Origin: Bacteroidales bacterium
GTDB lineage: Bacteria; Bacteroidota; Bacteroidia; Bacteroidales; GCA-2748055
Length of the DNA: 64,000 nucleotides
Assembly: GCA_029210725.1 (NCBI GenBank)
Contig: JARGFM010000005.1
Location: 89,805-153,804 of the forward strand
Direction: 5' to 3'
This document shows positions 1-64,000 of the stretch, one piece after another (position 1 is the first letter of the stretch; each line of letters starts with the position of its first letter). A program made the translations under genes and the position numbers. The notes under the pieces are model-generated. The model ran no database searches. It saw only the letters and a program-made list of their open reading frames with translations, and had not been told where the DNA came from.

Positions 1-1467
1 ATCGAGAAATTCACGCCACCTGTATCCAGGCAGGTAGGCGTGCCAGGTGTTGAGGTCGGTCACCACATGATCATAGTTGCAGGGCGAATTATCCTCTATA
101 AGCCTGCCGGGATCTAGCTGCTTGGCTTCCTCATACTTTTCCCTGACCCATTGCTGAGTTTCAGGAAGATAGGCCCGTTCTTTTCCTTCTCCCGTAAACA
201 GCCCCCAGGTTTCATTAAAAAGAACCCAGGAGAAGATGGAGGGGTGATTATAGTCCCGGGCTATCATTTCCCGCATGGCATATTCCCATTCTTCCTTTGC
301 CTTTTCATCGGGTTCTCCCCAGAAATTGGGTACATCTGCCATGATCAGCAGTCCCAGTTTATCCGCCCAGTAAAGCTTACGGGGTATTTCGACCTTAATA
401 TGGATCCGGTTACCGTTAAGACCGATCTTCTTGGACCTGATGATTTCGTCTCTCATAAACTCGTCACTGGGATAGGTGTAGAAGCCTTCGGCATGGTAGG
501 CCTGATCAAGACTCAGCTGGAGATAGACTGGTCTGTTATTCAACGCCACATAGGGAAAGGGTGTGCCGGGCAGATCCATAATACTGATCTTTCTCATTCC
601 AAAATAGCTGGAGAGCTCATCAAATATGCCCTGGTTATTATGAAGCTGAACCTTCAGCTCATAGAGGTAAGGATTTTCCAGTTCCCAGAGCTGGGGATTG
701 GGAATGCTGAATTCAAACTCCACCTCCTGCATTTTTTTCCCGATTTTCGGTGAGGTGATCATCCCTGGTATGTCCTGATTGGGGAAAGTAAGATTGATAA
801 ACAAATCCTCCTCTGCCGGATGGTCCAGCAGGGCAGATACCTTTACGGAGCCCTTATCGATATCGGGAGTAAAATGTATCCTCTTCAGGGCAATGGCCCC
901 CCGGCTTTCCAGATAGACGGTCTGCCAGATTCCTTTGGCTTCTCCGTAGCCCTGCTTGCCCTCCAGTTTGAAAGGCTGCGGGCTGTCATCCACCCTCAGT
1001 ACCAGCTGGTGAGCCTGCCCCGGGGTGGTAAATTCAGTGAGATCAAATTCGAAAGGAGTATACCCGCCCCGGTGTTCACCCACAAATTCTCCATCGATCC
1101 ACACTTTGGTAAGCCAGTCGCACGCGCCGATAATGAGAAAAGTCCTTCGTCCGTTCCATTCTTCAGGAATATCCAGGCGCCGGCTGTACCAGGCCATGTG
1201 GGCCTTGTTTTCCACACCCGATAATTGCGATCCCCAGGGAAAGGGAACCATGATCTTATCCGTGAACATGGGCCGCTCATGCCAGCCTGTTTCCATGCCG
1301 GTATCCAGACTGTCAAACTGAAATTCCCAGATACCGTTCAGGTTTATCCAGTTGTCACGCTGAAAGTCGGGGCGGGGATGTTCCGGAAGGGGGATCTCCT
1401 GGGCAGCAAGACTCATGCTCAGTATCACGGTAAAAATAATAACGCCGGTGCATAGAATTCTCTTCAT
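1..1467 (-). CDS. Glycoside hydrolase family 2 (beta-galactosidase/mannosidase-like), N-terminal 489 aa; C-terminus runs off the window
   Basis: The minus-strand frame is open from the ATG at 1467-1465 to the window edge. It is absent from the ORF track because it is truncated. My own translation gives MKRILCTGVIIFTVILSMSLAAQE (signal peptide), NWINLNGIWEFQFD (GH2 sugar-binding N-domain pattern), NGNRIHIKVE, and SWVLFNETWG (GH2-like N-E acid/base motif). Confidence 0.8.
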   Translation of the reverse strand, partial: MKRILCTGVIIFTVILSMSLAAQEIPLPEHPRPDFQRDNWINLNGIWEFQFDSLDTGMETGWHERPMFTDKIMVPFPWGSQLSGVENKAHMAWYSRRLDIPEEWNGRRTFLIIGACDWLTKVWIDGEFVGEHRGGYTPFEFDLTEFTTPGQAHQLVLRVDDSPQPFKLEGKQGYGEAKGIWQTVYLESRGAIALKRIHFTPDIDKGSVKVSALLDHPAEEDLFINLTFPNQDIPGMITSPKIGKKMQEVEFEFSIPNPQLWELENPYLYELKVQLHNNQGIFDELSSYFGMRKISIMDLPGTPFPYVALNNRPVYLQLSLDQAYHAEGFYTYPSDEFMRDEIIRSKKIGLNGNRIHIKVEIPRKLYWADKLGLLIMADVPNFWGEPDEKAKEEWEYAMREMIARDYNHPSIFSWVLFNETWGLFTGEGKERAYLPETQQWVREKYEEAKQLDPGRLIEDNSPCNYDHVVTDLNTWHAYLPGYRWREFLD

Positions 1468-1507
1468 GTTCTGATTTCCTTTGGTAAGTTGTTCGGGTTT
1501 TTTAGTG

Positions 1508-2617
1508 TCAGTCTTCAATGGCCACGCCCACGTACGAATCGGCTGTTCCATAATACAGGAACCATTTTGAGCGGAAGCAGACCAGCCCTTCCGCAAAGGT
1601 GGTTCCCGATTTATATTGTCCGCTCAGCTCATGGGGAAGAGTGGGTTTTAACAGACAGGTATCTGAGCGAAAAAGCACTTTTCCCGGCTGAAGCGGATCA
1701 AAGACAATCTTCCCAACCGTATAGCTGCCTCTGGGCAGATCGGGAGAGGCATCCTCACCCTCGGAATTTTTGCCATTGTACAGCAGGACAATACCTTCCT
1801 CTGTCAGGACTGCCGGCGGACCGCACTCTGTCAGGTTGCTGTCGAAGAACCCGGGGCGGGTTTCAATAATTGCGGCCAGTTCACCTTCCTCATCCAGACC
1901 GGGATACCAGTCAGAGAGGTTCTCCGACCAGGCCAGGTTGATAAACTGTTCTCCCCAGTACATCCAGTACTTTCCATCGATTTTTGTCACCACCTGCTTT
2001 TCACCTTCAAGCCGGGTAATTATGGATCCTGATTTGGACCAGTGTTCCAGGAATTTGCCTTCATATGCCTTTGCAAAAGCAGGGCCCTTTTTCTCCCAGT
2101 GCACAAGATCCCTGGAGAAAGCGATGCTGAGTCTGGCCACTTCCCGGTTCCAGGAAGTGTAAGCCATTACGTAAAGACCGTCGTCAGTGACAACCACCCT
2201 GGGATCCTCGCATCCTCCGGGATAATCGTACTGCATGAATTCACCACTGTCGGGATAGAGTACCGGCGTGGGATATATTTCAAAATTCAGGCCATCCTCA
2301 CTGCTCGCCAGACCAATTCTGGAGGTTCTTCCACCCAGAATCGCATCCGGGTTGTCCTCGGCCCTGAAAAGCACCTGTATCTTATTGTCTTTCACGATGG
2401 CAGCAGGATTGAACACATCCGCCTTCTGCCATTGCACCCTCTCATTCTTAATGGGACAAATAAAAGTATAGGTGGAATCGGCCCCCAGAACGGGATTCTC
2501 TTCAGGTTTTTGAAATTCAAGGAAGGCCGCTTCCGTTGCTTTTTCGGAATTGACTGCAGAACTACATCCGGCTGCGATCAACCAGGTCAGCAGAAAAATT
2601 GCATTTTTCATATTCAA
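1508..2617 (-). CDS. Glycoside hydrolase family 130 (beta-mannoside hydrolase/phosphorylase family), lipoprotein
   Basis: 369-aa ORF with a lipobox LIAAGCSS. GH130-type motifs are present: SRIGLASSEDGLNF, GCEDPRVVVTDDG and LYYGTADSYVGVA. Confidence 0.85.
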   Translation of the reverse strand: MNMKNAIFLLTWLIAAGCSSAVNSEKATEAAFLEFQKPEENPVLGADSTYTFICPIKNERVQWQKADVFNPAAIVKDNKIQVLFRAEDNPDAILGGRTSRIGLASSEDGLNFEIYPTPVLYPDSGEFMQYDYPGGCEDPRVVVTDDGLYVMAYTSWNREVARLSIAFSRDLVHWEKKGPAFAKAYEGKFLEHWSKSGSIITRLEGEKQVVTKIDGKYWMYWGEQFINLAWSENLSDWYPGLDEEGELAAIIETRPGFFDSNLTECGPPAVLTEEGIVLLYNGKNSEGEDASPDLPRGSYTVGKIVFDPLQPGKVLFRSDTCLLKPTLPHELSGQYKSGTTFAEGLVCFRSKWFLYYGTADSYVGVAIED

Positions 2618-2625
2618 AGTGTTTT

Positions 2626-3549
2626 TTATGCCAGTTCCCAGGCCTTTTTCATCAGTTTTTTAGTTAGCAGGATCCCTTCATGCTCACTCTTCTCTGTTCC
2701 TTCATACTCGATGCCGATGTAGCCCCGGTAATCGGACTCCTTGACAATCTTCATCATCCTGTAATAGTCTATTTTCGTAACCTCGCCTTTTTCATTGAAG
2801 TTGTATGATTTGGCGCTTACCGCCCTGGCATAAGGCAGCAGTCCGGCAACTCCCTGATACCTGTCATAAACCCGGTCGCACTCACCCTGTGTGGATCCCC
2901 ATTTGGCCGACAGGCACCAGTTCCCGAAATCAGGGAAGGCCCCGAAATTGGGCCGGTTCACCTCTTCAATGATCCCTGCAATCAGGGCGGCATCGGAGCT
3001 GAACAAACCGTGATTTTCAATCACAATGCTGATATCGGCCTTTGCTGCATAATCGGCCAGTCTCGACATTCCATCCATGATGGCCATCCGGTATATTTCC
3101 CGGTCGGCATCACCAAAGGCATTCACACGCATGATCGGACAACCCAGCAGTTTTGCTGCATGGACCCATTTATAATGATTTTCCACCGACTTCAGTCGCG
3201 TTTTTTCACTGGCCGCCCCCAGGTCTCCTTCATCATCGACCATCAGAACCAGGTTTTTGACCCCCGCATCTGCAGAACGCACTTTCATTCTGTTCCAGAA
3301 GGCCTCATCCTTGGCCTTTCCCGGGTAGAGACCATTTACAAATTCAACGGCATCGATCTGATATTTGTCCATAGAAATGGAGGCAAAGTCGGCCGGATCC
3401 AGATCTCCTCTGCGGAAACTCCGGTGCAGGGACCACTGAGCCAGGGATATTTTCAGTTCCTTTTCTTCCTTGCTGTTTGCTATCAAGGGGTTCGTAGCCA
3501 GGGCCGTTGCCCCCATTACAGAGTTTCTGATAAATGTTCTCCTTTTCAT
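2626..3549 (-). CDS. Sugar phosphate isomerase/epimerase (xylose isomerase-like TIM barrel) with Tat-type signal
   Basis: 307 aa. The N-terminus MKRRTFIRNSVMGATALA has a twin-arginine signal pattern. The body matches AP-endonuclease-2/xylose-isomerase-like TIM barrel proteins (IVIENHG, GIEYEG). Confidence 0.75.
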   Translation of the reverse strand: MKRRTFIRNSVMGATALATNPLIANSKEEKELKISLAQWSLHRSFRRGDLDPADFASISMDKYQIDAVEFVNGLYPGKAKDEAFWNRMKVRSADAGVKNLVLMVDDEGDLGAASEKTRLKSVENHYKWVHAAKLLGCPIMRVNAFGDADREIYRMAIMDGMSRLADYAAKADISIVIENHGLFSSDAALIAGIIEEVNRPNFGAFPDFGNWCLSAKWGSTQGECDRVYDRYQGVAGLLPYARAVSAKSYNFNEKGEVTKIDYYRMMKIVKESDYRGYIGIEYEGTEKSEHEGILLTKKLMKKAWELA

Positions 3550-3560
3550 AGTTTAGTTTA

Positions 3561-3746
3561 CTAAATGGTCTGTATTGAAATGCCTGACGGAAGCAGAAGA
3601 TCTTTGTTATAGCCATGACCATCCCTGCTGAACTGTCCATCCGGGAAGAAGACCCTGACGGTATCGCACAGCGAGGGGCAAGATAGCAGTAACAAAGCCA
3701 TTACTGAGAGAGTAAGCCGGAGTTGAAGGATGTTTCTTTTTTTCAT
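3561..3746 (-). CDS. Possible small lipoprotein (61 aa), hypothetical
   Basis: The ORF has a signal peptide and lipobox (MALLLLSC). It fills the gap between two same-strand genes. No recognisable domain. Confidence 0.25.
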   Translation of the reverse strand: MKKRNILQLRLTLSVMALLLLSCPSLCDTVRVFFPDGQFSRDGHGYNKDLLLPSGISIQTI

Positions 3747-3768
3747 GATTACTTCATAAGGCTGGCGA

Positions 3769-4749
3769 CTATTTCACAAAAAGTGTGTACTCGGATTTCC
3801 ACTCCTCTGTATCGCCGGGTTTGACAGAAAGCCAGACTGAGTTCTCCGGGCTCAGGGTGGTACGGCATGCCCAGAATGCCATGCGATGCAGCGGCTTATC
3901 CACCGTAAAAGTGACACCCGCTCCTGATTTATGGTTTTGCACGGTAACCTGATGATCAGACAGCTCATCGCCATAACCTTCAAGTAAGAGGAAGAAGGAA
4001 TCATCACCTTTCAGGTCCCTGATAAATCTTAATTCATTTTCCCGGATTTCAGCAAAACCCAGAGCATCGTCACTGGTGGAAACAGGGTAGGGGAAGCTGA
4101 TGCTGAAGGCCCTTCCGCTTGGCTCGCCGTCAATCATAAAAAAGTTATGATTGAACTGGTCAGTCTCGATCCCTTTTGTCCCTGTATTCTGAAGCCTGTG
4201 TTCCATGGAAAACCCATTACTCTTCAGCCTGATTATCTTGTGGTATACATAACTATAGCCTATATCGCTGATTAACTCGTGCCTGAAGGAGATCCAGTCG
4301 GCACCATGTTCCACGGTCCACTTCCCGGAGTCAAGCAAATTGTAAAAATTCCTGAAATTGTAGCTTTCCTCATCCGGCTTCTCAATAACTCCGACGCCGA
4401 TCCTTACATACTTCCCCCCCGGTTCTGCCTCGTCATAGCCCAGTCCCGCTTTGATATACCCCTCCACCGGTCCGGTCAGATCTTCATGAAACAGGGGGTC
4501 GTGGGTCTCTTTCCAGTACCCGAAATACTCATGTCCCTGGTACTTCACACTGCCGATTATCCCTGACCAGTCAAAGCGGGTGGCTCGATACAGACCATTT
4601 TCCGGATCCGGAAGATAAATTTTCATCTCCACTTTTTCATTGGATATGGTCAGGGATGGAAAATGATCAAAATTCATCTCTTTAAAGGTACAACTTCCGG
4701 TGCTGAGTGCCATAACAGCCAGCACGAAATTCAGGTTTAATTTTTTCAT
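3769..4749 (-). CDS. Exported hypothetical protein (about 326 aa) in the glycan cluster
   Basis: The ORF spans 3769-4827. The likely true start is MKKLNLNFVLAVMALSTGSC (lipoprotein signal) at 4749. The protein-like composition is rich in beta-sandwich-type segments (QFNHNFFMIDGEP). I do not recognise the family. Confidence 0.6.
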   Translation of the reverse strand: MKKLNLNFVLAVMALSTGSCTFKEMNFDHFPSLTISNEKVEMKIYLPDPENGLYRATRFDWSGIIGSVKYQGHEYFGYWKETHDPLFHEDLTGPVEGYIKAGLGYDEAEPGGKYVRIGVGVIEKPDEESYNFRNFYNLLDSGKWTVEHGADWISFRHELISDIGYSYVYHKIIRLKSNGFSMEHRLQNTGTKGIETDQFNHNFFMIDGEPSGRAFSISFPYPVSTSDDALGFAEIRENELRFIRDLKGDDSFFLLLEGYGDELSDHQVTVQNHKSGAGVTFTVDKPLHRMAFWACRTTLSPENSVWLSVKPGDTEEWKSEYTLFVK

Positions 4750-4901
4750 ATTGCTCAATGGTTTATCCTTGGATGTTTTATTTCCAGCCTGGCATTTTAT
4801 ATACTTCGATGATCTGCTCAAGTTCACCAGTGAATTCCTGGGCCGAAACAGCCCAGGGAAAACTCAGGCTCAGAATCTGTGAATTAATAAAAAGTCTCAT
4901 G

Positions 4902-5609
4902 CTAGTCTTCCAGCTGGAAATCAATGGTTGAAACCACCCGGACGATCTTGATCTGTGGCGTGTTTTCGTCCCGGTCGTTTATGGTAAACAGCCCCTGCCT
5001 AGCCATCCTGATCTCTCCGACCCCGGAGTTGGAATCACGGGCAAACTTTTCTGCAACCTCCCTGGCATTTATGGTAGCCTCTTCAATCATAGAAGGCTTG
5101 AGTTCGTTTAAACCGGTAAATATATACTCGATGGGCCTCCAGGTGTTTTTAGATCCAAGCAAAATCCCTTTCGACATAAGTTCCAGGGATTCCGAAAGCG
5201 CTTTTTGAAGCTTGTCAATATCGTTGGTTCTGACCGTAAATTCGGATTTTGCCAGGTATCTGAATTCGTTGTTCTGATAATTGGAATTATACTGGTCGGC
5301 CCTGGTATCGCTGATATTGGTGCTGCCTTTTGTCAGTTCCCCCTGTTTAAATCCCTGATCAATACAGAAGCTGTGTACCTCCTTGTTTTGTTTTTCGATC
5401 TCACTCCGGAGAGACCTGAGGTCATTGGCAGTGAGGGTGATGTTGATCGGCCAGACAGCCAGATCTGCTTTCACCTCCCGCTGTGATAAGCCTTTTACCT
5501 GAACAAAACGATCATATTTCTTCCCGGTTTTGTGCATGTTACCTACAAAGAATCCGGCAACTACAAGTGAAATCGATAGGATCAGGGTTTTAAGCCAGTC
5601 TGTTTTCAT
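4902..5609 (-). CDS. SIMPL domain (DUF541) periplasmic/membrane-anchored protein
   Basis: 235 aa with an N-terminal TM anchor. FVQVKGLSQREVKADLAVWPI and the overall layout are typical of SIMPL/YggE-like proteins. Confidence 0.7.
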   Translation of the reverse strand: MKTDWLKTLILSISLVVAGFFVGNMHKTGKKYDRFVQVKGLSQREVKADLAVWPINITLTANDLRSLRSEIEKQNKEVHSFCIDQGFKQGELTKGSTNISDTRADQYNSNYQNNEFRYLAKSEFTVRTNDIDKLQKALSESLELMSKGILLGSKNTWRPIEYIFTGLNELKPSMIEEATINAREVAEKFARDSNSGVGEIRMARQGLFTINDRDENTPQIKIVRVVSTIDFQLED

Positions 5610-5668
5610 CCGTTCCAGTTTTTATTTGATACAAAATACTGCTTTTATGCCAGAAATGCGCCATGTAT

Positions 5669-6568
5669 TTATTTGAATCCTAATTCTGCAATAAGCGGCA
5701 GGTGATCGGACAGGATCTGAACTGAATCGCAGCTGATAATTTCAGCCCTGCCCACATGGCGGGCCAGGTCTTCAGAAACAAAAATATAGTCGAGCCTGCG
5801 CTGATCCCCGTGCTCACCCTCCTTTTCTATTTGCGTCGGGAAACTGCCGGAAAAGCGGTAGCCGGACTTTCGCCTTCCTGCCTCCAGGTCCACCAGCCCG
5901 GTATCCATGAGCTTCCGGATCACTGAATAATCGAGCATTCCGGCTTTCAGGTTATTTTCCTTGTAGAGCGAATCCCGCTCCGCGAAAAATGATTCCAGCC
6001 TCCCGTGTGAATAATAAACCGAATCCAGGGGAGAGAAAGTATTGAAGTCACCCGCCAGAATCAGGCTTGAGTTTGCCGGAAGTGTTTGGATATCTTCTAT
6101 GATCTGTTGGATTTCACGATTCCTAATCTCCCAGTCAGAGGGATGTAGATGAATGGCATAGCAATAAACCCACTTTATTTTGACCCGCAGTAAGCCATGA
6201 TGAAAACCTGCAGTGATCCGCTGAATCTCTTCTATGGGATACCGGGAAGTGATCCCGGTGGGGAAACCGTCCTCCTTGAGTAATACACTGTAAGGATGGC
6301 CATAGCTCCTGGCGTCGTTCTGCAGTTTGCAAGGGGTAAAGTGGTTCAGCTCCTGCAGGAACACAATATCCGGATCCTGTGCCTGTATCCAGGCCATCCA
6401 GCTCTCCTTTCTGTCAGGAACTTGGGTAAATCCATACCAGACATTGTGGCTTATAATCGTGAGCTCTGAGCCTTTGGGGGAAGAATCTCTTTTTTCTATG
6501 GAGCAGGAAAACAGGAGGACTGCGGATAAAGCAAAAAGGATTGTGTTCAGAAAGTGTCCGGATCGCAT
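5669..6568 (-). CDS. Endonuclease/exonuclease/phosphatase (EEP) family protein, exported
   Basis: 299 aa with a signal peptide ending in a Cys. Motifs: ISHNVW, VFLQEL, LAGDFN, and the C-terminal SDHLPL motif characteristic of the EEP fold. Confidence 0.85.
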   Translation of the reverse strand: MRSGHFLNTILFALSAVLLFSCSIEKRDSSPKGSELTIISHNVWYGFTQVPDRKESWMAWIQAQDPDIVFLQELNHFTPCKLQNDARSYGHPYSVLLKEDGFPTGITSRYPIEEIQRITAGFHHGLLRVKIKWVYCYAIHLHPSDWEIRNREIQQIIEDIQTLPANSSLILAGDFNTFSPLDSVYYSHGRLESFFAERDSLYKENNLKAGMLDYSVIRKLMDTGLVDLEAGRRKSGYRFSGSFPTQIEKEGEHGDQRRLDYIFVSEDLARHVGRAEIISCDSVQILSDHLPLIAELGFK

Positions 6569-6725
6569 GTAAGTGCATTTTGTGTTGAATTTAATCAGTT
6601 TTTGAAGAAGATGCTAATACACGGCAACTTTCGGAGCATGAAAGTTGTTTATTGAATCTGAGGGCCTTGCTTCTGCATATATTATAAATAACATTTATCT
6701 TTACCTCTTCAAATTGTGGATGTAG

Positions 6726-8135
6726 ATGAGCGATAACATGGAACAAGTATTTGAAAATGAAGAGTTCCAGGTGCTGCTGAGGAAGTATGAAGATATGAGG
6801 AGCGGTGCACAGCCAATCTTTTTTGATGTGGAGGAATTCGAACAGATTATCGATTATTATCTGGACGACTTTCAGTATGAAGAGGCTCGTGAAGCAGCAA
6901 ATCTGGGTACACGGCAGCATCCGGCCTCGGTGGAAATTAAATACAAGTTTATCCATATTTTTATTGAGCAGGGCCAGCCCAAAAAGGCGCTAGCGCTCCT
7001 GGAGGAGATCCCGGTCTGGGAGGAAAACAATGCGGAGCGCTATTTTCTGAAGGGAACGGCACTTTGTCTGACCGGCAAGCTGAAAGAGTCCGAAGCTCAG
7101 TTTGACAGGGGGCTGGAACTATCCGGTGGTGATATCTTTGAGGCCCTTATCAACATCTCCATTGCATACGAGAATGTCAGACACTTTGAACAGGCCGTTA
7201 AGTACCTGATCCAGGCCTACCACCAGCAGCCGGAAAATCTATCTGTGCTCTATGACCTGGGATACTTTTACGACCGCCTTCATAAGTTTGATGAGAGTCT
7301 GAAATATTATCAGCAGTACCTGGACCTGGATCCCTATTCGGATAATGTCTGGTACAATATGGGTATTGTCTTTCATAAGATGGAACACTTTGAAGAGGCC
7401 GTGGATGCCTATGATTTTTCCATTGCCATTAATCCCGATTATGCCTCCTCCTATTTCAATAAGGCCAGTGTCTGGGTGAATGCAGGTAAATATGAAAAAG
7501 CGATTGAGGCATACAAGGATTTTCTGGGGGTGGAGCCTGATAACACACAGGCTTACTGCTACATGGGCGATTGCTTTGAACAGATGAACCGCCTGGAGGA
7601 TGCTCTGGGAGCTTTTCGTAAGGTTATAGAGCTGGATAACAGCGATCCGGAGGGGTGGTTTGGAGCCGGTATGATCTACCATCGGATGGGACAACAGCAG
7701 GAGGCCATTACCTACATACTGAAGGCCATTGAATTTGATAACAAAAACCTGGATTACTGGATCAACCTGGGTTATGCCAATGAAGATGCAGGGCTGAGCG
7801 AGGAGGCTATCAAGTGTTACACCTATGTGACTCACAGCGATGCCAATGATCTGGAAGCCTGGATCGCCCTGACCGGACTGCTTATGAAGGAAGGAGAGTA
7901 CGAGCTTGCACTGGGCTTTTTGAGAGAAGCTTTTGTGCATCATCCCGAGGATCCGGGGATCAGGCTGAAGATGGCCGTATGCCATCTGAAGCAGGGAGAG
8001 ACGGAGCTTTCAGTTAAGTTTCTGGAAGAGGCTCTTTCAGCAGACGGTGATCTGGAATCAGAATTTTCCTACTTTTTCCCTGAAGGGGAAAGAGAAACCC
8101 AGGTAGAGCGTATTATCCAACAGTATAAAAAGTAA
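6726..8135 (+). CDS. Tetratricopeptide repeat (TPR) protein
   Basis: 469 aa with repeated 34-aa A-x-x-x-Y/F...P patterns throughout (for example AVKYLIQAYHQQPEN and ALGAFRKVIELDNSDPEGW). Confidence 0.85.
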   Translation: MSDNMEQVFENEEFQVLLRKYEDMRSGAQPIFFDVEEFEQIIDYYLDDFQYEEAREAANLGTRQHPASVEIKYKFIHIFIEQGQPKKALALLEEIPVWEENNAERYFLKGTALCLTGKLKESEAQFDRGLELSGGDIFEALINISIAYENVRHFEQAVKYLIQAYHQQPENLSVLYDLGYFYDRLHKFDESLKYYQQYLDLDPYSDNVWYNMGIVFHKMEHFEEAVDAYDFSIAINPDYASSYFNKASVWVNAGKYEKAIEAYKDFLGVEPDNTQAYCYMGDCFEQMNRLEDALGAFRKVIELDNSDPEGWFGAGMIYHRMGQQQEAITYILKAIEFDNKNLDYWINLGYANEDAGLSEEAIKCYTYVTHSDANDLEAWIALTGLLMKEGEYELALGFLREAFVHHPEDPGIRLKMAVCHLKQGETELSVKFLEEALSADGDLESEFSYFFPEGERETQVERIIQQYKK

Positions 8136-8142
8136 AGCTCAA

Positions 8143-8925
8143 ATGAATTTTCCACTTACACATCTCCCTGAACGAACCTCGGGGAATCGCGATTATGGCC
8201 TTACCATGATGATGGACAAAGGTCTTAGTCTGAAAGAATCCGAACACTTTATTCAATCCAGTGCCCCCTTTACCGATCTGGTTAAGTTTGGTTTTGGAAC
8301 TGCACTGATCACCCGCGATCTTAAAGAAAAAGTAAAACTGTACCAGTCGGCCGGACTCAAACCCTATTTCGGGGGAACTCTTTTTGAAATGTTCTTTGTG
8401 AGGGGCGAATTTGATGCCTACAGAAAGTTTGTTTCAGAGTCGGGACTTGGCCATGTGGAGGTCTCAGACGGAACCATTAAAATGGAACACGAGGAGAAAC
8501 TGGAGTGTATTGCAACGCTGGCGAAGGATTTCGAAGTGCTTTCCGAAATCGGAAGTAAAATAAAAGGGGTGGAGCTCTCCAACGAGATCTGGGTATCTCA
8601 TATGAAAACCGAACTGGAGTCTGGAGCCTGGAAAGTAATTGCTGAAGCCAGGGAGAGTGGCACCATAGGCATATACCAGTCCGACGGATCGGCAAACAGA
8701 GCCCTGATCGATGACATTATAAAAGAAATTTCGGTGAATGATGTACTGTGGGAAGCACCCGGCAAAGCCCAGCAGACCATGTTTATTCAGCTGGTTGGGG
8801 CCAATGTGAACCTGGGGAATATTGCCCCCAATGAGGTCGTCTCGCTCGAAGCTCTGCGTTGTGGCATGCGTGGAGATACCTTCTTTGATGTATTGCCGGA
8901 ATTGTTTCATTCCAGAAAACAGTAG
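8143..8925 (+). CDS. Phosphosulfolactate synthase (ComA) family protein
   Basis: 260 aa. DYGLTMMMDKGLS...FTDLVKFGFGTALI...YFGGTLFE matches the (2R)-phospho-3-sulfolactate synthase family pattern. Confidence 0.8.
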   Translation: MNFPLTHLPERTSGNRDYGLTMMMDKGLSLKESEHFIQSSAPFTDLVKFGFGTALITRDLKEKVKLYQSAGLKPYFGGTLFEMFFVRGEFDAYRKFVSESGLGHVEVSDGTIKMEHEEKLECIATLAKDFEVLSEIGSKIKGVELSNEIWVSHMKTELESGAWKVIAEARESGTIGIYQSDGSANRALIDDIIKEISVNDVLWEAPGKAQQTMFIQLVGANVNLGNIAPNEVVSLEALRCGMRGDTFFDVLPELFHSRKQ

Positions 8926-8929
8926 CGTT

Positions 8930-9859
8930 TTGAAGAAAAACTCAACGAAGTACCTCTTCCTTGTACTGAGGGGAATGGGCATGGGGGCAGCTGATGTGGT
9001 GCCTGGGGTATCGGGGGGAACCATTGCATTTATTACCGGCATTTACGAAGAGTTAATAAACTCCATCAAAGGGATAAACCTGGATGCAATCAAACTGTTC
9101 TTCACCGGGCGCTGGCGTGCTTTCTGGAAGCAGATCAACGGAAATTTCCTGCTGGCGGTATTTGCCGGGATATTCCTCTCGGTGCTGTCTCTGGCCAGGC
9201 TTCTGGAATATCTTCTGGAACATCAGCCTGTTTTGATCTGGTCCTTCTTTTTTGGTTTGGTCCTGGCCTCTTCATATGTGGTGTCCCGGAAGATCAGTCA
9301 CTGGAAGTATCCCATGTTTATCGCACTGGCTGGAGGCACCGCTATTGCTTTCATCATCACCAGTGTCACGCCCGCCACCACCACGGAGGCTCCCTGGTTT
9401 GTGATCCTTTCAGGCGCATTGGCCAGTTGTGCCATGATCCTTCCGGGCATATCGGGAAGTTTTATCCTGCTGCTGCTGGGCAAATATTCCTTTGCGCTTT
9501 CTGCGGTGAACGAAGGCATTATTCTCAACCTCCTCTTACTGGGTCTGGGTGCTGTTGGCGGACTGATCCTGTTTGCAAACCTGCTCTCGTGGCTGCTCCG
9601 CAAGTATCACGATGTGACCTTTGCCCTGCTGGTGGGCTTTATGATCGGATCCTTAAATAAAATCTGGCCCTGGAAGGAGACTCTGGAATACATTGAAGTG
9701 GAGGGAGTATTAAAACCGCTGATAGAAACGAATATCCTGCCCTCAGCAGGAAATGCCGGGGATCAGCTGTGGATGGCGCTGCTCCTGGCTGCTACCGGGG
9801 TTTCGCTGATCCTGTTTATCGAGATGGGACTGGCAAGGAACAGAAAAACAGACCCATGA
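8930..9859 (+). CDS. DUF368 family integral membrane protein
   Basis: The family hallmark GAADVVPGVSGGTIAFITGIYEELI is present, repeated later as ILPGISGSFILLLLG, with multiple TM segments. The start is uncertain: an in-frame TTG at 8930 lies just after the ComA stop, and an ATG lies at 8975. The track ORF start at 8822 overlaps ComA and is unlikely. Confidence 0.8.
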   Translation: MKKNSTKYLFLVLRGMGMGAADVVPGVSGGTIAFITGIYEELINSIKGINLDAIKLFFTGRWRAFWKQINGNFLLAVFAGIFLSVLSLARLLEYLLEHQPVLIWSFFFGLVLASSYVVSRKISHWKYPMFIALAGGTAIAFIITSVTPATTTEAPWFVILSGALASCAMILPGISGSFILLLLGKYSFALSAVNEGIILNLLLLGLGAVGGLILFANLLSWLLRKYHDVTFALLVGFMIGSLNKIWPWKETLEYIEVEGVLKPLIETNILPSAGNAGDQLWMALLLAATGVSLILFIEMGLARNRKTDP

Positions 9860-10602
9860 GACGGTATGGACTGATCGGGTATCCACTTGGACACAGTTTT
9901 TCAGCTTCCTACTTCCGGGAAAAATTTCACCAGGAGGGCATCGACGCTGACTACCGGAATTTCCCCCTGGAACAACTTGCAGATTTCAAGGAGTTGTTGC
10001 ACAGGGAACCTGGCCTTTCGGGCCTGAATGTGACTGTCCCCTACAAGCAGGAAATTATCCCGTTCCTCGATACGCTGAGCCCTACCTCAGAGTCAGTCCG
10101 GGCGGTGAATACCATTTCCTTCAGAAAAAACAGGGGTGGAATGGAACTGATTGGCGATAATACGGATGTTACAGGCTTCAGGCAAAGTTTGGAAGAGTAT
10201 CTGAAACCACACCATACCAGGGCTCTGGTGCTAGGGACAGGGGGGAGCTCAAAAGCAGTTATTTATGTGCTTGAACAACTGGGCATCGGCTGCACCCTCG
10301 TAAGCCGGACATCCGGTAAGGCCTGCATCACTTACAGGGAACTGGATGAAGAACGGGTGGCCGCAACACCCCTGATTGTGAATACCACTCCCCTGGGGAT
10401 GCATCCCGGCCCGGAGACTTATCCGGATATCCCTTACCGGGCTCTGAGTCCTGAGCACCTCCTGTTTGACCTGGTCTATAATCCGGCCAGGACCCTGTTC
10501 CTGATCAAAGGAGAAAAGCAGGGGGCAAGGATTGTAAATGGTCATCAAATGTTGATCTTCCAGGCCGAAGCATCCTGGAAGATATGGAACGGGATCGCTT
10601 GA
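9856..10602 (+). CDS. aroE: Shikimate dehydrogenase
   Basis: MRRYGLIGYPLGHSFSASYF, NVTVPYKQ and GTGGSSKAV motifs are present. The ATG at 9856 overlaps the DUF368 stop (ATGA). Confidence 0.9.
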   Translation: MRRYGLIGYPLGHSFSASYFREKFHQEGIDADYRNFPLEQLADFKELLHREPGLSGLNVTVPYKQEIIPFLDTLSPTSESVRAVNTISFRKNRGGMELIGDNTDVTGFRQSLEEYLKPHHTRALVLGTGGSSKAVIYVLEQLGIGCTLVSRTSGKACITYRELDEERVAATPLIVNTTPLGMHPGPETYPDIPYRALSPEHLLFDLVYNPARTLFLIKGEKQGARIVNGHQMLIFQAEASWKIWNGIA

Positions 10603-10754
10603 CCCCCCTTTTTCATCATCATTAACATTATCAGAAGTTAGTATCTTATATTTGTTGTAAATCTAAAGGTAGCTCTGCTGCGGGGTAAGCGAGCACATTT
10701 AAAATAAACAATTAATCGATGATTCCTCGCAGCAAGCTGCGAGGAGAATCAATA

Positions 10755-11492
10755 ATGGCAATTACATTTTCCAGGGAGTTTCACATCTCATCCTATGATC
10801 TGAATCCGAAAGGACAGGCCAGGTTAACCACTATGGCCAATTTTTTCCAGGAAGTGGCCTATCATCATGCCAGTGATCTGGGTTTGGGATATGATGACAT
10901 GAAGCGCAGAAAGACCACCTGGGTGCTTTCAAGGATGCGGATCTGTATGGAGCGCTATCCGGTCTGGAATGAACAAATAAAACTGGAGACCTGGCCAAGT
11001 GGTGCTGAGAGGCTGTTTGCCCTCAGGGACTTCAGGGTGACCGACAGCCAGGGGGAATTGATCGGAAAGGCGAGCACCGCCTGGTTGATCCTGGATCTGG
11101 ATACACACCGGCTGGTACGGCCCAGGGAGATGCTCGAACAGTTTAAGCTCATTATCCATGATGAGAGGATGTTTGAGGAAGCCCTGGATAAAATCGCTGT
11201 CCCAGGTGAGCTAAGCTTCCTGAAGCAGCATGCAGTGGTATTCTCCGACCTGGATATTGTTGGTCACGTGAATAACGTCAAGTATATGGAGTGGTGCATG
11301 GATGCCTTAAGCACTGCTGAAAACGCGGAGCAGGAGATTCGGGAACTGGAGATCAATTTTAATCATGAAGCCTTGTTCGGGGACCTTATTCGCTTAGAAG
11401 GAACCGTAACAGAGCGTGGTGAGCTAGTTTTCCTGGCCACCCGTGAGGAAGATGGTCAGGAAATCATCACTGCCAGGATAAAGAGGGAATAA
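10755..11492 (+). CDS. Acyl-ACP thioesterase
   Basis: The protein starts MAITFSREFHISSYDLNPKGQARL and has a double-hotdog FatA/B-like layout (VGHVNNVKYMEW). I chose the ATG at 10755 because a perfect hairpin at 10725-10744 lies in the alternative upstream extension. Confidence 0.85.
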   Translation: MAITFSREFHISSYDLNPKGQARLTTMANFFQEVAYHHASDLGLGYDDMKRRKTTWVLSRMRICMERYPVWNEQIKLETWPSGAERLFALRDFRVTDSQGELIGKASTAWLILDLDTHRLVRPREMLEQFKLIIHDERMFEEALDKIAVPGELSFLKQHAVVFSDLDIVGHVNNVKYMEWCMDALSTAENAEQEIRELEINFNHEALFGDLIRLEGTVTERGELVFLATREEDGQEIITARIKRE

Positions 11493-11515
11493 ACGCTGCA
11501 ATACGGCCTGCCAGG

Positions 11516-12301
11516 CTAGGAAAATCGATTGCCCGGATATCCGATATCCACCAGGAACAGTCCCTGTGCCGGAGCAGACGAGCTTGCTTTACCACGATCC
11601 TTTGCCTCCACAATCTTCTTAAAAGCATCTGCATCCAGTTTTCCAAGGCCTACGTCCAGAAGGGTGCCCGTTAAGGATCTTACCATATTCCGAAGGAAAC
11701 GGTCTGCTGTTATTTCAAATACATAACCATTCTCCACCTCATTCCATAAGGCACGGATCAGCTTGCAGTTATTCGTTTTCACATCCGTGTGCAACTTTGC
11801 AAAACTTGTAAAGTCAGAGTTTTCGAGGATTATTTGACAGCAGTGTCGAATCGACTCCGTATCCAGCTCTCCGTAGACATAATGACAGTAATTCCGCTGG
11901 AAAAGCGGTTTTATGGATGAAATATGGTACTGATAGGTCCGGTATAGGGCTGAAAAACGGGCATGCATATCCTCCTGGACTGGAAAAATCTTATAGACTA
12001 CAATATCGGGAGGAAGAAAACGGTTCAGTTTGAAGAGGAAGCGATCAGACGATGGATCGGGATCGGCCGAAGAGCCGGACCCGGTTATAAGCATCTCCGG
12101 CTTCAGATCAAAGTGGGCCATAAAGTATGTGGCGTGAACGCCAGCATCAGTCCGCCCGGCGCCGGTTACAGCTGTCTTTTTTTTTAATAATATGGACAGG
12201 GCATGTTCAAGCACCTTCTGCACCGTGGGTTTATCGGGCTGTATCTGCCAGCCGTAATAATCACTGCCGTCATAGGCCATATGTATAAAATACCTGCTCA
12301 T
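11516..12301 (-). CDS. truA: tRNA pseudouridine(38-40) synthase
   Basis: 261 aa with the catalytic motif GAGRTDAGVHA and YDGSDYYGWQIQ at the N-terminus. Confidence 0.93.
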   Translation of the reverse strand: MSRYFIHMAYDGSDYYGWQIQPDKPTVQKVLEHALSILLKKKTAVTGAGRTDAGVHATYFMAHFDLKPEMLITGSGSSADPDPSSDRFLFKLNRFLPPDIVVYKIFPVQEDMHARFSALYRTYQYHISSIKPLFQRNYCHYVYGELDTESIRHCCQIILENSDFTSFAKLHTDVKTNNCKLIRALWNEVENGYVFEITADRFLRNMVRSLTGTLLDVGLGKLDADAFKKIVEAKDRGKASSSAPAQGLFLVDIGYPGNRFS

Positions 12302-12449
12302 GCATCGTTGTTCCGTGGATAAATTTACCCTTTTCTTAACATTTTTTAACCCCCACTTCCTTTCGATTGGTAAATTTCGCTGCTATTTTTGTTCTCCGCG
12401 AATGGGACAGGATTAACAATATGATTATTAACATAAAAGAATCCATCAT

Positions 12450-13445
12450 ATGAGTCAGGACATAAACATTAAAGAACTCAACGAACGGATAAAGAAAGAG
12501 AGTGAATTTGTGGACTTGATTACCCTGGAGATCCAGAAGGTAATTATCGGACAGAAGGGATTGGTTGACCGCCTGCTTATCGGATTGCTCTCCGACGGAC
12601 ATATCCTTCTGGAAGGGGTTCCCGGACTGGCTAAGACTTTGGCCATCAGTACACTTTCGCAAACCATAGACGCTTCATTCAGCAGAATCCAGTTTACTCC
12701 CGATCTCCTGCCGGCCGATTTGTTGGGTACCATGATATACAGTCAGAAAAAGGAGGAATTTGTGGTGAAGAAAGGTCCTGTTTTTGCCAACCTGATCCTG
12801 GCCGATGAGATCAACCGCTCCCCGGCCAAGGTGCAGAGCGCCTTGCTGGAAGCCATGCAGGAGAAGCAGGTGACCATCGGGGACACCACCTATAAACTGG
12901 AACGCCCCTTTCTGGTGATGGCCACTCAAAATCCCATTGAGCAGGAGGGAACCTATCCCTTGCCGGAGGCGCAGGTGGACCGGTTTATGATGAAGGTGGT
13001 GGTCAATTATCCCGGAAGGGAAGAGGAGCGGCTGATTGTAAGGGAAAATCTTGCCAGTGAGTTTCCTGTTGCCAGCAGCATCTTAAAGCCATCCGATATC
13101 ATGAAGGCTCGCGAGGTGGTGAAGGAAGTATATCTGGATGAGAAAATTGAAAACTATATCCTGGATATTGTATTTGCCACCCGCGAACCCAGGGAAGCCG
13201 GACTGGCACAATTTGTGCCGCTGATTCAATACGGTGGTTCTCCAAGAGCCAGTATCAATCTGGCCAGGGCCGCAAAGGCATATGCATTTATAAAACGAAG
13301 GGGTTATGTGGTTCCGGAAGATATCCGGGCGATCTGTCATGACGTGATGAGGCACCGTATTGGTTTGACCTATGAAGCCGAGGCGGAGAATATTAGCACG
13401 GAGAATATCATCTCTGAGATTCTTAATCATGTGGAGGTGCCCTAA
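12450..13445 (+). CDS. moxR: MoxR-family AAA+ ATPase
   Basis: 331 aa. Walker A-like GVPGLAKT and Walker B LADEINR are present, and the C-terminal half is typical of MoxR/RavA. This is the first gene of the Bat-type operon. Confidence 0.93.
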   Translation: MSQDINIKELNERIKKESEFVDLITLEIQKVIIGQKGLVDRLLIGLLSDGHILLEGVPGLAKTLAISTLSQTIDASFSRIQFTPDLLPADLLGTMIYSQKKEEFVVKKGPVFANLILADEINRSPAKVQSALLEAMQEKQVTIGDTTYKLERPFLVMATQNPIEQEGTYPLPEAQVDRFMMKVVVNYPGREEERLIVRENLASEFPVASSILKPSDIMKAREVVKEVYLDEKIENYILDIVFATREPREAGLAQFVPLIQYGGSPRASINLARAAKAYAFIKRRGYVVPEDIRAICHDVMRHRIGLTYEAEAENISTENIISEILNHVEVP

Positions 13446-13457
13446 ACGGATCATCTT

Positions 13458-13877
13458 ATGAGAAGCCTTTCCCCATACATCTTATTGCTTGCCAGTTTCC
13501 TGTGGTTTTCACCCGGAAACATAGAGGGGCAATCCATGATCGGACTGAGCAAGGAGGAGGTGCGTGTACTGGTGAAAAACAAGCATAAGGAGTTCAGGAA
13601 AGACCATTCGGTAGTAAACCAGCAGTTCAACTATCTGAAGTTTGTAAACGGACTTAAAACGCGAACCTGGATCCTCTATTTTAATAAGGAGGATATTTGT
13701 AAGAGTACTAAGCTGGTATGTGACTACGGGGAATTTGATGAGGTACTAGAAGAGTTAAACGGGGTATATGAAAAGACCGGGGAATTGGAATGGGCCTATA
13801 AACTGAAGCGTGATATGATATATGTAACGCTGACACGGCAGGAATGGTATTTTACTGTAAGAGAAGCAAGGAAATAA
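13458..13877 (+). CDS. Hypothetical secreted protein (139 aa) inserted between moxR and DUF58
   Basis: The ORF has a signal peptide (ILLLASFLWFSPGNIEGQ). Spacing is tight: 12 nt after moxR and 3 nt before DUF58. No domain recognised. Confidence 0.6.
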   Translation: MRSLSPYILLLASFLWFSPGNIEGQSMIGLSKEEVRVLVKNKHKEFRKDHSVVNQQFNYLKFVNGLKTRTWILYFNKEDICKSTKLVCDYGEFDEVLEELNGVYEKTGELEWAYKLKRDMIYVTLTRQEWYFTVREARK

Positions 13878-13880
13878 TAG

Positions 13881-14744
13881 GTGGAAGCAAAAGATCTTAT
13901 AAAGAAGGTAAGGAAAATCGAGATCAAGACCCGGGGCCTCTCCCGGCAGATTTTTGCCGGGGAGTATCACAGCGCTTTCAAGGGCAGGGGCATGACCTTT
14001 TCTGAAGTGAGAGAGTACCAGTATGGCGACGATATCAGAAGCATTGACTGGAATGTGACCGCCCGTTTCAACCACCCCTATGTAAAGGTATTTGAAGAGG
14101 AGCGGGAGTTGACCGTGATGCTGCTGATCGATGTAAGCGGATCCGGCGATTTTGGCACGCAGGAACTATTGAAGCGCGGACTGATCACGGAGATCGCTGC
14201 AGTTCTCTCCTTCTCTGCCATAGCGAATAATGATAAGATCGGAGTGATCCTGTTCAGTGACCGGATTGAAAAGTTTATCCCGCCTCAGAAAGGCAGGAAA
14301 CACATACTGAGGATTATCCGTGAACTGCTCGAATACAAACCGGAAAGCCAGGGGACCGATATCTCGGAGAGTCTTAGATTCCTGACCAATGCCATTAAGA
14401 AACGGTGTACAGCTTTCCTTATTTCCGATTTCAGGGACAAGGGATACGCCCGCTCCCTGCAGATTGCAAATAATAAACACGATGTAGCAGCCCTCCATGT
14501 TTACGACAGACGTGAAACTTCACTTCCGGCAGTTGGTCTTCTCAGGGTTCTGGATGCCGAAACGGGTAAGGAACGCTGGATCGATACCTCCAGCCGGAAA
14601 TTAAGGGAAAGTTATGCCATAAAGTGGGAGAGCCATCGGGAAATGATGAAGGAGATATTTTCAAGGGCCGGTGTGGACTCGGTATCGATCCGCACGGGTG
14701 AAGACTATGTAAAACCCCTCATAGGCCTGTTTAAACAACGCTGA
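13881..14744 (+). CDS. DUF58 domain protein (MoxR-partner, VWA-like)
   Basis: 287 aa with a GTG start. The hallmark FSEVREYQYGDDIRSIDWNVTAR is present. Confidence 0.9.
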   Translation: MEAKDLIKKVRKIEIKTRGLSRQIFAGEYHSAFKGRGMTFSEVREYQYGDDIRSIDWNVTARFNHPYVKVFEEERELTVMLLIDVSGSGDFGTQELLKRGLITEIAAVLSFSAIANNDKIGVILFSDRIEKFIPPQKGRKHILRIIRELLEYKPESQGTDISESLRFLTNAIKKRCTAFLISDFRDKGYARSLQIANNKHDVAALHVYDRRETSLPAVGLLRVLDAETGKERWIDTSSRKLRESYAIKWESHREMMKEIFSRAGVDSVSIRTGEDYVKPLIGLFKQR

Positions 14745-14745
14745 T

Positions 14746-15726
14746 ATGTTTATTGTAAGGGCCATAAGAGAAAGCAAAGGACTTCTGATAAGCAGTCTGT
14801 TCCTGCTGCTGAACCTGCCGGCGGAGGGGCAGCTCATCAGGGTGCAATCGCTGCTTAGCAGGGACTCGCTAATGATCGGGGACCAGATCGAGTATACCCT
14901 TCGTGTTGATGCCGATAGTGCGGTGGATTTTATTCTGCCTGCAATTTCAGATACTCTGAACCGTGCCCTGGAAGTGCTATCCCCGCTCTCCTCAGATACC
15001 ATAGTGTCGGGGGACCGAAAGGTGGTGGAGCAAAGCTATCTGATAACGGTATTCGAACCGGGATTGCAGATGGTGCCTTCGCAGGAGGTTATCTATATGA
15101 GGGGTGCTTTGCCCGATACGGCCAGAAGCATGCCTTTAGTACTCCGTGTTTATGCACCGGAGGTAGACACTGCCGGGCAGATTAAGCCCATCAAACCTCC
15201 TGTCAATACGCCGCTCACCCTGAGAGAAGTGCTTCCCTGGGCAGCTGCAGGATTGGGAGGACTGTTGCTTGTCGGGGCAGTCGTTTGGCTGCTGCTGCGT
15301 TTTTTAAAAAGGAAGAAGGATCCGGAAGGGCAGATGCAAAAGTCGCAGGAACCTGCCCATATTATTGCATTCAGGGAGCTGGACAGACTGAAGAATGAGA
15401 AGATATGGGCCAGGGGCCTGGTAAAAGAGTATTATACCAGACTGACGGAGATCACCAGGCGGTATATTGAGAGGCAATATGGCATTGCGGCCATGGAGAG
15501 CACCACAGAGGAGATACTTTACGCCTTCAGAAAGGTCAATCTGGAAGACAAGCTGCTTGAAGAGATGCTCAGTGAATTGCTGGAGCTTGCCGACCTGGTT
15601 AAATTTGCCAGAGAGGATCCCCTTCCTTTAGATAATCAGACGCATCTGAACAATGTCTATTTTTTTGTACAGAAAACCTATCCGCTTTTTTATCGTCAGG
15701 AAGAAAAACAAGAAGACCGTCCATGA
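14746..15726 (+). CDS. Bat-operon membrane protein (BatD-like N-domain plus single TM plus cytoplasmic tail)
   Basis: 326 aa with a signal-like N-terminus, a central TM (AAAGLGGLLLVGAVVWLLL) and RFLKRKKD. It holds the position of the uncharacterised membrane gene found between DUF58 and batA. Confidence 0.7.
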   Translation: MFIVRAIRESKGLLISSLFLLLNLPAEGQLIRVQSLLSRDSLMIGDQIEYTLRVDADSAVDFILPAISDTLNRALEVLSPLSSDTIVSGDRKVVEQSYLITVFEPGLQMVPSQEVIYMRGALPDTARSMPLVLRVYAPEVDTAGQIKPIKPPVNTPLTLREVLPWAAAGLGGLLLVGAVVWLLLRFLKRKKDPEGQMQKSQEPAHIIAFRELDRLKNEKIWARGLVKEYYTRLTEITRRYIERQYGIAAMESTTEEILYAFRKVNLEDKLLEEMLSELLELADLVKFAREDPLPLDNQTHLNNVYFFVQKTYPLFYRQEEKQEDRP

Positions 15727-16718
15727 GCAGTATTGAATTTGCATATCCGGCTTTCTTCTATGCCCTGGTGCTGATCCCTTTGATGCTGGCCTGGTATCTC
15801 TGGAGAGGAAGAAAAGGAAGTGCACCCATGAAATTATCCGGATTTGAAAACCTGGACGAACGCCTCGGATCTTACAGGATCTGGCTGAGGCATCTCCTGG
15901 CTTTTCTCAGAATGGCTGTTGTTACATTGATCATTGTTGTGCTGGCCAGGCCACAGTCGTCCAACCAGTGGGAACAGGTTACCACGGAAGGAATAGATAT
16001 TGTTCTCTGTATGGATGTGTCGGGGAGCATGCAGGCCATGGATTTCAGGCCCAACAGGCTGGAGGCTTCAAAAAATGTAGGGATTGAATTTGTGAATGCC
16101 AGGCAGGATGACCGCTTTGGACTGGTCGTTTTTGCAGGTGAGAGTTTTACCCAGTGCCCTATGACCACAGACAGGGCGGTGGTCGTAAACTTCCTGAACG
16201 AGATAGACTTTGGAGTGATCGAAGATGGGACTGCCATTGGAATGGGACTGGCTACTGCAGTGAATCGTATCAAAGAGAGCAAAGCGAGAAGCAAGGTAAT
16301 CATTCTGCTGACCGATGGAGTTAATAACAGTGGGGACGTGGGGCCCGTAACAGCAGCAGAAATCGCAGCGGGTTTTGATATCAGGGTCTATACCATTGGC
16401 GTGGGCTCCAAAGGCACAGCCCCTGTTCCGGCTCAGGATATGTTCGGAAGGACGCTTACCAGGGATGTACCAGTTGAGATAGATGAAGAGGTTCTCCGGA
16501 AAATATCTGAAACTACGGGAGGAAGTTATTTCAGGGCGACAGATAATAACAAACTACGGGAGATTTACCAGGAGATTGATCAGCTGGAGAAGACCCGGCT
16601 GGATGTAAAACAGTTCAGCAAGAAAAAAGAAGAGTATTTCCCTTTCCTGCTGGCAGCCCTGATTCTGCTGTTAGCTGAAATCTTACTCAGATATACCATT
16701 TTCAGAACAATACCCTAA
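15723..16718 (+). CDS. batA: VWA domain membrane protein BatA
   Basis: 331 aa with N-terminal TMs, a VWA MIDAS motif DVSGSM, and a C-terminal TM. Confidence 0.9.
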   Translation: MSSIEFAYPAFFYALVLIPLMLAWYLWRGRKGSAPMKLSGFENLDERLGSYRIWLRHLLAFLRMAVVTLIIVVLARPQSSNQWEQVTTEGIDIVLCMDVSGSMQAMDFRPNRLEASKNVGIEFVNARQDDRFGLVVFAGESFTQCPMTTDRAVVVNFLNEIDFGVIEDGTAIGMGLATAVNRIKESKARSKVIILLTDGVNNSGDVGPVTAAEIAAGFDIRVYTIGVGSKGTAPVPAQDMFGRTLTRDVPVEIDEEVLRKISETTGGSYFRATDNNKLREIYQEIDQLEKTRLDVKQFSKKKEEYFPFLLAALILLLAEILLRYTIFRTIP

Positions 16719-16720
16719 GG

Positions 16721-17767
16721 ATGATCCAGTTTGCACATAAGGAAATATTATGGGTCCTGCTGGCCACGGGTCTAATGATTCTTGGCTATATACTTTTCTG
16801 GCAGCACCGCAAACGCGCATTGCGCAGAATGGGAGACCAGGACTTGCTCAGGGAGTTGATGCCGGACACTTCTGTCTGGGCACAGCACTGGAAATTCATC
16901 CTTCTGTTCACGGGTACGGTGCTGCTGATCATTGCTGCCTCCGGACCCCGCATAGGATCGAGACTGCAGGAAGTGGAGCACAAGGGGCGGGAGGTTATTA
17001 TTGCCCTGGATGTATCCAACAGTATGCTGGCCGAAGATGTTTTGCCTTCCAGGCTTGAGCGGTCCAAGCAAATGATTAACAGGATGGTGGATCGCATGTC
17101 CAATGATAAGATCGGGCTGATTGTCTTTGCAGGTGAAGCCTATACACAAATCCCCATCACGGATGATTATCCCAGTGTAAAGATGTTTCTCTCAGGAGCA
17201 GGTCCGGATATGGTTTCTAAACAGGGCACCGCCATTGGTTCGGCCATCTATCTGGCCGCCCGTTCATTTTCCACGGAAGAGAGAGAGCTTCGTACCGGAG
17301 AGGGTGTGCCCAACCAGGCCATAGTGGTTATCACAGATGGTGAGAATCATGAGGATGATGCCGTGGGGGAGGCGGCTCAAGCCGCAGAAAAGGGGATTAA
17401 GGTATATACGGTTGGTTTGGGAGACCCCAACGGGGTTCCAGTACCTCTTTCTCCCGGCAGCAAGGCCACCAGGAGGGATCGCGACGGGAATGTGGTGGTA
17501 AGCAAGCTAAATGAAAGCTTATTGAAGGAGGTGGCCCAGGAGGGCCGCGGAGCCTATATACCAGGCGACCGGATCAACAATTTAATTGATGAACTGGATA
17601 AGCTGGAAAGGGCTGAACTGAAAACCCGGGTGTTTGCTGAGTTTGCCGAACGTTTTCAATACTTTGCCGGTTTTGCCCTCCTTTTCCTGGTGCTCGAATT
17701 CTTTCTTCGTTCCAGGAGAAGCTGGCTGCTTTTGCGACTGAATTTGTTTAAAACAGACGAAAAATAA
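16721..17767 (+). CDS. batB: VWA domain membrane protein BatB
   Basis: 348 aa with a MIDAS motif DVSNSM and TM segments at both ends. Confidence 0.9.
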   Translation: MIQFAHKEILWVLLATGLMILGYILFWQHRKRALRRMGDQDLLRELMPDTSVWAQHWKFILLFTGTVLLIIAASGPRIGSRLQEVEHKGREVIIALDVSNSMLAEDVLPSRLERSKQMINRMVDRMSNDKIGLIVFAGEAYTQIPITDDYPSVKMFLSGAGPDMVSKQGTAIGSAIYLAARSFSTEERELRTGEGVPNQAIVVITDGENHEDDAVGEAAQAAEKGIKVYTVGLGDPNGVPVPLSPGSKATRRDRDGNVVVSKLNESLLKEVAQEGRGAYIPGDRINNLIDELDKLERAELKTRVFAEFAERFQYFAGFALLFLVLEFFLRSRRSWLLLRLNLFKTDEK

Positions 17768-17773
17768 AGCAGT

Positions 17774-18511
17774 ATGAAAAGATCTGTTCTGACATTGGTG
17801 ATGCTGACGGCGTTTATTCTTGTCTACGGGCAAAATGAACGAAAGGTGATTCGTGATGGTATCCGGGCTTACGGTGATGGCGAGTTCGAAGAAGCTGAAG
17901 TTCAGTTTCGCAAAGCTGAGAGTATCAACCAGGAGTCTTATGAAGCAGAATTTAACACGGGTGCCGCCTTATATAAGCAACAGAAATTTGAAGAGACGGT
18001 CAATCAGTTCGAATCCTTGCTTCAGGAGACAGGTGAGGATGAAAAGCTGGCTCAGATCTGGCACAATATCGGGAATAGTCTCCTCGAATCCCGGCAGTAT
18101 GCTCCAAGCATTGAAGCCTATAAAAACAGCCTGCGGAAAAATCCTGCTGACCAGGATACCAGGTATAACCTGGCTTACGCCATGGAGAAGTTAAAGGAGC
18201 AGGAAAAGAACCAGGACCAGCAACAGCAGGAGCAGGAGAAGAACCGGGACCAGCAAGAACAGGACCAGCAACAGCAGGAGCAGGAAAAGAACCGGGACCA
18301 GCAAGAACAGGACCAGGAAAAGAACCAGGACCAGCAAGAACAGGATCAGGAAAAGAACCGGGACCAGCCGCAGACTCAACCCAGAGAGATATCCGAAGAG
18401 GATGCAGAGCGCTTGCTGAATGCTATTCAGCAGCAGGAAAAAGAGGTGAAGGAGAAGGTGGATGAGAAAAAAGCGGCGGCAGCCAAGGTAAAAACAGAAA
18501 AGGATTGGTAA
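17774..18511 (+). CDS. batC: TPR protein BatC with a Gln/Glu/Asp-rich repeat tail
   Basis: 245 aa with a signal peptide, TPR units, then QEQEKNRDQQEQD-type repeats. Confidence 0.85.
   Translation: MKRSVLTLVMLTAFILVYGQNERKVIRDGIRAYGDGEFEEAEVQFRKAESINQESYEAEFNTGAALYKQQKFEETVNQFESLLQETGEDEKLAQIWHNIGNSLLESRQYAPSIEAYKNSLRKNPADQDTRYNLAYAMEKLKEQEKNQDQQQQEQEKNRDQQEQDQQQQEQEKNRDQQEQDQEKNQDQQEQDQEKNRDQPQTQPREISEEDAERLLNAIQQQEKEVKEKVDEKKAAAAKVKTEKDW
18218..18346 (+). repeat. In-frame tandem DNA repeat inside batC (2 x 48 nt, then 33-nt units)
   Basis: The unit cagcaacagcaggagcaggagaagaaccgggaccagcaagaacaggac at 18218-18265 is repeated at 18266-18313 with one mismatch. It is followed by caggaaaagaaccaggaccagcaagaacaggat at 18314-18346 and a further partial copy. 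Confidence 0.9.
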
Positions 18512-18520
18512 TTTCAGATC

Positions 18521-20365
18521 ATGGGTAAAAACAGAATGGCATTTGTAACCGGGCTTACTTTTTTCAGCATGCTGCTGATTGCCCAGGATGTTGTATTCAC
18601 TGCATCGGCACCATCGCCAGTACAGGTGGGCGAGCAGTTCCAGTATGTGATCGAGGGATCTGAACGGGCCGAAGTCAGGATGCCTGCCATCGATAATTTC
18701 GAGTTGCTGGCCGGACCATATTCATCTTACTCGTCTCATTCAAACTGGATCAACGGGAAGATGACTCAGAAAACCCTGGTCTCTTACACCTACGTATTCA
18801 GGGCGGTTCAGGAAGGCACATTTACCATTCCGGCCCTTGCTCTCAAAGTGGGCAGAAAGGAATACCTCACCAATGAAGTGGAAATTACGGTAACTACTGG
18901 CAGAACCGGTGCTGCGCAGGGATCTGCAGGACAGGCTGGCCGGGAAAGTACTGAGGATGGGGCAGAGGTGAATTCGTCATCGGATGAGCCAGTGTTCCTG
19001 AGAGTGATCCCTTCCAAAAAAGAGGTCTATATCGGGGAGCAGTTTGTTTCCGGCTTAAAGATCTTCACCCGGATAAATACCAGGCCCGGATCGGCTGCCA
19101 GTGATCTGCCTTATGAAGGTTTTTACAAGCAAAGCCTGGAACCCGATGCGAATGCGGCGCAGCAGGAGATCAACGGACAGGTATACGTAAGCCAGGTTAT
19201 ACACCGTCATATCCTGATCCCTCAGAAATCGGGCGATCTGGAAATTGCTCCCTATACATCTGATTGGATGATTCAGCAAAGAGTGGAGCGTCAGAGAAGT
19301 AACAATCCCATAGATGCTTTTTTCGACGACCCCTTCTTTAACAGCTATCAGGATGTGCCTGTCACCCTGGCAACTCTTCCGGTAAAGATCCATGTGAAAC
19401 CTTTACCAGCAGGAGCGCCTGTGGGATTTACGGGTGCGGTGGGTGAATTCGACATGAAAGCTGAGCTCTCCGCCAGCGAGATTTCAGTCAATGAGGCTCT
19501 GAGTCTGAAAATCACTGTCAGCGGAGCTGGTAATATTCCCCTGATGGGTGAGCCGGAAGTAAACCTTCCGCCGGATCATGACCTGTATGATGTGACCCGG
19601 TCTCTCCAGATCAGCACAGCCGGGAACCGTATTTCCGGTTCGGTCACTTTTGAATATCCCATCATTGCCCGGCATGCGGGACGATTCAGGATTGCCCCGG
19701 TGCAATTTGCATGGTTTGATCCCCTTACAGGGTCTTACAAAACCACCTTAACTGAAGAATTCAGTTTCAACGTGCTCAAGGGGGAGATTGATGATAATAC
19801 CGGGGAGGTATATGCGCCGGGCGTGGTCCGGGAAAATGTCAGGAATCTGGGAACGGATATCCGGGATATTTCCCGACTTAGCCCGGTGTTTAGCAAGGTG
19901 AACAGCTCTTTGTTTGGAACGGTCTGGTACAGATGGTTCTATCCGCTTTCCCTTCTGCTAACAGTGTTGCTTATAATCCTGATTCGCCTGATAGCCCGCA
20001 GAAATGCAGATTTATCCCTGGTACGCAACCGGAAAGCCGGCAGCCTGGCCCGTGCCGGTTTGAAGAAAGCGGATCGCTTCAGAAAAGCGGATGATCCGGA
20101 CAGATTCTATGAAGAAATCGGGAAAGCCATCTGGGGCTACCTTTCTCATAAAATGAATATAGAGACCTCCGGACTTTCCAGGGAGGTGGTTCTGGAACAA
20201 ATTACAAAACGTAAGGTTCCACAGGCACAGCAAAATGAATTGCTCCGAATTCTGGAGGAAAGCGAATTCTCAAGGTTTGCACCCACCTCTGAAAGAAGTG
20301 ATATGAGCAGCCTTTACAAGGATGCTGCACAATTGATCAAGAATCTTGAAAACAGTCTGAAATGA
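18521..20365 (+). CDS. batD: BatD (oxygen-tolerance family) protein
   Basis: 614 aa with a signal peptide, beta-rich BatD-like domains, a late TM (YPLSLLLTVLLIILIRLI) and a cytoplasmic tail. Confidence 0.85.
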   Translation: MGKNRMAFVTGLTFFSMLLIAQDVVFTASAPSPVQVGEQFQYVIEGSERAEVRMPAIDNFELLAGPYSSYSSHSNWINGKMTQKTLVSYTYVFRAVQEGTFTIPALALKVGRKEYLTNEVEITVTTGRTGAAQGSAGQAGRESTEDGAEVNSSSDEPVFLRVIPSKKEVYIGEQFVSGLKIFTRINTRPGSAASDLPYEGFYKQSLEPDANAAQQEINGQVYVSQVIHRHILIPQKSGDLEIAPYTSDWMIQQRVERQRSNNPIDAFFDDPFFNSYQDVPVTLATLPVKIHVKPLPAGAPVGFTGAVGEFDMKAELSASEISVNEALSLKITVSGAGNIPLMGEPEVNLPPDHDLYDVTRSLQISTAGNRISGSVTFEYPIIARHAGRFRIAPVQFAWFDPLTGSYKTTLTEEFSFNVLKGEIDDNTGEVYAPGVVRENVRNLGTDIRDISRLSPVFSKVNSSLFGTVWYRWFYPLSLLLTVLLIILIRLIARRNADLSLVRNRKAGSLARAGLKKADRFRKADDPDRFYEEIGKAIWGYLSHKMNIETSGLSREVVLEQITKRKVPQAQQNELLRILEESEFSRFAPTSERSDMSSLYKDAAQLIKNLENSLK

Positions 20366-21171
20366 AACGGGGATCCATATTTATCATTTTAACGTTTTTC
20401 TGGAGCTCTTTTCTGAAAGCCTCCGGAGATACCATTTTTCTTAGCGATATACCAGAGATTCAACTGGAACAGGCAGATACAGACTCGCTGTTTGACCATG
20501 CCAATGACCTGTATCAGCAAGGATTGTTCGAATCGGCTCTGGAAGAATATAATGCCGTGATCCTTAGCGGATTTGAGTCAGCCGATCTGTATTACAATAT
20601 GGGCAATGCAGCCTATCGCGCAAACAGTATCGGTCACGCCATTCTCTATTATGAGAAAGCATTAAAAATGGAGCCTGCTCACGAAGATGCCCTTCACAAC
20701 CTGGATTTTGTTTCACAATATCGCATGGATGCATTTGAAGAGGTGCCCAGCCTGTTTATTGGTATGTGGATCAGATGGTTTGTCCGGATTTTTCCTGAGC
20801 TGACATGGAGTCTCCTGGCCCTGGTGTTTTTTACGATCATCCTTGCCGGTCTTCTGATATTCCTGTTCTCCAGAAACATGAGTATAAAAAAAACCGGCTT
20901 CATCAGTGGTCTTATTGCTCTGCTGCTGTTTCTTATCGCCTTCTCCTCTGCGCTATCGAGACATCGCGATATTATCAGTCCGGATACAGGCATTATCCTG
21001 GCGCCATCGGTGGTTGTCCGAAGCTCTCCCAGCACCAGTGGAACAGAACTGTTTGTTTTGCATGAGGGAACAAAAATTAAGGTCAAGGAAGAAGTGTCCG
21101 GCTGGCAGAACATTAAGCTTATTGACGGACGAGAAGGCTGGATTATGTCTCAGGATTTTGAATCCATCTGA
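20362..21171 (+). CDS. batE: BatE (TPR plus TM plus C-terminal SH3-like domain)
   Basis: 269 aa with TPR (YYNMGNAAYRANSIGHAILYYEKALKMEP), TM helices and a C-terminal GWQNIKLIDGREGWIMSQDF SH3_3-like end. Confidence 0.85.
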   Translation: MKRGSIFIILTFFWSSFLKASGDTIFLSDIPEIQLEQADTDSLFDHANDLYQQGLFESALEEYNAVILSGFESADLYYNMGNAAYRANSIGHAILYYEKALKMEPAHEDALHNLDFVSQYRMDAFEEVPSLFIGMWIRWFVRIFPELTWSLLALVFFTIILAGLLIFLFSRNMSIKKTGFISGLIALLLFLIAFSSALSRHRDIISPDTGIILAPSVVVRSSPSTSGTELFVLHEGTKIKVKEEVSGWQNIKLIDGREGWIMSQDFESI

Positions 21172-21183
21172 AAAAGCATCCTT

Positions 21184-21456
21184 TTAATAGATAATGGTGA
21201 ATGGGCCCAGTTGTTCCGGTTTCATCTCCCTGAGTTCAATTCCTTCCACCCAGCTATAAGCGCTTCCTTCCCTGCACCAGTTTATAAAACGGGTACAAGG
21301 TTCCCTTTCTCCGCAGATCACTGCCCTGACCGTTCCACCAGGCAGGTTCTCTACCCAACCCTTCAGTTGCATGGCCCGGGCCTCTCTTCTGGCGGCAGCT
21401 CTGAATCCAACTCCCTGGACTCTTCCGGTAATGATAATCTCGAACTGACTGATCAT
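21184..21456 (-). CDS. acyP: Acylphosphatase
   Basis: The 90-aa core starts MISQFEIIITGRVQGVGFRAAARREA (the GRVQGVGFR signature). The longer ORF start at 21657 adds an implausible N-terminal extension. Confidence 0.85.
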   Translation of the reverse strand: MISQFEIIITGRVQGVGFRAAARREARAMQLKGWVENLPGGTVRAVICGEREPCTRFINWCREGSAYSWVEGIELREMKPEQLGPFTIIY

Positions 21457-21491
21457 ATGAGTATGCTTGATCAAATTTAAAAGAATATTAT

Positions 21492-21516
21492 AAACAAGCG
21501 TTGTCATCGCTTGTTT
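21492..21516 (-). terminator. Possible intrinsic terminator downstream of the GAF-PAS gene
   Basis: A 9-bp hairpin AAACAAGCG/CGCTTGTTT has a 7-nt loop. On the minus strand it is followed by AUAAUAUUCUUUUAAAUUU. It lies about 160 nt after the stop codon, so the assignment is tentative. Confidence 0.35.
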
Positions 21517-21674
21517 CAGGAAGAGTAAAAGTCCACCGAACATGAGACCTGTCCGAAACAACTGACTGAGTTTCTGCTCTCTTGCTTTCTTCTGCCTGAT
21601 CGACGAGGGAGGGCCACTGGCGGGGCATGTTCCACCCTGGAAAAAACCTGACTCCAAAGAGATTATTTCCCGGA

Positions 21675-23375
21675 TCAGGGCAGAATAAGGAGTGAGTGGA
21701 GGAGTTCATCCTCCAGGTCTGTGCTGATCACCATCAGATTTACTTTCTCACCTGGTCTTCCGGGTAGCTGAAGCTCCTGGTCTTTGAATATTCCCGTTGC
21801 TTTTTTTCTGGCAGGATCGATAAATCCGGCAATGGTTTCCGAGGATTTTCCGGCAAGGAACAGTTTTTCAACCCGGCTGTCAAGAACCTCCTTCTGTCTC
21901 ATTTTCCAGCGCTTCTTAGCATGCCTGTTGAAGAATCGAACGAATCCCATATTGTTTATGGTGATCAGACTGTAGGGAAGCTCCTCCAGCACATGAACAT
22001 ACTGTTTCAGCTCCTTTTCAAACCTTAGCAGTTCCTGTTTTCTCTGAAGCCTGCTTACTTCAAGCTTCTTTTTTAAGTCCAGGGTGGCCAGACACAATTC
22101 TTCCTCCTGGCGGATCAGTTTCTTGTGCTGCTTCCTGGAAGCAAACTCCATTTCCTTTTCTTTGGAGATCTCGCTGGCCAGGTAGATCACTTTCTCCACC
22201 TCTCCGTACATATCGTTCACGGACAGGAAGGTGGCCCTGAACCATAACTCCTCTTCAAACTTGGAAATCATCTTTAACTGTCCCTGGAAGGCTTCCCCCC
22301 GGATCACATTCTCCCAGATCTCGCTGAATCGTTCCTGCTCGGCCGTGGAGAAGAAATCGAAAACGTTCATCCGGGCCAGCTCCATGATGGAGTATTTCAG
22401 GGATTCGCCAAACAGGCTGTTGGTTGACTGAAGCTTTCCGTCGGGAGAGAAGACGGCCTTGGCATTGAGGCGGTCGATGGCCTCGATCTGCCCTTCATAA
22501 TCCAGGTCCTGCTTTTTCTGTTCGGTGGAATCAATAGCCAGAAATAGAATCTTCTCCACACTCCCGTCATCCTGCCTTACGCAGGTATATGTGGCCATAC
22601 TCCAAAGGTCCTGGCCCATTTTGGTCACATGCTTCATATAGCCTTCAAAGTGCCTTCCCCCTTTTGATAATTCCTCCCAGAGTGAATCAAACCACTTGCG
22701 GTCCTTATCATGGATAAACGTGGAGATATGCTTTCCCTGAAGCTCTCTGTTCCCGGCATATCCCATCTTTTTCAGGAACCTCGTATTGGCATAGAGTAAA
22801 ATGCCGTCCGCATTGTAATCGGCTCGCATCAGGGTATGGTTCACCGTATTGGTGAAACTGATAAAGATCTCGGCCTGCCTGGCCGCCTTCTCCTGGGCCA
22901 GCTTAAGGGCCTCCATGTTTTGTCTGACCTGCTCTTCCTGAATGAGGAGCTGGTCTGCCTGGGCCCGGGTCTCTTTCAAGAGCTGTTCTGTTTTCAGGTT
23001 GCTCTCCATGGTGCTGATGGTGGTGGCCAGATTCTCTGCCACACGCTGCACAAACTGGATTTTATACTCCTCCAGTCTGTTAAACGAGGCCATTTCAATG
23101 ATCCCGAATACCTGGTCATTCCAGATCAGGGGTTCTATAAGAAGGAAGTTGGGATTCGCTTTACCCAGACCCGAAATCACGGCATAGGTCATGCTCTCCA
23201 TATCCAGAGAGTGCTCACGCAGGATATCCCCGAATCTGGCCAGCCCTTCCGATATCCAGTTTCGCTGCCGGTCATCCAGGCGTCGTTGGCGTTCCAGTTC
23301 CCGGTTTCTTAAGAGCGAAGCCTTCAGTTCATTCAAAGTATCGGACAGGTTTTGATCGGTAAGATTCAACTCCAT
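21675..23375 (-). CDS. GAF plus multiple-PAS sensor protein without recognisable output domain
   Basis: 566 aa. The N-terminal GAF-like segment (WNDQVFGIIEMASFNRLEEY) is followed by coiled-coil linkers and three PAS-like modules. No HisKA, HATPase, GGDEF or other output domain is seen before the stop. Confidence 0.75.
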   Translation of the reverse strand: MELNLTDQNLSDTLNELKASLLRNRELERQRRLDDRQRNWISEGLARFGDILREHSLDMESMTYAVISGLGKANPNFLLIEPLIWNDQVFGIIEMASFNRLEEYKIQFVQRVAENLATTISTMESNLKTEQLLKETRAQADQLLIQEEQVRQNMEALKLAQEKAARQAEIFISFTNTVNHTLMRADYNADGILLYANTRFLKKMGYAGNRELQGKHISTFIHDKDRKWFDSLWEELSKGGRHFEGYMKHVTKMGQDLWSMATYTCVRQDDGSVEKILFLAIDSTEQKKQDLDYEGQIEAIDRLNAKAVFSPDGKLQSTNSLFGESLKYSIMELARMNVFDFFSTAEQERFSEIWENVIRGEAFQGQLKMISKFEEELWFRATFLSVNDMYGEVEKVIYLASEISKEKEMEFASRKQHKKLIRQEEELCLATLDLKKKLEVSRLQRKQELLRFEKELKQYVHVLEELPYSLITINNMGFVRFFNRHAKKRWKMRQKEVLDSRVEKLFLAGKSSETIAGFIDPARKKATGIFKDQELQLPGRPGEKVNLMVISTDLEDELLHSLLILP

Positions 23376-23390
23376 CTGGCTTTTAAGATC

Positions 23391-23711
23391 TCAGGCAATC
23401 AGCGCATTGGTGAATTGCCTGAACTCCTCATTTTTTGCTGTTTCCTGCCGGATCCTTTGTGCAAGCGTATCCATTTGCTTAAAGCACCAGCCGGCTATGC
23501 GGGCACCGAAGTACAGAGACGGAAGGGCAAGCAGGTCGAGCAGATAGAGAAGAGGCAGATCGTTGTGCAGACTGGCTATCAGACGGAATGAAAAGACTGC
23601 GTCACGGGCATAAAGCAGCAAAGCGTACTGGATGATTGTCAGGACCGCTCCCAGCACAAAAGCAATTGCACTGTAACGGATGATCATCTCCTTTTTATCC
23701 AGTTCTATCAT
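23391..23711 (-). CDS. Two-TM membrane protein with coiled-coil tail; in the same frame as the downstream GAF-PAS ORF and separated from it by one TGA
   Basis: 106 aa with two hydrophobic helices, then AQRIRQETAKNEEFRQFTNALIA, then a TGA stop at 23393-23391. Five codons later, in the same frame, is the ATG of the GAF-PAS ORF. Confidence 0.55.
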   Translation of the reverse strand: MIELDKKEMIIRYSAIAFVLGAVLTIIQYALLLYARDAVFSFRLIASLHNDLPLLYLLDLLALPSLYFGARIAGWCFKQMDTLAQRIRQETAKNEEFRQFTNALIA

Positions 23712-23772
23712 CCACTGCTGCAGTAAGCACTAAATTTAGTTATTATTTTCTATTTTTACCGTCACTCTTGAA

Positions 23773-24153
23773 ATGCACCTGACTATGCTTAGAATCCTGG
23801 TCGTTGATGATATTTATACCAATCGCTACCTGCTTTCCGAACTCATTAAGTTAACCGGAAATGAAGCTGTACAAGCCGAGAACGGGGAGGAGGCTATTGG
23901 AATTCTCAGGAACCAGGTGATTCACGTGGTATTTATGGATATTGAGATGCCGGTGATGAATGGCGTGGAAACAACCCGGTATATCCGGGAGGAACTGCCT
24001 TCGCCCCTGAATGCCATTCCGGTAATTGCACTTACCGCTCATAATCCGGATATGTTCTTCGAAGACTATACCGATGCCGGCTTTGATGAGCTGGTCACCA
24101 AGCCTTACTCCGTAGAAAAAATTAAGGCCAAGATCAGGGAGTTGGCCCCATAG
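23773..24153 (+). CDS. Stand-alone response regulator receiver (REC) domain protein
   Basis: 126 aa with ILVVDD, FMDIEMPVMNG (phospho-acceptor Asp context), ALTA and KP motifs. No output domain. Confidence 0.9.
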   Translation: MHLTMLRILVVDDIYTNRYLLSELIKLTGNEAVQAENGEEAIGILRNQVIHVVFMDIEMPVMNGVETTRYIREELPSPLNAIPVIALTAHNPDMFFEDYTDAGFDELVTKPYSVEKIKAKIRELAP

Positions 24154-24160
24154 GCTCCAT

Positions 24161-24628
24161 TCAGAATGCTTTATGGATCAATCCCAATATCCTGGTAAGC
24201 GCAAGCTGGTCGACACTATTAAATGAAGCCGGTCGGTCCGAATCCACATCAAAGATGGCTGTGATCTCTCCCTGTTGATTGAAGACCGGCAGGGTGATCT
24301 CGGATCTGGACCGGGAGTCGCATGCGATATGCCCGGGGAAGGTATGGACATCCGGAACCACAACAGGGGCAGAGGCATTCAGGGAAGCCCAGCATACTCC
24401 CTTATTCTTCTCCAGTTCCTGGCAGGCCACCGGACCCTGGTAGGGTCCAACAATCAATCTGTCTGATTTGTACAGGTAAAACCCTGTCCAGAAGTAGTCA
24501 TCCATCTTATGATGCAATACTGCACAGATGGTGGCCATCCTGGCCAGGGGATCCTCTGTTTTGGGAAGCAGTCCTTCCAGTTGCCTTTGGATCCGTAAAT
24601 AGCGACCTGCTTTCTTTTTATCGTCCAT
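24161..24628 (-). CDS. msrC: GAF domain protein, free methionine-(R)-sulfoxide reductase family (MsrC/YebR-like)
   Basis: 155 aa. WTGFYLY...LIVGPYQGPVACQ...GVCW...HIACDSRSRSEI matches the single-GAF fRMsr family pattern. Confidence 0.8.
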   Translation of the reverse strand: MDDKKKAGRYLRIQRQLEGLLPKTEDPLARMATICAVLHHKMDDYFWTGFYLYKSDRLIVGPYQGPVACQELEKNKGVCWASLNASAPVVVPDVHTFPGHIACDSRSRSEITLPVFNQQGEITAIFDVDSDRPASFNSVDQLALTRILGLIHKAF

Positions 24629-24688
24629 TTATATTGGTTTTAATGGGTGCTCAAAAATAGGAATTATTATCTTTGGCCATCATTTTCA

Positions 24689-26269
24689 ATGATGAAGTTA
24701 AAAGAAGAGATAGAAAGGCGAAGAACCTTTGCCATTGTTAGTCACCCGGATGCAGGTAAAACCACCCTGACCGAGAAGTTTCTGCTTTTTGGCGGAGCCA
24801 TCAATGTGGCCGGAGCCGTAAAATCCAATAAGATCAAGAAAACAGCCACCTCCGATTTTATGGAGATTGAGAAGCAGCGGGGAATCTCTGTGGCCACCTC
24901 CGTGATGGGCTTTGAATACGGTGGTAAAAAAATAAACATCCTGGATACTCCCGGCCACGAGGATTTTGCCGAAGATACATACAGGACCCTGACGGCTGCA
25001 GACAGTGTTATTATTGTGATCGATGCAGCCAAAGGAGTAGAGGCGCAAACCAGAAAACTGATGAATGTATGCCGGATGAGAGAAACCCCGGTTATGGTTT
25101 TTGTCAACAAACTGGACCGTCCGGCCCTGGACCCCTTTGAACTGCTTGATGAAATTGAGCAGGAACTGGAAATCCGTGTCCACCCCCTTAGCTGGCCTGT
25201 AAGTATGGGTCCTGATTTCAGGGGTGTTTACAATCGCTTCGACCAAACCTTTCGTTCTTTCGAAAGCAGCAGCAAACAGGTTATTGGCAAGCTGCTGGAG
25301 TTCCGCGACCTCGAAGACCCCTTGTTTCAGAAACATATCGCCCCGCACTCCGCCCGTCTGGCGGAAGAGCTGGAACTAATCGGCGGGGTGTATCCCGAGT
25401 TTATCAGGGAAGATTATCTTTCGGGAGGCACGGCCCCGCTCTTCTTTGGCAGTGCCCTGAATAACTTCGGGGTAAAAGATATACTGGACTGCTTTATACA
25501 GGTGGCCCCTGCGCCCGGGATCGTGCAGACGGAACAGCGGGGAATTGAACCCGCTGAAGAGAAATTTTCCGGATTTGTGTTTAAGATCCATGCCAATATG
25601 GATCCCAATCACCGCGACCGTCTTGCTTTTATTAAGGTTGTCTCCGGTATCTTCGAGCGGAATAAAACCTATATACATGTCCGGACCGGAAGAAAAATGA
25701 AGTTTTCAAGTCCCACTTCTTTTATGGCGGAGAAAAAATCCGTAATCGATGAAGCCTGTCCGGGCGATATTGTCGGGGTTCATGATACGGGTAACTTCAA
25801 GATCGGTGACGCTGTCACCGAGGGGGAGGTACTCCAGTTCAGGGGTATGCCCAGCTTTTCGCCGGAGATGTTTCGTTACGTGGAGAATAATGATTCCACG
25901 AAATACAAACAGCTGGCAAAAGGACTGGAACAGTTAATGGATGAAGGGGTCGCTCAACTGTTTGTGAGCGTTGCCAATGGCCGGAAAATTATCGGTACTG
26001 TGGGTGCGCTTCAGTTCGATGTGATCCAGTACAGGCTTGAGCATGAATATGGCGCTAAATGCAGGTATGAGCAGCTTTCCATGCATAAAGCATGCTGGAT
26101 TGAGACCGCAGATGCTGAAAAGCTGAAGGATTTCAGGCTCAGAAAGTATCAGCAGCTGGCAACAGACAAGGAGGGACGGGAGGTCTACATGGCCGAATCG
26201 CCCTATGCCCTGCAGATGGCCCGGGAAAATTTCCCGGAGATCACCTTTCACTTCAGTTCGGAGTTCTGA
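24689..26269 (+). CDS. prfC: Peptide chain release factor 3
   Basis: Starts MMKLKEEIERRRTFAIVSHPDAGKTTLTEK, with the GTPase motifs DTPGHEDF and NKLD. About 526 aa. Confidence 0.93.
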   Translation: MMKLKEEIERRRTFAIVSHPDAGKTTLTEKFLLFGGAINVAGAVKSNKIKKTATSDFMEIEKQRGISVATSVMGFEYGGKKINILDTPGHEDFAEDTYRTLTAADSVIIVIDAAKGVEAQTRKLMNVCRMRETPVMVFVNKLDRPALDPFELLDEIEQELEIRVHPLSWPVSMGPDFRGVYNRFDQTFRSFESSSKQVIGKLLEFRDLEDPLFQKHIAPHSARLAEELELIGGVYPEFIREDYLSGGTAPLFFGSALNNFGVKDILDCFIQVAPAPGIVQTEQRGIEPAEEKFSGFVFKIHANMDPNHRDRLAFIKVVSGIFERNKTYIHVRTGRKMKFSSPTSFMAEKKSVIDEACPGDIVGVHDTGNFKIGDAVTEGEVLQFRGMPSFSPEMFRYVENNDSTKYKQLAKGLEQLMDEGVAQLFVSVANGRKIIGTVGALQFDVIQYRLEHEYGAKCRYEQLSMHKACWIETADAEKLKDFRLRKYQQLATDKEGREVYMAESPYALQMARENFPEITFHFSSEF

Positions 26270-26292
26270 TCTGCTTCCTTCCCTCAAGGACC

Positions 26293-27831
26293 TCAATCAA
26301 ACACCAGATCAAGGTATTTCAGGCGCAGGGCGGTCCACTCCATGAAATAAAGGAGCTCCTGATCCAGGTCGATGTTTTCACCGGCCCATCTAAAATTCTC
26401 CCGCTCAACTGCACCGCTCCTTTTAAGAAGGTCTGTGTATTGCCTCACGGGAGCCAGCAATGAATCCAGACAGAAGACCGACTCCCTGTAGTTCTCCCAT
26501 TTTGATTCAAGCAGCTCCTGGAACTCACCCTCCTCCTGCTCCAGAAGTCTGTTAAAGAGCCCGTTTTCCAAAAGACCATTGGTAGAGCTCTCTTCTCCAT
26601 GCCACATGATTCCCCAGGAGCCTTCCAGGTCCCATGGCAGGATCAGAAAACGGGATTGCTCCGGATACCGGGCCAGGTAGTAGTTCTTAATAATATTATC
26701 ATGTGCCAGTATCAGGTTGGTGAAGAGATAGTATTCGGCCATGCAGTCGAGGTCAATCAGCGTATCTATTTTCTCCCTGAAGAGTCTATCCTCATCCAGG
26801 ACTACCGTTTTCCGGAGTTCGGCAAGGGGACCCCAACACTCCTGATCATCCGGGAAGACCTGTTCCCACCCCTCCCACAAAAAGGACTCAGGAGGAGCGC
26901 TGTTATAAGTGGTAAATGCGGTTGCTCCGCCGTTCCAGTCAATGGCCTTATAGAGTACTCCTTCCGAACCGGAAGAACCTTCAGAGAGGTTTATTAAGGA
27001 TTCATCCAGTTTTTCAGTGAGGCAAAACAGGCCCATATATCTTTGATTAATAAATAGTTCTACAAATTTTTCCTGGATACCCGGATGAACCGTCCTCCAG
27101 GGTGACCCGCTCTTCCGGCTCCATATCTTCTCCCAGAGCTCGAAAGACAGTTTATTCCGCATGCGCAGCTTATCCACATACATGGCATCCAGGATCCAGT
27201 TCTCTCCATAACGCATGCCCAGTATAGGAGCGGAGCGGTCCTTTTCATAGATATTCTCCCAAAGCTCCACTCCGTAGGACTTTTTCTCAAGCTGGGCCGA
27301 GGTTCTTCCCCGTATCTCGATCCCCGCATAAGTGGCATACCCGACTGTCCGGCTTCCCGGGGCATCCTTTGTGGAAAACTGCAACTCCATCCAGCTCAAG
27401 GATTTGGGTTCGTCCCGGATCGGATATTCAGTGAAAATATGGACCAGGGGCAGATTTGTAAAGAATAGTTGAAAGGTATCTGTCCCGGTATTGCTTTGCG
27501 CCACCACCCTGTATGGATGATTCACCATCACCTCCCCCAGATCATTTATTTCATCGTTAACCAGCTCCCGTCCATTTATAGAGATTGCAGAATACTCCCC
27601 AAAATTCACCTGAGGCCTGAATGAAGGGAGGGTATCGGATGGCAGGGTATAGAGCAGCATACGCTCCTGCAGATCGACGAAGGCGTTTACCCGGTCAAAT
27701 TCAAAAACCCGCTTAGCGGGCACCTGCACCTCCGGATCCCGGATCACCTGCTCCTTGTAGCAGCCTCCCGTGAGGAGTGTGGTTAAAAGCAGGAGGAAGC
27801 AGGCTAAACGAATATAGTTAGAAGCAATCAA
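26293..27831 (-). CDS. CotH kinase family protein, lipoprotein (512 aa)
   Basis: Lipobox LLTGGCYKE. CotH patterns are present: IEIRGRTSAQLEKKSYGVEL, MRNKLSFELW, VELFINQRYMGLFCLTEKLD and LILPWDLEGSWG. Confidence 0.8.
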   Translation of the reverse strand: MIASNYIRLACFLLLLTTLLTGGCYKEQVIRDPEVQVPAKRVFEFDRVNAFVDLQERMLLYTLPSDTLPSFRPQVNFGEYSAISINGRELVNDEINDLGEVMVNHPYRVVAQSNTGTDTFQLFFTNLPLVHIFTEYPIRDEPKSLSWMELQFSTKDAPGSRTVGYATYAGIEIRGRTSAQLEKKSYGVELWENIYEKDRSAPILGMRYGENWILDAMYVDKLRMRNKLSFELWEKIWSRKSGSPWRTVHPGIQEKFVELFINQRYMGLFCLTEKLDESLINLSEGSSGSEGVLYKAIDWNGGATAFTTYNSAPPESFLWEGWEQVFPDDQECWGPLAELRKTVVLDEDRLFREKIDTLIDLDCMAEYYLFTNLILAHDNIIKNYYLARYPEQSRFLILPWDLEGSWGIMWHGEESSTNGLLENGLFNRLLEQEEGEFQELLESKWENYRESVFCLDSLLAPVRQYTDLLKRSGAVERENFRWAGENIDLDQELLYFMEWTALRLKYLDLVFD

Positions 27832-28541
27832 AACCGATAGGTGTAATTTACTTTGAACAGGAAGTTCATGGCTGGCTCCAGTTCCTCTATCTCATGGTAA
27901 AATCCATAGGCAAAACCCAGGCTTCCCAGCTTTCCCGGTTCGTACTTTATACCACCAAGTAAACAGAAATAATAAAACCTGGCGTTGTAATCAGGCCTGA
28001 ACAGCTGGAAAATCTCCAGGGAAACAAAGGGTTCAACCCGGGCAAAGTTCTCGTACCTGATTCTGATTCGCTGTCTCACATACTTTTCGTAATCGATCCG
28101 CTGATCCATGAGTCTGAATCCTTCCACCTCCTTCTGGTATCGCAGGCGGTAGGTGATGCTTACAGGGTTCATCCGGCCTGCATACCTCAGATCCAGATGA
28201 TAACGCGTCAGGTTTTCAAAGCTCCTGTCCGACTTCTTATCCCTGGTATATCTGTATCCTCCTTCCAGTGCAAAGTTTTTATTGATCCGGTAACGCAGTC
28301 CCAATCCCGTATGATAGTTATTGATCTCACTGATGTTGTGCTTAAAACGGATCTCTTCCTCCAGAGATAAAACCCAGTCTTTCCCGACTTTTTTTTCAAT
28401 GGTTGCCCCCGTCCACAGGTGAAGGTCGCGAACCACTTTAAGATCCTGCGCGCCAAGCAGGTTTGTCAACAGGATCAGCAGCAGCGAAACGCCAATCCGG
28501 CTACCCGGGCCGGCGGCTTTTATATATGGATTATCTTTCAT
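27828..28541 (-). CDS. DUF2490 family outer-membrane beta-barrel-like protein
   Basis: 237 aa with a signal peptide. It shows an alternating beta-strand pattern with aromatic ends (GLGLRYRINKNFALEGGYRYT) and a C-terminal NYTYRF. Confidence 0.65.
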   Translation of the reverse strand: MKDNPYIKAAGPGSRIGVSLLLILLTNLLGAQDLKVVRDLHLWTGATIEKKVGKDWVLSLEEEIRFKHNISEINNYHTGLGLRYRINKNFALEGGYRYTRDKKSDRSFENLTRYHLDLRYAGRMNPVSITYRLRYQKEVEGFRLMDQRIDYEKYVRQRIRIRYENFARVEPFVSLEIFQLFRPDYNARFYYFCLLGGIKYEPGKLGSLGFAYGFYHEIEELEPAMNFLFKVNYTYRF

Positions 28542-30216
28542 CTGTAAGGAGTTCCGGATACATGGGGTTGAGCTTGCTTACGGTCACATTTGAAAAGCTC
28601 AGTTTTAAGGTGTCGGCTTCCCAGTGCTCCCTGTTCATGTTCCATACGTCATAGACGCTGTTCTCCAGGCTCCTGGAATTTGCCACATGCATGGAGCCAT
28701 GGTGGGGCATTTCGTAACAGTCGCCATACCTGATTCCAATCCCATTGCGGATAAACTGACAGGAGTCCACTTCCACCTGGTGATTTACACTGCTGTATCC
28801 CAGTTCGAGCCCCTGGCCACAGTTGATAAAGAGGGAGTTTCGGATGCGATGCAGCTTTTCCGAAGTGTGTCCACTGGAAAGAGCAGCCCCTTCATGGAAA
28901 TTGGCTTCGAACCTGCAGGAGTTTATGATTACCTCCCCGCCGCCACTGGCCCCGCTGTCGAGTCCGTCATCCTTGGCATACATGAACACAGAGTTATAAA
29001 TAACGGCATTGGTCTCATTCAGATACAGTCCGTCGTTATCCTCATCCCTGTAGTCATCACTGTCGTCTGGAAAGTCCGTAAAGACACACCGTTCCATAAG
29101 GAGTTCCGACTGATTCACCTGTCCCCCGGTTTTGGCTCTTTGAATCAGGCAATCGCTCAGTTCCAGGTCGCAGGAAACTGGATAGAAAATCTGACCGATA
29201 TGGTCGATCATGTAGCAATGATCCAGAGCCAGTTCTCCATTTTCGCCATAGAAAAGTGCCTGTCGGCCGGCATGTCCATAACTGTAATCCCCTCCGGTGT
29301 GGAAACCGCTCCTGCTGAAAATGGTGTAAGCAGCTTCTAAACAGTTCCCGGCGGAGGTCCCGATAAAACCTCCCCAGTAGCCTTCATTCTCACTGCAGGT
29401 TACGGTGACAGGAGCCCTGGCTGATCCGGAAAAAAACAAATGTCCGTTGTTAAGGATATCAACCTCCGGGGCAATGGTGATAAAACTACCGCTGCCAATG
29501 CTCAAAGTGATGCCCTCGGGAATGTTCAGCTCACCCGGAATATGAATGTAGCTTCCGGCCGGATAGTGCCTGTCAGCGTCCAGAACTCCGCTCAGGGAGA
29601 GTGGGGTATTATTCTGGGAGTTTATCAGCAGCGGAAAGCTCCTGTTATCTATCTCCACTGCCTGTTCTCTCTGATCTTCGGGGACCTGAACAGAACCTAC
29701 CCCTCTCTTGATTCTAAAGCTTTGCCGGCCGATTTGAGCATCCAGGTTATCCCCCGAAAGGGTAAGCTCTTCTCCAAGTACTGCGATCAGTGGAATGGAG
29801 ATGCCTGTGGGAGCGGAAGGCGGATAAATCAATTTTACCGTCTGATCCCCCAATTCACCCTGCTCCGGCTTTGCCGGGGTCCATGGAGGTAATCCCCATT
29901 CAGTTTCTCCACGCTGCGGATCGAGGATGACCAAACGGATCAGTTCAGGATCATCCGCTTCCATGCCTTTCAGAAAGATCTCTATCCGGTAATATCCGGC
30001 TTCCTGAAGCTCCAATATGCCTTTGTCGGGATTCTCTGATCCGTTTACAAGAATCCGCTCCACTTTTTCGCCCATATAAGTACTGCAATCCAATAACATG
30101 GAACCGGTGTAGTTTTCCTTGTCGGACAGCTCATCCAGGGTCAGTTCCAGCTGAATCCGTGTGCATGAAAAGAGAATTGCAAACAGAAACAGAACGGAAA
30201 TCCATATTCTTCTCAC
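28531..30216 (-). CDS. Right-handed parallel beta-helix repeat lipoprotein (561 aa)
   Basis: Lipobox AILFSCTR. The C-terminal half has serial PbH1-like turns: LDHCYMID, LSDCLIQRA, MERCVFTDF, IYNSVFMYA, INSCRFEAN, IRNSLFINC and VDSCQFIRN. Confidence 0.7.
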   Translation of the reverse strand: MRRIWISVLFLFAILFSCTRIQLELTLDELSDKENYTGSMLLDCSTYMGEKVERILVNGSENPDKGILELQEAGYYRIEIFLKGMEADDPELIRLVILDPQRGETEWGLPPWTPAKPEQGELGDQTVKLIYPPSAPTGISIPLIAVLGEELTLSGDNLDAQIGRQSFRIKRGVGSVQVPEDQREQAVEIDNRSFPLLINSQNNTPLSLSGVLDADRHYPAGSYIHIPGELNIPEGITLSIGSGSFITIAPEVDILNNGHLFFSGSARAPVTVTCSENEGYWGGFIGTSAGNCLEAAYTIFSRSGFHTGGDYSYGHAGRQALFYGENGELALDHCYMIDHIGQIFYPVSCDLELSDCLIQRAKTGGQVNQSELLMERCVFTDFPDDSDDYRDEDNDGLYLNETNAVIYNSVFMYAKDDGLDSGASGGGEVIINSCRFEANFHEGAALSSGHTSEKLHRIRNSLFINCGQGLELGYSSVNHQVEVDSCQFIRNGIGIRYGDCYEMPHHGSMHVANSRSLENSVYDVWNMNREHWEADTLKLSFSNVTVSKLNPMYPELLTDER

Positions 30217-31460
30217 GGCTGAATCTCTTTAAGTTGTTGTTTCATCTCTGTCAGACGTTCCCTCAGGAATGCCTTTTTTTCTGACATATTTTTTTCCCAG
30301 AGCTGATAGCTTGTTTCGGTCTGGTCAAACCGGGATTGTGAAATCACCTCCTTGTTATAATAGAAAGGAATCAATTCATCCCGGGTCTGCTGGAACAAGA
30401 TATCAAAATCCCCCGTATTCATTTTCTCTAGCATTCCGGCAAGTGTGTTTATATAACGGCCATAAAGATAGGGGTCCATGGCAATGATATAGTCCAGGTC
30501 ATCCTCGATGGAGAATATCATTTTATCTCCGATCTCATTCAGCACATCCTGATGCGTGGGATAGCTGCGTTTTCCGAATAGGGTGCCTGTTCCCCAGGTG
30601 ATCCCCACTTCATGAGGGACGGAGCGGAAAAGGTCGTCGTAGTCCCAGGGAATAATATTGAACCTGATTTGATCCTGATGGATCCGGGCATAGAGATAGA
30701 CCTCATCGGTATAATCGCCATTCTGCAGCAGGTAATCAATGCCCATCTTCCGGAAATACTGGTCCAGATTCAAACGTTCGCTCAGTGCCATATACAAATC
30801 CTCTCCCTGTAGCTGAGTGAGGCTGGAATAAATCTCCTGAAAGCGATCTTCATACTCTTCCCTGGGGATCAGATGGGTGGAAGGCTCATATTCCGCATCA
30901 TCAATACTGTGGTAATAACCCCGGCGCAGAATATATTCTGAACCGTTCTCCAGGTAGTACTGTTCGGGATCCTCCACCAGCAGGTATATCCCCTGGGTCT
31001 CGCTGTTTATTTTTAGTTCCACATACCTGTAGAACAAGGGAAAAATTCCCTGCTCCTCCAGGATTCCGAAAGCAATCCGGTTCTCGATATAGGTATAGTC
31101 CATGGCCATGGAAATCAGCTTAAACCTGCTGAGAAGCCGGGTTTCAAGTCCGTCCGGTCTTTCCAGGAGTATGGGCACATTCAGGAACACCGTAAAACTT
31201 TTGCGCTGAAAGCGGAGAGCGCTTTTTCCCCGGGTCCTGATCTCTTTCAGTTCCAGGGCCTGGTCGTCCATAAGAAAAGACATTCCCGTTTCAGATATGG
31301 AGTATGCGGTATCCCGGCTGTCATAGATAAACTCCTGCATTTCAGGTGAAACCCTGAGTTCAAAAACCTTATCAATCTCAGCGGGGAGTTCCATCTCCCT
31401 GTAACAGGCAGTTATTAAGATCAGGATAACGGCCGGTATAAGAATTCTGACAGGTATCAT
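30213..31460 (-). CDS. CotH kinase family protein, lipoprotein (about 415 aa)
   Basis: The likely start is MIPVRILIPAVILILITACY (lipobox) at 31460. CotH patterns are present: RTRGKSALRFQRKSFTVFL, VELKINSETQGIYLLVEDPEQY and IIPWDYDDLF. Confidence 0.8.
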   Translation of the reverse strand: MIPVRILIPAVILILITACYREMELPAEIDKVFELRVSPEMQEFIYDSRDTAYSISETGMSFLMDDQALELKEIRTRGKSALRFQRKSFTVFLNVPILLERPDGLETRLLSRFKLISMAMDYTYIENRIAFGILEEQGIFPLFYRYVELKINSETQGIYLLVEDPEQYYLENGSEYILRRGYYHSIDDAEYEPSTHLIPREEYEDRFQEIYSSLTQLQGEDLYMALSERLNLDQYFRKMGIDYLLQNGDYTDEVYLYARIHQDQIRFNIIPWDYDDLFRSVPHEVGITWGTGTLFGKRSYPTHQDVLNEIGDKMIFSIEDDLDYIIAMDPYLYGRYINTLAGMLEKMNTGDFDILFQQTRDELIPFYYNKEVISQSRFDQTETSYQLWEKNMSEKKAFLRERLTEMKQQLKEIQP

Positions 31461-31569
31461 TTTTCCCCTTTTGTATTGTGACAGCAAAGAAAGTAAAAAT
31501 GGTGCATATGGAGCGGTTCTCTTAGAGTATATGACTATATTCGTAACTCTCTTTATAAGTAAATATTGT

Positions 31570-33159
31570 ATGAAAATTCATTCACCTTTCTTCGTTGTTT
31601 TTCTTTTTTTGTCCACCCTGGTTCCTGCTCAGCATCCCGACTGGGAAGGGGGATATGCAGATGGATGCACCTCCGTTACGGCAGGAAAAAGGGCCACAGC
31701 TGATGGCTCCGTGATCACCTCCCATACCGATGACAGCCATCGTACGCGTTCCTGGATGGATGTGGTCCCCGCTGCCAGCCATCCCCGCGATTTCACCACT
31801 ACTATGTATCGCCGGGTCGCCTGTGACTCCTTCGCTATGCCCACTTATGGTCACGTGCCCATTGGAGAGATTCCGCAGGTCAGGGAGACCTACCAGTTCC
31901 TGAATACAGCCTACCCCTCCATGAACCAGCACCAGCTGGGGATTGGAGAGTCCACCTTCGGAGGCAGGGAGGAGCTGAAGTCCGAAGAAGGTCTTATCGA
32001 CTGCCAGAGGCTCTGCCGTCTGATGCTGGAGCGATGCAAAAGTGCCCGGGAAGCCATTGAACTGGCCGGTGAGCTTACGGAAAAATATGGCTGGAACGAT
32101 TACGGGGAGTGCCTGACCATTGCGGATAAGAACGAGGTCTGGCATCTGGAGATCCTGGGACAGGGAAAAGGGAAGACCGGTTCCGTGTGGGCGGCCCAGA
32201 GGGTCCCTGACGAACACGTGGCTGTTAATGCCAATGCCAGCACCATCAAGGAGATTGATCTGGAGGACAGGGACCACTTTATGGCCAGTGAGAATATTTT
32301 CAGTCTGGCTGCCGAAGCCGGATGGTGGAAGGAAGGAGAGCCTTTCCGTTTCTCTTATGTGTATGCCCCCGAAAGCCGGACCTCGCTGGCAGCAAGAAGA
32401 AGAGAGTGGAGGGTATTTGATCTGCTCGCACCTTCCATGAAACTGGATCCCAATGCTGAGAACTACCCTTTTTCTGTAAAGCCCGATACCCTGGTATCCC
32501 TGGCAGATCTCCGGAGGGTATTCTCTGACTACTACGAGGGAACCCCTTTTGATATGACCAAAGATATGCTGGTCACCGATGAGCAGGGCAGGAGCGTCAT
32601 CTCTCCATTGGCCAATCCACATCTTCCTTATGATATGAACAAGCTTTTCCGGATAAACGGGGGATGGGGATGGAGAGGAGAGAGAACCATCGCCCGCTGG
32701 TATACCATGTATGCCACCATCATCCAGTGCCGCGACTGGCTGCCGAATGAGATCGGAGGGGTGGTATGGCTGGCACAGGACAATGTGGCCACTTCCATTT
32801 ATGTGCCTGTTTACTGCTGCGGAAGTGATCTGCCGGCATCCTATAAAACTCCGGGCCGTCCTCATGGATACACCCGGGAATCTGCCTGGTGGGCCTTTAA
32901 CCGCCTGGGAACACTTACGGCCCAGCGATGGGGAGAAATGCGTTACGATGTAAACGAGGTTTGGGATCAATGGCAGAGTGAACTGTTTGTGGGGCAGGCT
33001 TCCTTCGAAAAGCAGGCCCTTGAGCTCCACCGGAAGGGGGAAAGAGAAGAGCTGATAAATTATCTGACCAGCCATACCATGGACTGGGGCAACCGGGTGG
33101 TGGAGAAAGCCTGGGAACTGGGAGATATGTTGTGGACCAGGTATGATGAAAAATTTTAG
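31570..33159 (+). CDS. Peptidase C69 family dipeptidase, secreted
   Basis: Signal peptide MKIHSPFFVVFLFLSTLVPAQ, then GCTSVTAGKRATADGSVITSHTDD, the Ntn-type Cys nucleophile context of C69. Confidence 0.85.
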   Translation: MKIHSPFFVVFLFLSTLVPAQHPDWEGGYADGCTSVTAGKRATADGSVITSHTDDSHRTRSWMDVVPAASHPRDFTTTMYRRVACDSFAMPTYGHVPIGEIPQVRETYQFLNTAYPSMNQHQLGIGESTFGGREELKSEEGLIDCQRLCRLMLERCKSAREAIELAGELTEKYGWNDYGECLTIADKNEVWHLEILGQGKGKTGSVWAAQRVPDEHVAVNANASTIKEIDLEDRDHFMASENIFSLAAEAGWWKEGEPFRFSYVYAPESRTSLAARRREWRVFDLLAPSMKLDPNAENYPFSVKPDTLVSLADLRRVFSDYYEGTPFDMTKDMLVTDEQGRSVISPLANPHLPYDMNKLFRINGGWGWRGERTIARWYTMYATIIQCRDWLPNEIGGVVWLAQDNVATSIYVPVYCCGSDLPASYKTPGRPHGYTRESAWWAFNRLGTLTAQRWGEMRYDVNEVWDQWQSELFVGQASFEKQALELHRKGEREELINYLTSHTMDWGNRVVEKAWELGDMLWTRYDEKF

Positions 33160-34209
33160 ATGAAAAGTCCTGTCAATCGTCGCGGATTTGCAAGCGATAA
33201 CAATGCAGGGGTACATCCCCGGATCCTGCAAGCACTAGGAGAAGTGAATGGTGGCCATGTGATCGCCTACGGGGATGATCCATACACAGAACAGGCGAAG
33301 GCCGCTCTCAGATTGGTTTTCGGTGAGGAGGCAGAACACTTTTTTGTCTTTATCGGCACGGCCGCGAATGTACTGGGTCTTTCCAGCATTACCCAGCCCT
33401 ATCATGCGGTGATCTGTCCCGATACTGCACATATTCACGTGGATGAATGCGGAGCCCCGGAAAAGTTTTCAGGGTGTAAATTACTGACCTGTCATACGCC
33501 GGACGGAAAACTGACCACAGATAAAATCGCTTCTTTTATGCATGGAATCGGCTTTGAGCACCACGTGCAGCCCAAAGTGGTCTCCATCACCCAGTCGACC
33601 GAGATGGGGACGGTCTATTCCATAAACGAGATCAAAGAGCTTGCCAGGTACACCCACGGGCAGGGAATGCTGCTTCATATGGACGGAGCCAGGATCAGTA
33701 ATGCAGCCATATCGCTCGACTGCGGCTTTTACGAGATGACCGGCGGGGCAGGAGTGGATGTGCTTTCTTTCGGAGGAACCAAGAATGGGATGATGTACGG
33801 TGAGGCCGTTATATTTTTCAATAAAGCCCTTTGCGAAGATTTTAAATACCGGCGGAAGCAGGGAATGCAGCTGGCTTCAAAAATGCGTTATATTGCTGCC
33901 CAGTTCAGTGCATTTCTGGAGCATGATCTCTGGAAAGAGAACGCCAGGCACGCCAACCGGATGGCTAAGAAACTGTATGAAGCCGTTAAAGACCTGCCAG
34001 GGGTGGAAGTCACACAGGCGGTGGAATCCAATGCGGTTTTCGCAAGGATTCCTGCGCGGATAATCCCGGAACTGCAGCAGGAGTTCTTTTTCTACATGTG
34101 GGATGAAGAACGGTCAGAAGTGAGATGGATGTGTTCCTTTGACACCACGGAAGAGGATATTGACCGCTTTACGTCCCTGCTCAGTTCATTGCTCAAAGGG
34201 GGGGATTAA
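33160..34209 (+). CDS. ltaE: Low-specificity L-threonine aldolase (beta-eliminating lyase fold)
   Basis: 349 aa with FASDNNAGVHPRILQAL and SFGGTKNGMMYGEAV (PLP-lysine context). Confidence 0.85.
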   Translation: MKSPVNRRGFASDNNAGVHPRILQALGEVNGGHVIAYGDDPYTEQAKAALRLVFGEEAEHFFVFIGTAANVLGLSSITQPYHAVICPDTAHIHVDECGAPEKFSGCKLLTCHTPDGKLTTDKIASFMHGIGFEHHVQPKVVSITQSTEMGTVYSINEIKELARYTHGQGMLLHMDGARISNAAISLDCGFYEMTGGAGVDVLSFGGTKNGMMYGEAVIFFNKALCEDFKYRRKQGMQLASKMRYIAAQFSAFLEHDLWKENARHANRMAKKLYEAVKDLPGVEVTQAVESNAVFARIPARIIPELQQEFFFYMWDEERSEVRWMCSFDTTEEDIDRFTSLLSSLLKGGD

Positions 34210-35415
34210 CAGGGAACTGTCCCCGTAGCTCAGGAACCTGAAGTTCTCTTTCAAAGCATAGTCATATACCTTTCGCCAGTCCTCACCGATCCAGGCGGCA
34301 ATCAGCAAAAGCAGGGTGCTGCCAGGCATATGGAAATTGGTAATCAGTCCTTCAATGGTTCTGAACCGGTAGCCGGGTACAATCATCAGATTGGTGGTGA
34401 AGTGCAACTGCTCCAGATTGTGCAACTTACAGTAAGCAATCACTGCTTCAAGACTTTCCGGAAGGGATATCTCCTGTGGAAGCTGCTCATGATCCCATTG
34501 GGCAAGGGACAGGGAGAAGGGATCGGACTGGGGCCCGACCAGAAACTTTACTCCCAGCCAGTAGAGGGATTCCAGGCTGCGTGTGCTGGTGGTGCCTACG
34601 GCGACCAGGCCCCGTGTTCTTTTCAACCACCGTTTCAGGAACTTCCGGGTCACCACCACCAGTTCCGAATGCATGGAGTGATCCCTGGCATTCTTCTCTT
34701 TTACAGGCACAAAGGTGCCAGCACCCACATGAAGGGTAATATGTTCCATAAGAATCCTCCGGCTCTCCAGCTGCCGGATCAGCTCTCCGCTGAAGTGCAA
34801 ACCAGCTGTTGGAGCAGCCACAGAGCCGTTATTCACGCTGTATACGGTCTGGTAGCGCTCCCTGTCGCTCTCTTCTGCCTCCCGCTTCATATAGGGTGGG
34901 ATGGGGGTGCTTCCGGATTGCTCTATAATCTCCCCGAAGGTGATCTCCGGATCCTGCCATCGGAACTGAACCAAAAATCCTTCTCCGTGCCTTTCCAATA
35001 GATGGGCCTCCAGCATGACCACTCTGCCCCTGATGCCTGTCTCCAGGGATACCGGTCCGCTTTTCCATTTCTTTACATTTCCGACCAGACAGTGCCAGGT
35101 GGCTGAATGCTTTGCCAGAAAGGCCAGCTGATAATCGGCCGGATCACAGGGTTCCAGGCAGAAGATTTCAATGCGGGCTCCGCTTTCCTTCCGGAAAATA
35201 AGACGGGCCTGAATCACCCGGGTGTTGTTAAAGACCAGCCAGGAGTCAGCCGGCAGGTGTTCCGGCAAATGACTGAAACGGGTCTGAGAAATGTTTTCCC
35301 CCTTATAGAGCAGCAATTTTGAAGCGGAACGGTCCGGGAGGGGATATCTGGCTATCCTGGAATCGGGCAGTTCATATTTGAAATTTTCAAGAAAGATAGT
35401 AGATGGCTCAGCCAT
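34186..35415 (-). CDS. queA: S-adenosylmethionine:tRNA ribosyltransferase-isomerase
   Basis: 409 aa with FKYELPDSRIARYPL, LVFNNTRVIQARL, TAGLHF, and the C-terminal FRFLSYGDSSLL. Confidence 0.9.
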   Translation of the reverse strand: MAEPSTIFLENFKYELPDSRIARYPLPDRSASKLLLYKGENISQTRFSHLPEHLPADSWLVFNNTRVIQARLIFRKESGARIEIFCLEPCDPADYQLAFLAKHSATWHCLVGNVKKWKSGPVSLETGIRGRVVMLEAHLLERHGEGFLVQFRWQDPEITFGEIIEQSGSTPIPPYMKREAEESDRERYQTVYSVNNGSVAAPTAGLHFSGELIRQLESRRILMEHITLHVGAGTFVPVKEKNARDHSMHSELVVVTRKFLKRWLKRTRGLVAVGTTSTRSLESLYWLGVKFLVGPQSDPFSLSLAQWDHEQLPQEISLPESLEAVIAYCKLHNLEQLHFTTNLMIVPGYRFRTIEGLITNFHMPGSTLLLLIAAWIGEDWRKVYDYALKENFRFLSYGDSSLLIPPFEQ

Positions 35416-35471
35416 GTTTCGTGTATGATCTCGGCAAAATTAACTATTTTTGCATAGTTCTTATGAAATTT

Positions 35472-35800
35472 TGCAGTAGTTGATCCTGTCGCTGCAGGCT
35501 TCGGCCTGTGGAGGAAAGTCCGGGCAGCTCAGGGTGCCGCACTGTTGAAAAACAGATGTCTGTGAAGGCATGGGTACAAAGAAGAAAATAACCGCCTCGT
35601 CACGGGGTAAGGGTGAGAAGGTGGGGTAAGAGCCCACCAGTGTAAGGGGTAATCCTTACAGCTGTTTGTCCTGCGGGCTGAAAGGCCATGTATACCGGCG
35701 TTATAAAAGCTACCCGCTACTGCCGGGGGGTAGGCCGCTTAGAAAAATGACAGGCATCCTGCACTGGCGGGATACAGAACCTGGCTTAACAACTACTGCA
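35472..35800 (+). ncRNA. rnpB: RNase P RNA (bacterial type A)
   Basis: The universally conserved GGAGGAAAGTCCGGGC is at 35510-35525. GGTAAGGGTGAGAAGGTGGGGTAAGAGCCCACCAG forms the P10-P12 region. ACAGAACCTGGCTTA is at 35774-35788. The terminal P1 helix pairs TGCAGTAGTT (35472-35481) with AACTACTGCA (35791-35800). Confidence 0.93.
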
Positions 35801-35804
35801 TTTT

Positions 35805-36521
35805 TTACTCAATAACCGGCTTCTCAAAGAGAGAGTCATCCAGGGTCTTATTGTATTCGACCGATTCGAACGTAATGGTGCTGACCACCTGTCCCGCCAT
35901 TTTCGTAGCCATATAGTGAGCGGTGGGAATGCCCTTCACCTCTTTATAATCTTTCATCTCCATCTCGATCTCGGTCTCCATGCCATTGGCCATCTGGGTC
36001 ATCATCAGCTTGGATATCAGGGAGGTTTCCTTTGAGATACATACGATCAGCTCATCTCCCTCCGCTTTGGTGATTTTAATCATAAAAGCAGACCCGTCAT
36101 CGGTGGATCCCAGCAACTCGACGGTACTCCCTTTTGCCTTATAGTCCCAAAGCGGACTGTCTATTTCAGCCTGATTTATAATGGACTTAAGTTCCTGGGT
36201 GCCGAGCTCCTGTGGCTGACTGATTCCCATGGCCGGTGCATACATCCAGCCTGTAGTGCCATTGTAAGTCTGGATAATCTTTGAGCCGGCAAAATCTGTT
36301 TCCATCCGGAGCTTGTGTGGTCTGGCCTGAAAGAGTTTGATTCCAGTTTCCATTCCCATGGCAACCAGGGTGTTTTTGCCGCTGATGGAAACAGAACTTA
36401 TTTTTGACATTTTCTCCTGGCCGGAAGCCTTGAAATGATCGTTAAGTATCCTATCCAGGTCCTGTGCGGACAGGGAAATTGCAAATACAGCAATGGCGAA
36501 AGAAATAAATAGTCTGCGCAT
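35805..36521 (-). CDS. Putative outer-membrane lipoprotein-sorting (LolA-like fold) protein
   Basis: 238 aa with a signal peptide. The beta-rich sequence resembles proteins annotated as outer membrane lipoprotein-sorting protein. Family assignment is from memory only. Confidence 0.5.
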   Translation of the reverse strand: MRRLFISFAIAVFAISLSAQDLDRILNDHFKASGQEKMSKISSVSISGKNTLVAMGMETGIKLFQARPHKLRMETDFAGSKIIQTYNGTTGWMYAPAMGISQPQELGTQELKSIINQAEIDSPLWDYKAKGSTVELLGSTDDGSAFMIKITKAEGDELIVCISKETSLISKLMMTQMANGMETEIEMEMKDYKEVKGIPTAHYMATKMAGQVVSTITFESVEYNKTLDDSLFEKPVIE

Positions 36522-36548
36522 GGGAAAAAATTTTGGTTATGATCAAAT

Positions 36549-37385
36549 TTACATATTTAATACAATATCTCTAAGCAGTGTCAGTTTTCTTAACAAATCG
36601 TCCAGATAAGCCATCTGAAGCATATTGGCACCGTCCGATTTTGCCCTGGAAGGATCGGGGTGGGTTTCCAGAAATATACCATCAGCACCCACAGCAATCC
36701 CTGCCCTGGCCATGCTTTCAATTAATTCCGGCCTGCCTCCTGTTACCCCTCCGGACTGATTGGGTTGCTGTAGCGAATGGGTAACATCCAGGATAACCGG
36801 ATGTCCGAATTGCTGCATGACCGGGATCCCCCTGAAGTCAACCACCAGGTCCTGATATCCGAAGGTGGTGCCCCTTTCAGTGATCAGGACCTTATTATTG
36901 CCCGCTTCCACCACCTTATCCACAACAAACTTCATGGATTCAGGGGAAAGAAACTGTCCTTTTTTTATAGATACGGCGCAATTGGTCCTGGCACATGCCA
37001 CCAGCAGGTCTGTCTGTCTGGAAAGAAAGGCCGGAACCTGGAGCACATCCACAAATTCAGCGGCCATTTTCGCTTCTTGCGGGCTATGAACATCCGTGAT
37101 TACCGGTAAAGCAAATTGCTCCCCCGCTTCCTTCAGAATCTGCAGGGCCCGTTCATCCCCGATTCCTGTAAAGGAGTCCGGTCGCGATCGGTTGGCTTTC
37201 CGGTAGGAGGCCTTAAACACAACAGGCAATTGGTATTTCTCACACAAAAGGCTGATATGCTCCGCTATCTGCATGACCATATCCCTTCCTTCCACCACAC
37301 AGGGCCCCGCAATTAACAAAAAACCTTCTCTGTCATAACTCCGGAGGGAGGGGATCACTTCTCTAAGTTCATTATTTGTTATCAT
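36549..37385 (-). CDS. kdsA: 3-deoxy-8-phosphooctulonate (KDO-8-P) synthase
   Basis: 278 aa with LIAGPCVVE, FKASYRKANRS, LQVPAFLSRQTDLL, KKGQF, ERGTTFGY and DVTHSLQ. Confidence 0.93.
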   Translation of the reverse strand: MITNNELREVIPSLRSYDREGFLLIAGPCVVEGRDMVMQIAEHISLLCEKYQLPVVFKASYRKANRSRPDSFTGIGDERALQILKEAGEQFALPVITDVHSPQEAKMAAEFVDVLQVPAFLSRQTDLLVACARTNCAVSIKKGQFLSPESMKFVVDKVVEAGNNKVLITERGTTFGYQDLVVDFRGIPVMQQFGHPVILDVTHSLQQPNQSGGVTGGRPELIESMARAGIAVGADGIFLETHPDPSRAKSDGANMLQMAYLDDLLRKLTLLRDIVLNM

Positions 37386-38703
37386 AGCTTTTTTTCTCTT
37401 TCCACAGCCTGCTGAGCCTCTTGAGCATCTCTTCCTCTCTCGGGTTCTGTCCCGGCTGGTAGAATTGTTTCATTTTCAGATCCTCCGGGAGATAATTCTC
37501 CCTTACAAAGTGATCTTCGTAATCGTGAGCATACTGGTAGTCTTTCCCGTAACCAAGCTCCTTCATCAGAGATGTCGGGGCATTCCTTAAATGGAGAGGC
37601 ACCGGAAGATCCCCCGATTGTTCTACCTGCCGCAGGGCTGCGTTAATGGCGGCATAGGCAGAATTACTCTTCGGAGATGCAGCCAGATAAATGCTGGTTT
37701 CCGATAAGATGATCCGGGCCTCAGGCATCCCGATCATATGCACGGCCTGAAAGCAGCTGGCAGCCATTAACAGCGCATTGGGATTGGCAAGTCCGATATC
37801 CTCAGAAGCCAGTATCACCAGCCTCCGGGCGATGAATTTCACATCCTCGCCACCAGCAAGCATCCGGGCCAGCCAGTAAACCGCTGCATCCGGATCACTG
37901 CCACGGATCGATTTGATAAATGCAGAGATAATATCATAGTGCATCTCGCCGCTCTTATCATAGATGGCCATGTTCTCCTGTAAGCGATCGGTGACTATCT
38001 CATCGGTGATCTCCAGAACATGCTCTTCGCTGAACTCTTCCCCGGAGCTTTCCGATTTAACCACCACCTCCAGGGTATTAAGCAGTTTCCTGGCATCTCC
38101 GCCAGAATACTTAAGCATGGCTTTGTTTTCCAGGATCACGATTTTCAGTTTCTTCAAATAAGGATCCTTATCCAGCGCTCTTTGGAGCAGGGTCTCCAGG
38201 TTCTCCCTGGATAGAGGATTCAGGATGTAGACCTGACAGCGGGAGAGCAGTGGAGAGATCACTTCAAAAGAAGGATTTTCGGTGGTAGCTCCAATTAAGG
38301 TAACTATGCCCTGCTCCACCGCACCCAGCAGGGAATCCTGCTGGGATTTTGAGAAACGGTGTATTTCATCGATAAACAGGACCGGATTCGGCTTATTGAA
38401 AAACTGGTTCTTCTTAGCCTTCTCTATGGTTTCCCTAACATCCTTAACGCCAGACTGAACGGCACTCAAGCTGTAAAAAGGACGATCCAGCTGTTTGGAG
38501 ATTATACTGGCCAGAGTAGTTTTTCCCACACCAGGAGGTCCCCAAAGAATAAATGAACTGAGCGAACCCGAGAGCACCATTTTGCGTATAACTGCATTAG
38601 AGCCCACCAGATGTTCCTGTCCGATGTAGTCGTCCAGTCTGTTTGGACGCATTCGATCGGCAAGGGGCTGGTTGGGAAACTGAAACGCAGGAGACATATG
38701 CAA
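37372..38703 (-). CDS. rarA: Replication-associated recombination protein A (AAA+ ATPase)
   Basis: 443 aa with Walker A GPPGVGKTTLA, FIDEIHRF, the MgsA C-terminal domain (AVYWLARML) and HLRNAPT. Confidence 0.92.
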   Translation of the reverse strand: MHMSPAFQFPNQPLADRMRPNRLDDYIGQEHLVGSNAVIRKMVLSGSLSSFILWGPPGVGKTTLASIISKQLDRPFYSLSAVQSGVKDVRETIEKAKKNQFFNKPNPVLFIDEIHRFSKSQQDSLLGAVEQGIVTLIGATTENPSFEVISPLLSRCQVYILNPLSRENLETLLQRALDKDPYLKKLKIVILENKAMLKYSGGDARKLLNTLEVVVKSESSGEEFSEEHVLEITDEIVTDRLQENMAIYDKSGEMHYDIISAFIKSIRGSDPDAAVYWLARMLAGGEDVKFIARRLVILASEDIGLANPNALLMAASCFQAVHMIGMPEARIILSETSIYLAASPKSNSAYAAINAALRQVEQSGDLPVPLHLRNAPTSLMKELGYGKDYQYAHDYEDHFVRENYLPEDLKMKQFYQPGQNPREEEMLKRLSRLWKEKKSYDNK

Positions 38704-38744
38704 ATTTAGTTTTTTTTATTTTTGACGCGAAAGTAAAGCAGAAT

Positions 38745-39851
38745 ATGATGAAACGAATCAACAGACAATGCCGGATATGGATGGCAATTATTTTAGGAGC
38801 TTTATGGAACCCCCTTTTGTCGCAGCCCCTCTCCCTGGATTTCATCTACGGGGGCGTTGAAGATGCGGAGATTATCCTGCAGGAGTACCTGAAACCCTAT
38901 GCCAACATACTGGGATCGGACCTGAATGCCGGATGGTACAATACAGCCAGGCCGCATAAGCTCGGAGGCCTGGATGTAACCGCCACGGTAAGCTGGGCCA
39001 AAGCACCGGCTTCAGCCCTCTCCTATGACCTGGGAGTCCTGGACCTGAATGGAACCGTGGATCCAAATCCGGGCACCATGGCTCCGACAATTGCAGGCGA
39101 ACAGGAAGAGCGTCCCCGGATTTCATACAGCGAGGTGCTCGACCTGGGTGGAGGAAATATCGAGGAGATCGAGTATTCCAGCTTCAGGGTGCCCGATGGT
39201 GCGGGAGTTGATTTTATTCCGCTTCCCATGGCGCAACTGACTGTTGGGCTTCCCTTTGGAACGGATGTTTCGGCCCGTTTTGTGCCCAACATAGGCTATA
39301 AGGATTACGGAGAGATCGGTCTGTGGGGAGTGGGAGGGAAACACTCCATCTCCCAGTGGCTCCCTTTTATAAACAAACTTAAATTCCTCGATATCTCGGT
39401 GCAGGGTGGCTATACAAAAGTGACCTCATCGGTTCATGTGGTGGTCGAACCCCAGTCCATTGTAGAGGTGGATAACTACCCCGATTTTGACTGGGACGAC
39501 CAGTTTTTAACCCAGAAAGTGGAAGGGTGGACCGTTAACCTGATTGCCTCGCAGACCCTTCCCATTATCTCTTTCTACCAGGGCATTGGCTATGCCAGCT
39601 CCAGCGTGGATTTACTGATGGAGGGTCACTATCCCATCCATTCGGTCATCCTCGATGAGTCCAGTCCCGATTTCGGAAGAGTTACTTACGAAATACTGGA
39701 AAACCCTATTGAAACCCACTATAAAAACTTCAACAACCTGCGAATGAATGTGGGAGCCAGGATTAAACTGGGTGTGCTGACTTTACATTACGATTTTACC
39801 TATACCCTCTATGCCACCCAGTCGGTGGGAGTCGGAATCAGTTTCAGATAA
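38745..39851 (+). CDS. Putative outer-membrane beta-barrel protein, uncharacterised family
   Basis: The likely start is MMKRINRQCRIWMAIILGALWNPLLSQ (signal peptide). Amphipathic strands alternate, and the C-terminus is VGVGISFR. A TAnnTTTG-type box (tatttttg) lies about 20 nt upstream. Confidence 0.6.
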   Translation: MMKRINRQCRIWMAIILGALWNPLLSQPLSLDFIYGGVEDAEIILQEYLKPYANILGSDLNAGWYNTARPHKLGGLDVTATVSWAKAPASALSYDLGVLDLNGTVDPNPGTMAPTIAGEQEERPRISYSEVLDLGGGNIEEIEYSSFRVPDGAGVDFIPLPMAQLTVGLPFGTDVSARFVPNIGYKDYGEIGLWGVGGKHSISQWLPFINKLKFLDISVQGGYTKVTSSVHVVVEPQSIVEVDNYPDFDWDDQFLTQKVEGWTVNLIASQTLPIISFYQGIGYASSSVDLLMEGHYPIHSVILDESSPDFGRVTYEILENPIETHYKNFNNLRMNVGARIKLGVLTLHYDFTYTLYATQSVGVGISFR

Positions 39852-41453
39852 TCAGAAGCCGTTCAGGTCCATGGTGACCGTTGGGATCAGCAGGAGCCAA
39901 CCCAGCACAATCAGGATGGCCATAAAAGGCAGGACCCATTTGAGCCACTTTTCATAGGGAATCTTAGCCACTCCCAGTACACCGATTAATACCGGAGAGG
40001 TGGGAGTGATCATGTTGGTGAAACCATCGCCCAGTTGAAAAGCCATTACGGTGGCCTGGCGGGACACTCCGATCAGGTCGGAAAACTGGGACATGATGGG
40101 CATGGTCAGTGCCGCCTTTGCAGATCCGCTGGGTATCACGATATTGATCAGGGTCTGGATCATATACATCATACTCACCGATGCCAGTCTTCCAAATTCC
40201 TGCATGGAGCGGGCGATATTATACAGCATGGAATCAATCACCTTCCCGTCCTCAAGTATGACCAGAATCCCTCCCGCAAGTCCGACTACCACTGCAGCTG
40301 AGAGAATATCGCGCATCCCCTCAATAAACAGTTTTGTAATCTGATTCGCACTTTTGTTCATAGCCATTCCCGAAAAAATACCCATCACCAGGAACAGGGT
40401 GGCAATTTCCTTTACGAACCAGCCATAGCCCATTACCCCTACGATCAGGTAAAAAATAGTAAAGAGCAGCATATTCAATATAAAGAAATGAACCGATTTA
40501 CGGAGGGTCAGAATCCCTGAAACAGCAAACAGGCCGGCGAAAACAGGAAGAAACACAAAGGTATATTCCCTGTTGCCAATCCGCAGGGTGGACTGGGGTT
40601 CCAGGATGGCAAAGACCGTCATGCCGGCCAGCAGAACGATAAATGTGATCCAGGCCATGATGGGAGTATGGTATTCCATTTGTTCCAGATCAACTCCTTT
40701 TTTTTCCCTCCAGTAGCTGTCTGTTTCATAAACGTGGGAGGCTTCGGGTCTCTTCCTGATCCGCGCTGCGTAACGCAACACCCAGGCTATTCCTGTGAAA
40801 TTTATGGCGAACCAGACAAAAAGTCTGTATTCAATTCCTGAAAAAAGAGGCAGGCTTGAAAGTCCCTGAGCGATGCCTATGGTAAAGGGATTCAGCAATG
40901 CTCCGGCAAATCCCAGCCCGGCTCCCACGAAGCACATGCTTAAACCAACAATGGAGTCGTAACCCATTGAAATAGAGAGGGGTACAAAAATGATTATAAA
41001 GGCAATAGTCTCTTCACTCATTCCAAAAGTTGCTCCAAAAATACTGAATATCAGCATAATCAGAGTGATGATCAGATTATCAACCCCCAGCCACCTGAAA
41101 AAGCTCCTCCGCTCCAGTCGCCTGCTTCGCTTCAGGAAGGACTGTATGCCTACGTCGATGGCTTTGCTGTCATTCATGATCCAGAAAGCCCCTCCAATGA
41201 TCAGAATAAAAACAATGATATCCGCTTTACCGGCAAATCCGTCAAACAGAGCGCTGAATACCTGCCAGGTCTGGGGATGTTTCTCGGCTTCATGGAACGA
41301 TCCTTCCACAATAACCTCCCGCATGGTTCCATTGACATTCACGTTTTCCCTTTCAAACTCGCCTCCCGGTAAGATCCAGGTTGACAATGCAGCTGCCGCG
41401 ATAAAGGCAAATACAATCACGTAAGTATGAGGGATCACTTTTTTTCTGGCCAT
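39852..41453 (-). CDS. YfcC family (DcuC-like anaerobic C4-dicarboxylate/basic amino acid) membrane transporter
   Basis: The start MARKKVIPHTYVIVFAFIAAAALSTWILPGGEF is typical of YfcC. More than 10 TM helices. Confidence 0.75.
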   Translation of the reverse strand: MARKKVIPHTYVIVFAFIAAAALSTWILPGGEFERENVNVNGTMREVIVEGSFHEAEKHPQTWQVFSALFDGFAGKADIIVFILIIGGAFWIMNDSKAIDVGIQSFLKRSRRLERRSFFRWLGVDNLIITLIMLIFSIFGATFGMSEETIAFIIIFVPLSISMGYDSIVGLSMCFVGAGLGFAGALLNPFTIGIAQGLSSLPLFSGIEYRLFVWFAINFTGIAWVLRYAARIRKRPEASHVYETDSYWREKKGVDLEQMEYHTPIMAWITFIVLLAGMTVFAILEPQSTLRIGNREYTFVFLPVFAGLFAVSGILTLRKSVHFFILNMLLFTIFYLIVGVMGYGWFVKEIATLFLVMGIFSGMAMNKSANQITKLFIEGMRDILSAAVVVGLAGGILVILEDGKVIDSMLYNIARSMQEFGRLASVSMMYMIQTLINIVIPSGSAKAALTMPIMSQFSDLIGVSRQATVMAFQLGDGFTNMITPTSPVLIGVLGVAKIPYEKWLKWVLPFMAILIVLGWLLLIPTVTMDLNGF

Positions 41454-41539
41454 AAGCGCCTGTTTTAAGTTTACAAATATCAATGAAAATTTCGAAGGGA
41501 ATAAAATTTCTTAAATTTATCCACCATAATTCTTGTCCT

Positions 41540-43816
41540 ATGCTCCTGTTTCGCATCCTTTCCATACTTCTTCTGCTTATTACATACGCTCAGTTACCGG
41601 CTGCAGACCAGGATCTGCGCGACAGCCTGAAAGCCGCCCTCGAAGCTGATATAGCTGACTCGACCCGCTCCAGGCTTCTGTTTGAGCTGGCTGAAGAGGT
41701 GGGAGCGGCAGATACCCTGCTTTCATTTTCCTGCCTGGAAAAAGGCAGGGCGATTGCCGAAGAACTCGGGGATGTTGAAGGATTGGGAGTCTATTATAAA
41801 ACACTCGGGAAGATAAAATCAAGGAGCGGACTCTATGATCAGGCCCTCCTGATCTACGATCGGGCCCTGGCCTGTTTCAATGAAGCCGGAGATCAGTTGA
41901 GTTACTTCGAGATGGTCAAAGAGATAGGGAATGTCCATCTGTTCCGGTCGGAATTTACAGAGGCCATGAACCACTATCAGACAGCCCTGGATTACTACAA
42001 AAGAAAGAATCATCAAATCGGAATCAGCCGCTGCCTGAACAATATGGGAATCATATACAAGAACAGAGGTAATTATGTGGAGGCTCTTTCGGTATACCAG
42101 GAGTCCGTGGTTTACCTGGATTCTGTTCGCAACGCTTATGACATTTCCCAGGCATATATCAATATGGGCAACCTCTTTGTTTATCTGGGCAGCTACAATC
42201 AGGCCCTGGAATACTTCAATAAAGCCCTGGAGATTGCGATCCGTCATAATCAACAGCATAATATTTCTCTTTGCCTGGCAAATTCTGGAGTTGTGCAGAA
42301 CAAACTGGGCAACTATGAAGAAGCGCTGAACCTTTACCAGCGTTCCCTGAAAGTCAGCAACTTGCTTAATGACCCGGTTCAGATATCAAACTGCCTGATT
42401 AACATTGGAACCAACTATGCGGAAATGGGGGAAGCAGAAAGGGGACTAGAATACGTTCAGCAGGGAATGGACATAAAAACCGAATTGGGAGATCAGAGAG
42501 CTATTTCCAACTGCTACATCCATCTGGCTGATATCCGCACTGTCATGGCTGAGCATGACGAAGCCATAGTACTGTTTAACAGGGCGATCCCGGCAAAACA
42601 GGAGCTGAAAGACCAGGATGGTCTTATCAGGTGCTACCTGGGGCTTGGATTTAGTGCGCTGAAACAGGGACAGTTTGGCGAGTCGGCCAGGATGACCGAT
42701 ATGGCCCTGGAAATTGCTGAAAAGATCGGAGCGATGGAGTATATCGCCAAGGGCTATCAAATCAAAAAAGATATCGCTGTTGAACAGGGTGATTACAAGT
42801 CGGCCTACCAGTTTGCCATTGCCCATCACAGCTATAATGACAGCCTGATTGATGAAGCCAGTTCCAAAGCCGCTATGGAGATGGAGTTCAGAATGCGTTC
42901 GAGAGTGCTTCAGCAGGAGAATGAAAACCTGAGGATACAATCTAACCTCGACCAGGCTCTGGTCCGTAAAAGAACCACTGTATTTTACTCCATTCTGATC
43001 GTTGCCTCTGTACTTTTGCTTGGATTTTTACTTGTCCTGTACTTCATGCGTCGAAACAGGAAAACTTCGCGCAAACTGGAAGAAAAGAACCTGGTCATTA
43101 CCAGGCAGAACCTGAAACTGGACCAGATAAACAAGACCAAGGACAGAATGATGTCGATTATTGCTCATGACCTCCGGGGAACCATCGGGAACCAGCTGAC
43201 CACGGTGGAGGTGCTGAACCGGATAGAAGGGGAAAAAAAAGTGGAGATTAACCGGAAACGCCTGCTGGGAAACCTGAAAAATTCCGCCTCTTACTCCCTG
43301 GAATTGCTGGAGAACCTCCTGCACTGGTCATGCATTGAAGAAGGGGCATCCAATTACCACCCGGAAGAGGTAAAACTCAATACGCTGGTCAGCAATGTCC
43401 TTTCCCTTTACAGCGAAAGCGCCCAAAACAAGGATCTCGAATTTTCCAGGGAGTTGGATGGGATCATTAGCTGTTATGTCGACAGGATCATGATGGAAAC
43501 CATTTATAGAAATCTGATTTCCAATGCCATTAAGTTTTCCAGGCCGGGAGGGAGAATTACCGTCGGACTTAAAAGGGTGGATGGCATGACTTACTTCCGG
43601 GTAAGCGATCAGGGCACAGGAATGAGTGAGGAGGATGTTCGGAAGGTTCTCTCTAATGGTGGCGTTTCGCGCCGGGGGACTGCCAATGAAAAGGGAGCGG
43701 GCATGGGCCTGATCCTGGTCCAGGAATTTACAAAAATTCACCATGGAAAGCTGAACATAAGCAGTGAAGCCAATAAAGGCTCCACCTTCGAAGTTGTAAT
43801 TCCCTGCATAAATTGA
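41540..43816 (+). CDS. TPR-containing sensor histidine kinase
   Basis: The layout is signal/TM, then about 8 TPR units (NMGIIYKNRGNYVEAL and similar), a TM, and HisKA (SIIAHDLRG) plus HATPase_c (SDQGTGMS, GAGMGL). Confidence 0.88.
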   Translation: MLLFRILSILLLLITYAQLPAADQDLRDSLKAALEADIADSTRSRLLFELAEEVGAADTLLSFSCLEKGRAIAEELGDVEGLGVYYKTLGKIKSRSGLYDQALLIYDRALACFNEAGDQLSYFEMVKEIGNVHLFRSEFTEAMNHYQTALDYYKRKNHQIGISRCLNNMGIIYKNRGNYVEALSVYQESVVYLDSVRNAYDISQAYINMGNLFVYLGSYNQALEYFNKALEIAIRHNQQHNISLCLANSGVVQNKLGNYEEALNLYQRSLKVSNLLNDPVQISNCLINIGTNYAEMGEAERGLEYVQQGMDIKTELGDQRAISNCYIHLADIRTVMAEHDEAIVLFNRAIPAKQELKDQDGLIRCYLGLGFSALKQGQFGESARMTDMALEIAEKIGAMEYIAKGYQIKKDIAVEQGDYKSAYQFAIAHHSYNDSLIDEASSKAAMEMEFRMRSRVLQQENENLRIQSNLDQALVRKRTTVFYSILIVASVLLLGFLLVLYFMRRNRKTSRKLEEKNLVITRQNLKLDQINKTKDRMMSIIAHDLRGTIGNQLTTVEVLNRIEGEKKVEINRKRLLGNLKNSASYSLELLENLLHWSCIEEGASNYHPEEVKLNTLVSNVLSLYSESAQNKDLEFSRELDGIISCYVDRIMMETIYRNLISNAIKFSRPGGRITVGLKRVDGMTYFRVSDQGTGMSEEDVRKVLSNGGVSRRGTANEKGAGMGLILVQEFTKIHHGKLNISSEANKGSTFEVVIPCIN

Positions 43817-43843
43817 CTATTTTTGCCAGGCAAGGAGCTCTGC

Positions 43844-46051
43844 ATGGATATCATTGAAACATATTCCTTAACTCTTCGGAAGGAAATTCTTTCGCACTAC
43901 AGGAGACTGATGCGGGCATGTGTCAGTGAATATGATAAAAAGTCTCTGGCGCTGATCAAAAGATCTTTTGAGTTTCTGCTCTCCCATAGCAGTGAAAAGT
44001 ATCAATACAAAGGGATTTACCTGCTTAAGTTTTCAGCGGGAATGGCTCAGATGACCGTCAAAGAACTCGGTCTGGATGCCATCGGGGTCTCTGCGGCACT
44101 CTTGCTGCATGCTGTGGAATTGAACCAGGTATCCCTGGAGGAGCTTGCTTCCGGCGTGGGAAAAAGGACGGCCACCGTGATCGACGAGGTATTGAAAATC
44201 AGCAAGCTGGACACCACCACCAACCAGGGACAGGCCGAAAATATGCGGAACCTGATTCTGACCCTGGCCACAGACTTCCGAGTGATTCTCCTGAAAATCG
44301 CGGAAAGGCTGTACCTGATGCGGCAGATGGAAATCCTGAATGAAAAGGAGCAGATCGAGCTTTCCTGTGAATCGCGGTTTATTTATTCTCCTCTTTCTCA
44401 CAGGCTGGGGCTGTATAACGTGATGTCGGAAATGGAAGATATTTCCATGAGCATCCTTGAAAAGGAGGCATACGATTCCATTTCCCGAAAACTGAAAGCA
44501 TCCACCCAGCGCAGGAACCGCTTTATCCGTGAATTTATTCAACCCCTGAAAGAGGACCTGGACCGGGAGAAATTCAAGGTGGAAATTAAAGGAAGGCCCA
44601 AAGCCATCTCCTCTATCTGGCGAAAAATGCGGAAGCAGAAGGTGGAATTTGAAGAGGTCTATGATAAGTTTGCCATACGGGTCATTATCGACACCCCTCT
44701 TAAAAAGGAGAAAGCCGATTGCTGGCGGGTTTACAGCATAATCACGGACCACTATCAGCCCAATCCGGAACGTTTGCGCGACTGGATATCTGCTCCCAAG
44801 TCCAATGGATATGAATCTCTTCATACCACTGTGGTGGTTCCGGGAGGAGAATGGGTGGAGGTGCAGATCAGAACTGCCCGTATGAATGAGATTGCAGAGA
44901 AGGGACTGGCTGCTCACTGGAAATATAAAGGCATTAAGGGCCAGGCCGGCATAGACCAGTGGATCGGGCGGGTCCGGGAGACTCTTGAGAACTCGGAACT
45001 AGACCCCTCCAATCTTATGGAGGATTTGCAGTTGAGTCAGTTCAGTAAGGAAATATTTGTATTCACCCCCCACGGAGATCTGAAAAAATTTCCGGAGAAC
45101 GCCACGGTACTGGACTTTGCATTTGATATTCATACAGATGTGGGAGCCTCCTGTGTGGGAGCCCGGGTCAATAATAAGAATGTGCCCATCCGCTATCGCT
45201 TGAAAAACGGAGATAAGGTGGAGATCCTGCGCTCCAAAAACCAGAAACCAAAAATGGACTGGCTCAATGTGGTGGTTACCTCCAAAGCCAAAGGGAAAAT
45301 TAAAGTAGCCCTTAAAGAGGAGAAACTGAAAGAGGCGGAACACGGTAAGGAGATCCTTAAAAGAAGATTCAGGAACTGGAAGGTTGAATTTAACGACAGC
45401 AGTATCCGTAAGGTGATCAAGCATTTTAAGTACCGGGATGCCATAGACCTCTATTTTGATGTGGCCACCGACCGGATTGAACTTCGTCAGATTAAGGAAT
45501 TGCTTACAAGCGTTGAGAAAGCAGCTGAAATCAGACCTGAAAAGATTGAAGAGGAGGCGCTGGATCGCTTGGCTAAGACAGCCTCCATAAATTCCGGAGA
45601 TTTCCTGGTAATCGATGATAAGTTGTCCAATGTGGAGTATAAACTGGCCCCCTGCTGCAATCCCATACTGGGGGATGCCATTTTTGGCTTTGTAACCATC
45701 AGTTCAGGGATCACCATCCACCGGACCAACTGTCCCAATGCACAACAAATGCTCTCGCGCTATGGATACAGAGTCGTGAAAGCCCGCTGGAATAACAGTG
45801 AGAAAGGGGCTTTTTTCCCGGTGACCCTCCTGATTACCGGATTGGATGAGCTGGGAATCGTCAGCAATATTTCAGATGTAATCTCCAGGGACCTCCAGGT
45901 AAATATGCGTTCCATCTCCATTGATTCTAATGACGGGATGTTCGAAGGGAGTATCACCCTGCAGGTAAAAGACACCCGGCACCTGGAAGCTCTTGTTCGT
46001 AAATTGAAAAAAGTGAAGGGAATCCTGAATATCAAAAGGCTGGATGCTTAA
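43844..46051 (+). CDS. relA: RelA/SpoT-homologue long RSH; synthetase motifs intact, hydrolase HD motifs degenerate (RelA-like)
   Basis: Synthetase motifs: GRPKAISSIWRKM, FAIRVII, YESLHTTV, EVQIRT and AAHWKYK, followed by TGS and C-terminal ACT-like domains. The canonical hydrolase residues are replaced: LLHAVELN instead of LHDxxED, and AERLYLMRQ instead of ADRLHNMRT. Confidence 0.85.
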   Translation: MDIIETYSLTLRKEILSHYRRLMRACVSEYDKKSLALIKRSFEFLLSHSSEKYQYKGIYLLKFSAGMAQMTVKELGLDAIGVSAALLLHAVELNQVSLEELASGVGKRTATVIDEVLKISKLDTTTNQGQAENMRNLILTLATDFRVILLKIAERLYLMRQMEILNEKEQIELSCESRFIYSPLSHRLGLYNVMSEMEDISMSILEKEAYDSISRKLKASTQRRNRFIREFIQPLKEDLDREKFKVEIKGRPKAISSIWRKMRKQKVEFEEVYDKFAIRVIIDTPLKKEKADCWRVYSIITDHYQPNPERLRDWISAPKSNGYESLHTTVVVPGGEWVEVQIRTARMNEIAEKGLAAHWKYKGIKGQAGIDQWIGRVRETLENSELDPSNLMEDLQLSQFSKEIFVFTPHGDLKKFPENATVLDFAFDIHTDVGASCVGARVNNKNVPIRYRLKNGDKVEILRSKNQKPKMDWLNVVVTSKAKGKIKVALKEEKLKEAEHGKEILKRRFRNWKVEFNDSSIRKVIKHFKYRDAIDLYFDVATDRIELRQIKELLTSVEKAAEIRPEKIEEEALDRLAKTASINSGDFLVIDDKLSNVEYKLAPCCNPILGDAIFGFVTISSGITIHRTNCPNAQQMLSRYGYRVVKARWNNSEKGAFFPVTLLITGLDELGIVSNISDVISRDLQVNMRSISIDSNDGMFEGSITLQVKDTRHLEALVRKLKKVKGILNIKRLDA

Positions 46052-49005
46052 TAACGGGGATCGGGTTTGTAAGGGAGCCTGGCCATCTTTTCGACAGTCA
46101 TCCCGGGAAATCCGAACTCTTCTGTAATTTCACCATAAAGCAGGTAAATGCCGTCCCCCCGGTAAGGGTAACGCTTCAGGGAATCAGGAAAGTTGACCAC
46201 ATCAAAAAATTCACCTTCCACATCCAGAAAAGTGCCGAAGTTCATCCATTGCTTCTGTTTGGTACGCACGTGCTTCACCGTTACCAGATTCCCGATCATG
46301 CGCACCTTTTTGCCCACCTTTCCCATCATCTGATGCGAAAGTATCTCTCCCCTAAAACTAGTCTGAAGCAGCTCAAAAGCGGGGATACTCACTGTAAATC
46401 CGAGGATTTCCAGCTCATCGTAACTGTTCTCCAGAGAGGTCTGCTCCAGTCCGGGCAGGGTGAATTCCCGCTTCTGCACCGGAAATAATTCTCTCACAAG
46501 GTCCCTTTTCCTGCGCTTTCCAAGCAGCAGATGGGCATCCCACAGCAGCTCTTTTTTGCTCTTCCCGGTAAAGCGAAGTGCAGAGACCCGGATCAGGATA
46601 ATGACCTGCTCCAGACCCAGGGGCACACGCTCCAGGAAATCTTCCAGGCTTTGATACTCTCCATGTTGCTCTCTCTCCCGGGTAATTATCTCCGCTGCCA
46701 GCTGCTCCAGGCTCTGAATATGAATAAAGCCGATGAAAATATCCTTATTGCTTATGGACGTTTTATAATCGCTCCTGTTGACGCAGGGCAGGTGGATAAT
46801 GCCTCCCCAGCGGCGTGCTTCATTAAAATAGACCCAGGTCCGGTAATATCCCCCGAAATTATTGATGACCGCAGTCATGAACTCCAGGGGATAGTGGGCC
46901 TTCAGGTAGAGCGACTGGAAGCTCTCCACCGCAAATGAGGCCGAATGGGCCTTGGAAAATGAATAAGCGGCAAAAGAGCTGATCTGTCGCCACACCTCCC
47001 GGGTCAGACTGTCGGGATAGCCCCTCTGCCGGCAATTTTCGAAAAAGCGATCCGCGATCCGGTCAAATTCCTTTCGGGACCGGTACTTCCCGCTCATAGC
47101 CCTTCGAAGCACATCCGCATCGGCCAGGTCGAGGCCGGCAAAATGGTGACAAATCCTGATCACATCCTCCTGGTAGACCATCACCCCGAAGGTCTCCTTT
47201 AACTGCTCTTCCATAATGGGATGGAGGTATTCAAAGGAGCCGGGGTGATGGAACCTGTGGATATATTCACGCATCATCCCGGATTGTGCCACACCCGGAC
47301 GGATGATGGAACTGGCGGCCACCAGGGTGCGGTAACTGTCACAGCGAAGTTTGGTGAGTAATCCGCGCATAGCCGGACTCTCAATATAAAAACAGCCATT
47401 GGTTTCACCCGACTTCAGCTGTTCCAGCACCCTGTGGTCCTTTTTAAACTCATCCACCCGGTGCACATCCACTTCCAGCCCGCGGTTCCGGCGAATAATC
47501 TCTGCACACTCCTTAATATGCCCGATACCCCGCTGACTGAGTATGTCCAGTTTCTCGAAGCCCAGTGTTTCGGCCACATACATATCCCACTGGGTGGTGG
47601 GAAGCCCTTTGGGAGGCATATCCAGTGCCGTATAGGTGCTCAGGGGTTCTTCGGAGATCAGCACCCCTCCGGCATGGATGCTTCTCAGGTTGGGGAAGTC
47701 CATCAGGCGGCTTCCCACTTCAAAAATATTCCGGGTAATGTGATTCTCATTGAGAGCATTCCCGGGATCCTTTACCAGCAGGTCAATTTCTTCCTTGGGC
47801 AGTCCGTAGACCTTGCCCAGCTCCCTGAAGATGGAGCGGTCCCTGAAGGTGGAGATAGTCCCGATCAATGCCGTATGTTTGCGCCCGTACCTTTTAAAGA
47901 TATAGTCGAGCACCTCATCCCGTTCCTTCCACGAAAAATCGATATCAAAATCGGGGGGGCTGGTCCTTTTAGGATTGATGAAACGCTCAAAATAAAGGTC
48001 CAGATCAATGGGATCCACATCCGTGATCCGCAAACAATAGGCCACAATGGAGTTGCCTCCGCTACCGCGTCCCACGTGGTAGAAGCCCCTGGACATGGAG
48101 TAGCGGATCACATCCCAGGTAATCAGGAAGTAGGAGGAGAAACCAAGCCTGTCAATAATCTCCAGTTCGTGCCTGATCCGCTTCAGGGCCTCCGGATTCC
48201 TGCGCCCGTAGCGATACTCCATTCCATCCATGGCCAGTTTCTCCAGCAGGACCTTGTCGTCCTGCGGGGTCCCGGTAAAGGTCTTTTTGTTCTTGACCGT
48301 GGTAAAGTCAAAATCAATCCGGCAATCCTTGACCAGCTCTTCTGTGTTCCTTCGGATATGAGGTGCTTCGTCGTAGGCACAGCGCAACAAATCCGGGGAG
48401 AGCAGAATTTCACTCTCATCTGCCATCTGGCCCGGCTTTAGCTGGCTTAGCAACATATTGTGGTCAATGGCCCTCAGATGGCGGTGCAGTGTATGGTCGC
48501 TTTTATGAAGAAAGCTTACCGGATGCCTTATCACCAGTCTGGAATGCTCCCGGCTCCAGGGCGAGGTGAAGAGCCTGTTCAGTTCCCCCGGCTTCACCCC
48601 GATGAGCTCCTGCTCATGCAGCCTGGCCCCCGCACTCTTTCCCTGCCAGGGATTATTGCTGAAATCGTATATGAACCATACATCCCCCAGGGGTGGGGCA
48701 CGTTCGGGAAGGGGCAGCCCCGAATGGTTGTGATAAGAAAGAAAACTGTTCAGCTCCCTGTAACCATGCGGGTTCCGGGCAATTCCTGTGTAAAGATACT
48801 GGTCGCCATTACGATATTCAATCCCGCCCATGGGATGAATCCCGTGCTGCTGACAGGCTCTTACAAAATCGACCATACCCGTGGAATTATTGATGTCGGT
48901 CAGGGCCAGCGTTTCGATCCCCATTCCGGCTGCATTTTCCACCAGAGTCTCCACCGCCATGGTTCCGTACCTCAGGCTATAATATGAGTGACAGTTTAAA
49001 TACAT
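46048..49005 (-). CDS. dnaE2: Error-prone DNA polymerase III alpha-subunit paralogue (DnaE2-type)
   Basis: 985 aa with an N-terminal PHP domain (YLNCHSYYSLRYG), a Pol III alpha core (SHAAGVLIS-like HAGGVLIS) and an OB-fold tail. Its start abuts the stop of the upstream Y-family polymerase gene with no spacer. Confidence 0.88.
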   Translation of the reverse strand: MYLNCHSYYSLRYGTMAVETLVENAAGMGIETLALTDINNSTGMVDFVRACQQHGIHPMGGIEYRNGDQYLYTGIARNPHGYRELNSFLSYHNHSGLPLPERAPPLGDVWFIYDFSNNPWQGKSAGARLHEQELIGVKPGELNRLFTSPWSREHSRLVIRHPVSFLHKSDHTLHRHLRAIDHNMLLSQLKPGQMADESEILLSPDLLRCAYDEAPHIRRNTEELVKDCRIDFDFTTVKNKKTFTGTPQDDKVLLEKLAMDGMEYRYGRRNPEALKRIRHELEIIDRLGFSSYFLITWDVIRYSMSRGFYHVGRGSGGNSIVAYCLRITDVDPIDLDLYFERFINPKRTSPPDFDIDFSWKERDEVLDYIFKRYGRKHTALIGTISTFRDRSIFRELGKVYGLPKEEIDLLVKDPGNALNENHITRNIFEVGSRLMDFPNLRSIHAGGVLISEEPLSTYTALDMPPKGLPTTQWDMYVAETLGFEKLDILSQRGIGHIKECAEIIRRNRGLEVDVHRVDEFKKDHRVLEQLKSGETNGCFYIESPAMRGLLTKLRCDSYRTLVAASSIIRPGVAQSGMMREYIHRFHHPGSFEYLHPIMEEQLKETFGVMVYQEDVIRICHHFAGLDLADADVLRRAMSGKYRSRKEFDRIADRFFENCRQRGYPDSLTREVWRQISSFAAYSFSKAHSASFAVESFQSLYLKAHYPLEFMTAVINNFGGYYRTWVYFNEARRWGGIIHLPCVNRSDYKTSISNKDIFIGFIHIQSLEQLAAEIITREREQHGEYQSLEDFLERVPLGLEQVIILIRVSALRFTGKSKKELLWDAHLLLGKRRKRDLVRELFPVQKREFTLPGLEQTSLENSYDELEILGFTVSIPAFELLQTSFRGEILSHQMMGKVGKKVRMIGNLVTVKHVRTKQKQWMNFGTFLDVEGEFFDVVNFPDSLKRYPYRGDGIYLLYGEITEEFGFPGMTVEKMARLPYKPDPRY

Positions 49006-50265
49006 TTACCTGTACCAGTAGCGGAACCTCCGGTTCTTCAGGTTGTCAATCTGCTGGCGGTTTCCCGGAGAAGAGATGCTCAGCTCTTGCTGTGACCGGG
49101 CAATCTGTTCTTCCAGGTTGCAAAGCTGTATGCCACTGGCCCTCCGGATCGAATCGGAACCATAGCGCCTGCGCAATTTGTCCAGCGCCAGGTAGAGATG
49201 GACCATCTCCGAAGTATCTTCGAACAGGTTCAGCTGCTGAACACCCCGTACCAGTCCGGAGAAGCGAAGCCCCACCAGGCGTATCAACATACGGCGCTGA
49301 TAAAGCCGGTCAAACAACTCTCTGGCCACAGGCATCAGCACATGATCGAAGGAGGTATATGAGATCCGCTTCTGCAGAGTATGAGTATCAAAATTTGAAT
49401 AACGGATCTTCACGGTCACTATGGAGGTGAGTTTTTCCTCTTTCCGCAGCTGGAAAGCCAGCTTCTCTACCATGGAGGTGAGCAGATCGCCGAGCCCTGC
49501 GATATCCATGGTATCCTGCTGAAAGGTCCTTTCGCTCCCGATGGATTTACGCTCAGAGTACTGGACCACAGGAGCCGGATCAATGCCATTGGCCTTCTTC
49601 CAGATCACCAGACCATTCTTTCCCAGCAGGCTCTCCATCATTTCCATGGGAATCTGCCCCAGGGTACCGATAGTGGCAATACCCATGGACCGCAGAAGGT
49701 GGAAAGTGCGGTTCCCGATCATGGGCATCTTTCGAATAGAAAGAGGGAAGAGGAAGCTCTTTACATGTTCATCGGCAACCTGAATCTCCCCATTGGGTTT
49801 GGCCTCGCCGGTGGCAATCTTCGAAACCGTCTTGTTCACCGACAAACCACAGGAGATGGGCAGACCTGTCTCTTTGATAATACGCTGCCTGAGTTCATGG
49901 GTCCACTGCATGCAGCCGAAAAAGCGGTCCATTCCGGTAATATCCAGATAGTGTTCATCAATGGATGCTTTCTCATACATGGGTGCCTCTTCTGCAATAA
50001 TCTCGGTAACTATTTTTGAGTGCCTGCTATAAGCATCCATATCCCCCCTGATCACAATGGCTTCATTGCAAAGAGAGCGTGCCATCTTCATGGGCATGGC
50101 CGAATGCACTCCGAACTGCCGGGCTTCATAACTGCAGCTGGACACCACACCCCGGTCCGATATCCCCCCAATGATCACGGGCTTCCCTTCCAGCGAGCTG
50201 TTCATCAGGCGCTCCACAGATACAAAAAATGTATCCAGATCCATATGTACTACACTTCGTGTCAT
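49006..50265 (-). CDS. Y-family DNA polymerase (DinB/ImuB position of the mutagenesis cassette), catalytic carboxylates retained
   Basis: 419 aa. VHMDLDTFFVSVE and SIDEHYLDIT correspond to the DinB Asp and Asp-Glu catalytic motifs. The gene is co-oriented with and abuts dnaE2. Confidence 0.85.
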   Translation of the reverse strand: MTRSVVHMDLDTFFVSVERLMNSSLEGKPVIIGGISDRGVVSSCSYEARQFGVHSAMPMKMARSLCNEAIVIRGDMDAYSRHSKIVTEIIAEEAPMYEKASIDEHYLDITGMDRFFGCMQWTHELRQRIIKETGLPISCGLSVNKTVSKIATGEAKPNGEIQVADEHVKSFLFPLSIRKMPMIGNRTFHLLRSMGIATIGTLGQIPMEMMESLLGKNGLVIWKKANGIDPAPVVQYSERKSIGSERTFQQDTMDIAGLGDLLTSMVEKLAFQLRKEEKLTSIVTVKIRYSNFDTHTLQKRISYTSFDHVLMPVARELFDRLYQRRMLIRLVGLRFSGLVRGVQQLNLFEDTSEMVHLYLALDKLRRRYGSDSIRRASGIQLCNLEEQIARSQQELSISSPGNRQQIDNLKNRRFRYWYR

Positions 50266-50280
50266 TTTTTTTACTATATT

Positions 50281-50297
50281 TGATTAGAATATAATCA
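50281..50297. promoter_or_regulatory. Palindromic operator candidate 1 (TGATTA-N5-TAATCA)
   Basis: TGATTAGAATATAATCA has perfect 6-bp inverted arms. It lies 16 nt from the polymerase start codon and is overlapped at its left edge by a plus-strand TAnnTTTG box (tatatttg, 50275-50282). Confidence 0.6.
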
Positions 50298-50303
50298 TTA
50301 TTA

Positions 50304-50320
50304 TGATTACAATATAATCA
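50304..50320. promoter_or_regulatory. Palindromic operator candidate 2 (TGATTA-N5-TAATCA)
   Basis: TGATTACAATATAATCA has the same arms as operator 1 and sits 23 bp away centre to centre. It contains the minus-strand near-consensus -7 box TATATTGT (50316-50309), which lies 20 nt downstream of a TTTG (50340-50337). Confidence 0.6.
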
Positions 50321-50358
50321 TAGGACCTGTTTTATGCAAACATTCATACCCTTTTAAC

Positions 50359-51201
50359 ATGTATTTCGATTCAAATATTAAACTACTGAGAAAGCGTAAA
50401 AATCTCACTCAGGATGAGGTGGCCGTCAAGCTCCGGATGAAACGCTCCACCTTAAGCGGTTATGAGAACAGGGTGGCACAGCCCGGACTTGAAATACTCC
50501 TTCTCTTTTCAAATTACTACCACATTGCCATAGATACTCTGCTGAAAGTGGATCTGTCAAAACTTGGCGAGAGCCAGTTGCGACAGCTTGAGTACGGAGA
50601 AGATGTGTTCCTGAAGGGCGGCAAGCTGCGGGTGCTCGCCTCCACCATCGATGCCCATAATCAGGAGAATATTGAACTGGTTCCGGTGAAGGCACAGGCC
50701 GGATATACCAATGGCTTTGCAGATCCCGAATACATTCGTGAGCTACAGGTATTCCAGCTCCCGTTTCTCTCCAGAGAGAAGAAGTACCGGACCTTTCAGC
50801 TGCAGGGCGACTCCATGCTCCCCATCCCCGAAAAGGCGTGGGTGACCGGCGAGTACGTGGTGGACTGGAAAGGGCTGAAAACCGGGGAAGCATGTGTGGT
50901 TCTTACCATCGATGAGGGAATTGTCTTTAAGATTCTTGAAAACAGGATAGAAAAGGAAGGAAAGATGATCCTGTACTCCCTGAATCCGCTTTATGAACCC
51001 TATGTGATTCATGTGAGCGAGATCCGGGAAATCTGGAAGTTCATACATTTTATCAGTCACGAAATCCCTGAACCTATGATCCCGGAGAACCAGCTTGTTC
51101 GGACAGTGGCAAGCCTGAAACAGGATATGGAACGTATGAAGATGCTCAGTTCAATCCAAAATCATCCCCCAGAAGAGCCTCCTGCCTCCGGATCAGGCTA
51201 A
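50359..51201 (+). CDS. XRE-type HTH plus peptidase S24 repressor (LexA/CI-like)
   Basis: 280 aa. N-terminal HTH (LTQDEVAVKLRMKRSTLSGYENR), an Ala-Gly-containing linker (VKAQAGYTNGF), the S24 Ser motif LQGDSMLP and a Lys in IVFKIL. It is divergent from the polymerase operon. Confidence 0.85.
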   Translation: MYFDSNIKLLRKRKNLTQDEVAVKLRMKRSTLSGYENRVAQPGLEILLLFSNYYHIAIDTLLKVDLSKLGESQLRQLEYGEDVFLKGGKLRVLASTIDAHNQENIELVPVKAQAGYTNGFADPEYIRELQVFQLPFLSREKKYRTFQLQGDSMLPIPEKAWVTGEYVVDWKGLKTGEACVVLTIDEGIVFKILENRIEKEGKMILYSLNPLYEPYVIHVSEIREIWKFIHFISHEIPEPMIPENQLVRTVASLKQDMERMKMLSSIQNHPPEEPPASGSG

Positions 51202-51748
51202 GGTATCGAAGCTGCCCTGCCAGAAAACCTTCTCTCTGCTCAGCACCGTTCATACAAATGAATTTGTACTTTTCATCGGAAGAAAGATTTAGGGCGATGA
51301 TCACGTCTTTGCGGGTAATCACAGAATCCTGTTTTGAGCGAAGGAATTCCTGATCGTATTCTGCCCTGTATCTGTCTATCAGCTCCATGAGCTCCCGGCT
51401 TACAACAGGATCGTCACAGGGAAGGCGTTTAATACTTCCCCCTGAATACAATTTACCTTCAAGCTTCTCTCTGAAACCGGAAATTTCAACTACAGCCAGC
51501 GATTCAACAACGATTACCATGCTTCCGTCCTCTTTTTCGGCCACAACATCTTTCAAGCTGACCTCACAACCAAACTCCTGTATTTTCGATTCGATCAGAA
51601 AGGGAATAACAAATGTGCTTCCGTGGGAACGGATATCACTGATTAATTGCTTGTAACGCCGCTCAAAAATATGCAGTGGGATGTCCTCTCCGGGGAAAAG
51701 AAAAACACTTAAGGGAAAACAGGGCAATATTTCTGTTTGCTGCTCCAT
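51146..51748 (-). CDS. LON peptidase N-terminal (substrate-binding) domain protein
   Basis: 200 aa. LPCFPLSVFLFPGEDIPLHIFERRYKQLI is the Lon-N domain opening pattern. There is no ATPase or protease part. Confidence 0.75.
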   Translation of the reverse strand: MEQQTEILPCFPLSVFLFPGEDIPLHIFERRYKQLISDIRSHGSTFVIPFLIESKIQEFGCEVSLKDVVAEKEDGSMVIVVESLAVVEISGFREKLEGKLYSGGSIKRLPCDDPVVSRELMELIDRYRAEYDQEFLRSKQDSVITRKDVIIALNLSSDEKYKFICMNGAEQREGFLAGQLRYLSLIRRQEALLGDDFGLN

Positions 51749-51867
51749 GTGGTAAAACCATAAGTCTTAACAATTCATGTTTTGAATTTGTTTAACTTTT
51801 AGCTTTCCAATCAGCATTTAATTTATGATTACCTGATTTCAGCGCAAGAAGCAGACAACAAGCAAAT

Positions 51868-52593
51868 ATGTGTTTTACCATAGATATTCATCTTACAAGG
51901 AGGGCCATAGAGGAGCGGTTCAAGGTGGATAGCTCTGCCTTGTATGAGTTTGACTTCAACTACTTTTACAAAGCATTCAACAATCCCCTGATTCCCGTGA
52001 TCGCCCAGGAGGATTCTTCCAGGGTTCAGCTGATGCAATGGGGGCTGATCCCCGGCTGGTGCCGCAACATGGAGGAGGCAGAAAGAATCAGGAAAGGCAC
52101 CTACAATGCCAGGTCGGAAACTCTGCAGGAAAAACCCTCCTTCAGAGAAACACTCAACAGGGGACGCTGCCTGATTATTGCAGGTGGCTTTTTCGAATGG
52201 CAACTGCTTGATAAGGTGAGAGTCCCGTGGTATATCACCCTGAAAAACGGAGCCCCTTTTGTATTTGCCGGGTTGTGCGACAACTGGAGAGACCCCCTGT
52301 CGGGCGATATTATCAGGACTTGTTCCATTATTACCACCCGGGCAAATTCCCTGATGGAAAAGATTCATAACACCAAAAAAAGAATGCCGGTAATCCTCAG
52401 AGAGGAGACAGAGAAAGAATGGATTGAGAAAGAGCCCTCTCTCTTACAGAGAAAGAGGCTGTTGGAAGCCTGTAATGAGCTTGATTTAAAAGCACATACA
52501 GTCACACCACGCCTGTCTGCCAAAGACGCAGATCCTTCAGACCCAAGCTTGATCGAACCCTATGTTCACCTGGCTCCGGGCAGCTTGTTTTAG
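51868..52593 (+). CDS. SOS response-associated peptidase (SRAP/YedK family, abasic-site DNA-protein crosslink)
   Basis: 241 aa. It starts MC (Cys2 nucleophile) and has WGLIPGW, YNARSET, RCLIIAGGFFEW and KRMPVIL motifs. Confidence 0.88.
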   Translation: MCFTIDIHLTRRAIEERFKVDSSALYEFDFNYFYKAFNNPLIPVIAQEDSSRVQLMQWGLIPGWCRNMEEAERIRKGTYNARSETLQEKPSFRETLNRGRCLIIAGGFFEWQLLDKVRVPWYITLKNGAPFVFAGLCDNWRDPLSGDIIRTCSIITTRANSLMEKIHNTKKRMPVILREETEKEWIEKEPSLLQRKRLLEACNELDLKAHTVTPRLSAKDADPSDPSLIEPYVHLAPGSLF

Positions 52594-52743
52594 AGTTTTC
52601 CCGATAGATATCAACAAGATTGCAAGGAGACCGCAAACGATAATGTATTGTATTATAATTATATGATGAATATGTTTAACATAAGATTAACGCATTGTTA
52701 ATATCTGCTGTTCATTCAATGTTAAATTCTTCAGTGGTTTTTT

Positions 52744-52775
52744 TTTGGTGCAATGTTCGAAAGCATATATATTTG
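52744..52775 (+). promoter_or_regulatory. Bacteroidota sigma-A type promoter (TTTG-N20-TAnnTTTG)
   Basis: TTTG is at 52744-52747, followed by a 20-nt spacer and tatatttg at 52768-52775. This matches the published Bacteroides -33/-7 consensus. No ORF start follows it. Confidence 0.6.
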
Positions 52776-52779
52776 ATTC

Positions 52780-53207
52780 TACCAAGTGAGCGATAAAAGG
52801 CCACTCCGTTCTTTAAATGATTAAGTTCATTAGCTGCCAGGGCAACCTGGAAGCGTGAATATGAGTCACGGGAACAGTTAAACAGGTATTGATGCTGTTC
52901 TCCCGGTTTTCGGACCGGACTGTGAACTGGAATACCCGGATTGCTGTCAAAAGCATGAAGGGAGATTCAAAACGGAAACCGTAGTGTACCTGAAAACGCG
53001 GTGAAAGTTGTAAGCAGTTGAGCATGACGCATTGTCTATGGACAAAAGCGATGCAAGTTGTTCGATTCGTCGGGCAGCGAGAGGGAAAACAAAGTTTCGG
53101 CATTGTTTTCCGGTCATAATAACCGTAGCTTGGCGCGAATTAGAGACTACGGTATCTAACAAGCGGAATGGGAACCAGATGCAAATTTGGCTCCCATTCG
53201 TGTTTTT
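52780..53207 (+). ncRNA. Candidate structured non-coding RNA of unknown family (about 425 nt)
   Basis: The unit is bounded by the promoter above and an intrinsic terminator. Helices seen: a GNRA-capped hairpin CCAGG-GCAA-CCTGG (52837-52850); CGTGA/TCACG (52854-52870); GGGAACAG/CTGTTCuCC (52870-52903); a UUCG-capped CCGGUU/GACCGG (52903-52918); a 9-bp GGAAAACAA/TTGTTTTCC (53084-53111); and an 8-bp long-range helix 52978-52985/53146-53153. Only short Cys/Arg-rich ORFs are present. The exact 5' end is inferred, not observed. Confidence 0.55.
53166..53207 (+). terminator. Rho-independent terminator
   Basis: GAATGGGAaCCA (53166-53177) pairs with TGGcTCCCATTC (53188-53199), giving 11 bp with one mismatch. 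It is followed by GTGTTTTTA. Confidence 0.75.
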
Positions 53208-53470
53208 ATACCTCCCCGCTTCAGAAAATTCTTTTGACCAACTGCCAGTATTGAATTATCAATGATTGCTATTGTCTCTACCAATGTCCGTTTTTATGTG
53301 CGAAGAGGGTATTTTATATTAAATTAATATATCATTCGTATATTTGAAAATATGCCTCTATATCTTTAAATATCATGTTATTATCCCATACTATTTTGAT
53401 TACCTGAAATAGGTCCGATGAACAATTCCGAATCACATGCATTTTACTATAACTTTGTACGAACATAAGC

Positions 53471-54823
53471 GTGTTATTGATCAAATTTTTTGTTTTGAAA
53501 AAGTTACTGGTATTTATTTCTCTGTTTGTTTTTTTCTTCTTTGGAGAGATGGCGATGACCTTCTCTGATAAGGGGTATCCCTCCCTTCTCAATGATGAAG
53601 AGGTGCCATTCTCTCTGCTTCTCGACAATCAATATTCTGATTATGAAGGGACGGAGAATATTGACAGGCAGGTAAAAGAGTTTATTAAGCTTTGGAAGAT
53701 TGAAGGGGCAAGTCTGGCAGTCACGAAGAATGAGCGGCTGGTTTATGCAAAGGGGTTTGGCACGGCCAACAGTGAAACCGGGGAGAATGTGAAACCCGGG
53801 CACCTGTTTCGCATTGCATCTGTTTCGAAGCTTATCACAGCGGTGGCTATTATGAAATTATATGAACAGGAAAAGCTCAGTCTGGATGAAGCCGTATTCG
53901 GAGAAGAGGGAATCTTAAACGATTCCATGTTCAGAAGCTACACAGATCCCAGAATTGAAGAGATAACGGTCCGTCAGCTGCTGAACCATACTGCCGGATG
54001 GTCCAGGTATGCAGGGGATCCCCTGTTCAATCCCCTGTACATTGCAAGGAAAATGCGTGTTCAGGCTCCTGCATCCTTTGAGCATATCCTGCAGTACACC
54101 CTTTCCCGCAAATTGAACTTCGACCCGGGGACCAATTACAGTTACTCAAATCTGGGTTATGCCATCCTGGGTAAGATCATAGAGAGAAGGAGCGGAATGC
54201 TCTACCAGGATTATGTAGTCATGCATCTTCTGAAACCCATAGGTATTCATGATATGCACATTGGCAAAAGCTATTATCATGAAAAATATCCCCATGAAGT
54301 GAGGTATCACAGCAGTGCAGGGAAAATGACCACTGCTTCCATGAATGGATCCGGTGAAATAGTGCCCATCTACTATGGAGGAAATTACATGGAGTTACTT
54401 GGTCCGGCAGGGGGCTGGGTGGCTTCGGCACCGGAACTTATCAAGTTCCTGACGGCCATTGACGGCTTTGAAGAGCAGCCGGACATTCTCTCGTCAGAAA
54501 CCATTTCCATGATGTCGAATCCACAAATGGCGGGAAAAGGACTGTTTGGCTGGAGGGGGAGCGACAGCTATGGCACCTGGTGGCGTACCGGATATCTCAG
54601 TGGCTCCTCGGCTTTGCTGGTCAGGCAGAATGACGGGATAAACTGGGTGCTTATGACCAATACAAGCACCTTTAAGCAGTCCAGAATCCATTCCTATGTA
54701 TCGCGTCTGATGTTCGGCGCTGTGGGTGCAGTTGAACAATGGCCAGGAATTGATTTGTTCTCTGTGGACGACAAAGGTCCCGGACCCATTGCAGATATTC
54801 CTGCAACAAATCCGAAACTTTAG
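53471..54823 (+). CDS. Serine hydrolase, beta-lactamase/family VIII esterase-like, membrane-anchored
   Basis: 450 aa with a GTG start (uncertain) and an N-terminal hydrophobic anchor. Motifs: the SxxK motif FRIASVSKLITAV, YSYSNLGY (the Tyr-x-Asn motif) and GPAGGW. A TAnnTTTG box (taactttg) lies just upstream. Confidence 0.85.
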   Translation: MLLIKFFVLKKLLVFISLFVFFFFGEMAMTFSDKGYPSLLNDEEVPFSLLLDNQYSDYEGTENIDRQVKEFIKLWKIEGASLAVTKNERLVYAKGFGTANSETGENVKPGHLFRIASVSKLITAVAIMKLYEQEKLSLDEAVFGEEGILNDSMFRSYTDPRIEEITVRQLLNHTAGWSRYAGDPLFNPLYIARKMRVQAPASFEHILQYTLSRKLNFDPGTNYSYSNLGYAILGKIIERRSGMLYQDYVVMHLLKPIGIHDMHIGKSYYHEKYPHEVRYHSSAGKMTTASMNGSGEIVPIYYGGNYMELLGPAGGWVASAPELIKFLTAIDGFEEQPDILSSETISMMSNPQMAGKGLFGWRGSDSYGTWWRTGYLSGSSALLVRQNDGINWVLMTNTSTFKQSRIHSYVSRLMFGAVGAVEQWPGIDLFSVDDKGPGPIADIPATNPKL

Positions 54824-54883
54824 TCACACAAATTCTTTCCCTTAGAATTTTCCTTTATCTTAGAGCGCTCAGATGAGTGTTTT

Positions 54884-55810
54884 ATGGAACTCTCAGCCAT
54901 CCAACATATCGACTCGGAAAAAGTAGCTGATTTTAAGGCTGATATTTTTATTACCACTCTGAGCTTCGAAACCCGGGCTACAAACGTAGCCCGGATGATG
55001 GAACAGGCCTCCTGCAAAAAAATAGCTCTGGAAAAAGTTCACGGTGTCAGGGAGTTTTCCTACCGCGATAACAGCAGCTATTTCGAGGAGCAGGGATTCG
55101 AGGTTTTCCAGGTAGAATCAGAAATTCCTGATGTGGCTGCTATTCTTCAAGACCTGACCGTAAATAATTCACGTATACTGATAGATTGCACCAGCATGCC
55201 ACCCGGCTGGTACTATGCGTTTTTCAGGTGGTTCTACGAGAAACATAATGGAGATGGACGGGTAAATATTCGTATTGTCTATACCATGGCCAGCTATGTT
55301 CGTCAAGCCGGCTCGCACAGGGTGAAGGAGATTTCCGATTTCCTGCATGAAGAAATAAAGCCTGGTTATGCAAAGAAAACCGCCCTGATTCTGGGTATCG
55401 GACATGAGAAAAAGATTTCCGAATCCATATATAAATTTATCAATCCAGACCTGCTTTATCTTTTTTATGCAGATCCGCCCGCAGAAAAGCGCTTTGTTGA
55501 AAAGGTCTTTATCAACAACCATAAACTGATCAACAGTGTTCCCATCAGGAACCTGATTTCCTATCCCATCAGAAACGGACAAATCATCTATCAGAGCCTC
55601 ATCGACACCATACTTCCTCTTCGGAACGATTACACCATTGTCCTGATTCCGCAGGGCCCCAAAATATTCTCCGTGGCTGCCATGCTGGTGCATATGGGAT
55701 ATCCGGATGTCAAAATCAGTTATCCTGTGCTGAAAAAGCCCCCCTTATCTGACCGTCTCCCCCGGGACGAACCCGTGGTGCTTGATATCCTTTTTGAAGG
55801 AGAGGAATAA
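54884..55810 (+). CDS. Hypothetical cytoplasmic protein (308 aa) with two tandem Rossmann-like beta-alpha modules
   Basis: The composition is clearly protein-like, with no signal peptide. Strand-helix alternation is repeated: DIFITTLSFETRA...RILIDCTSMPPGWYYAFF, then TALILGIGHEKK...TIVLIPQGPKIFSVAAML. I do not recognise the family. Confidence 0.65.
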   Translation: MELSAIQHIDSEKVADFKADIFITTLSFETRATNVARMMEQASCKKIALEKVHGVREFSYRDNSSYFEEQGFEVFQVESEIPDVAAILQDLTVNNSRILIDCTSMPPGWYYAFFRWFYEKHNGDGRVNIRIVYTMASYVRQAGSHRVKEISDFLHEEIKPGYAKKTALILGIGHEKKISESIYKFINPDLLYLFYADPPAEKRFVEKVFINNHKLINSVPIRNLISYPIRNGQIIYQSLIDTILPLRNDYTIVLIPQGPKIFSVAAMLVHMGYPDVKISYPVLKKPPLSDRLPRDEPVVLDILFEGEE

Positions 55811-55881
55811 AAACATTTTCCGGGTATTGTTGTTATACCAACGAAAACCCATTTACCACACTTTTTTCATTTGATTCTATT

Positions 55882-57234
55882 ATGGCAAATTTTGATATTA
55901 TCATGCCAAAAATGGGTGAGAGTATTGAAGAAGCAACTATTACAAACTGGTTTGTAAAAGAAGGGGACCGGATAGAGGAGGATGAGGTCCTTCTTGAAAT
56001 CGCTACCGACAAAGTTGATTCTGAGATCCCGTCACCTGTTGAGGGAGTTGTAAAAAAAATTCTTTTCAAACAGGATGAGATTGTTGCAGTAGGCACAGTA
56101 ATCGCTGTGATTGACCTGGAGGGAGATGCTTCATCCACTTCGGGCGAGGAAACAGATCCTGCAGTTGCAGAAAAGAGCAACGCACCGGATAGTGAGCCTG
56201 AACAGGAAATCAGCAGCCAGGAAGAGAAGGAAGACAAGGAAGACAAGGAAGAGATAAGTTCCACACAGGGACGGTTCTACTCCCCCCTGGTAAAAACCAT
56301 TGCTGCAAAAGAGGATGTGTCACAGGAAGAACTGAATTCCATCCAGGGAAGCGGACTGAACGGGCGGGTTCGGAAGGAAGACCTTCTTGGTTTTCTGGAG
56401 CAAAGAGGAGCCGGTAAAGCGCTCAGTGCTGAGAAGCCGGAACCCGTCGCCACTGATCCTGGAGCCCTCAGGGAACCGGCAAAGAAGGCTGTTCCGGAAA
56501 CGGTCCGGGGCAGCGAAGGAGATGAGGTGATTGAGATGAGCAGGCTGAGGAAACTGATTGCAGAACATATGATCCGCTCCAAGCAGACCTCTGCCCATGT
56601 GACCAATATGATTGAAGTGGATGTGACCAGTGTTGTGAACTGGCGGAATCAGGTAAAGGAAAACTTCCTGAAGAGAGAGGGGGTCAAACTGACCTACCTG
56701 CCGGTATTTCTGGAAGCAACAGTGAAGGCATTGAGGGATTTTCCGCAGATAAACGCCTCTGTGGACGGGGATCATATTGTCATTAAAAAGAAGATTAACC
56801 TTGGCATTGCCGTATCTCTTCCTGATAATAACCTGATTGTACCCAACATTAAAGATGCCGGAACCCTGAACCTTTCAGGAATTGCCAGGAAAATGACCGA
56901 GCTGGCCGCCGCTGCGCGCAGCAATAAGCTTAATCCTGATGATATCAGTGGCGGAACCTTCACCGTGACCAACTTTGGTTCTTTTCAAAATGATATCGGG
57001 ACACCTATTATCAACCAGCCGGAAGTGGCCATCCTGGCCGTTGGAGCTATTAAGAAAAAACCGGCGGTGATTGAGTCACCCATGGGAGATATGATAGCCA
57101 TCCGGCAGAAGATGTGGTTATCTCTTACCTATGACCACCGGATCGTTGATGGGGCACTGGGTGGTGCGTTTTTGAAGCGGCTGGGAGACTACCTGGAATC
57201 ATTTGATCCGGAAACCGGAAATTTTAAACTCTGA
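55882..57234 (+). CDS. Dihydrolipoamide acyltransferase (E2) of a 2-oxoacid (branched-chain type) dehydrogenase complex
   Basis: 450 aa. It has a lipoyl domain (LLEIATDKVDSEIPSP), an acidic linker, an E3-binding domain (SPLVKTIAAKEDV) and a catalytic domain with DHRIVDGA. Confidence 0.9.
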   Translation: MANFDIIMPKMGESIEEATITNWFVKEGDRIEEDEVLLEIATDKVDSEIPSPVEGVVKKILFKQDEIVAVGTVIAVIDLEGDASSTSGEETDPAVAEKSNAPDSEPEQEISSQEEKEDKEDKEEISSTQGRFYSPLVKTIAAKEDVSQEELNSIQGSGLNGRVRKEDLLGFLEQRGAGKALSAEKPEPVATDPGALREPAKKAVPETVRGSEGDEVIEMSRLRKLIAEHMIRSKQTSAHVTNMIEVDVTSVVNWRNQVKENFLKREGVKLTYLPVFLEATVKALRDFPQINASVDGDHIVIKKKINLGIAVSLPDNNLIVPNIKDAGTLNLSGIARKMTELAAAARSNKLNPDDISGGTFTVTNFGSFQNDIGTPIINQPEVAILAVGAIKKKPAVIESPMGDMIAIRQKMWLSLTYDHRIVDGALGGAFLKRLGDYLESFDPETGNFKL

Positions 57235-57240
57235 GCGATT

Positions 57241-59283
57241 ATGTCAACAAATAAGAAATTCAGCATAAAAAAAACAGATAAGGAGACTCTGGCAAAATGG
57301 TTTAGACTGATGCTGGTTGGCAGGGCCATTGACGACAGGGCCCCCAACTATCTGAAACAGGCAATCGGGTGGTCCTACCATGCACCATACGCGGGGCATG
57401 ATGGGATACAATTGGCTATCGGTCAGGTATTTGACCGGGAAAATGATCATTTGTTTCCCTACTACAGGGACATGCTTACTGCGTATTCTGCAGGGCTCTC
57501 GGCAGAAGAACTTATTCTGAACGGGATATCCAGAGATACGGATGTGGCAGGGGGTGGCAGACATATGTCCAACCATTTTGCCAAACCGGAATGGAACATA
57601 CATAATGTATCCTCCTGTACCGGAAATCATACCTTGCATGCAGTAGGAGTGGCAAGAGCCATGAAAAAGTACAAGTTTCCCGGTGTGGCCATAAGCTCGC
57701 AGGGAGAGTCATCCGTTTCCGAAGGCTATGTATATGAGGCCATTAACGGGGCAAGCAACGAAAAGCTTCCGGTCATTTTTGTTTTCCAGGATAATGGTTA
57801 CGGGATTTCAGTTCCCAAGGCTGACCAGACCGCCAACCGTAAAGTGGCCAATAACTTTTCCGGATTCAAGAACCTGAAAATCTTTCACTGCAACGGCAAA
57901 GATGTATTCGACAGTATGAACACCATGACCGAAGCCAAGGAGTATGTGGCCAAGCATGAACACCCGGTGATCGTTCATGCTAACTGCGTCCGGATACACT
58001 CACACTCGAATTCCGACAGGCATGATCTTTACCGCGACGATTATGAGCTGAATTATGTCTATCAGTATGATCCGCTGGCCAAATTCAGAAGACTTTTGAT
58101 CAGGTATGAGCACTTTACCGAGGCTGAGCTGGAAATCCTTGAGAATGAAGCCAGAGAGATAGTGAAGGCTGCCCATAAAGTAGGAATGAATGCCCCGCAG
58201 CCTTCTCCGGAGTCTGTTCATGACTTTGTGATTCCCGAACCATATATCAGTGACAAGTATCCCGAAGGCATTCATCATCATGAAGGAGAGCCTAAAAAAC
58301 TGATTGTAGGATTAAATGAGACCCTGAAAGCTGAATTTCGCCATAATCCGGACACGTTTATCTGGGGGCAGGACGTGGCCTATAAGGAGAAGGGTGGCAT
58401 TTTCAATGTAACCAAGGGAATGCAGCAGGAATTTGGCAAAGATCGTGTTTTTAACGGTCCCATTGCAGAAGATTTTATCATGGGAACGGCAAACGGCATG
58501 AGCAGGTTTAATGATAAACTGCGGATTGTGGTGGAAGGGGCGGAATTTGCAGATTATTTCTGGCCAGCCATGGAGCAGTTTGTGGAAACCTCTCATGAAT
58601 ACTGGCGAACCAAAGGCCAGTTTTCACCCAATATCACGGTCAGACTTGCATCGGGTGGATACATCGGGGGCGGTCTTTACCATTCGCAGACCATAGAAGG
58701 ATCCCTGACACCCCTGCCCGGAATCAGGGTAGTTTACCCCAGTTATGCGGATGACGCGGCCGGATTGCTCCGAACCAGCATACGCTCCAGGGGTACCACC
58801 CTCTTTTTGGAACCCAAAGCCCTTTATAACTCCCCCAAAGTGGCAACACCCATTCCGGATGATTTCGAAGTGCCCTTTGGTAAAGCGAGACTGAGAAGAG
58901 AAGGAACAGACATGAGCCTAATCACTTATGGTAATACAACACCCCTTTGTGTGGACCTGGCAGATAAATTCCTGAAGGATAATATCGCAAGTCTTGAGGT
59001 TCTTGACCTCCGTTCGCTTAGTCCCCTCGATACGGAGGCCATCGTGAACACCGTAAAGAAAACAGGGAAAGTTCTGGTAGTGCATGAAGACAAGGTATTT
59101 GGAGGGTTTGGGGGAGAAGTGGCCGCCATGATCAACGATCTGGCTTTTGAATACCTGGACGGACCAGTGAAAAGGGTGGGATCCACTTTTACACCGGTAG
59201 GATTCAACCGCATCCTGGAAGCCGCGATTCTGCCCGATCTGGAAAGAATCGAAAAAGCTGCGAAAGAATTGTTGAACTATTAA
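57241..59283 (+). CDS. 2-oxoacid dehydrogenase E1 component, fused alpha/beta subunits
   Basis: 680 aa. The N-terminal half is TPP-binding alpha-like and the C-terminal half is transketolase-like beta (FNGPIAEDFIMGTANGM, LDLRSLSPLD). Confidence 0.88.
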   Translation: MSTNKKFSIKKTDKETLAKWFRLMLVGRAIDDRAPNYLKQAIGWSYHAPYAGHDGIQLAIGQVFDRENDHLFPYYRDMLTAYSAGLSAEELILNGISRDTDVAGGGRHMSNHFAKPEWNIHNVSSCTGNHTLHAVGVARAMKKYKFPGVAISSQGESSVSEGYVYEAINGASNEKLPVIFVFQDNGYGISVPKADQTANRKVANNFSGFKNLKIFHCNGKDVFDSMNTMTEAKEYVAKHEHPVIVHANCVRIHSHSNSDRHDLYRDDYELNYVYQYDPLAKFRRLLIRYEHFTEAELEILENEAREIVKAAHKVGMNAPQPSPESVHDFVIPEPYISDKYPEGIHHHEGEPKKLIVGLNETLKAEFRHNPDTFIWGQDVAYKEKGGIFNVTKGMQQEFGKDRVFNGPIAEDFIMGTANGMSRFNDKLRIVVEGAEFADYFWPAMEQFVETSHEYWRTKGQFSPNITVRLASGGYIGGGLYHSQTIEGSLTPLPGIRVVYPSYADDAAGLLRTSIRSRGTTLFLEPKALYNSPKVATPIPDDFEVPFGKARLRREGTDMSLITYGNTTPLCVDLADKFLKDNIASLEVLDLRSLSPLDTEAIVNTVKKTGKVLVVHEDKVFGGFGGEVAAMINDLAFEYLDGPVKRVGSTFTPVGFNRILEAAILPDLERIEKAAKELLNY

Positions 59284-59300
59284 TACTAAAGACCCGGACC

Positions 59301-59807
59301 ATGAATAAGACCGCTATTATTTATAGTTTCAATACCAAAAAAACCGGAAAAATCGCCAGCCAGATCCAGGAGGCATTCCATGACGATCATATAGAAATGG
59401 TAAATGCTGAAGAGCTTACCGAAGAACTGTTCCTCTCCTTTGAACAGATTATCATGGGCGTCCCGACCTGGTTCGATGGCGAACTTCCCAACTACTGGGA
59501 TGAATTTGTGCCTGCCCTTGAAGATCTTGATCTGAATGGTAAAAAGATCGCCCTGTTCGGATTGGGTGATCAAACAGGATATCCGGAAAATTTCCTGGAT
59601 GGTGTTGGAATTATGGCTAAGATCCTTGAGGCTCAGGGAGCCACACTGGTGGGATTCACCTCCACGGAGGGCTACGATTATGAAAGTTCAAGAGCCGAAA
59701 GAGATGGCCAGTTCCTGGGATTAGCCATCGATTATGAAAATCAGGGTTCTATGAACAAACCCCGGATAGCTTCCTGGGTTGATCAGCTGAAAAAAGAGTT
59801 CATCTGA
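59301..59807 (+). CDS. fldA: Flavodoxin (long-chain)
   Basis: 168 aa with IIYSFNTKKTGKIA (FMN phosphate loop region), MGVPTWFDGELP and LFGLGDQTGYPENF. Confidence 0.88.
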   Translation: MNKTAIIYSFNTKKTGKIASQIQEAFHDDHIEMVNAEELTEELFLSFEQIIMGVPTWFDGELPNYWDEFVPALEDLDLNGKKIALFGLGDQTGYPENFLDGVGIMAKILEAQGATLVGFTSTEGYDYESSRAERDGQFLGLAIDYENQGSMNKPRIASWVDQLKKEFI

Positions 59808-59899
59808 GACTAATCTGCAAATTAAAACCATGTTGGATAGCATGTTTTAGCATTAATTTTGCTTCTTTTGTGGTGTACAAGCTATAATCCTTAAACTGT

Positions 59900-61405
59900 A
59901 TGACCATGGCAAAAGATCGCTTATATATTTTCGATACCACATTGAGGGACGGAGAACAGGTTCCTGGATGCCAGCTGAATACCATTGAGAAGATCGAGGT
60001 CGCCAAAGCCCTCGAGGAGCTTGGAGTGGATGTGATCGAAGCCGGATTCCCCATTTCCAGTCCGGGAGATTTCAACTCGGTCATTGAAATTTCCAAGGCC
60101 GTTACCGAACCGGTCATCTGCGCCCTTACCCGTGCAGTAAAAAAAGATATTGAAGTAGCCGCCGAGTCGCTGAAATTTGCCAAGCGTCCGAGGATCCACA
60201 CAGGTATAGGAACCTCCTATTATCATATTTATCATAAACTGAACAGTAATCCGGAGGAAATCATTAAGCGGGGAGTTGAAGCGGTCACTTATGCCAAATC
60301 ATTTGTGGAAGATGTGGAATTCTATGCTGAAGATGCAGGACGTTCAGACAATAAGTACCTGGCCCGGGTCGTGGAAGCAATGATCAATGCCGGGGCCACC
60401 GTGATTAATATTCCCGATACAACGGGCTACACCCTGCCCGATGAATACGGCAAAAAAATAAAATACCTGCTTGATCATGTGAGCAATATAGACAAAGCCA
60501 TTCTTTCCACGCACTGCCATAACGACCTGGGCATGGCTACAGCCAATACCATGAGCGGAGTGATAAATGGAGCCAGGCAGGTCGAGGTAACGATGAACGG
60601 GATAGGAGAACGTGCAGGAAATACCTCCCTGGAAGAGGTGGCCATGATTATTAAGAGCCGCAAGCACCTGAACCTGATCATCAATATTAACCCCAGGAAG
60701 ATCTATCGCACCAGCAGGCTGGTATCAACCCTGATGCGGATGCCCGTACAAGCCAACAAGGCTATTGTTGGAAGAAATGCATTTGCCCATTCATCCGGCA
60801 TTCATCAGGACGGGGTGTTGAAAAAAAGGGAGAATTACGAAATTATCAATCCCAAGTCGGTTGGGATCAACGAGTCGTCCATCCTGCTTACCGCCCGAAG
60901 CGGCAGGGCGGCATTGAAACACAGGCTGGGAAAACTCGGTTATACTTTCAGTAAAGAGGCCCTGGATAAGATCTATGATGATTTTCTTGAGCTGGCCGAC
61001 TCCAAGAAAGAGATCGTGGATGAAGATCTGAAGATACTGGCGGGAGCCAAAAACAGGGATATTAAACGAAATCTTCATCTGCTCAAGTTGCAGGTGCTGT
61101 GTGGTAAAGGCACTATCCCCGTGGCAAGCGTTTCACTCCAGTGGGAAGGGGAGTGCCATTCGGCCACAGCGGAAGGAAACGGTCCGGTAGATGCCTCTAT
61201 CAATGCGGTAAAAATGATCCTGAACCGGAAAGTGAGGATTGAGGAGTTCCTGATACAGGCCATAACCCGGGGAAGCGATGATCTGGGGAAAGTGCATATG
61301 CAGGTAGAGCATAAAAATGTGGTCTACTATGGGTTTTCCGCCTCCACGGATATAGTCACGGCATCCGTTGAAGCATTTATTGATGCCATGAGTCAAATTG
61401 TTTAG
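59900..61405 (+). CDS. leuA: 2-isopropylmalate synthase
   Basis: 501 aa with [23 protein letters not shown], and the C-terminal LeuA dimerisation/regulatory domain. Confidence 0.93.
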
Positions 61406-61449
61406 CAGTACAGTCTCACTTTTTACAATTTTGAATTTTTTCTGAATGC

Positions 61450-63780
61450 ATGCCGAGACTACCATTTTCTCTGATCATTTGTTTATTGCTGATCTCCCCG
61501 GAAGGTTTGGGGAAATCGACGGTAAGCGGGTATGTTCGTGATGCAGCTTCGGGAGAAGCGCTGATTGCAGCCAATGTCATTATCGAAGAGCTGGGTACAG
61601 GCACCAGTACCAACGAATATGGCTTTTATGCGCTTTCAGTTGAGCCGGGAACTTATACCTTTATTTACTCCTACGTAGGGTATGCTGCAGTCTCCAGATC
61701 CATAGAACTTGCAGAGGATATGGTCCTGGATATGGAGCTTACAGAGTTGGTGCTGGAACTGGAAGAGGTAAGTATATCTTCCCGGCAGATTAATTCGAAT
61801 ATTACCAGGCTGGAGACGGGAAGCACCAGTTTATCCATTCAATCCATCCGGAAGATCCCTGCCCTGTTGGGAGAGATCGACGTGATCAAGGCCATTCAGC
61901 TCCTGCCGGGAGTTCAGGTAACCAGTGAAGGTTCCTCCGGGTTCAGCGTAAGGGGAGGGGGACGGGATCAAAACCTGATCCTTCTGGATGAATCGGTGGT
62001 ATATAATGCCAGTCATTTGTTGGGCTTTTTTTCCATATTCAATAACGATGCCATCAAAGAGGTGAAACTTTACAAGGGTGATATTCCAGCCCACTCTGGC
62101 GGCCGGCTGGCATCCCTGCTGGACATACGAATGAAGGAAGGAAACAGCAAACACTTCACCGCGAGCGGAGGGATCGGGAGCATCTCAAGCCGCCTGACAC
62201 TGGAGGGCCCGATTGTCAGGGATAAAGCTTCTTTCCTTCTTTCAGGCAGAAGGACCTATGCCGATTTGTTCCTGCTCCTCTCAAGCGACGAAAACCTGAG
62301 GAAAACCAGGCTCTACTTCCATGATCTGAACGGAAAGCTTAACTACCGGATCAACAGCAAGAACAGAATCTTTTTATCAGGGTATTCCGGCAGTGACACC
62401 TATGCGAATAAAGAGTTTGCAGGGATGGTCTTTGGTAACCGTACCCTGACTCTGCGCTGGAACCATCTCTTCAGCAATAATCTCTTCAGCAATTTTACCT
62501 TGCTTAATTCCCATTACTTCTATGACCTTGGAACACCGGAAGGGGCCGAAGACTTTTTTAACTGGAACTCCACACTGGACGATTACGGGTTCAAAGCAGA
62601 TTTTACCTTCTTCCCGAATCCTGAGCACAAAGTGCGATTTGGCACATCGGGGACTTTCCATGTGATTAAACCAGGCGAGGTCAGTGCCATCACCACCGGG
62701 GGGATCAGGCAGAAATTGGAACTGACTCATAATCATTCCCTGGAAAGTGCCATCTATCTATCGGGTGAATCAAGGCTAGGAGAAAAACTGGGACTTCGTT
62801 ATGGTTTAAGGTATTCCCTGTTTCACAACGTGGGTCCGACGACTCTGTTTCATTACGACGATCAGTACCAGCTGGTCGATTCGACCTATTACCGGCAGGG
62901 CGACTTTTTCCATTTCTATCATGGTCTGGAACCCAGGATTTCGGCCAATTACATACTTAGTGAAAAACAGTCTCTGAAAGCCAGTTATTCCCGGACCAGG
63001 CAATATTTGCAGCTGGCCAGCAACTCAAGCGCCGGCACCCCCCTGGAAATCTGGTTTCCAGCATCTCCCAATGTGGAGCCACAGCTTTCCGACCAGCTAT
63101 CCGTGGGCTATTTCAGGGATTTTCTGGATCATAAATTGCAGTCGTCTCTGGAGCTGTATTACAAAAAAATGAACAATTCCATCGATTTCAGGGATCATGC
63201 CCAGTTATTGCTAAATCCCAGGCTGGATGGTGAAATCAGGATCGGAAAGACCACCTCCCTGGGTGCAGAATTATTTTTGAAATATGAAACAGGTGCTTTC
63301 TCAGGCTGGATAAGCTATACGCTTTCAAGAACCATGCGAAAGATTCCGGAGATTAATGGTGGCAAGCCTTACCCGGCTCCTTATGATAAACCTCATGATG
63401 TGGCCCTGGTGTTGAGCTATGATTTCAGCTCACGGATCCAAATAGCGGCCAACTGGATTTACAGTACCGGCATTCCCTATACGGTACCTTCAGGAAGATA
63501 TGAAATAATGGGAAGCATCATCCCCTTATACACAGGAAGGAACCAATACAGGCTCCCGGATTATCACCGCCTGGATCTTTCCCTGACTATAAAGGGAAAA
63601 GAACGAAAAGGGAAACGCTGGAGAGGCGAGTGGAACTTCACCGCTTATAATGCTTATGCGCGGAAAAATATCTGGGCCCTCAACTTTTACCAGGACGAGG
63701 CCCGGTCAGATTTAACCTATGCCGAAATGACCTACCTGTTTTCCATTGTTCCGGCTATTACCTATAATTTCAAGTTCTGA
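61450..63780 (+). CDS. TonB-dependent receptor with N-terminal carboxypeptidase-regulatory-like domain
   Basis: 776 aa with a signal peptide, GYVRDAASGEALIAANV (CarbopepD_reg-like), a plug (IDVIKAIQLLPGVQ) and a beta-barrel ending in ITYNFKF. Confidence 0.9.
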   Translation: MPRLPFSLIICLLLISPEGLGKSTVSGYVRDAASGEALIAANVIIEELGTGTSTNEYGFYALSVEPGTYTFIYSYVGYAAVSRSIELAEDMVLDMELTELVLELEEVSISSRQINSNITRLETGSTSLSIQSIRKIPALLGEIDVIKAIQLLPGVQVTSEGSSGFSVRGGGRDQNLILLDESVVYNASHLLGFFSIFNNDAIKEVKLYKGDIPAHSGGRLASLLDIRMKEGNSKHFTASGGIGSISSRLTLEGPIVRDKASFLLSGRRTYADLFLLLSSDENLRKTRLYFHDLNGKLNYRINSKNRIFLSGYSGSDTYANKEFAGMVFGNRTLTLRWNHLFSNNLFSNFTLLNSHYFYDLGTPEGAEDFFNWNSTLDDYGFKADFTFFPNPEHKVRFGTSGTFHVIKPGEVSAITTGGIRQKLELTHNHSLESAIYLSGESRLGEKLGLRYGLRYSLFHNVGPTTLFHYDDQYQLVDSTYYRQGDFFHFYHGLEPRISANYILSEKQSLKASYSRTRQYLQLASNSSAGTPLEIWFPASPNVEPQLSDQLSVGYFRDFLDHKLQSSLELYYKKMNNSIDFRDHAQLLLNPRLDGEIRIGKTTSLGAELFLKYETGAFSGWISYTLSRTMRKIPEINGGKPYPAPYDKPHDVALVLSYDFSSRIQIAANWIYSTGIPYTVPSGRYEIMGSIIPLYTGRNQYRLPDYHRLDLSLTIKGKERKGKRWRGEWNFTAYNAYARKNIWALNFYQDEARSDLTYAEMTYLFSIVPAITYNFKF

Positions 63781-64000
63781 TGGGGCATAGAATTACATAC
63801 AGCTTCCAGGTCATGTTTGTTACGGCACTTCTTCTGATTTCCTCCTGTACGGAGCGAATTGATATTGAACTCGATTCCACCTATCAGCGTCTGGTGGTGG
63901 AAGGAGTGCTGACTTCCGATTCGGTCAGGCACTATGTTCTTCTATCCGTCACCAGTGATTACTTTTCCAATCAGCCTGCTACACCACTCAGCCATACTGT
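63780..64000 (+). CDS. DUF4249-like lipoprotein (N-terminal fragment; continues past window)
   Basis: The ATG at 63780 overlaps the receptor stop by 1 nt. The lipobox LLISSCTE is followed by IELDSTYQRLVVEGVLTSD, typical of the DUF4249 partner of this receptor subclass. It is not in the ORF track because it is truncated. Confidence 0.6.
   Translation, partial: MGHRITYSFQVMFVTALLLISSCTERIDIELDSTYQRLVVEGVLTSDSVRHYVLLSVTSDYFSNQPATPLSHT

Follow-up and report, generated by a model that had tools for sequence, protein, structure and literature searches.

The segment at positions 52779-53207 on the plus strand of the window, the whole 64,000-nt stretch of DNA that was analysed, was found to be a stand-alone gene for a structured non-coding RNA of approximately 430 nt with its own promoter and terminator. 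The RNA belongs to a family of approximately 0.2 to 2.3 kb that is widespread in Bacteroidota and matches no family of Rfam release 15; it is provisionally called here the 'clamp' RNA of Bacteroidota. Its members share a closing helix P1 (YCAAG/CUUGR), an internal loop of approximately 11 x 12 nt and a second helix P2, which enclose a lineage-specific domain of approximately 100 to 2200 nt. A previous sequence-only reading had suggested that this strand encodes a structured RNA that is autonomous, unannotated and possibly novel, and this was supported by the Rfam comparison, by covariation and by transcript-like contigs; its picture of a lone oddity gave way to that of a large family. Taken as a whole, the best explanation, which in our judgement has about an even chance of being right, is a stand-alone, trans-acting RNA whose conserved clamp serves as a recognition platform and whose transcription is controlled through an upstream palindrome.

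The gene lies in the intergenic gap at 52594-53470, between an SRAP/YedK gene (51868-52593, plus strand) and a beta-lactamase-family gene (53471/53552-54823, plus strand). When the window was scanned for open frames of 100 codons, this gap and the RNase P RNA locus (35440-35804) were the only stretches longer than 350 nt without a credible coding frame, in keeping with the sequence-only reading. The GC content of the core was normal (0.44-0.50) compared to that of the AT-rich flanks (0.23-0.31), again in line with that reading. A 108-codon frame found by the same scan within the gap (52813-53139, minus strand) was not conserved in the homologues. Frames of 96, 71 and 77 aa in the gap region had been put down to noise, and the 96-aa frame was indeed open in just 2 of 66 homologues, in which variation showed no 3-nt periodicity (period-3 power ranked 98 of 214). 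In the giant members of the family, period-3 power ranked 598 of 1112 and 1 of 31 indels was a multiple of 3. With neither a conserved frame nor 3-nt periodic substitution found at 52779-53207, a protein-coding gene or small ORF is not predicted there.

The window was compared with the 4227 covariance models of Rfam 15 at the gathering threshold, which include GOLLD, ROOL, OLE, raiA, HEARO, 6S, 6S-Flavo, tmRNA, RNase P, SRP, Bacteroidales-1, Bacteroides-1, Flavo-1, Pedo-repair and group I/II introns. The only match in the whole window was RNase P RNA at 35473-35803, and in the region 52550-53500 the sole match at E <= 10, to a Plasmodium snoRNA with 21.9 bits, was due to chance. No Rfam match was found on the RNA in 13 divergent loci, 6 giants and 8 short-member loci; for the short members this held even at E <= 1, with 6S (RF00013) and 6S-Flavo included. 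ARAGORN found no tRNA or tmRNA in the window. The earlier statements that the RNA does not look like tmRNA, 6S RNA, SRP RNA or a group II intron domain V, and that RNase P RNA lies elsewhere in the window, agree with these searches, and no model at either threshold placed the RNA in a known family. A full-text literature search found no description of the clamp RNA, although the family could be described beyond the literature searched.

The minimum free energy of the RNA was -144.7 kcal/mol compared to -118.2 +/- 5.7 kcal/mol for shuffled sequences (z = -4.63), and none of 100 shuffles was as good. In 66 distinct homologues, the 102 predicted pairs were 97.7% canonical compared to 31-45% when the partners were slid. 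Double (compensatory) changes were present at 48 of the 102 pairs compared to 21.8 +/- 2.5 (maximum 30) in 300 shuffles and 10-22 with slid partners. RNAalifold with seven sequences found 20 compensatory pairs, and the pairs with the highest mutual information were predicted pairs. High mutual information outside the structure mostly mirrored the two-clade split of the alignment, and pseudoknot or tertiary pairs drawn from it were therefore rejected; 52924-52948 (GC 29 / UA 27) was the sole candidate for an extra pair. G.U made up 13.2% of the predicted pairs and A.C 0.7%, and therefore the RNA is on the plus strand. These findings show that compensatory substitutions exceed the controls, as in structured RNAs generally. 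The sequence-only reading had made its RNA claim depend on compensatory changes and on the lack of a 3-nt periodic pattern in homologous regions; the former were abundant and the latter was absent.

Table 1. Features of the clamp RNA gene and its upstream region (positions in the window; paired figures are counts of base combinations at single pairs)
Feature	Position	Strand	Remarks
Palindrome ATTAAC-N5-GTTAAT (TTATTAACAATTGTTAATAA)	52686..52702	.	approximately 95-100 nt before conserved CAAG
Conserved upstream block with repeats TGTTCA (52709-14) and TGTTAA (52720-25)	52709..52739	.	11-13 nt spacing from the TGTTAA of the palindrome
-33 element TTTG, Bacteroidota-type promoter	52744..52747	+	read from sequence; CTTG or TTTG at equal spacing in relatives
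-7 element TAtaTTTG (TAnnTTTG; TATATTTG)	52768..52775	+	20-nt spacer after TTTG; read from sequence
Predicted transcript, structured ncRNA	52779..53207	+	approximately 429 nt; bounds from promoter and terminator; 5' end predicted
P1, 5' strand CCAAGU	52782..52787	+	pairs with 53128-53133
Internal loop, 5' strand GAGCGAUAAAA; family consensus GAGNGAUAAAA	52788..52798	+	conserved in all subfamilies
P2, 5' strand GGCC	52799..52802	+	pairs with 53112-53115
GNRA (GCAA)-capped hairpin CCAGG/CCUGG with GC/GC extension	52833..52854	+	pair 52839-52848 GC 41 / AU 21
7-bp hairpin GGAACAG/CUGUUC(U) with near-invariant 15-nt loop (..AACAGGUAUUGAUG)	52872..52900	+	AU 50 / GC 12 / GU 4; CG 56 / UG 6 / UA 4
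UUCG-capped hairpin CCGGUU/GACCGG	52903..52918	+	AU 32 / GC 30; CG 60 / UA 6; GC 57 / AU 8
Local hairpin CCGU/GCGG	52979..53001	+	pair 52980-53000 CG 57 / UA 9, true compensatory change
Hairpin GCAUG../..GAUGC enclosing UUGUC/GACAA (53032-53045)	53022..53054	+	CG 28 / UA 26; UA 32 / UG 15 / CG 9 / AU 4
Hairpin GUUGUUCG/CGGGCAGC	53057..53078	+	GC 49 / AU 15; UG 34 / UA 21 / AU 6 / CG 5
UUCG-capped hairpin	53085..53110	+	GC 33 / AU 31; AU 49 / UA 7; GC 51 / AU 6 / GU 6
P2, 3' strand GGUC	53112..53115	+	pairs with 52799-52802
Internal loop, 3' strand AUAAUAACCGUA; family consensus AYAAUAACNGUA	53116..53127	+	part of the metagenome scan pattern
P1, 3' strand GCUUGG	53128..53133	+	pairs with 52782-52787
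Hairpin closed by CGC/GCG with C(UACG)G tetraloop (loop 53148-53151)	53134..53165	+	closing pair GC 29 / GU 29 / AU 8; inner CG 29 / AU 25
Intrinsic terminator, 14-bp hairpin (53166-53199) then GUGUUUUU	53166..53207	+	found by folding; conserved in all subfamilies

P1 and P2, both overlooked in the sequence-only reading, are supported by covariation across subfamilies. The outer pair of P1 was C-G in 84, U-G in 26, U-A in 13 and C-A in none of the family members, and every P1 cell was canonical across the 66 homologues. The innermost P1 pair is inconsistent, being C.A in 9 sequences of the family-wide set, and in several subfamilies a proximal RCUUGR copy could pair with the 5' YCAAGY instead of the distal 3' core; P1 is therefore possibly dynamic or partly wrong. 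P2 is short, with just 3-4 bp in the subfamily of the window. Over 49 distinct combinations its pairs 1-3 were canonical in 98, 90 and 94%, respectively, with pair 3 (CG 32, UA 8, UG 5) above the shuffle maximum of 0.90 for canonical pairing, and it occurred as GAUU/AAUC, GGAU/AUCC, GACUGG/CCAGUC and GGUCG/CGACC. A local GAG/CUC hairpin after P1 was dropped in favour of P2 because P2 covaries family-wide. A pairing across the internal loop between its two variable N positions was also set aside, since their base combinations, read by eye from the family sequences, were mixed and gave no clear Watson-Crick signal.

The window matched the family consensus at both ends of the clamp. The sequence at 52782-52799 reads CCAAGUGAGCGAUAAAAG and fits the 5' core YCAAG-Y-GAGNGAUAAAA-G, and 53115-53152 fits the 3' core C-AYAAUAACNGUA-RCUUGR followed 12 nt on by a C(UNCG)G loop. 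The genome search pattern was a 5' 20-mer and the metagenome scan pattern included the 3' core. The 3' core, which was outside the genome search pattern, was present in all 43 of 43 genomes, and the 5' core, which was outside the metagenome pattern, in all members with enough upstream sequence. Features that flank the 3' loop strand and were absent from the scan pattern co-occurred with that strand. The 5' loop strand was kept in 200-nt members as well as in transcript-like members of 1.2-2.3 kb.

The domain inside P2 is rich in GNRA and UNCG tetraloops, and the consensus fold places at least 12 separate hairpins within P1/P2. Most helices folded by hand in the sequence-only reading were borne out by compensatory changes (Table 1): the GNRA hairpin (52837-52850), in which pair 52839-52848 had the second-highest mutual information, the GGGAACAG/CUGUUC helix, the UUCG hairpin at 52903-52918, which holds the top covarying pair (AU 32 / GC 30), and UUGUC/GACAA. 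Of its 9-bp helix at 53084-53111, the outer and inner parts were conserved and the middle pairs were often broken. Its CGTGA/TCACG helix (52854-52870) showed no covariation and some mismatches. An 8-bp long-range helix between 52978-85 and 53146-53 was abandoned: the CG to UA substitution at 52980 yields merely a G.U there, and each partner lies within a local hairpin that bears compensatory changes. The conservation of the 15-nt loop at 52872-52900 suggests that it may have a tertiary role. After P1 there follow a UNCG-capped hairpin, whose UACG tetraloop is UUCG in two species (loci L016 and L040), and then the terminator hairpin.

In Bacteroides and Flavobacterium, the promoter consensus is TTTG-N19-21-TAnnTTTG (-33 / -7). 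The sequence at 52744-52775 conforms to this Bacteroidota sigma-A consensus and is predicted to be an active promoter. In 102 of 113 family members the conserved CAAG lay 6-7 nt after the end of the TAnnTTTG box, a fixed position that favours the promoter assignment already made in the sequence-only reading. Further upstream, the palindrome at 52686-52702 was the sole exact copy within the 64-kb window, and a TTAAC-N2-7-GTTAA palindrome was found at a fixed -100/-95 in 100 of the 113 members; most members share both the promoter and the palindrome. The stringent form of the palindrome occurred 80 times in the 1.2 Mb of DNA searched, and 79 of the 80 occurrences were at the promoter of a clamp RNA. 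The RNase P promoter had no copy of it. The palindrome is likely to be the binding site of a dimeric regulator. The block at 52709-52739 was nearly invariant among syntenic relatives, and similar TGTnnA/TGTGAA repeats were present upstream of other subfamilies; from its conservation it may be a further promoter element. At the 3' end, the terminator proposed earlier was recovered by folding and recurs in all subfamilies as a GGGAA..UUCCC hairpin followed by a U run, although a simple terminator scan did not list the hairpin at 53166-53199. The segment 53166-53207 has the form of an intrinsic (Rho-independent) terminator and is predicted to end transcription.

The RNA was single-copy in the genomes of 43 uncultured Bacteroidales/Bacteroidota species, and at least 120 metagenome contigs carried relatives of 200-640 nt. 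Genomic relatives were reached via SRAP homologues; exact-protein look-ups of two flanking proteins of the window returned no record. The identity of the RNA was approximately 82% on average and approximately 88%, as estimated from the alignment, to locus L009, where the flanking SRAP protein was just 63% identical. In a clade of uncultured Bacteroidales the clamp RNA is passed on vertically. Many lineages of Bacteroidota in which it is single-copy and inherited in this way come from sediments, sludge, hot springs and soils. Distant blastn searches of phage and plasmid collections gave no match, and the 5' 20-mer was absent from IMG/VR.

Fourteen contigs of 1.2-2.3 kb, the giants, had no open frame longer than 204 codons and carried the 3' core near one end. 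Nine of the 14 began inside the 5' core, and each ended before, within or just after the terminator hairpin. Relatives from other organisms therefore exist as discrete RNAs in transcript-like assemblies, the shape of the contigs pointing to metatranscriptomes as their source, and for these relatives this agrees with the discrete transcript proposed in the sequence-only reading. Two RNA-virus contigs were fused to 3' halves of the RNA. That the giants arose by tandem duplication was rejected, as self-blast gave only one or two short repeats; a short hairpin module does recur.

These findings are best accommodated by a trans-acting clamp RNA. Such an RNA would be abundant and have a housekeeping or regulatory role; the clamp, made up of P1, the loop, P2 and the 3' hairpins, would be a platform for recognition, probably by a dedicated protein with which it would form a ribonucleoprotein; the variable ornate domain would supply lineage-specific architecture; and transcription would be controlled via the TTAAC-N-GTTAA palindrome approximately 90 nt upstream. 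No protein is consistently encoded nearby, so that the ribonucleoprotein idea comes solely from analogy with RNAs whose conserved loops bind proteins. Y RNA and SRP RNA have paired ends, a terminal stem with a conserved protein-binding internal loop and a variable distal part. The clamp RNA resembles them in its terminal stem carrying a conserved loop and in its variable distal part, which gives a lead. In contrast to them, it is much larger, has two extra 3' hairpins outside the terminal stem, shows no sequence similarity or Rfam match to them and has no Ro60/Rsr or Ffh-like partner nearby.

A rather unlikely alternative, and the one that survives best, is an RNA-only machine, either a ribozyme or a self-assembling multimer like ROOL, GOLLD and OLE, in which the tetraloop domain would build a particle and the clamp would close the fold. 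OLE, GOLLD, ROOL and raiA are approximately 200-800 nt in size. Like them, the clamp RNA is a stand-alone gene for a long, tetraloop-rich, covarying RNA found by comparative genomics, often highly expressed and with no obvious coding or cis-regulatory role. It differs in matching none of their Rfam models, in its host (Bacteroidota, as opposed to mainly Firmicutes, phages or Actinobacteria) and in combining a small universal clamp with a domain that varies more than 10-fold, whereas their architecture is fairly fixed. GNRA/UNCG hairpins are extremely dense in the 14 giants (UCUUCGGA 49 times, UCGCAAGA 31 times), modules recur in them (UUCUG-loop-CAGAAUAG), there is no conserved protein neighbour, and the variable domain is strongly conserved inside each lineage, all of which would suit such a machine. 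A cryo-EM study reports RNA-only complexes for the ornate bacterial RNAs GOLLD, ROOL and OLE (10.1101/2024.12.08.627333). However, the sole family-wide conservation is a small loop with its flanking helices, a pattern that fits a recognition site better than a catalytic core or oligomerisation interface, and a 10-fold size range is hard to square with one defined cage geometry.

The Bacteroidales-1 RNA motif likewise lies between a Bacteroidota-type promoter and an intrinsic terminator, and is usually near the L20 gene. Bacteroidales-1 (RF01693), one of several Bacteroidota motifs, is, like the clamp RNA, an ncRNA candidate of Bacteroidales without known function (Weinberg et al. 2010, PMC2864571). 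In contrast, the Bacteroidales-1 model was unmatched even at E <= 10, the genomic context is another one and the cores are unrelated.

The gene neighbourhood raises the improbable reading of a regulatory RNA linked to DNA damage, tied to an SOS-type cassette (DnaE2-like polymerase, Y-family polymerase, LexA-like HTH-S24 repressor and SRAP) or more generally to replication and repair. SRAP immediately preceded the RNA in all main-subfamily loci and, although there had been rearrangements, was still no more than 3 kb away in 12 other loci; other subfamilies adjoined DnaG (8 loci) or a UvrD/PHP helicase (4 loci). Against this, further members have acyl-CoA carboxylase, MsrB or transporter genes as neighbours, and the synteny may just reflect shared ancestry. 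Among the clustered flanking ORFs of 57 non-main loci there was no universal neighbour gene, and two ORFs of approximately 307 aa without a Pfam domain, beside different subfamilies, were not homologous to each other. The divergent LexA-like/polymerase promoter region lacked the palindrome of the RNA and had its own, different repeats, TGATTA..TAATCA, on which ground SOS co-regulation was rejected. The sequence-only reading had noted the proximity to the DNA-damage gene cluster; the cluster shares no operator with the RNA promoter.

A 6S/Ms1-like or sponge RNA, which would tie up RNA polymerase or a global RNA-binding protein, is quite improbable. Like 6S and Ms1 RNA, the clamp RNA is an apparently abundant stand-alone RNA closed by a stem from both ends; it also has a strong promoter of its own and a dedicated upstream operator, and the repeated modules of the giants could be multiple binding sites. 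Its fold is multi-branched with many short hairpins, in contrast to the interrupted rod with a central bubble of 6S RNA, and neither a central-bubble helix nor a match to RF00013, RF01685 or any other Rfam model was found. Moreover, the family-wide conserved loop occurs once per molecule, and its GAUAAAAG strand is not repeated in the giants. A likeness to tmRNA is limited to size (approximately 400 nt, as in Bacteroidota tmRNA), single copy and high conservation. A tmRNA has a tRNA-like domain built from both ends and a tag-peptide frame; the clamp RNA lacks a tRNA-like acceptor/T-arm and a CCA end, neither ARAGORN nor the Rfam tmRNA models gave a match, and the 3' end is instead a terminator hairpin with a U run.

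It is very improbable that the RNA acts in cis on the beta-lactamase-family gene, as a leader (riboswitch or attenuator) whose 3' hairpin would be a regulated terminator. The RNA is upstream of and co-oriented with that gene in all main-subfamily loci and 12 others, with the terminator between them. However, an AT-rich spacer of 265-345 nt and a separate conserved TAnnTTTG-like box precede the gene, the transcript-like contigs stop around the terminator, and a size range of 0.2-2.3 kb is unlike any aptamer. The reading is largely refuted by the downstream gene being convergent in L049, where it is TrkA-C-like, and in seven other DnaG-adjacent loci; DnaG lies convergently downstream in 8 loci. 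Neighbours vary by lineage and downstream genes can be convergent; therefore the RNA is a stand-alone gene and not a leader. A locus that codes for protein or has a dual function is scarcely credible, and so is an RNA of a mobile element or defence system (for instance a retron ncRNA or a transposon guide RNA). The three short ORFs exist, but they are not conserved (open in 2 of 66 homologues), variation shows no period of 3 and indels are not multiples of 3; the RNA is single-copy in stable synteny with no adjacent reverse transcriptase, transposase or nuclease, and phage and plasmid collections gave no match.

The clamp RNA as a trans-acting platform leads to a wider proposal, which we hold tentatively and a little short of an even chance, that this locus is the first recognised member of an undescribed, phylum-scale class of Bacteroidota RNAs, with a tiny universal clamp and a modular domain of approximately 100 nt to 2.2 kb, abundant, operator-driven and forming a new ribonucleoprotein or RNA-only machine. 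To our knowledge, few large, conserved, stand-alone structured RNAs occur in bacteria beyond rRNA, mainly RNase P, tmRNA, SRP, 6S, OLE, GOLLD, ROOL and raiA. Each of these revealed basic cell biology or stays a prominent open problem. If the proposal is true, some members would be the largest non-ribosomal structured non-coding RNAs known in bacteria, and the RNAs would be so abundant that complete transcripts can be assembled from environmental RNA. The family is unusual in its design: the invariant core is very small, and the size of the cargo domain spans more than 10-fold and reaches approximately 2.3 kb. The RNA is conserved more strongly than the neighbouring proteins, has its own operator and is apparently abundantly expressed. 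The consensus core, the fold backed by covariation and the promoter element now define a testable object, which opens the way to partner-protein capture, cryo-EM and genetics in cultivable carriers. For the annotation of Bacteroidota genomes, these findings indicate that a recurrent 'empty' intergenic region is a gene.

The RNA gene (52779-53207 of the window, plus strand; predicted transcript of about 429-430 nt) lies in the intergenic region 52594-53470, with a SRAP/YedK-type gene (51868-52593, plus strand) on its left and a beta-lactamase-family gene on its right. The core has a normal GC content (0.44-0.50) and is flanked by AT-rich DNA (0.23-0.31). In a 100-codon open-frame scan this was, besides the RNase P RNA locus, the only stretch longer than 350 nt lacking any coding frame that is credible; the scan did place one frame of 108 codons there (52813-53139, minus strand), which is not conserved in homologues. 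The two promoter elements proposed in the sequence-only reading were found exactly where it had placed them. Its terminator, a long hairpin (53166-53199) followed by GUGUUUUU, was recovered by folding and was absent from the output of a simple consensus terminator scan.

The folding energy of the plus strand was -144.7 kcal/mol compared to -118.2 ± 5.7 kcal/mol in dinucleotide shuffles (z = -4.63), and the z value of the minus strand was -3.42. When 66 distinct sequences of the main 430-nt subfamily (mean identity 82%) were aligned, RNAalifold predicted 102 pairs, in which 97.7% of the paired cells were canonical. Changes on both sides occurred in 48 pairs compared to 21.8 ± 2.5, with a maximum of 30, in 300 within-column shuffles, and in 10-22 pairs when the 3' partners were slid by 1-3 columns; the column pairs with the highest mutual information were predicted pairs. 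The compensatory changes that the sequence-only reading had set as a check are present. Because G.U made up 13.2% of the paired cells but A.C only 0.7%, the plus strand is the RNA, as first assigned. A protein-coding reading is refuted, in line with the original call of no credible ORF: the 96-aa ORF is open in just 2 of the 66 homologues, whose variation shows no 3-nt periodicity.

The hand-folded helices fared unevenly. The GNRA hairpin, GGGAACAG/CUGUUC, the UUCG hairpin and UUGUC/GACAA were backed, the 53084-53111 helix was backed in part only, and CGTGA/TCACG showed no covariation among the 66 homologues. The proposed 8-bp long-range helix was not supported: where position 52980 changes from C to U, the compensation lies in a local hairpin instead (CG 57, UA 9), and the helix's CUACGG is a C(UACG)G tetraloop, which is C(UUCG)G in two species. 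Columns 52924 and 52948, outside the predicted structure, covary like a base pair (GC 29, UA 27; 89% canonical), and therefore the present fold of 52920-52965 is probably not right.

Forty-three species-representative genomes contain the 5'-end 20-mer, each of them once; they are MAGs of uncultured Bacteroidales, Bacteroidia or Bacteroidota recovered from anaerobic reactors, hot springs, sediments, and soils and sediments in Denmark. No IMG/VR contig contains the 20-mer. The single-copy distribution refutes a mobile-element reading. Phage and plasmid collections held nothing similar to the RNA region. The order Y-family polymerase (-), LexA-like HTH-S24 (+), LON-substrate-binding-domain protein (-), SRAP (+), RNA (+), beta-lactamase-family (+), 308-aa protein (+) and E2 acyltransferase (+) holds in all 20-mer loci except one. 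One protein from a 'Bacteroidales bacterium' MAG matches the window SRAP protein exactly, and many further homologues are 63-80% identical to it; contigs encoding six of these share the gene order, with a gap of 900-1000 nt. In alignments of these relatives, the segment equivalent to approximately 52778-53208 is conserved far above its flanks and compensatory changes are obvious in the tetraloop hairpins. Its conservation also exceeds that of the adjacent protein: the RNA is about 88% identical (estimated from the alignment) to that on contig L009, where SRAP is 63% identical. These findings show that the window encodes, on the plus strand, a structured ncRNA whose gene stands alone, is present in a single copy and is inherited vertically.

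Syntenic relatives also keep short blocks 3' of the terminator (AAATTCTTTTGACCAACTGC, GTGCGAAGAGGG, CCATTCG, GAACAATTC and TTTTACTATAACTTTG), the last of which looks like a putative -7 box of the beta-lactamase-family gene. They likewise keep a convergent overlap of about 56 nt (51146-51201) where the LexA-like HTH-S24 gene (+) and the LON-substrate-binding-domain gene (-) meet at their 3' ends.

Rfam 15 at gathering thresholds matched only RNase P in the whole window, and a permissive scan of 52550-53500 (E ≤ 10) gave a single chance match, so that the suggested novelty held. ARAGORN found neither tRNA nor tmRNA in the window. Among members of 200-640 nt, 13 divergent and 8 short-member loci had no Rfam match, and six giant members showed no Rfam similarity; the family is absent from Rfam 15. 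No description was found in the literature searched, which included the 2010 Bacteroidota motif catalogue; publication elsewhere is possible. Locus L170 has an RNase P gene some 2 kb away from its family member, probably by coincidence.

A 3'-end search pattern, AATAACNGTARCTTGRC-N12-CTACGG (fewer than one chance match expected by our own estimate), matched at least 120 metagenome contigs. The 5' core, which was not in the pattern, was recovered upstream at spacings giving RNAs of 200-640 nt; among the matches listed, 138 copies were full length and 123 of these distinct. The subfamilies share a 5' end of the form YCAAG-Y-GAGNGAUAAAA-G and a 3' region of the form C-AYAAUAACNGUA-RCUUGR. Helix P1 is YCAAG/CUUGR (outer pair C-G 84, U-G 26, U-A 13, C-A 0). 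In P2, the 3-6 nt following GAUAAAA pair with the nucleotides preceding AYAAUAAC (GAUU/AAUC, GGAU/AUCC, GACUGG/CCAGUC, UGCGAA/UUCGCA and GGUCG/CGACC, for example); its pairs 1-3 are canonical in 98, 90 and 94%, respectively, across a set of 49 distinct combinations, with pair 3 exceeding every one of 1000 shuffles. P1 and P2 thus form a clamp around a conserved internal loop (about 11 x 12 nt), and P2 encloses a variable domain. The GUA/GA arrangement beside P1 may resemble a bulged-G (loop E/sarcin-ricin) module. Downstream of P1 are a UNCG-capped hairpin closed by CRC/GYG (GC 29, GU 29, AU 8) and the terminator hairpin. P1 is inconsistent at its innermost pair, which is C.A in 9 sequences, and some subfamilies have a proximal RCUUGR able to pair with the 5' end, so the 5' end may pair alternatively.

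A TAnnTTTG box ends 6-7 nt ahead of CAAG in 102 of 113 members, and 100 of them carry a TTAAC-N2-7-GTTAA palindrome at -100/-95. In the 1.2 Mb of DNA scanned, 79 of 80 stringent palindromes sit at family RNA promoters. The window has one copy; the RNase P promoter lacks the palindrome, and the repeats of the SOS-type divergent promoter (50266-50358) are unlike it. The palindrome would be bound by a dedicated regulator. The SOS-type promoter, between the Y-family polymerase and LexA-like genes, contains repeated palindromes, TGATTAgaatataATCA and ATGATTAcaataTAATCAT, which look like a putative operator of the LexA-like repressor.

Coordinates of features in the window and in other contigs carrying family members (L numbers)
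Feature	Position	Strand	Remarks
TTTG promoter element	52744-47	+	read from sequence
TATATTTG promoter element	52768-75	+	20-nt spacer after TTTG
P1	52782-87/53128-33	+	
P2	52799-802/53112-15	+	
Conserved downstream blocks	53225-53245, 53298-53309, also about 53340-53460		alignment of syntenic relatives
Beta-lactamase-family gene	start 53471 or 53552, end 54823	+	
Conserved 308-aa protein	54884-55810	+	no Pfam domain; always next after beta-lactamase-family gene (main subfamily)
RNase P RNA, bacterial class A	35473-35803	+	182 bits; noted in the sequence-only reading
L028 variant	191-576		430-nt form minus about 55 nt (two hairpins)
L049 variant	6527-6850	-	middle swapped for another domain, about 225 nt long and GC-richer; clamp kept
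Largest giants	L057 1-2237; L121 1-2300; L162 1-2236		
Giants of 2.07-2.12 kb	L101, L137, L100		
Giants of 1.5-1.7 kb	L061, L082, L147, L150		
Giants of about 1.2 kb	L060, L091, L130, L138		
Giant module	L057 about 387-1390; L121 about 413-1350; L101; L162		hairpin UUCUG-loop-CAGAA, UAG, UUCG-capped hairpin, GCGAAAA
L173 fusion segment	9653-9866		3' end of RNA-virus contig
L174 fusion segment	1-237	-	3' end of RNA-virus contig

The 320-nt L049 variant keeps just both ends, the promoter and the upstream palindrome, in another context (downstream gene convergent, upstream gene divergent). L028 and L049 are natural deletion variants useful for mapping dispensable parts. Another domain-less protein, of 306 aa, is encoded divergently to the RNA at five other loci, L049 included; it is not homologous to the 308-aa protein.

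Among the matches listed, 14 complete contigs from nine JGI samples (1.2, 1.5-1.7 and 2.07-2.30 kb) had the 3' core close to one of their ends. The longest open frame in each spans just 95-204 codons, and purines make up 58-63% of the sequence. Nine start within the 5' core (GAUAAAAGG...), and all 14 stop ahead of, inside or shortly past the terminator hairpin. They seem to represent assembled transcripts of giant members; a genomic locus was recovered for none. P2 covaries in them (GACC/GGUC, GGUU/GACC, GGUC/GGCC and GGCC/GGUU, read by eye from end sequences). L057 and L121 share 73% identity over 2.2 kb, with no period-3 signal and an indel length divisible by 3 in just 1 of 31 cases; a three-sequence fold had 74 compensatory pairs. 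UUCG hairpins number about 50 in the giants, where a recurring module (UUCUG-loop-CAGAAUAG) suggests growth through module duplication.

Only two IMG/VR contigs carried the 3' pattern, both RNA-virus genomes, one with a Picornavirales-like 2708-aa polyprotein (RNA_helicase, RdRP_1 and CRPV_capsid domains) and the other with a GDD RdRp ORF. In both, the 3' 215-240 nt or so of a family RNA is joined sense to sense at the 3' end. On the simplest reading, both are probable chimeras with an abundant RNA that arose at the cDNA or assembly stage; they may instead be real captures of RNA sequence by viruses. Giant contigs and fusions are indirect signs of expression in relatives rather than in the window organism, the sample types being inferred.

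Among members outside the main subfamily, a beta-lactamase-family gene is downstream in 12 loci, SRAP lies within 3 kb in 12, DnaG is downstream and convergent in 8, and a UvrD/PHP helicase is a neighbour in 4; acyl-CoA carboxylase subunits, MsrB and further genes also occur. No neighbour protein is universal among them; the RNA gene is accordingly autonomous rather than a leader. Competing explanations are a ribozyme or self-assembling particle made of RNA only, a regulator linked to repair, and a 6S-like sponge. A cis leader is largely refuted, as neighbours vary and the downstream DnaG is convergent. The RNA would work in trans, its invariant clamp serving as a recognition platform, most likely for a protein, and its ornate domain as an architecture specific to the lineage.
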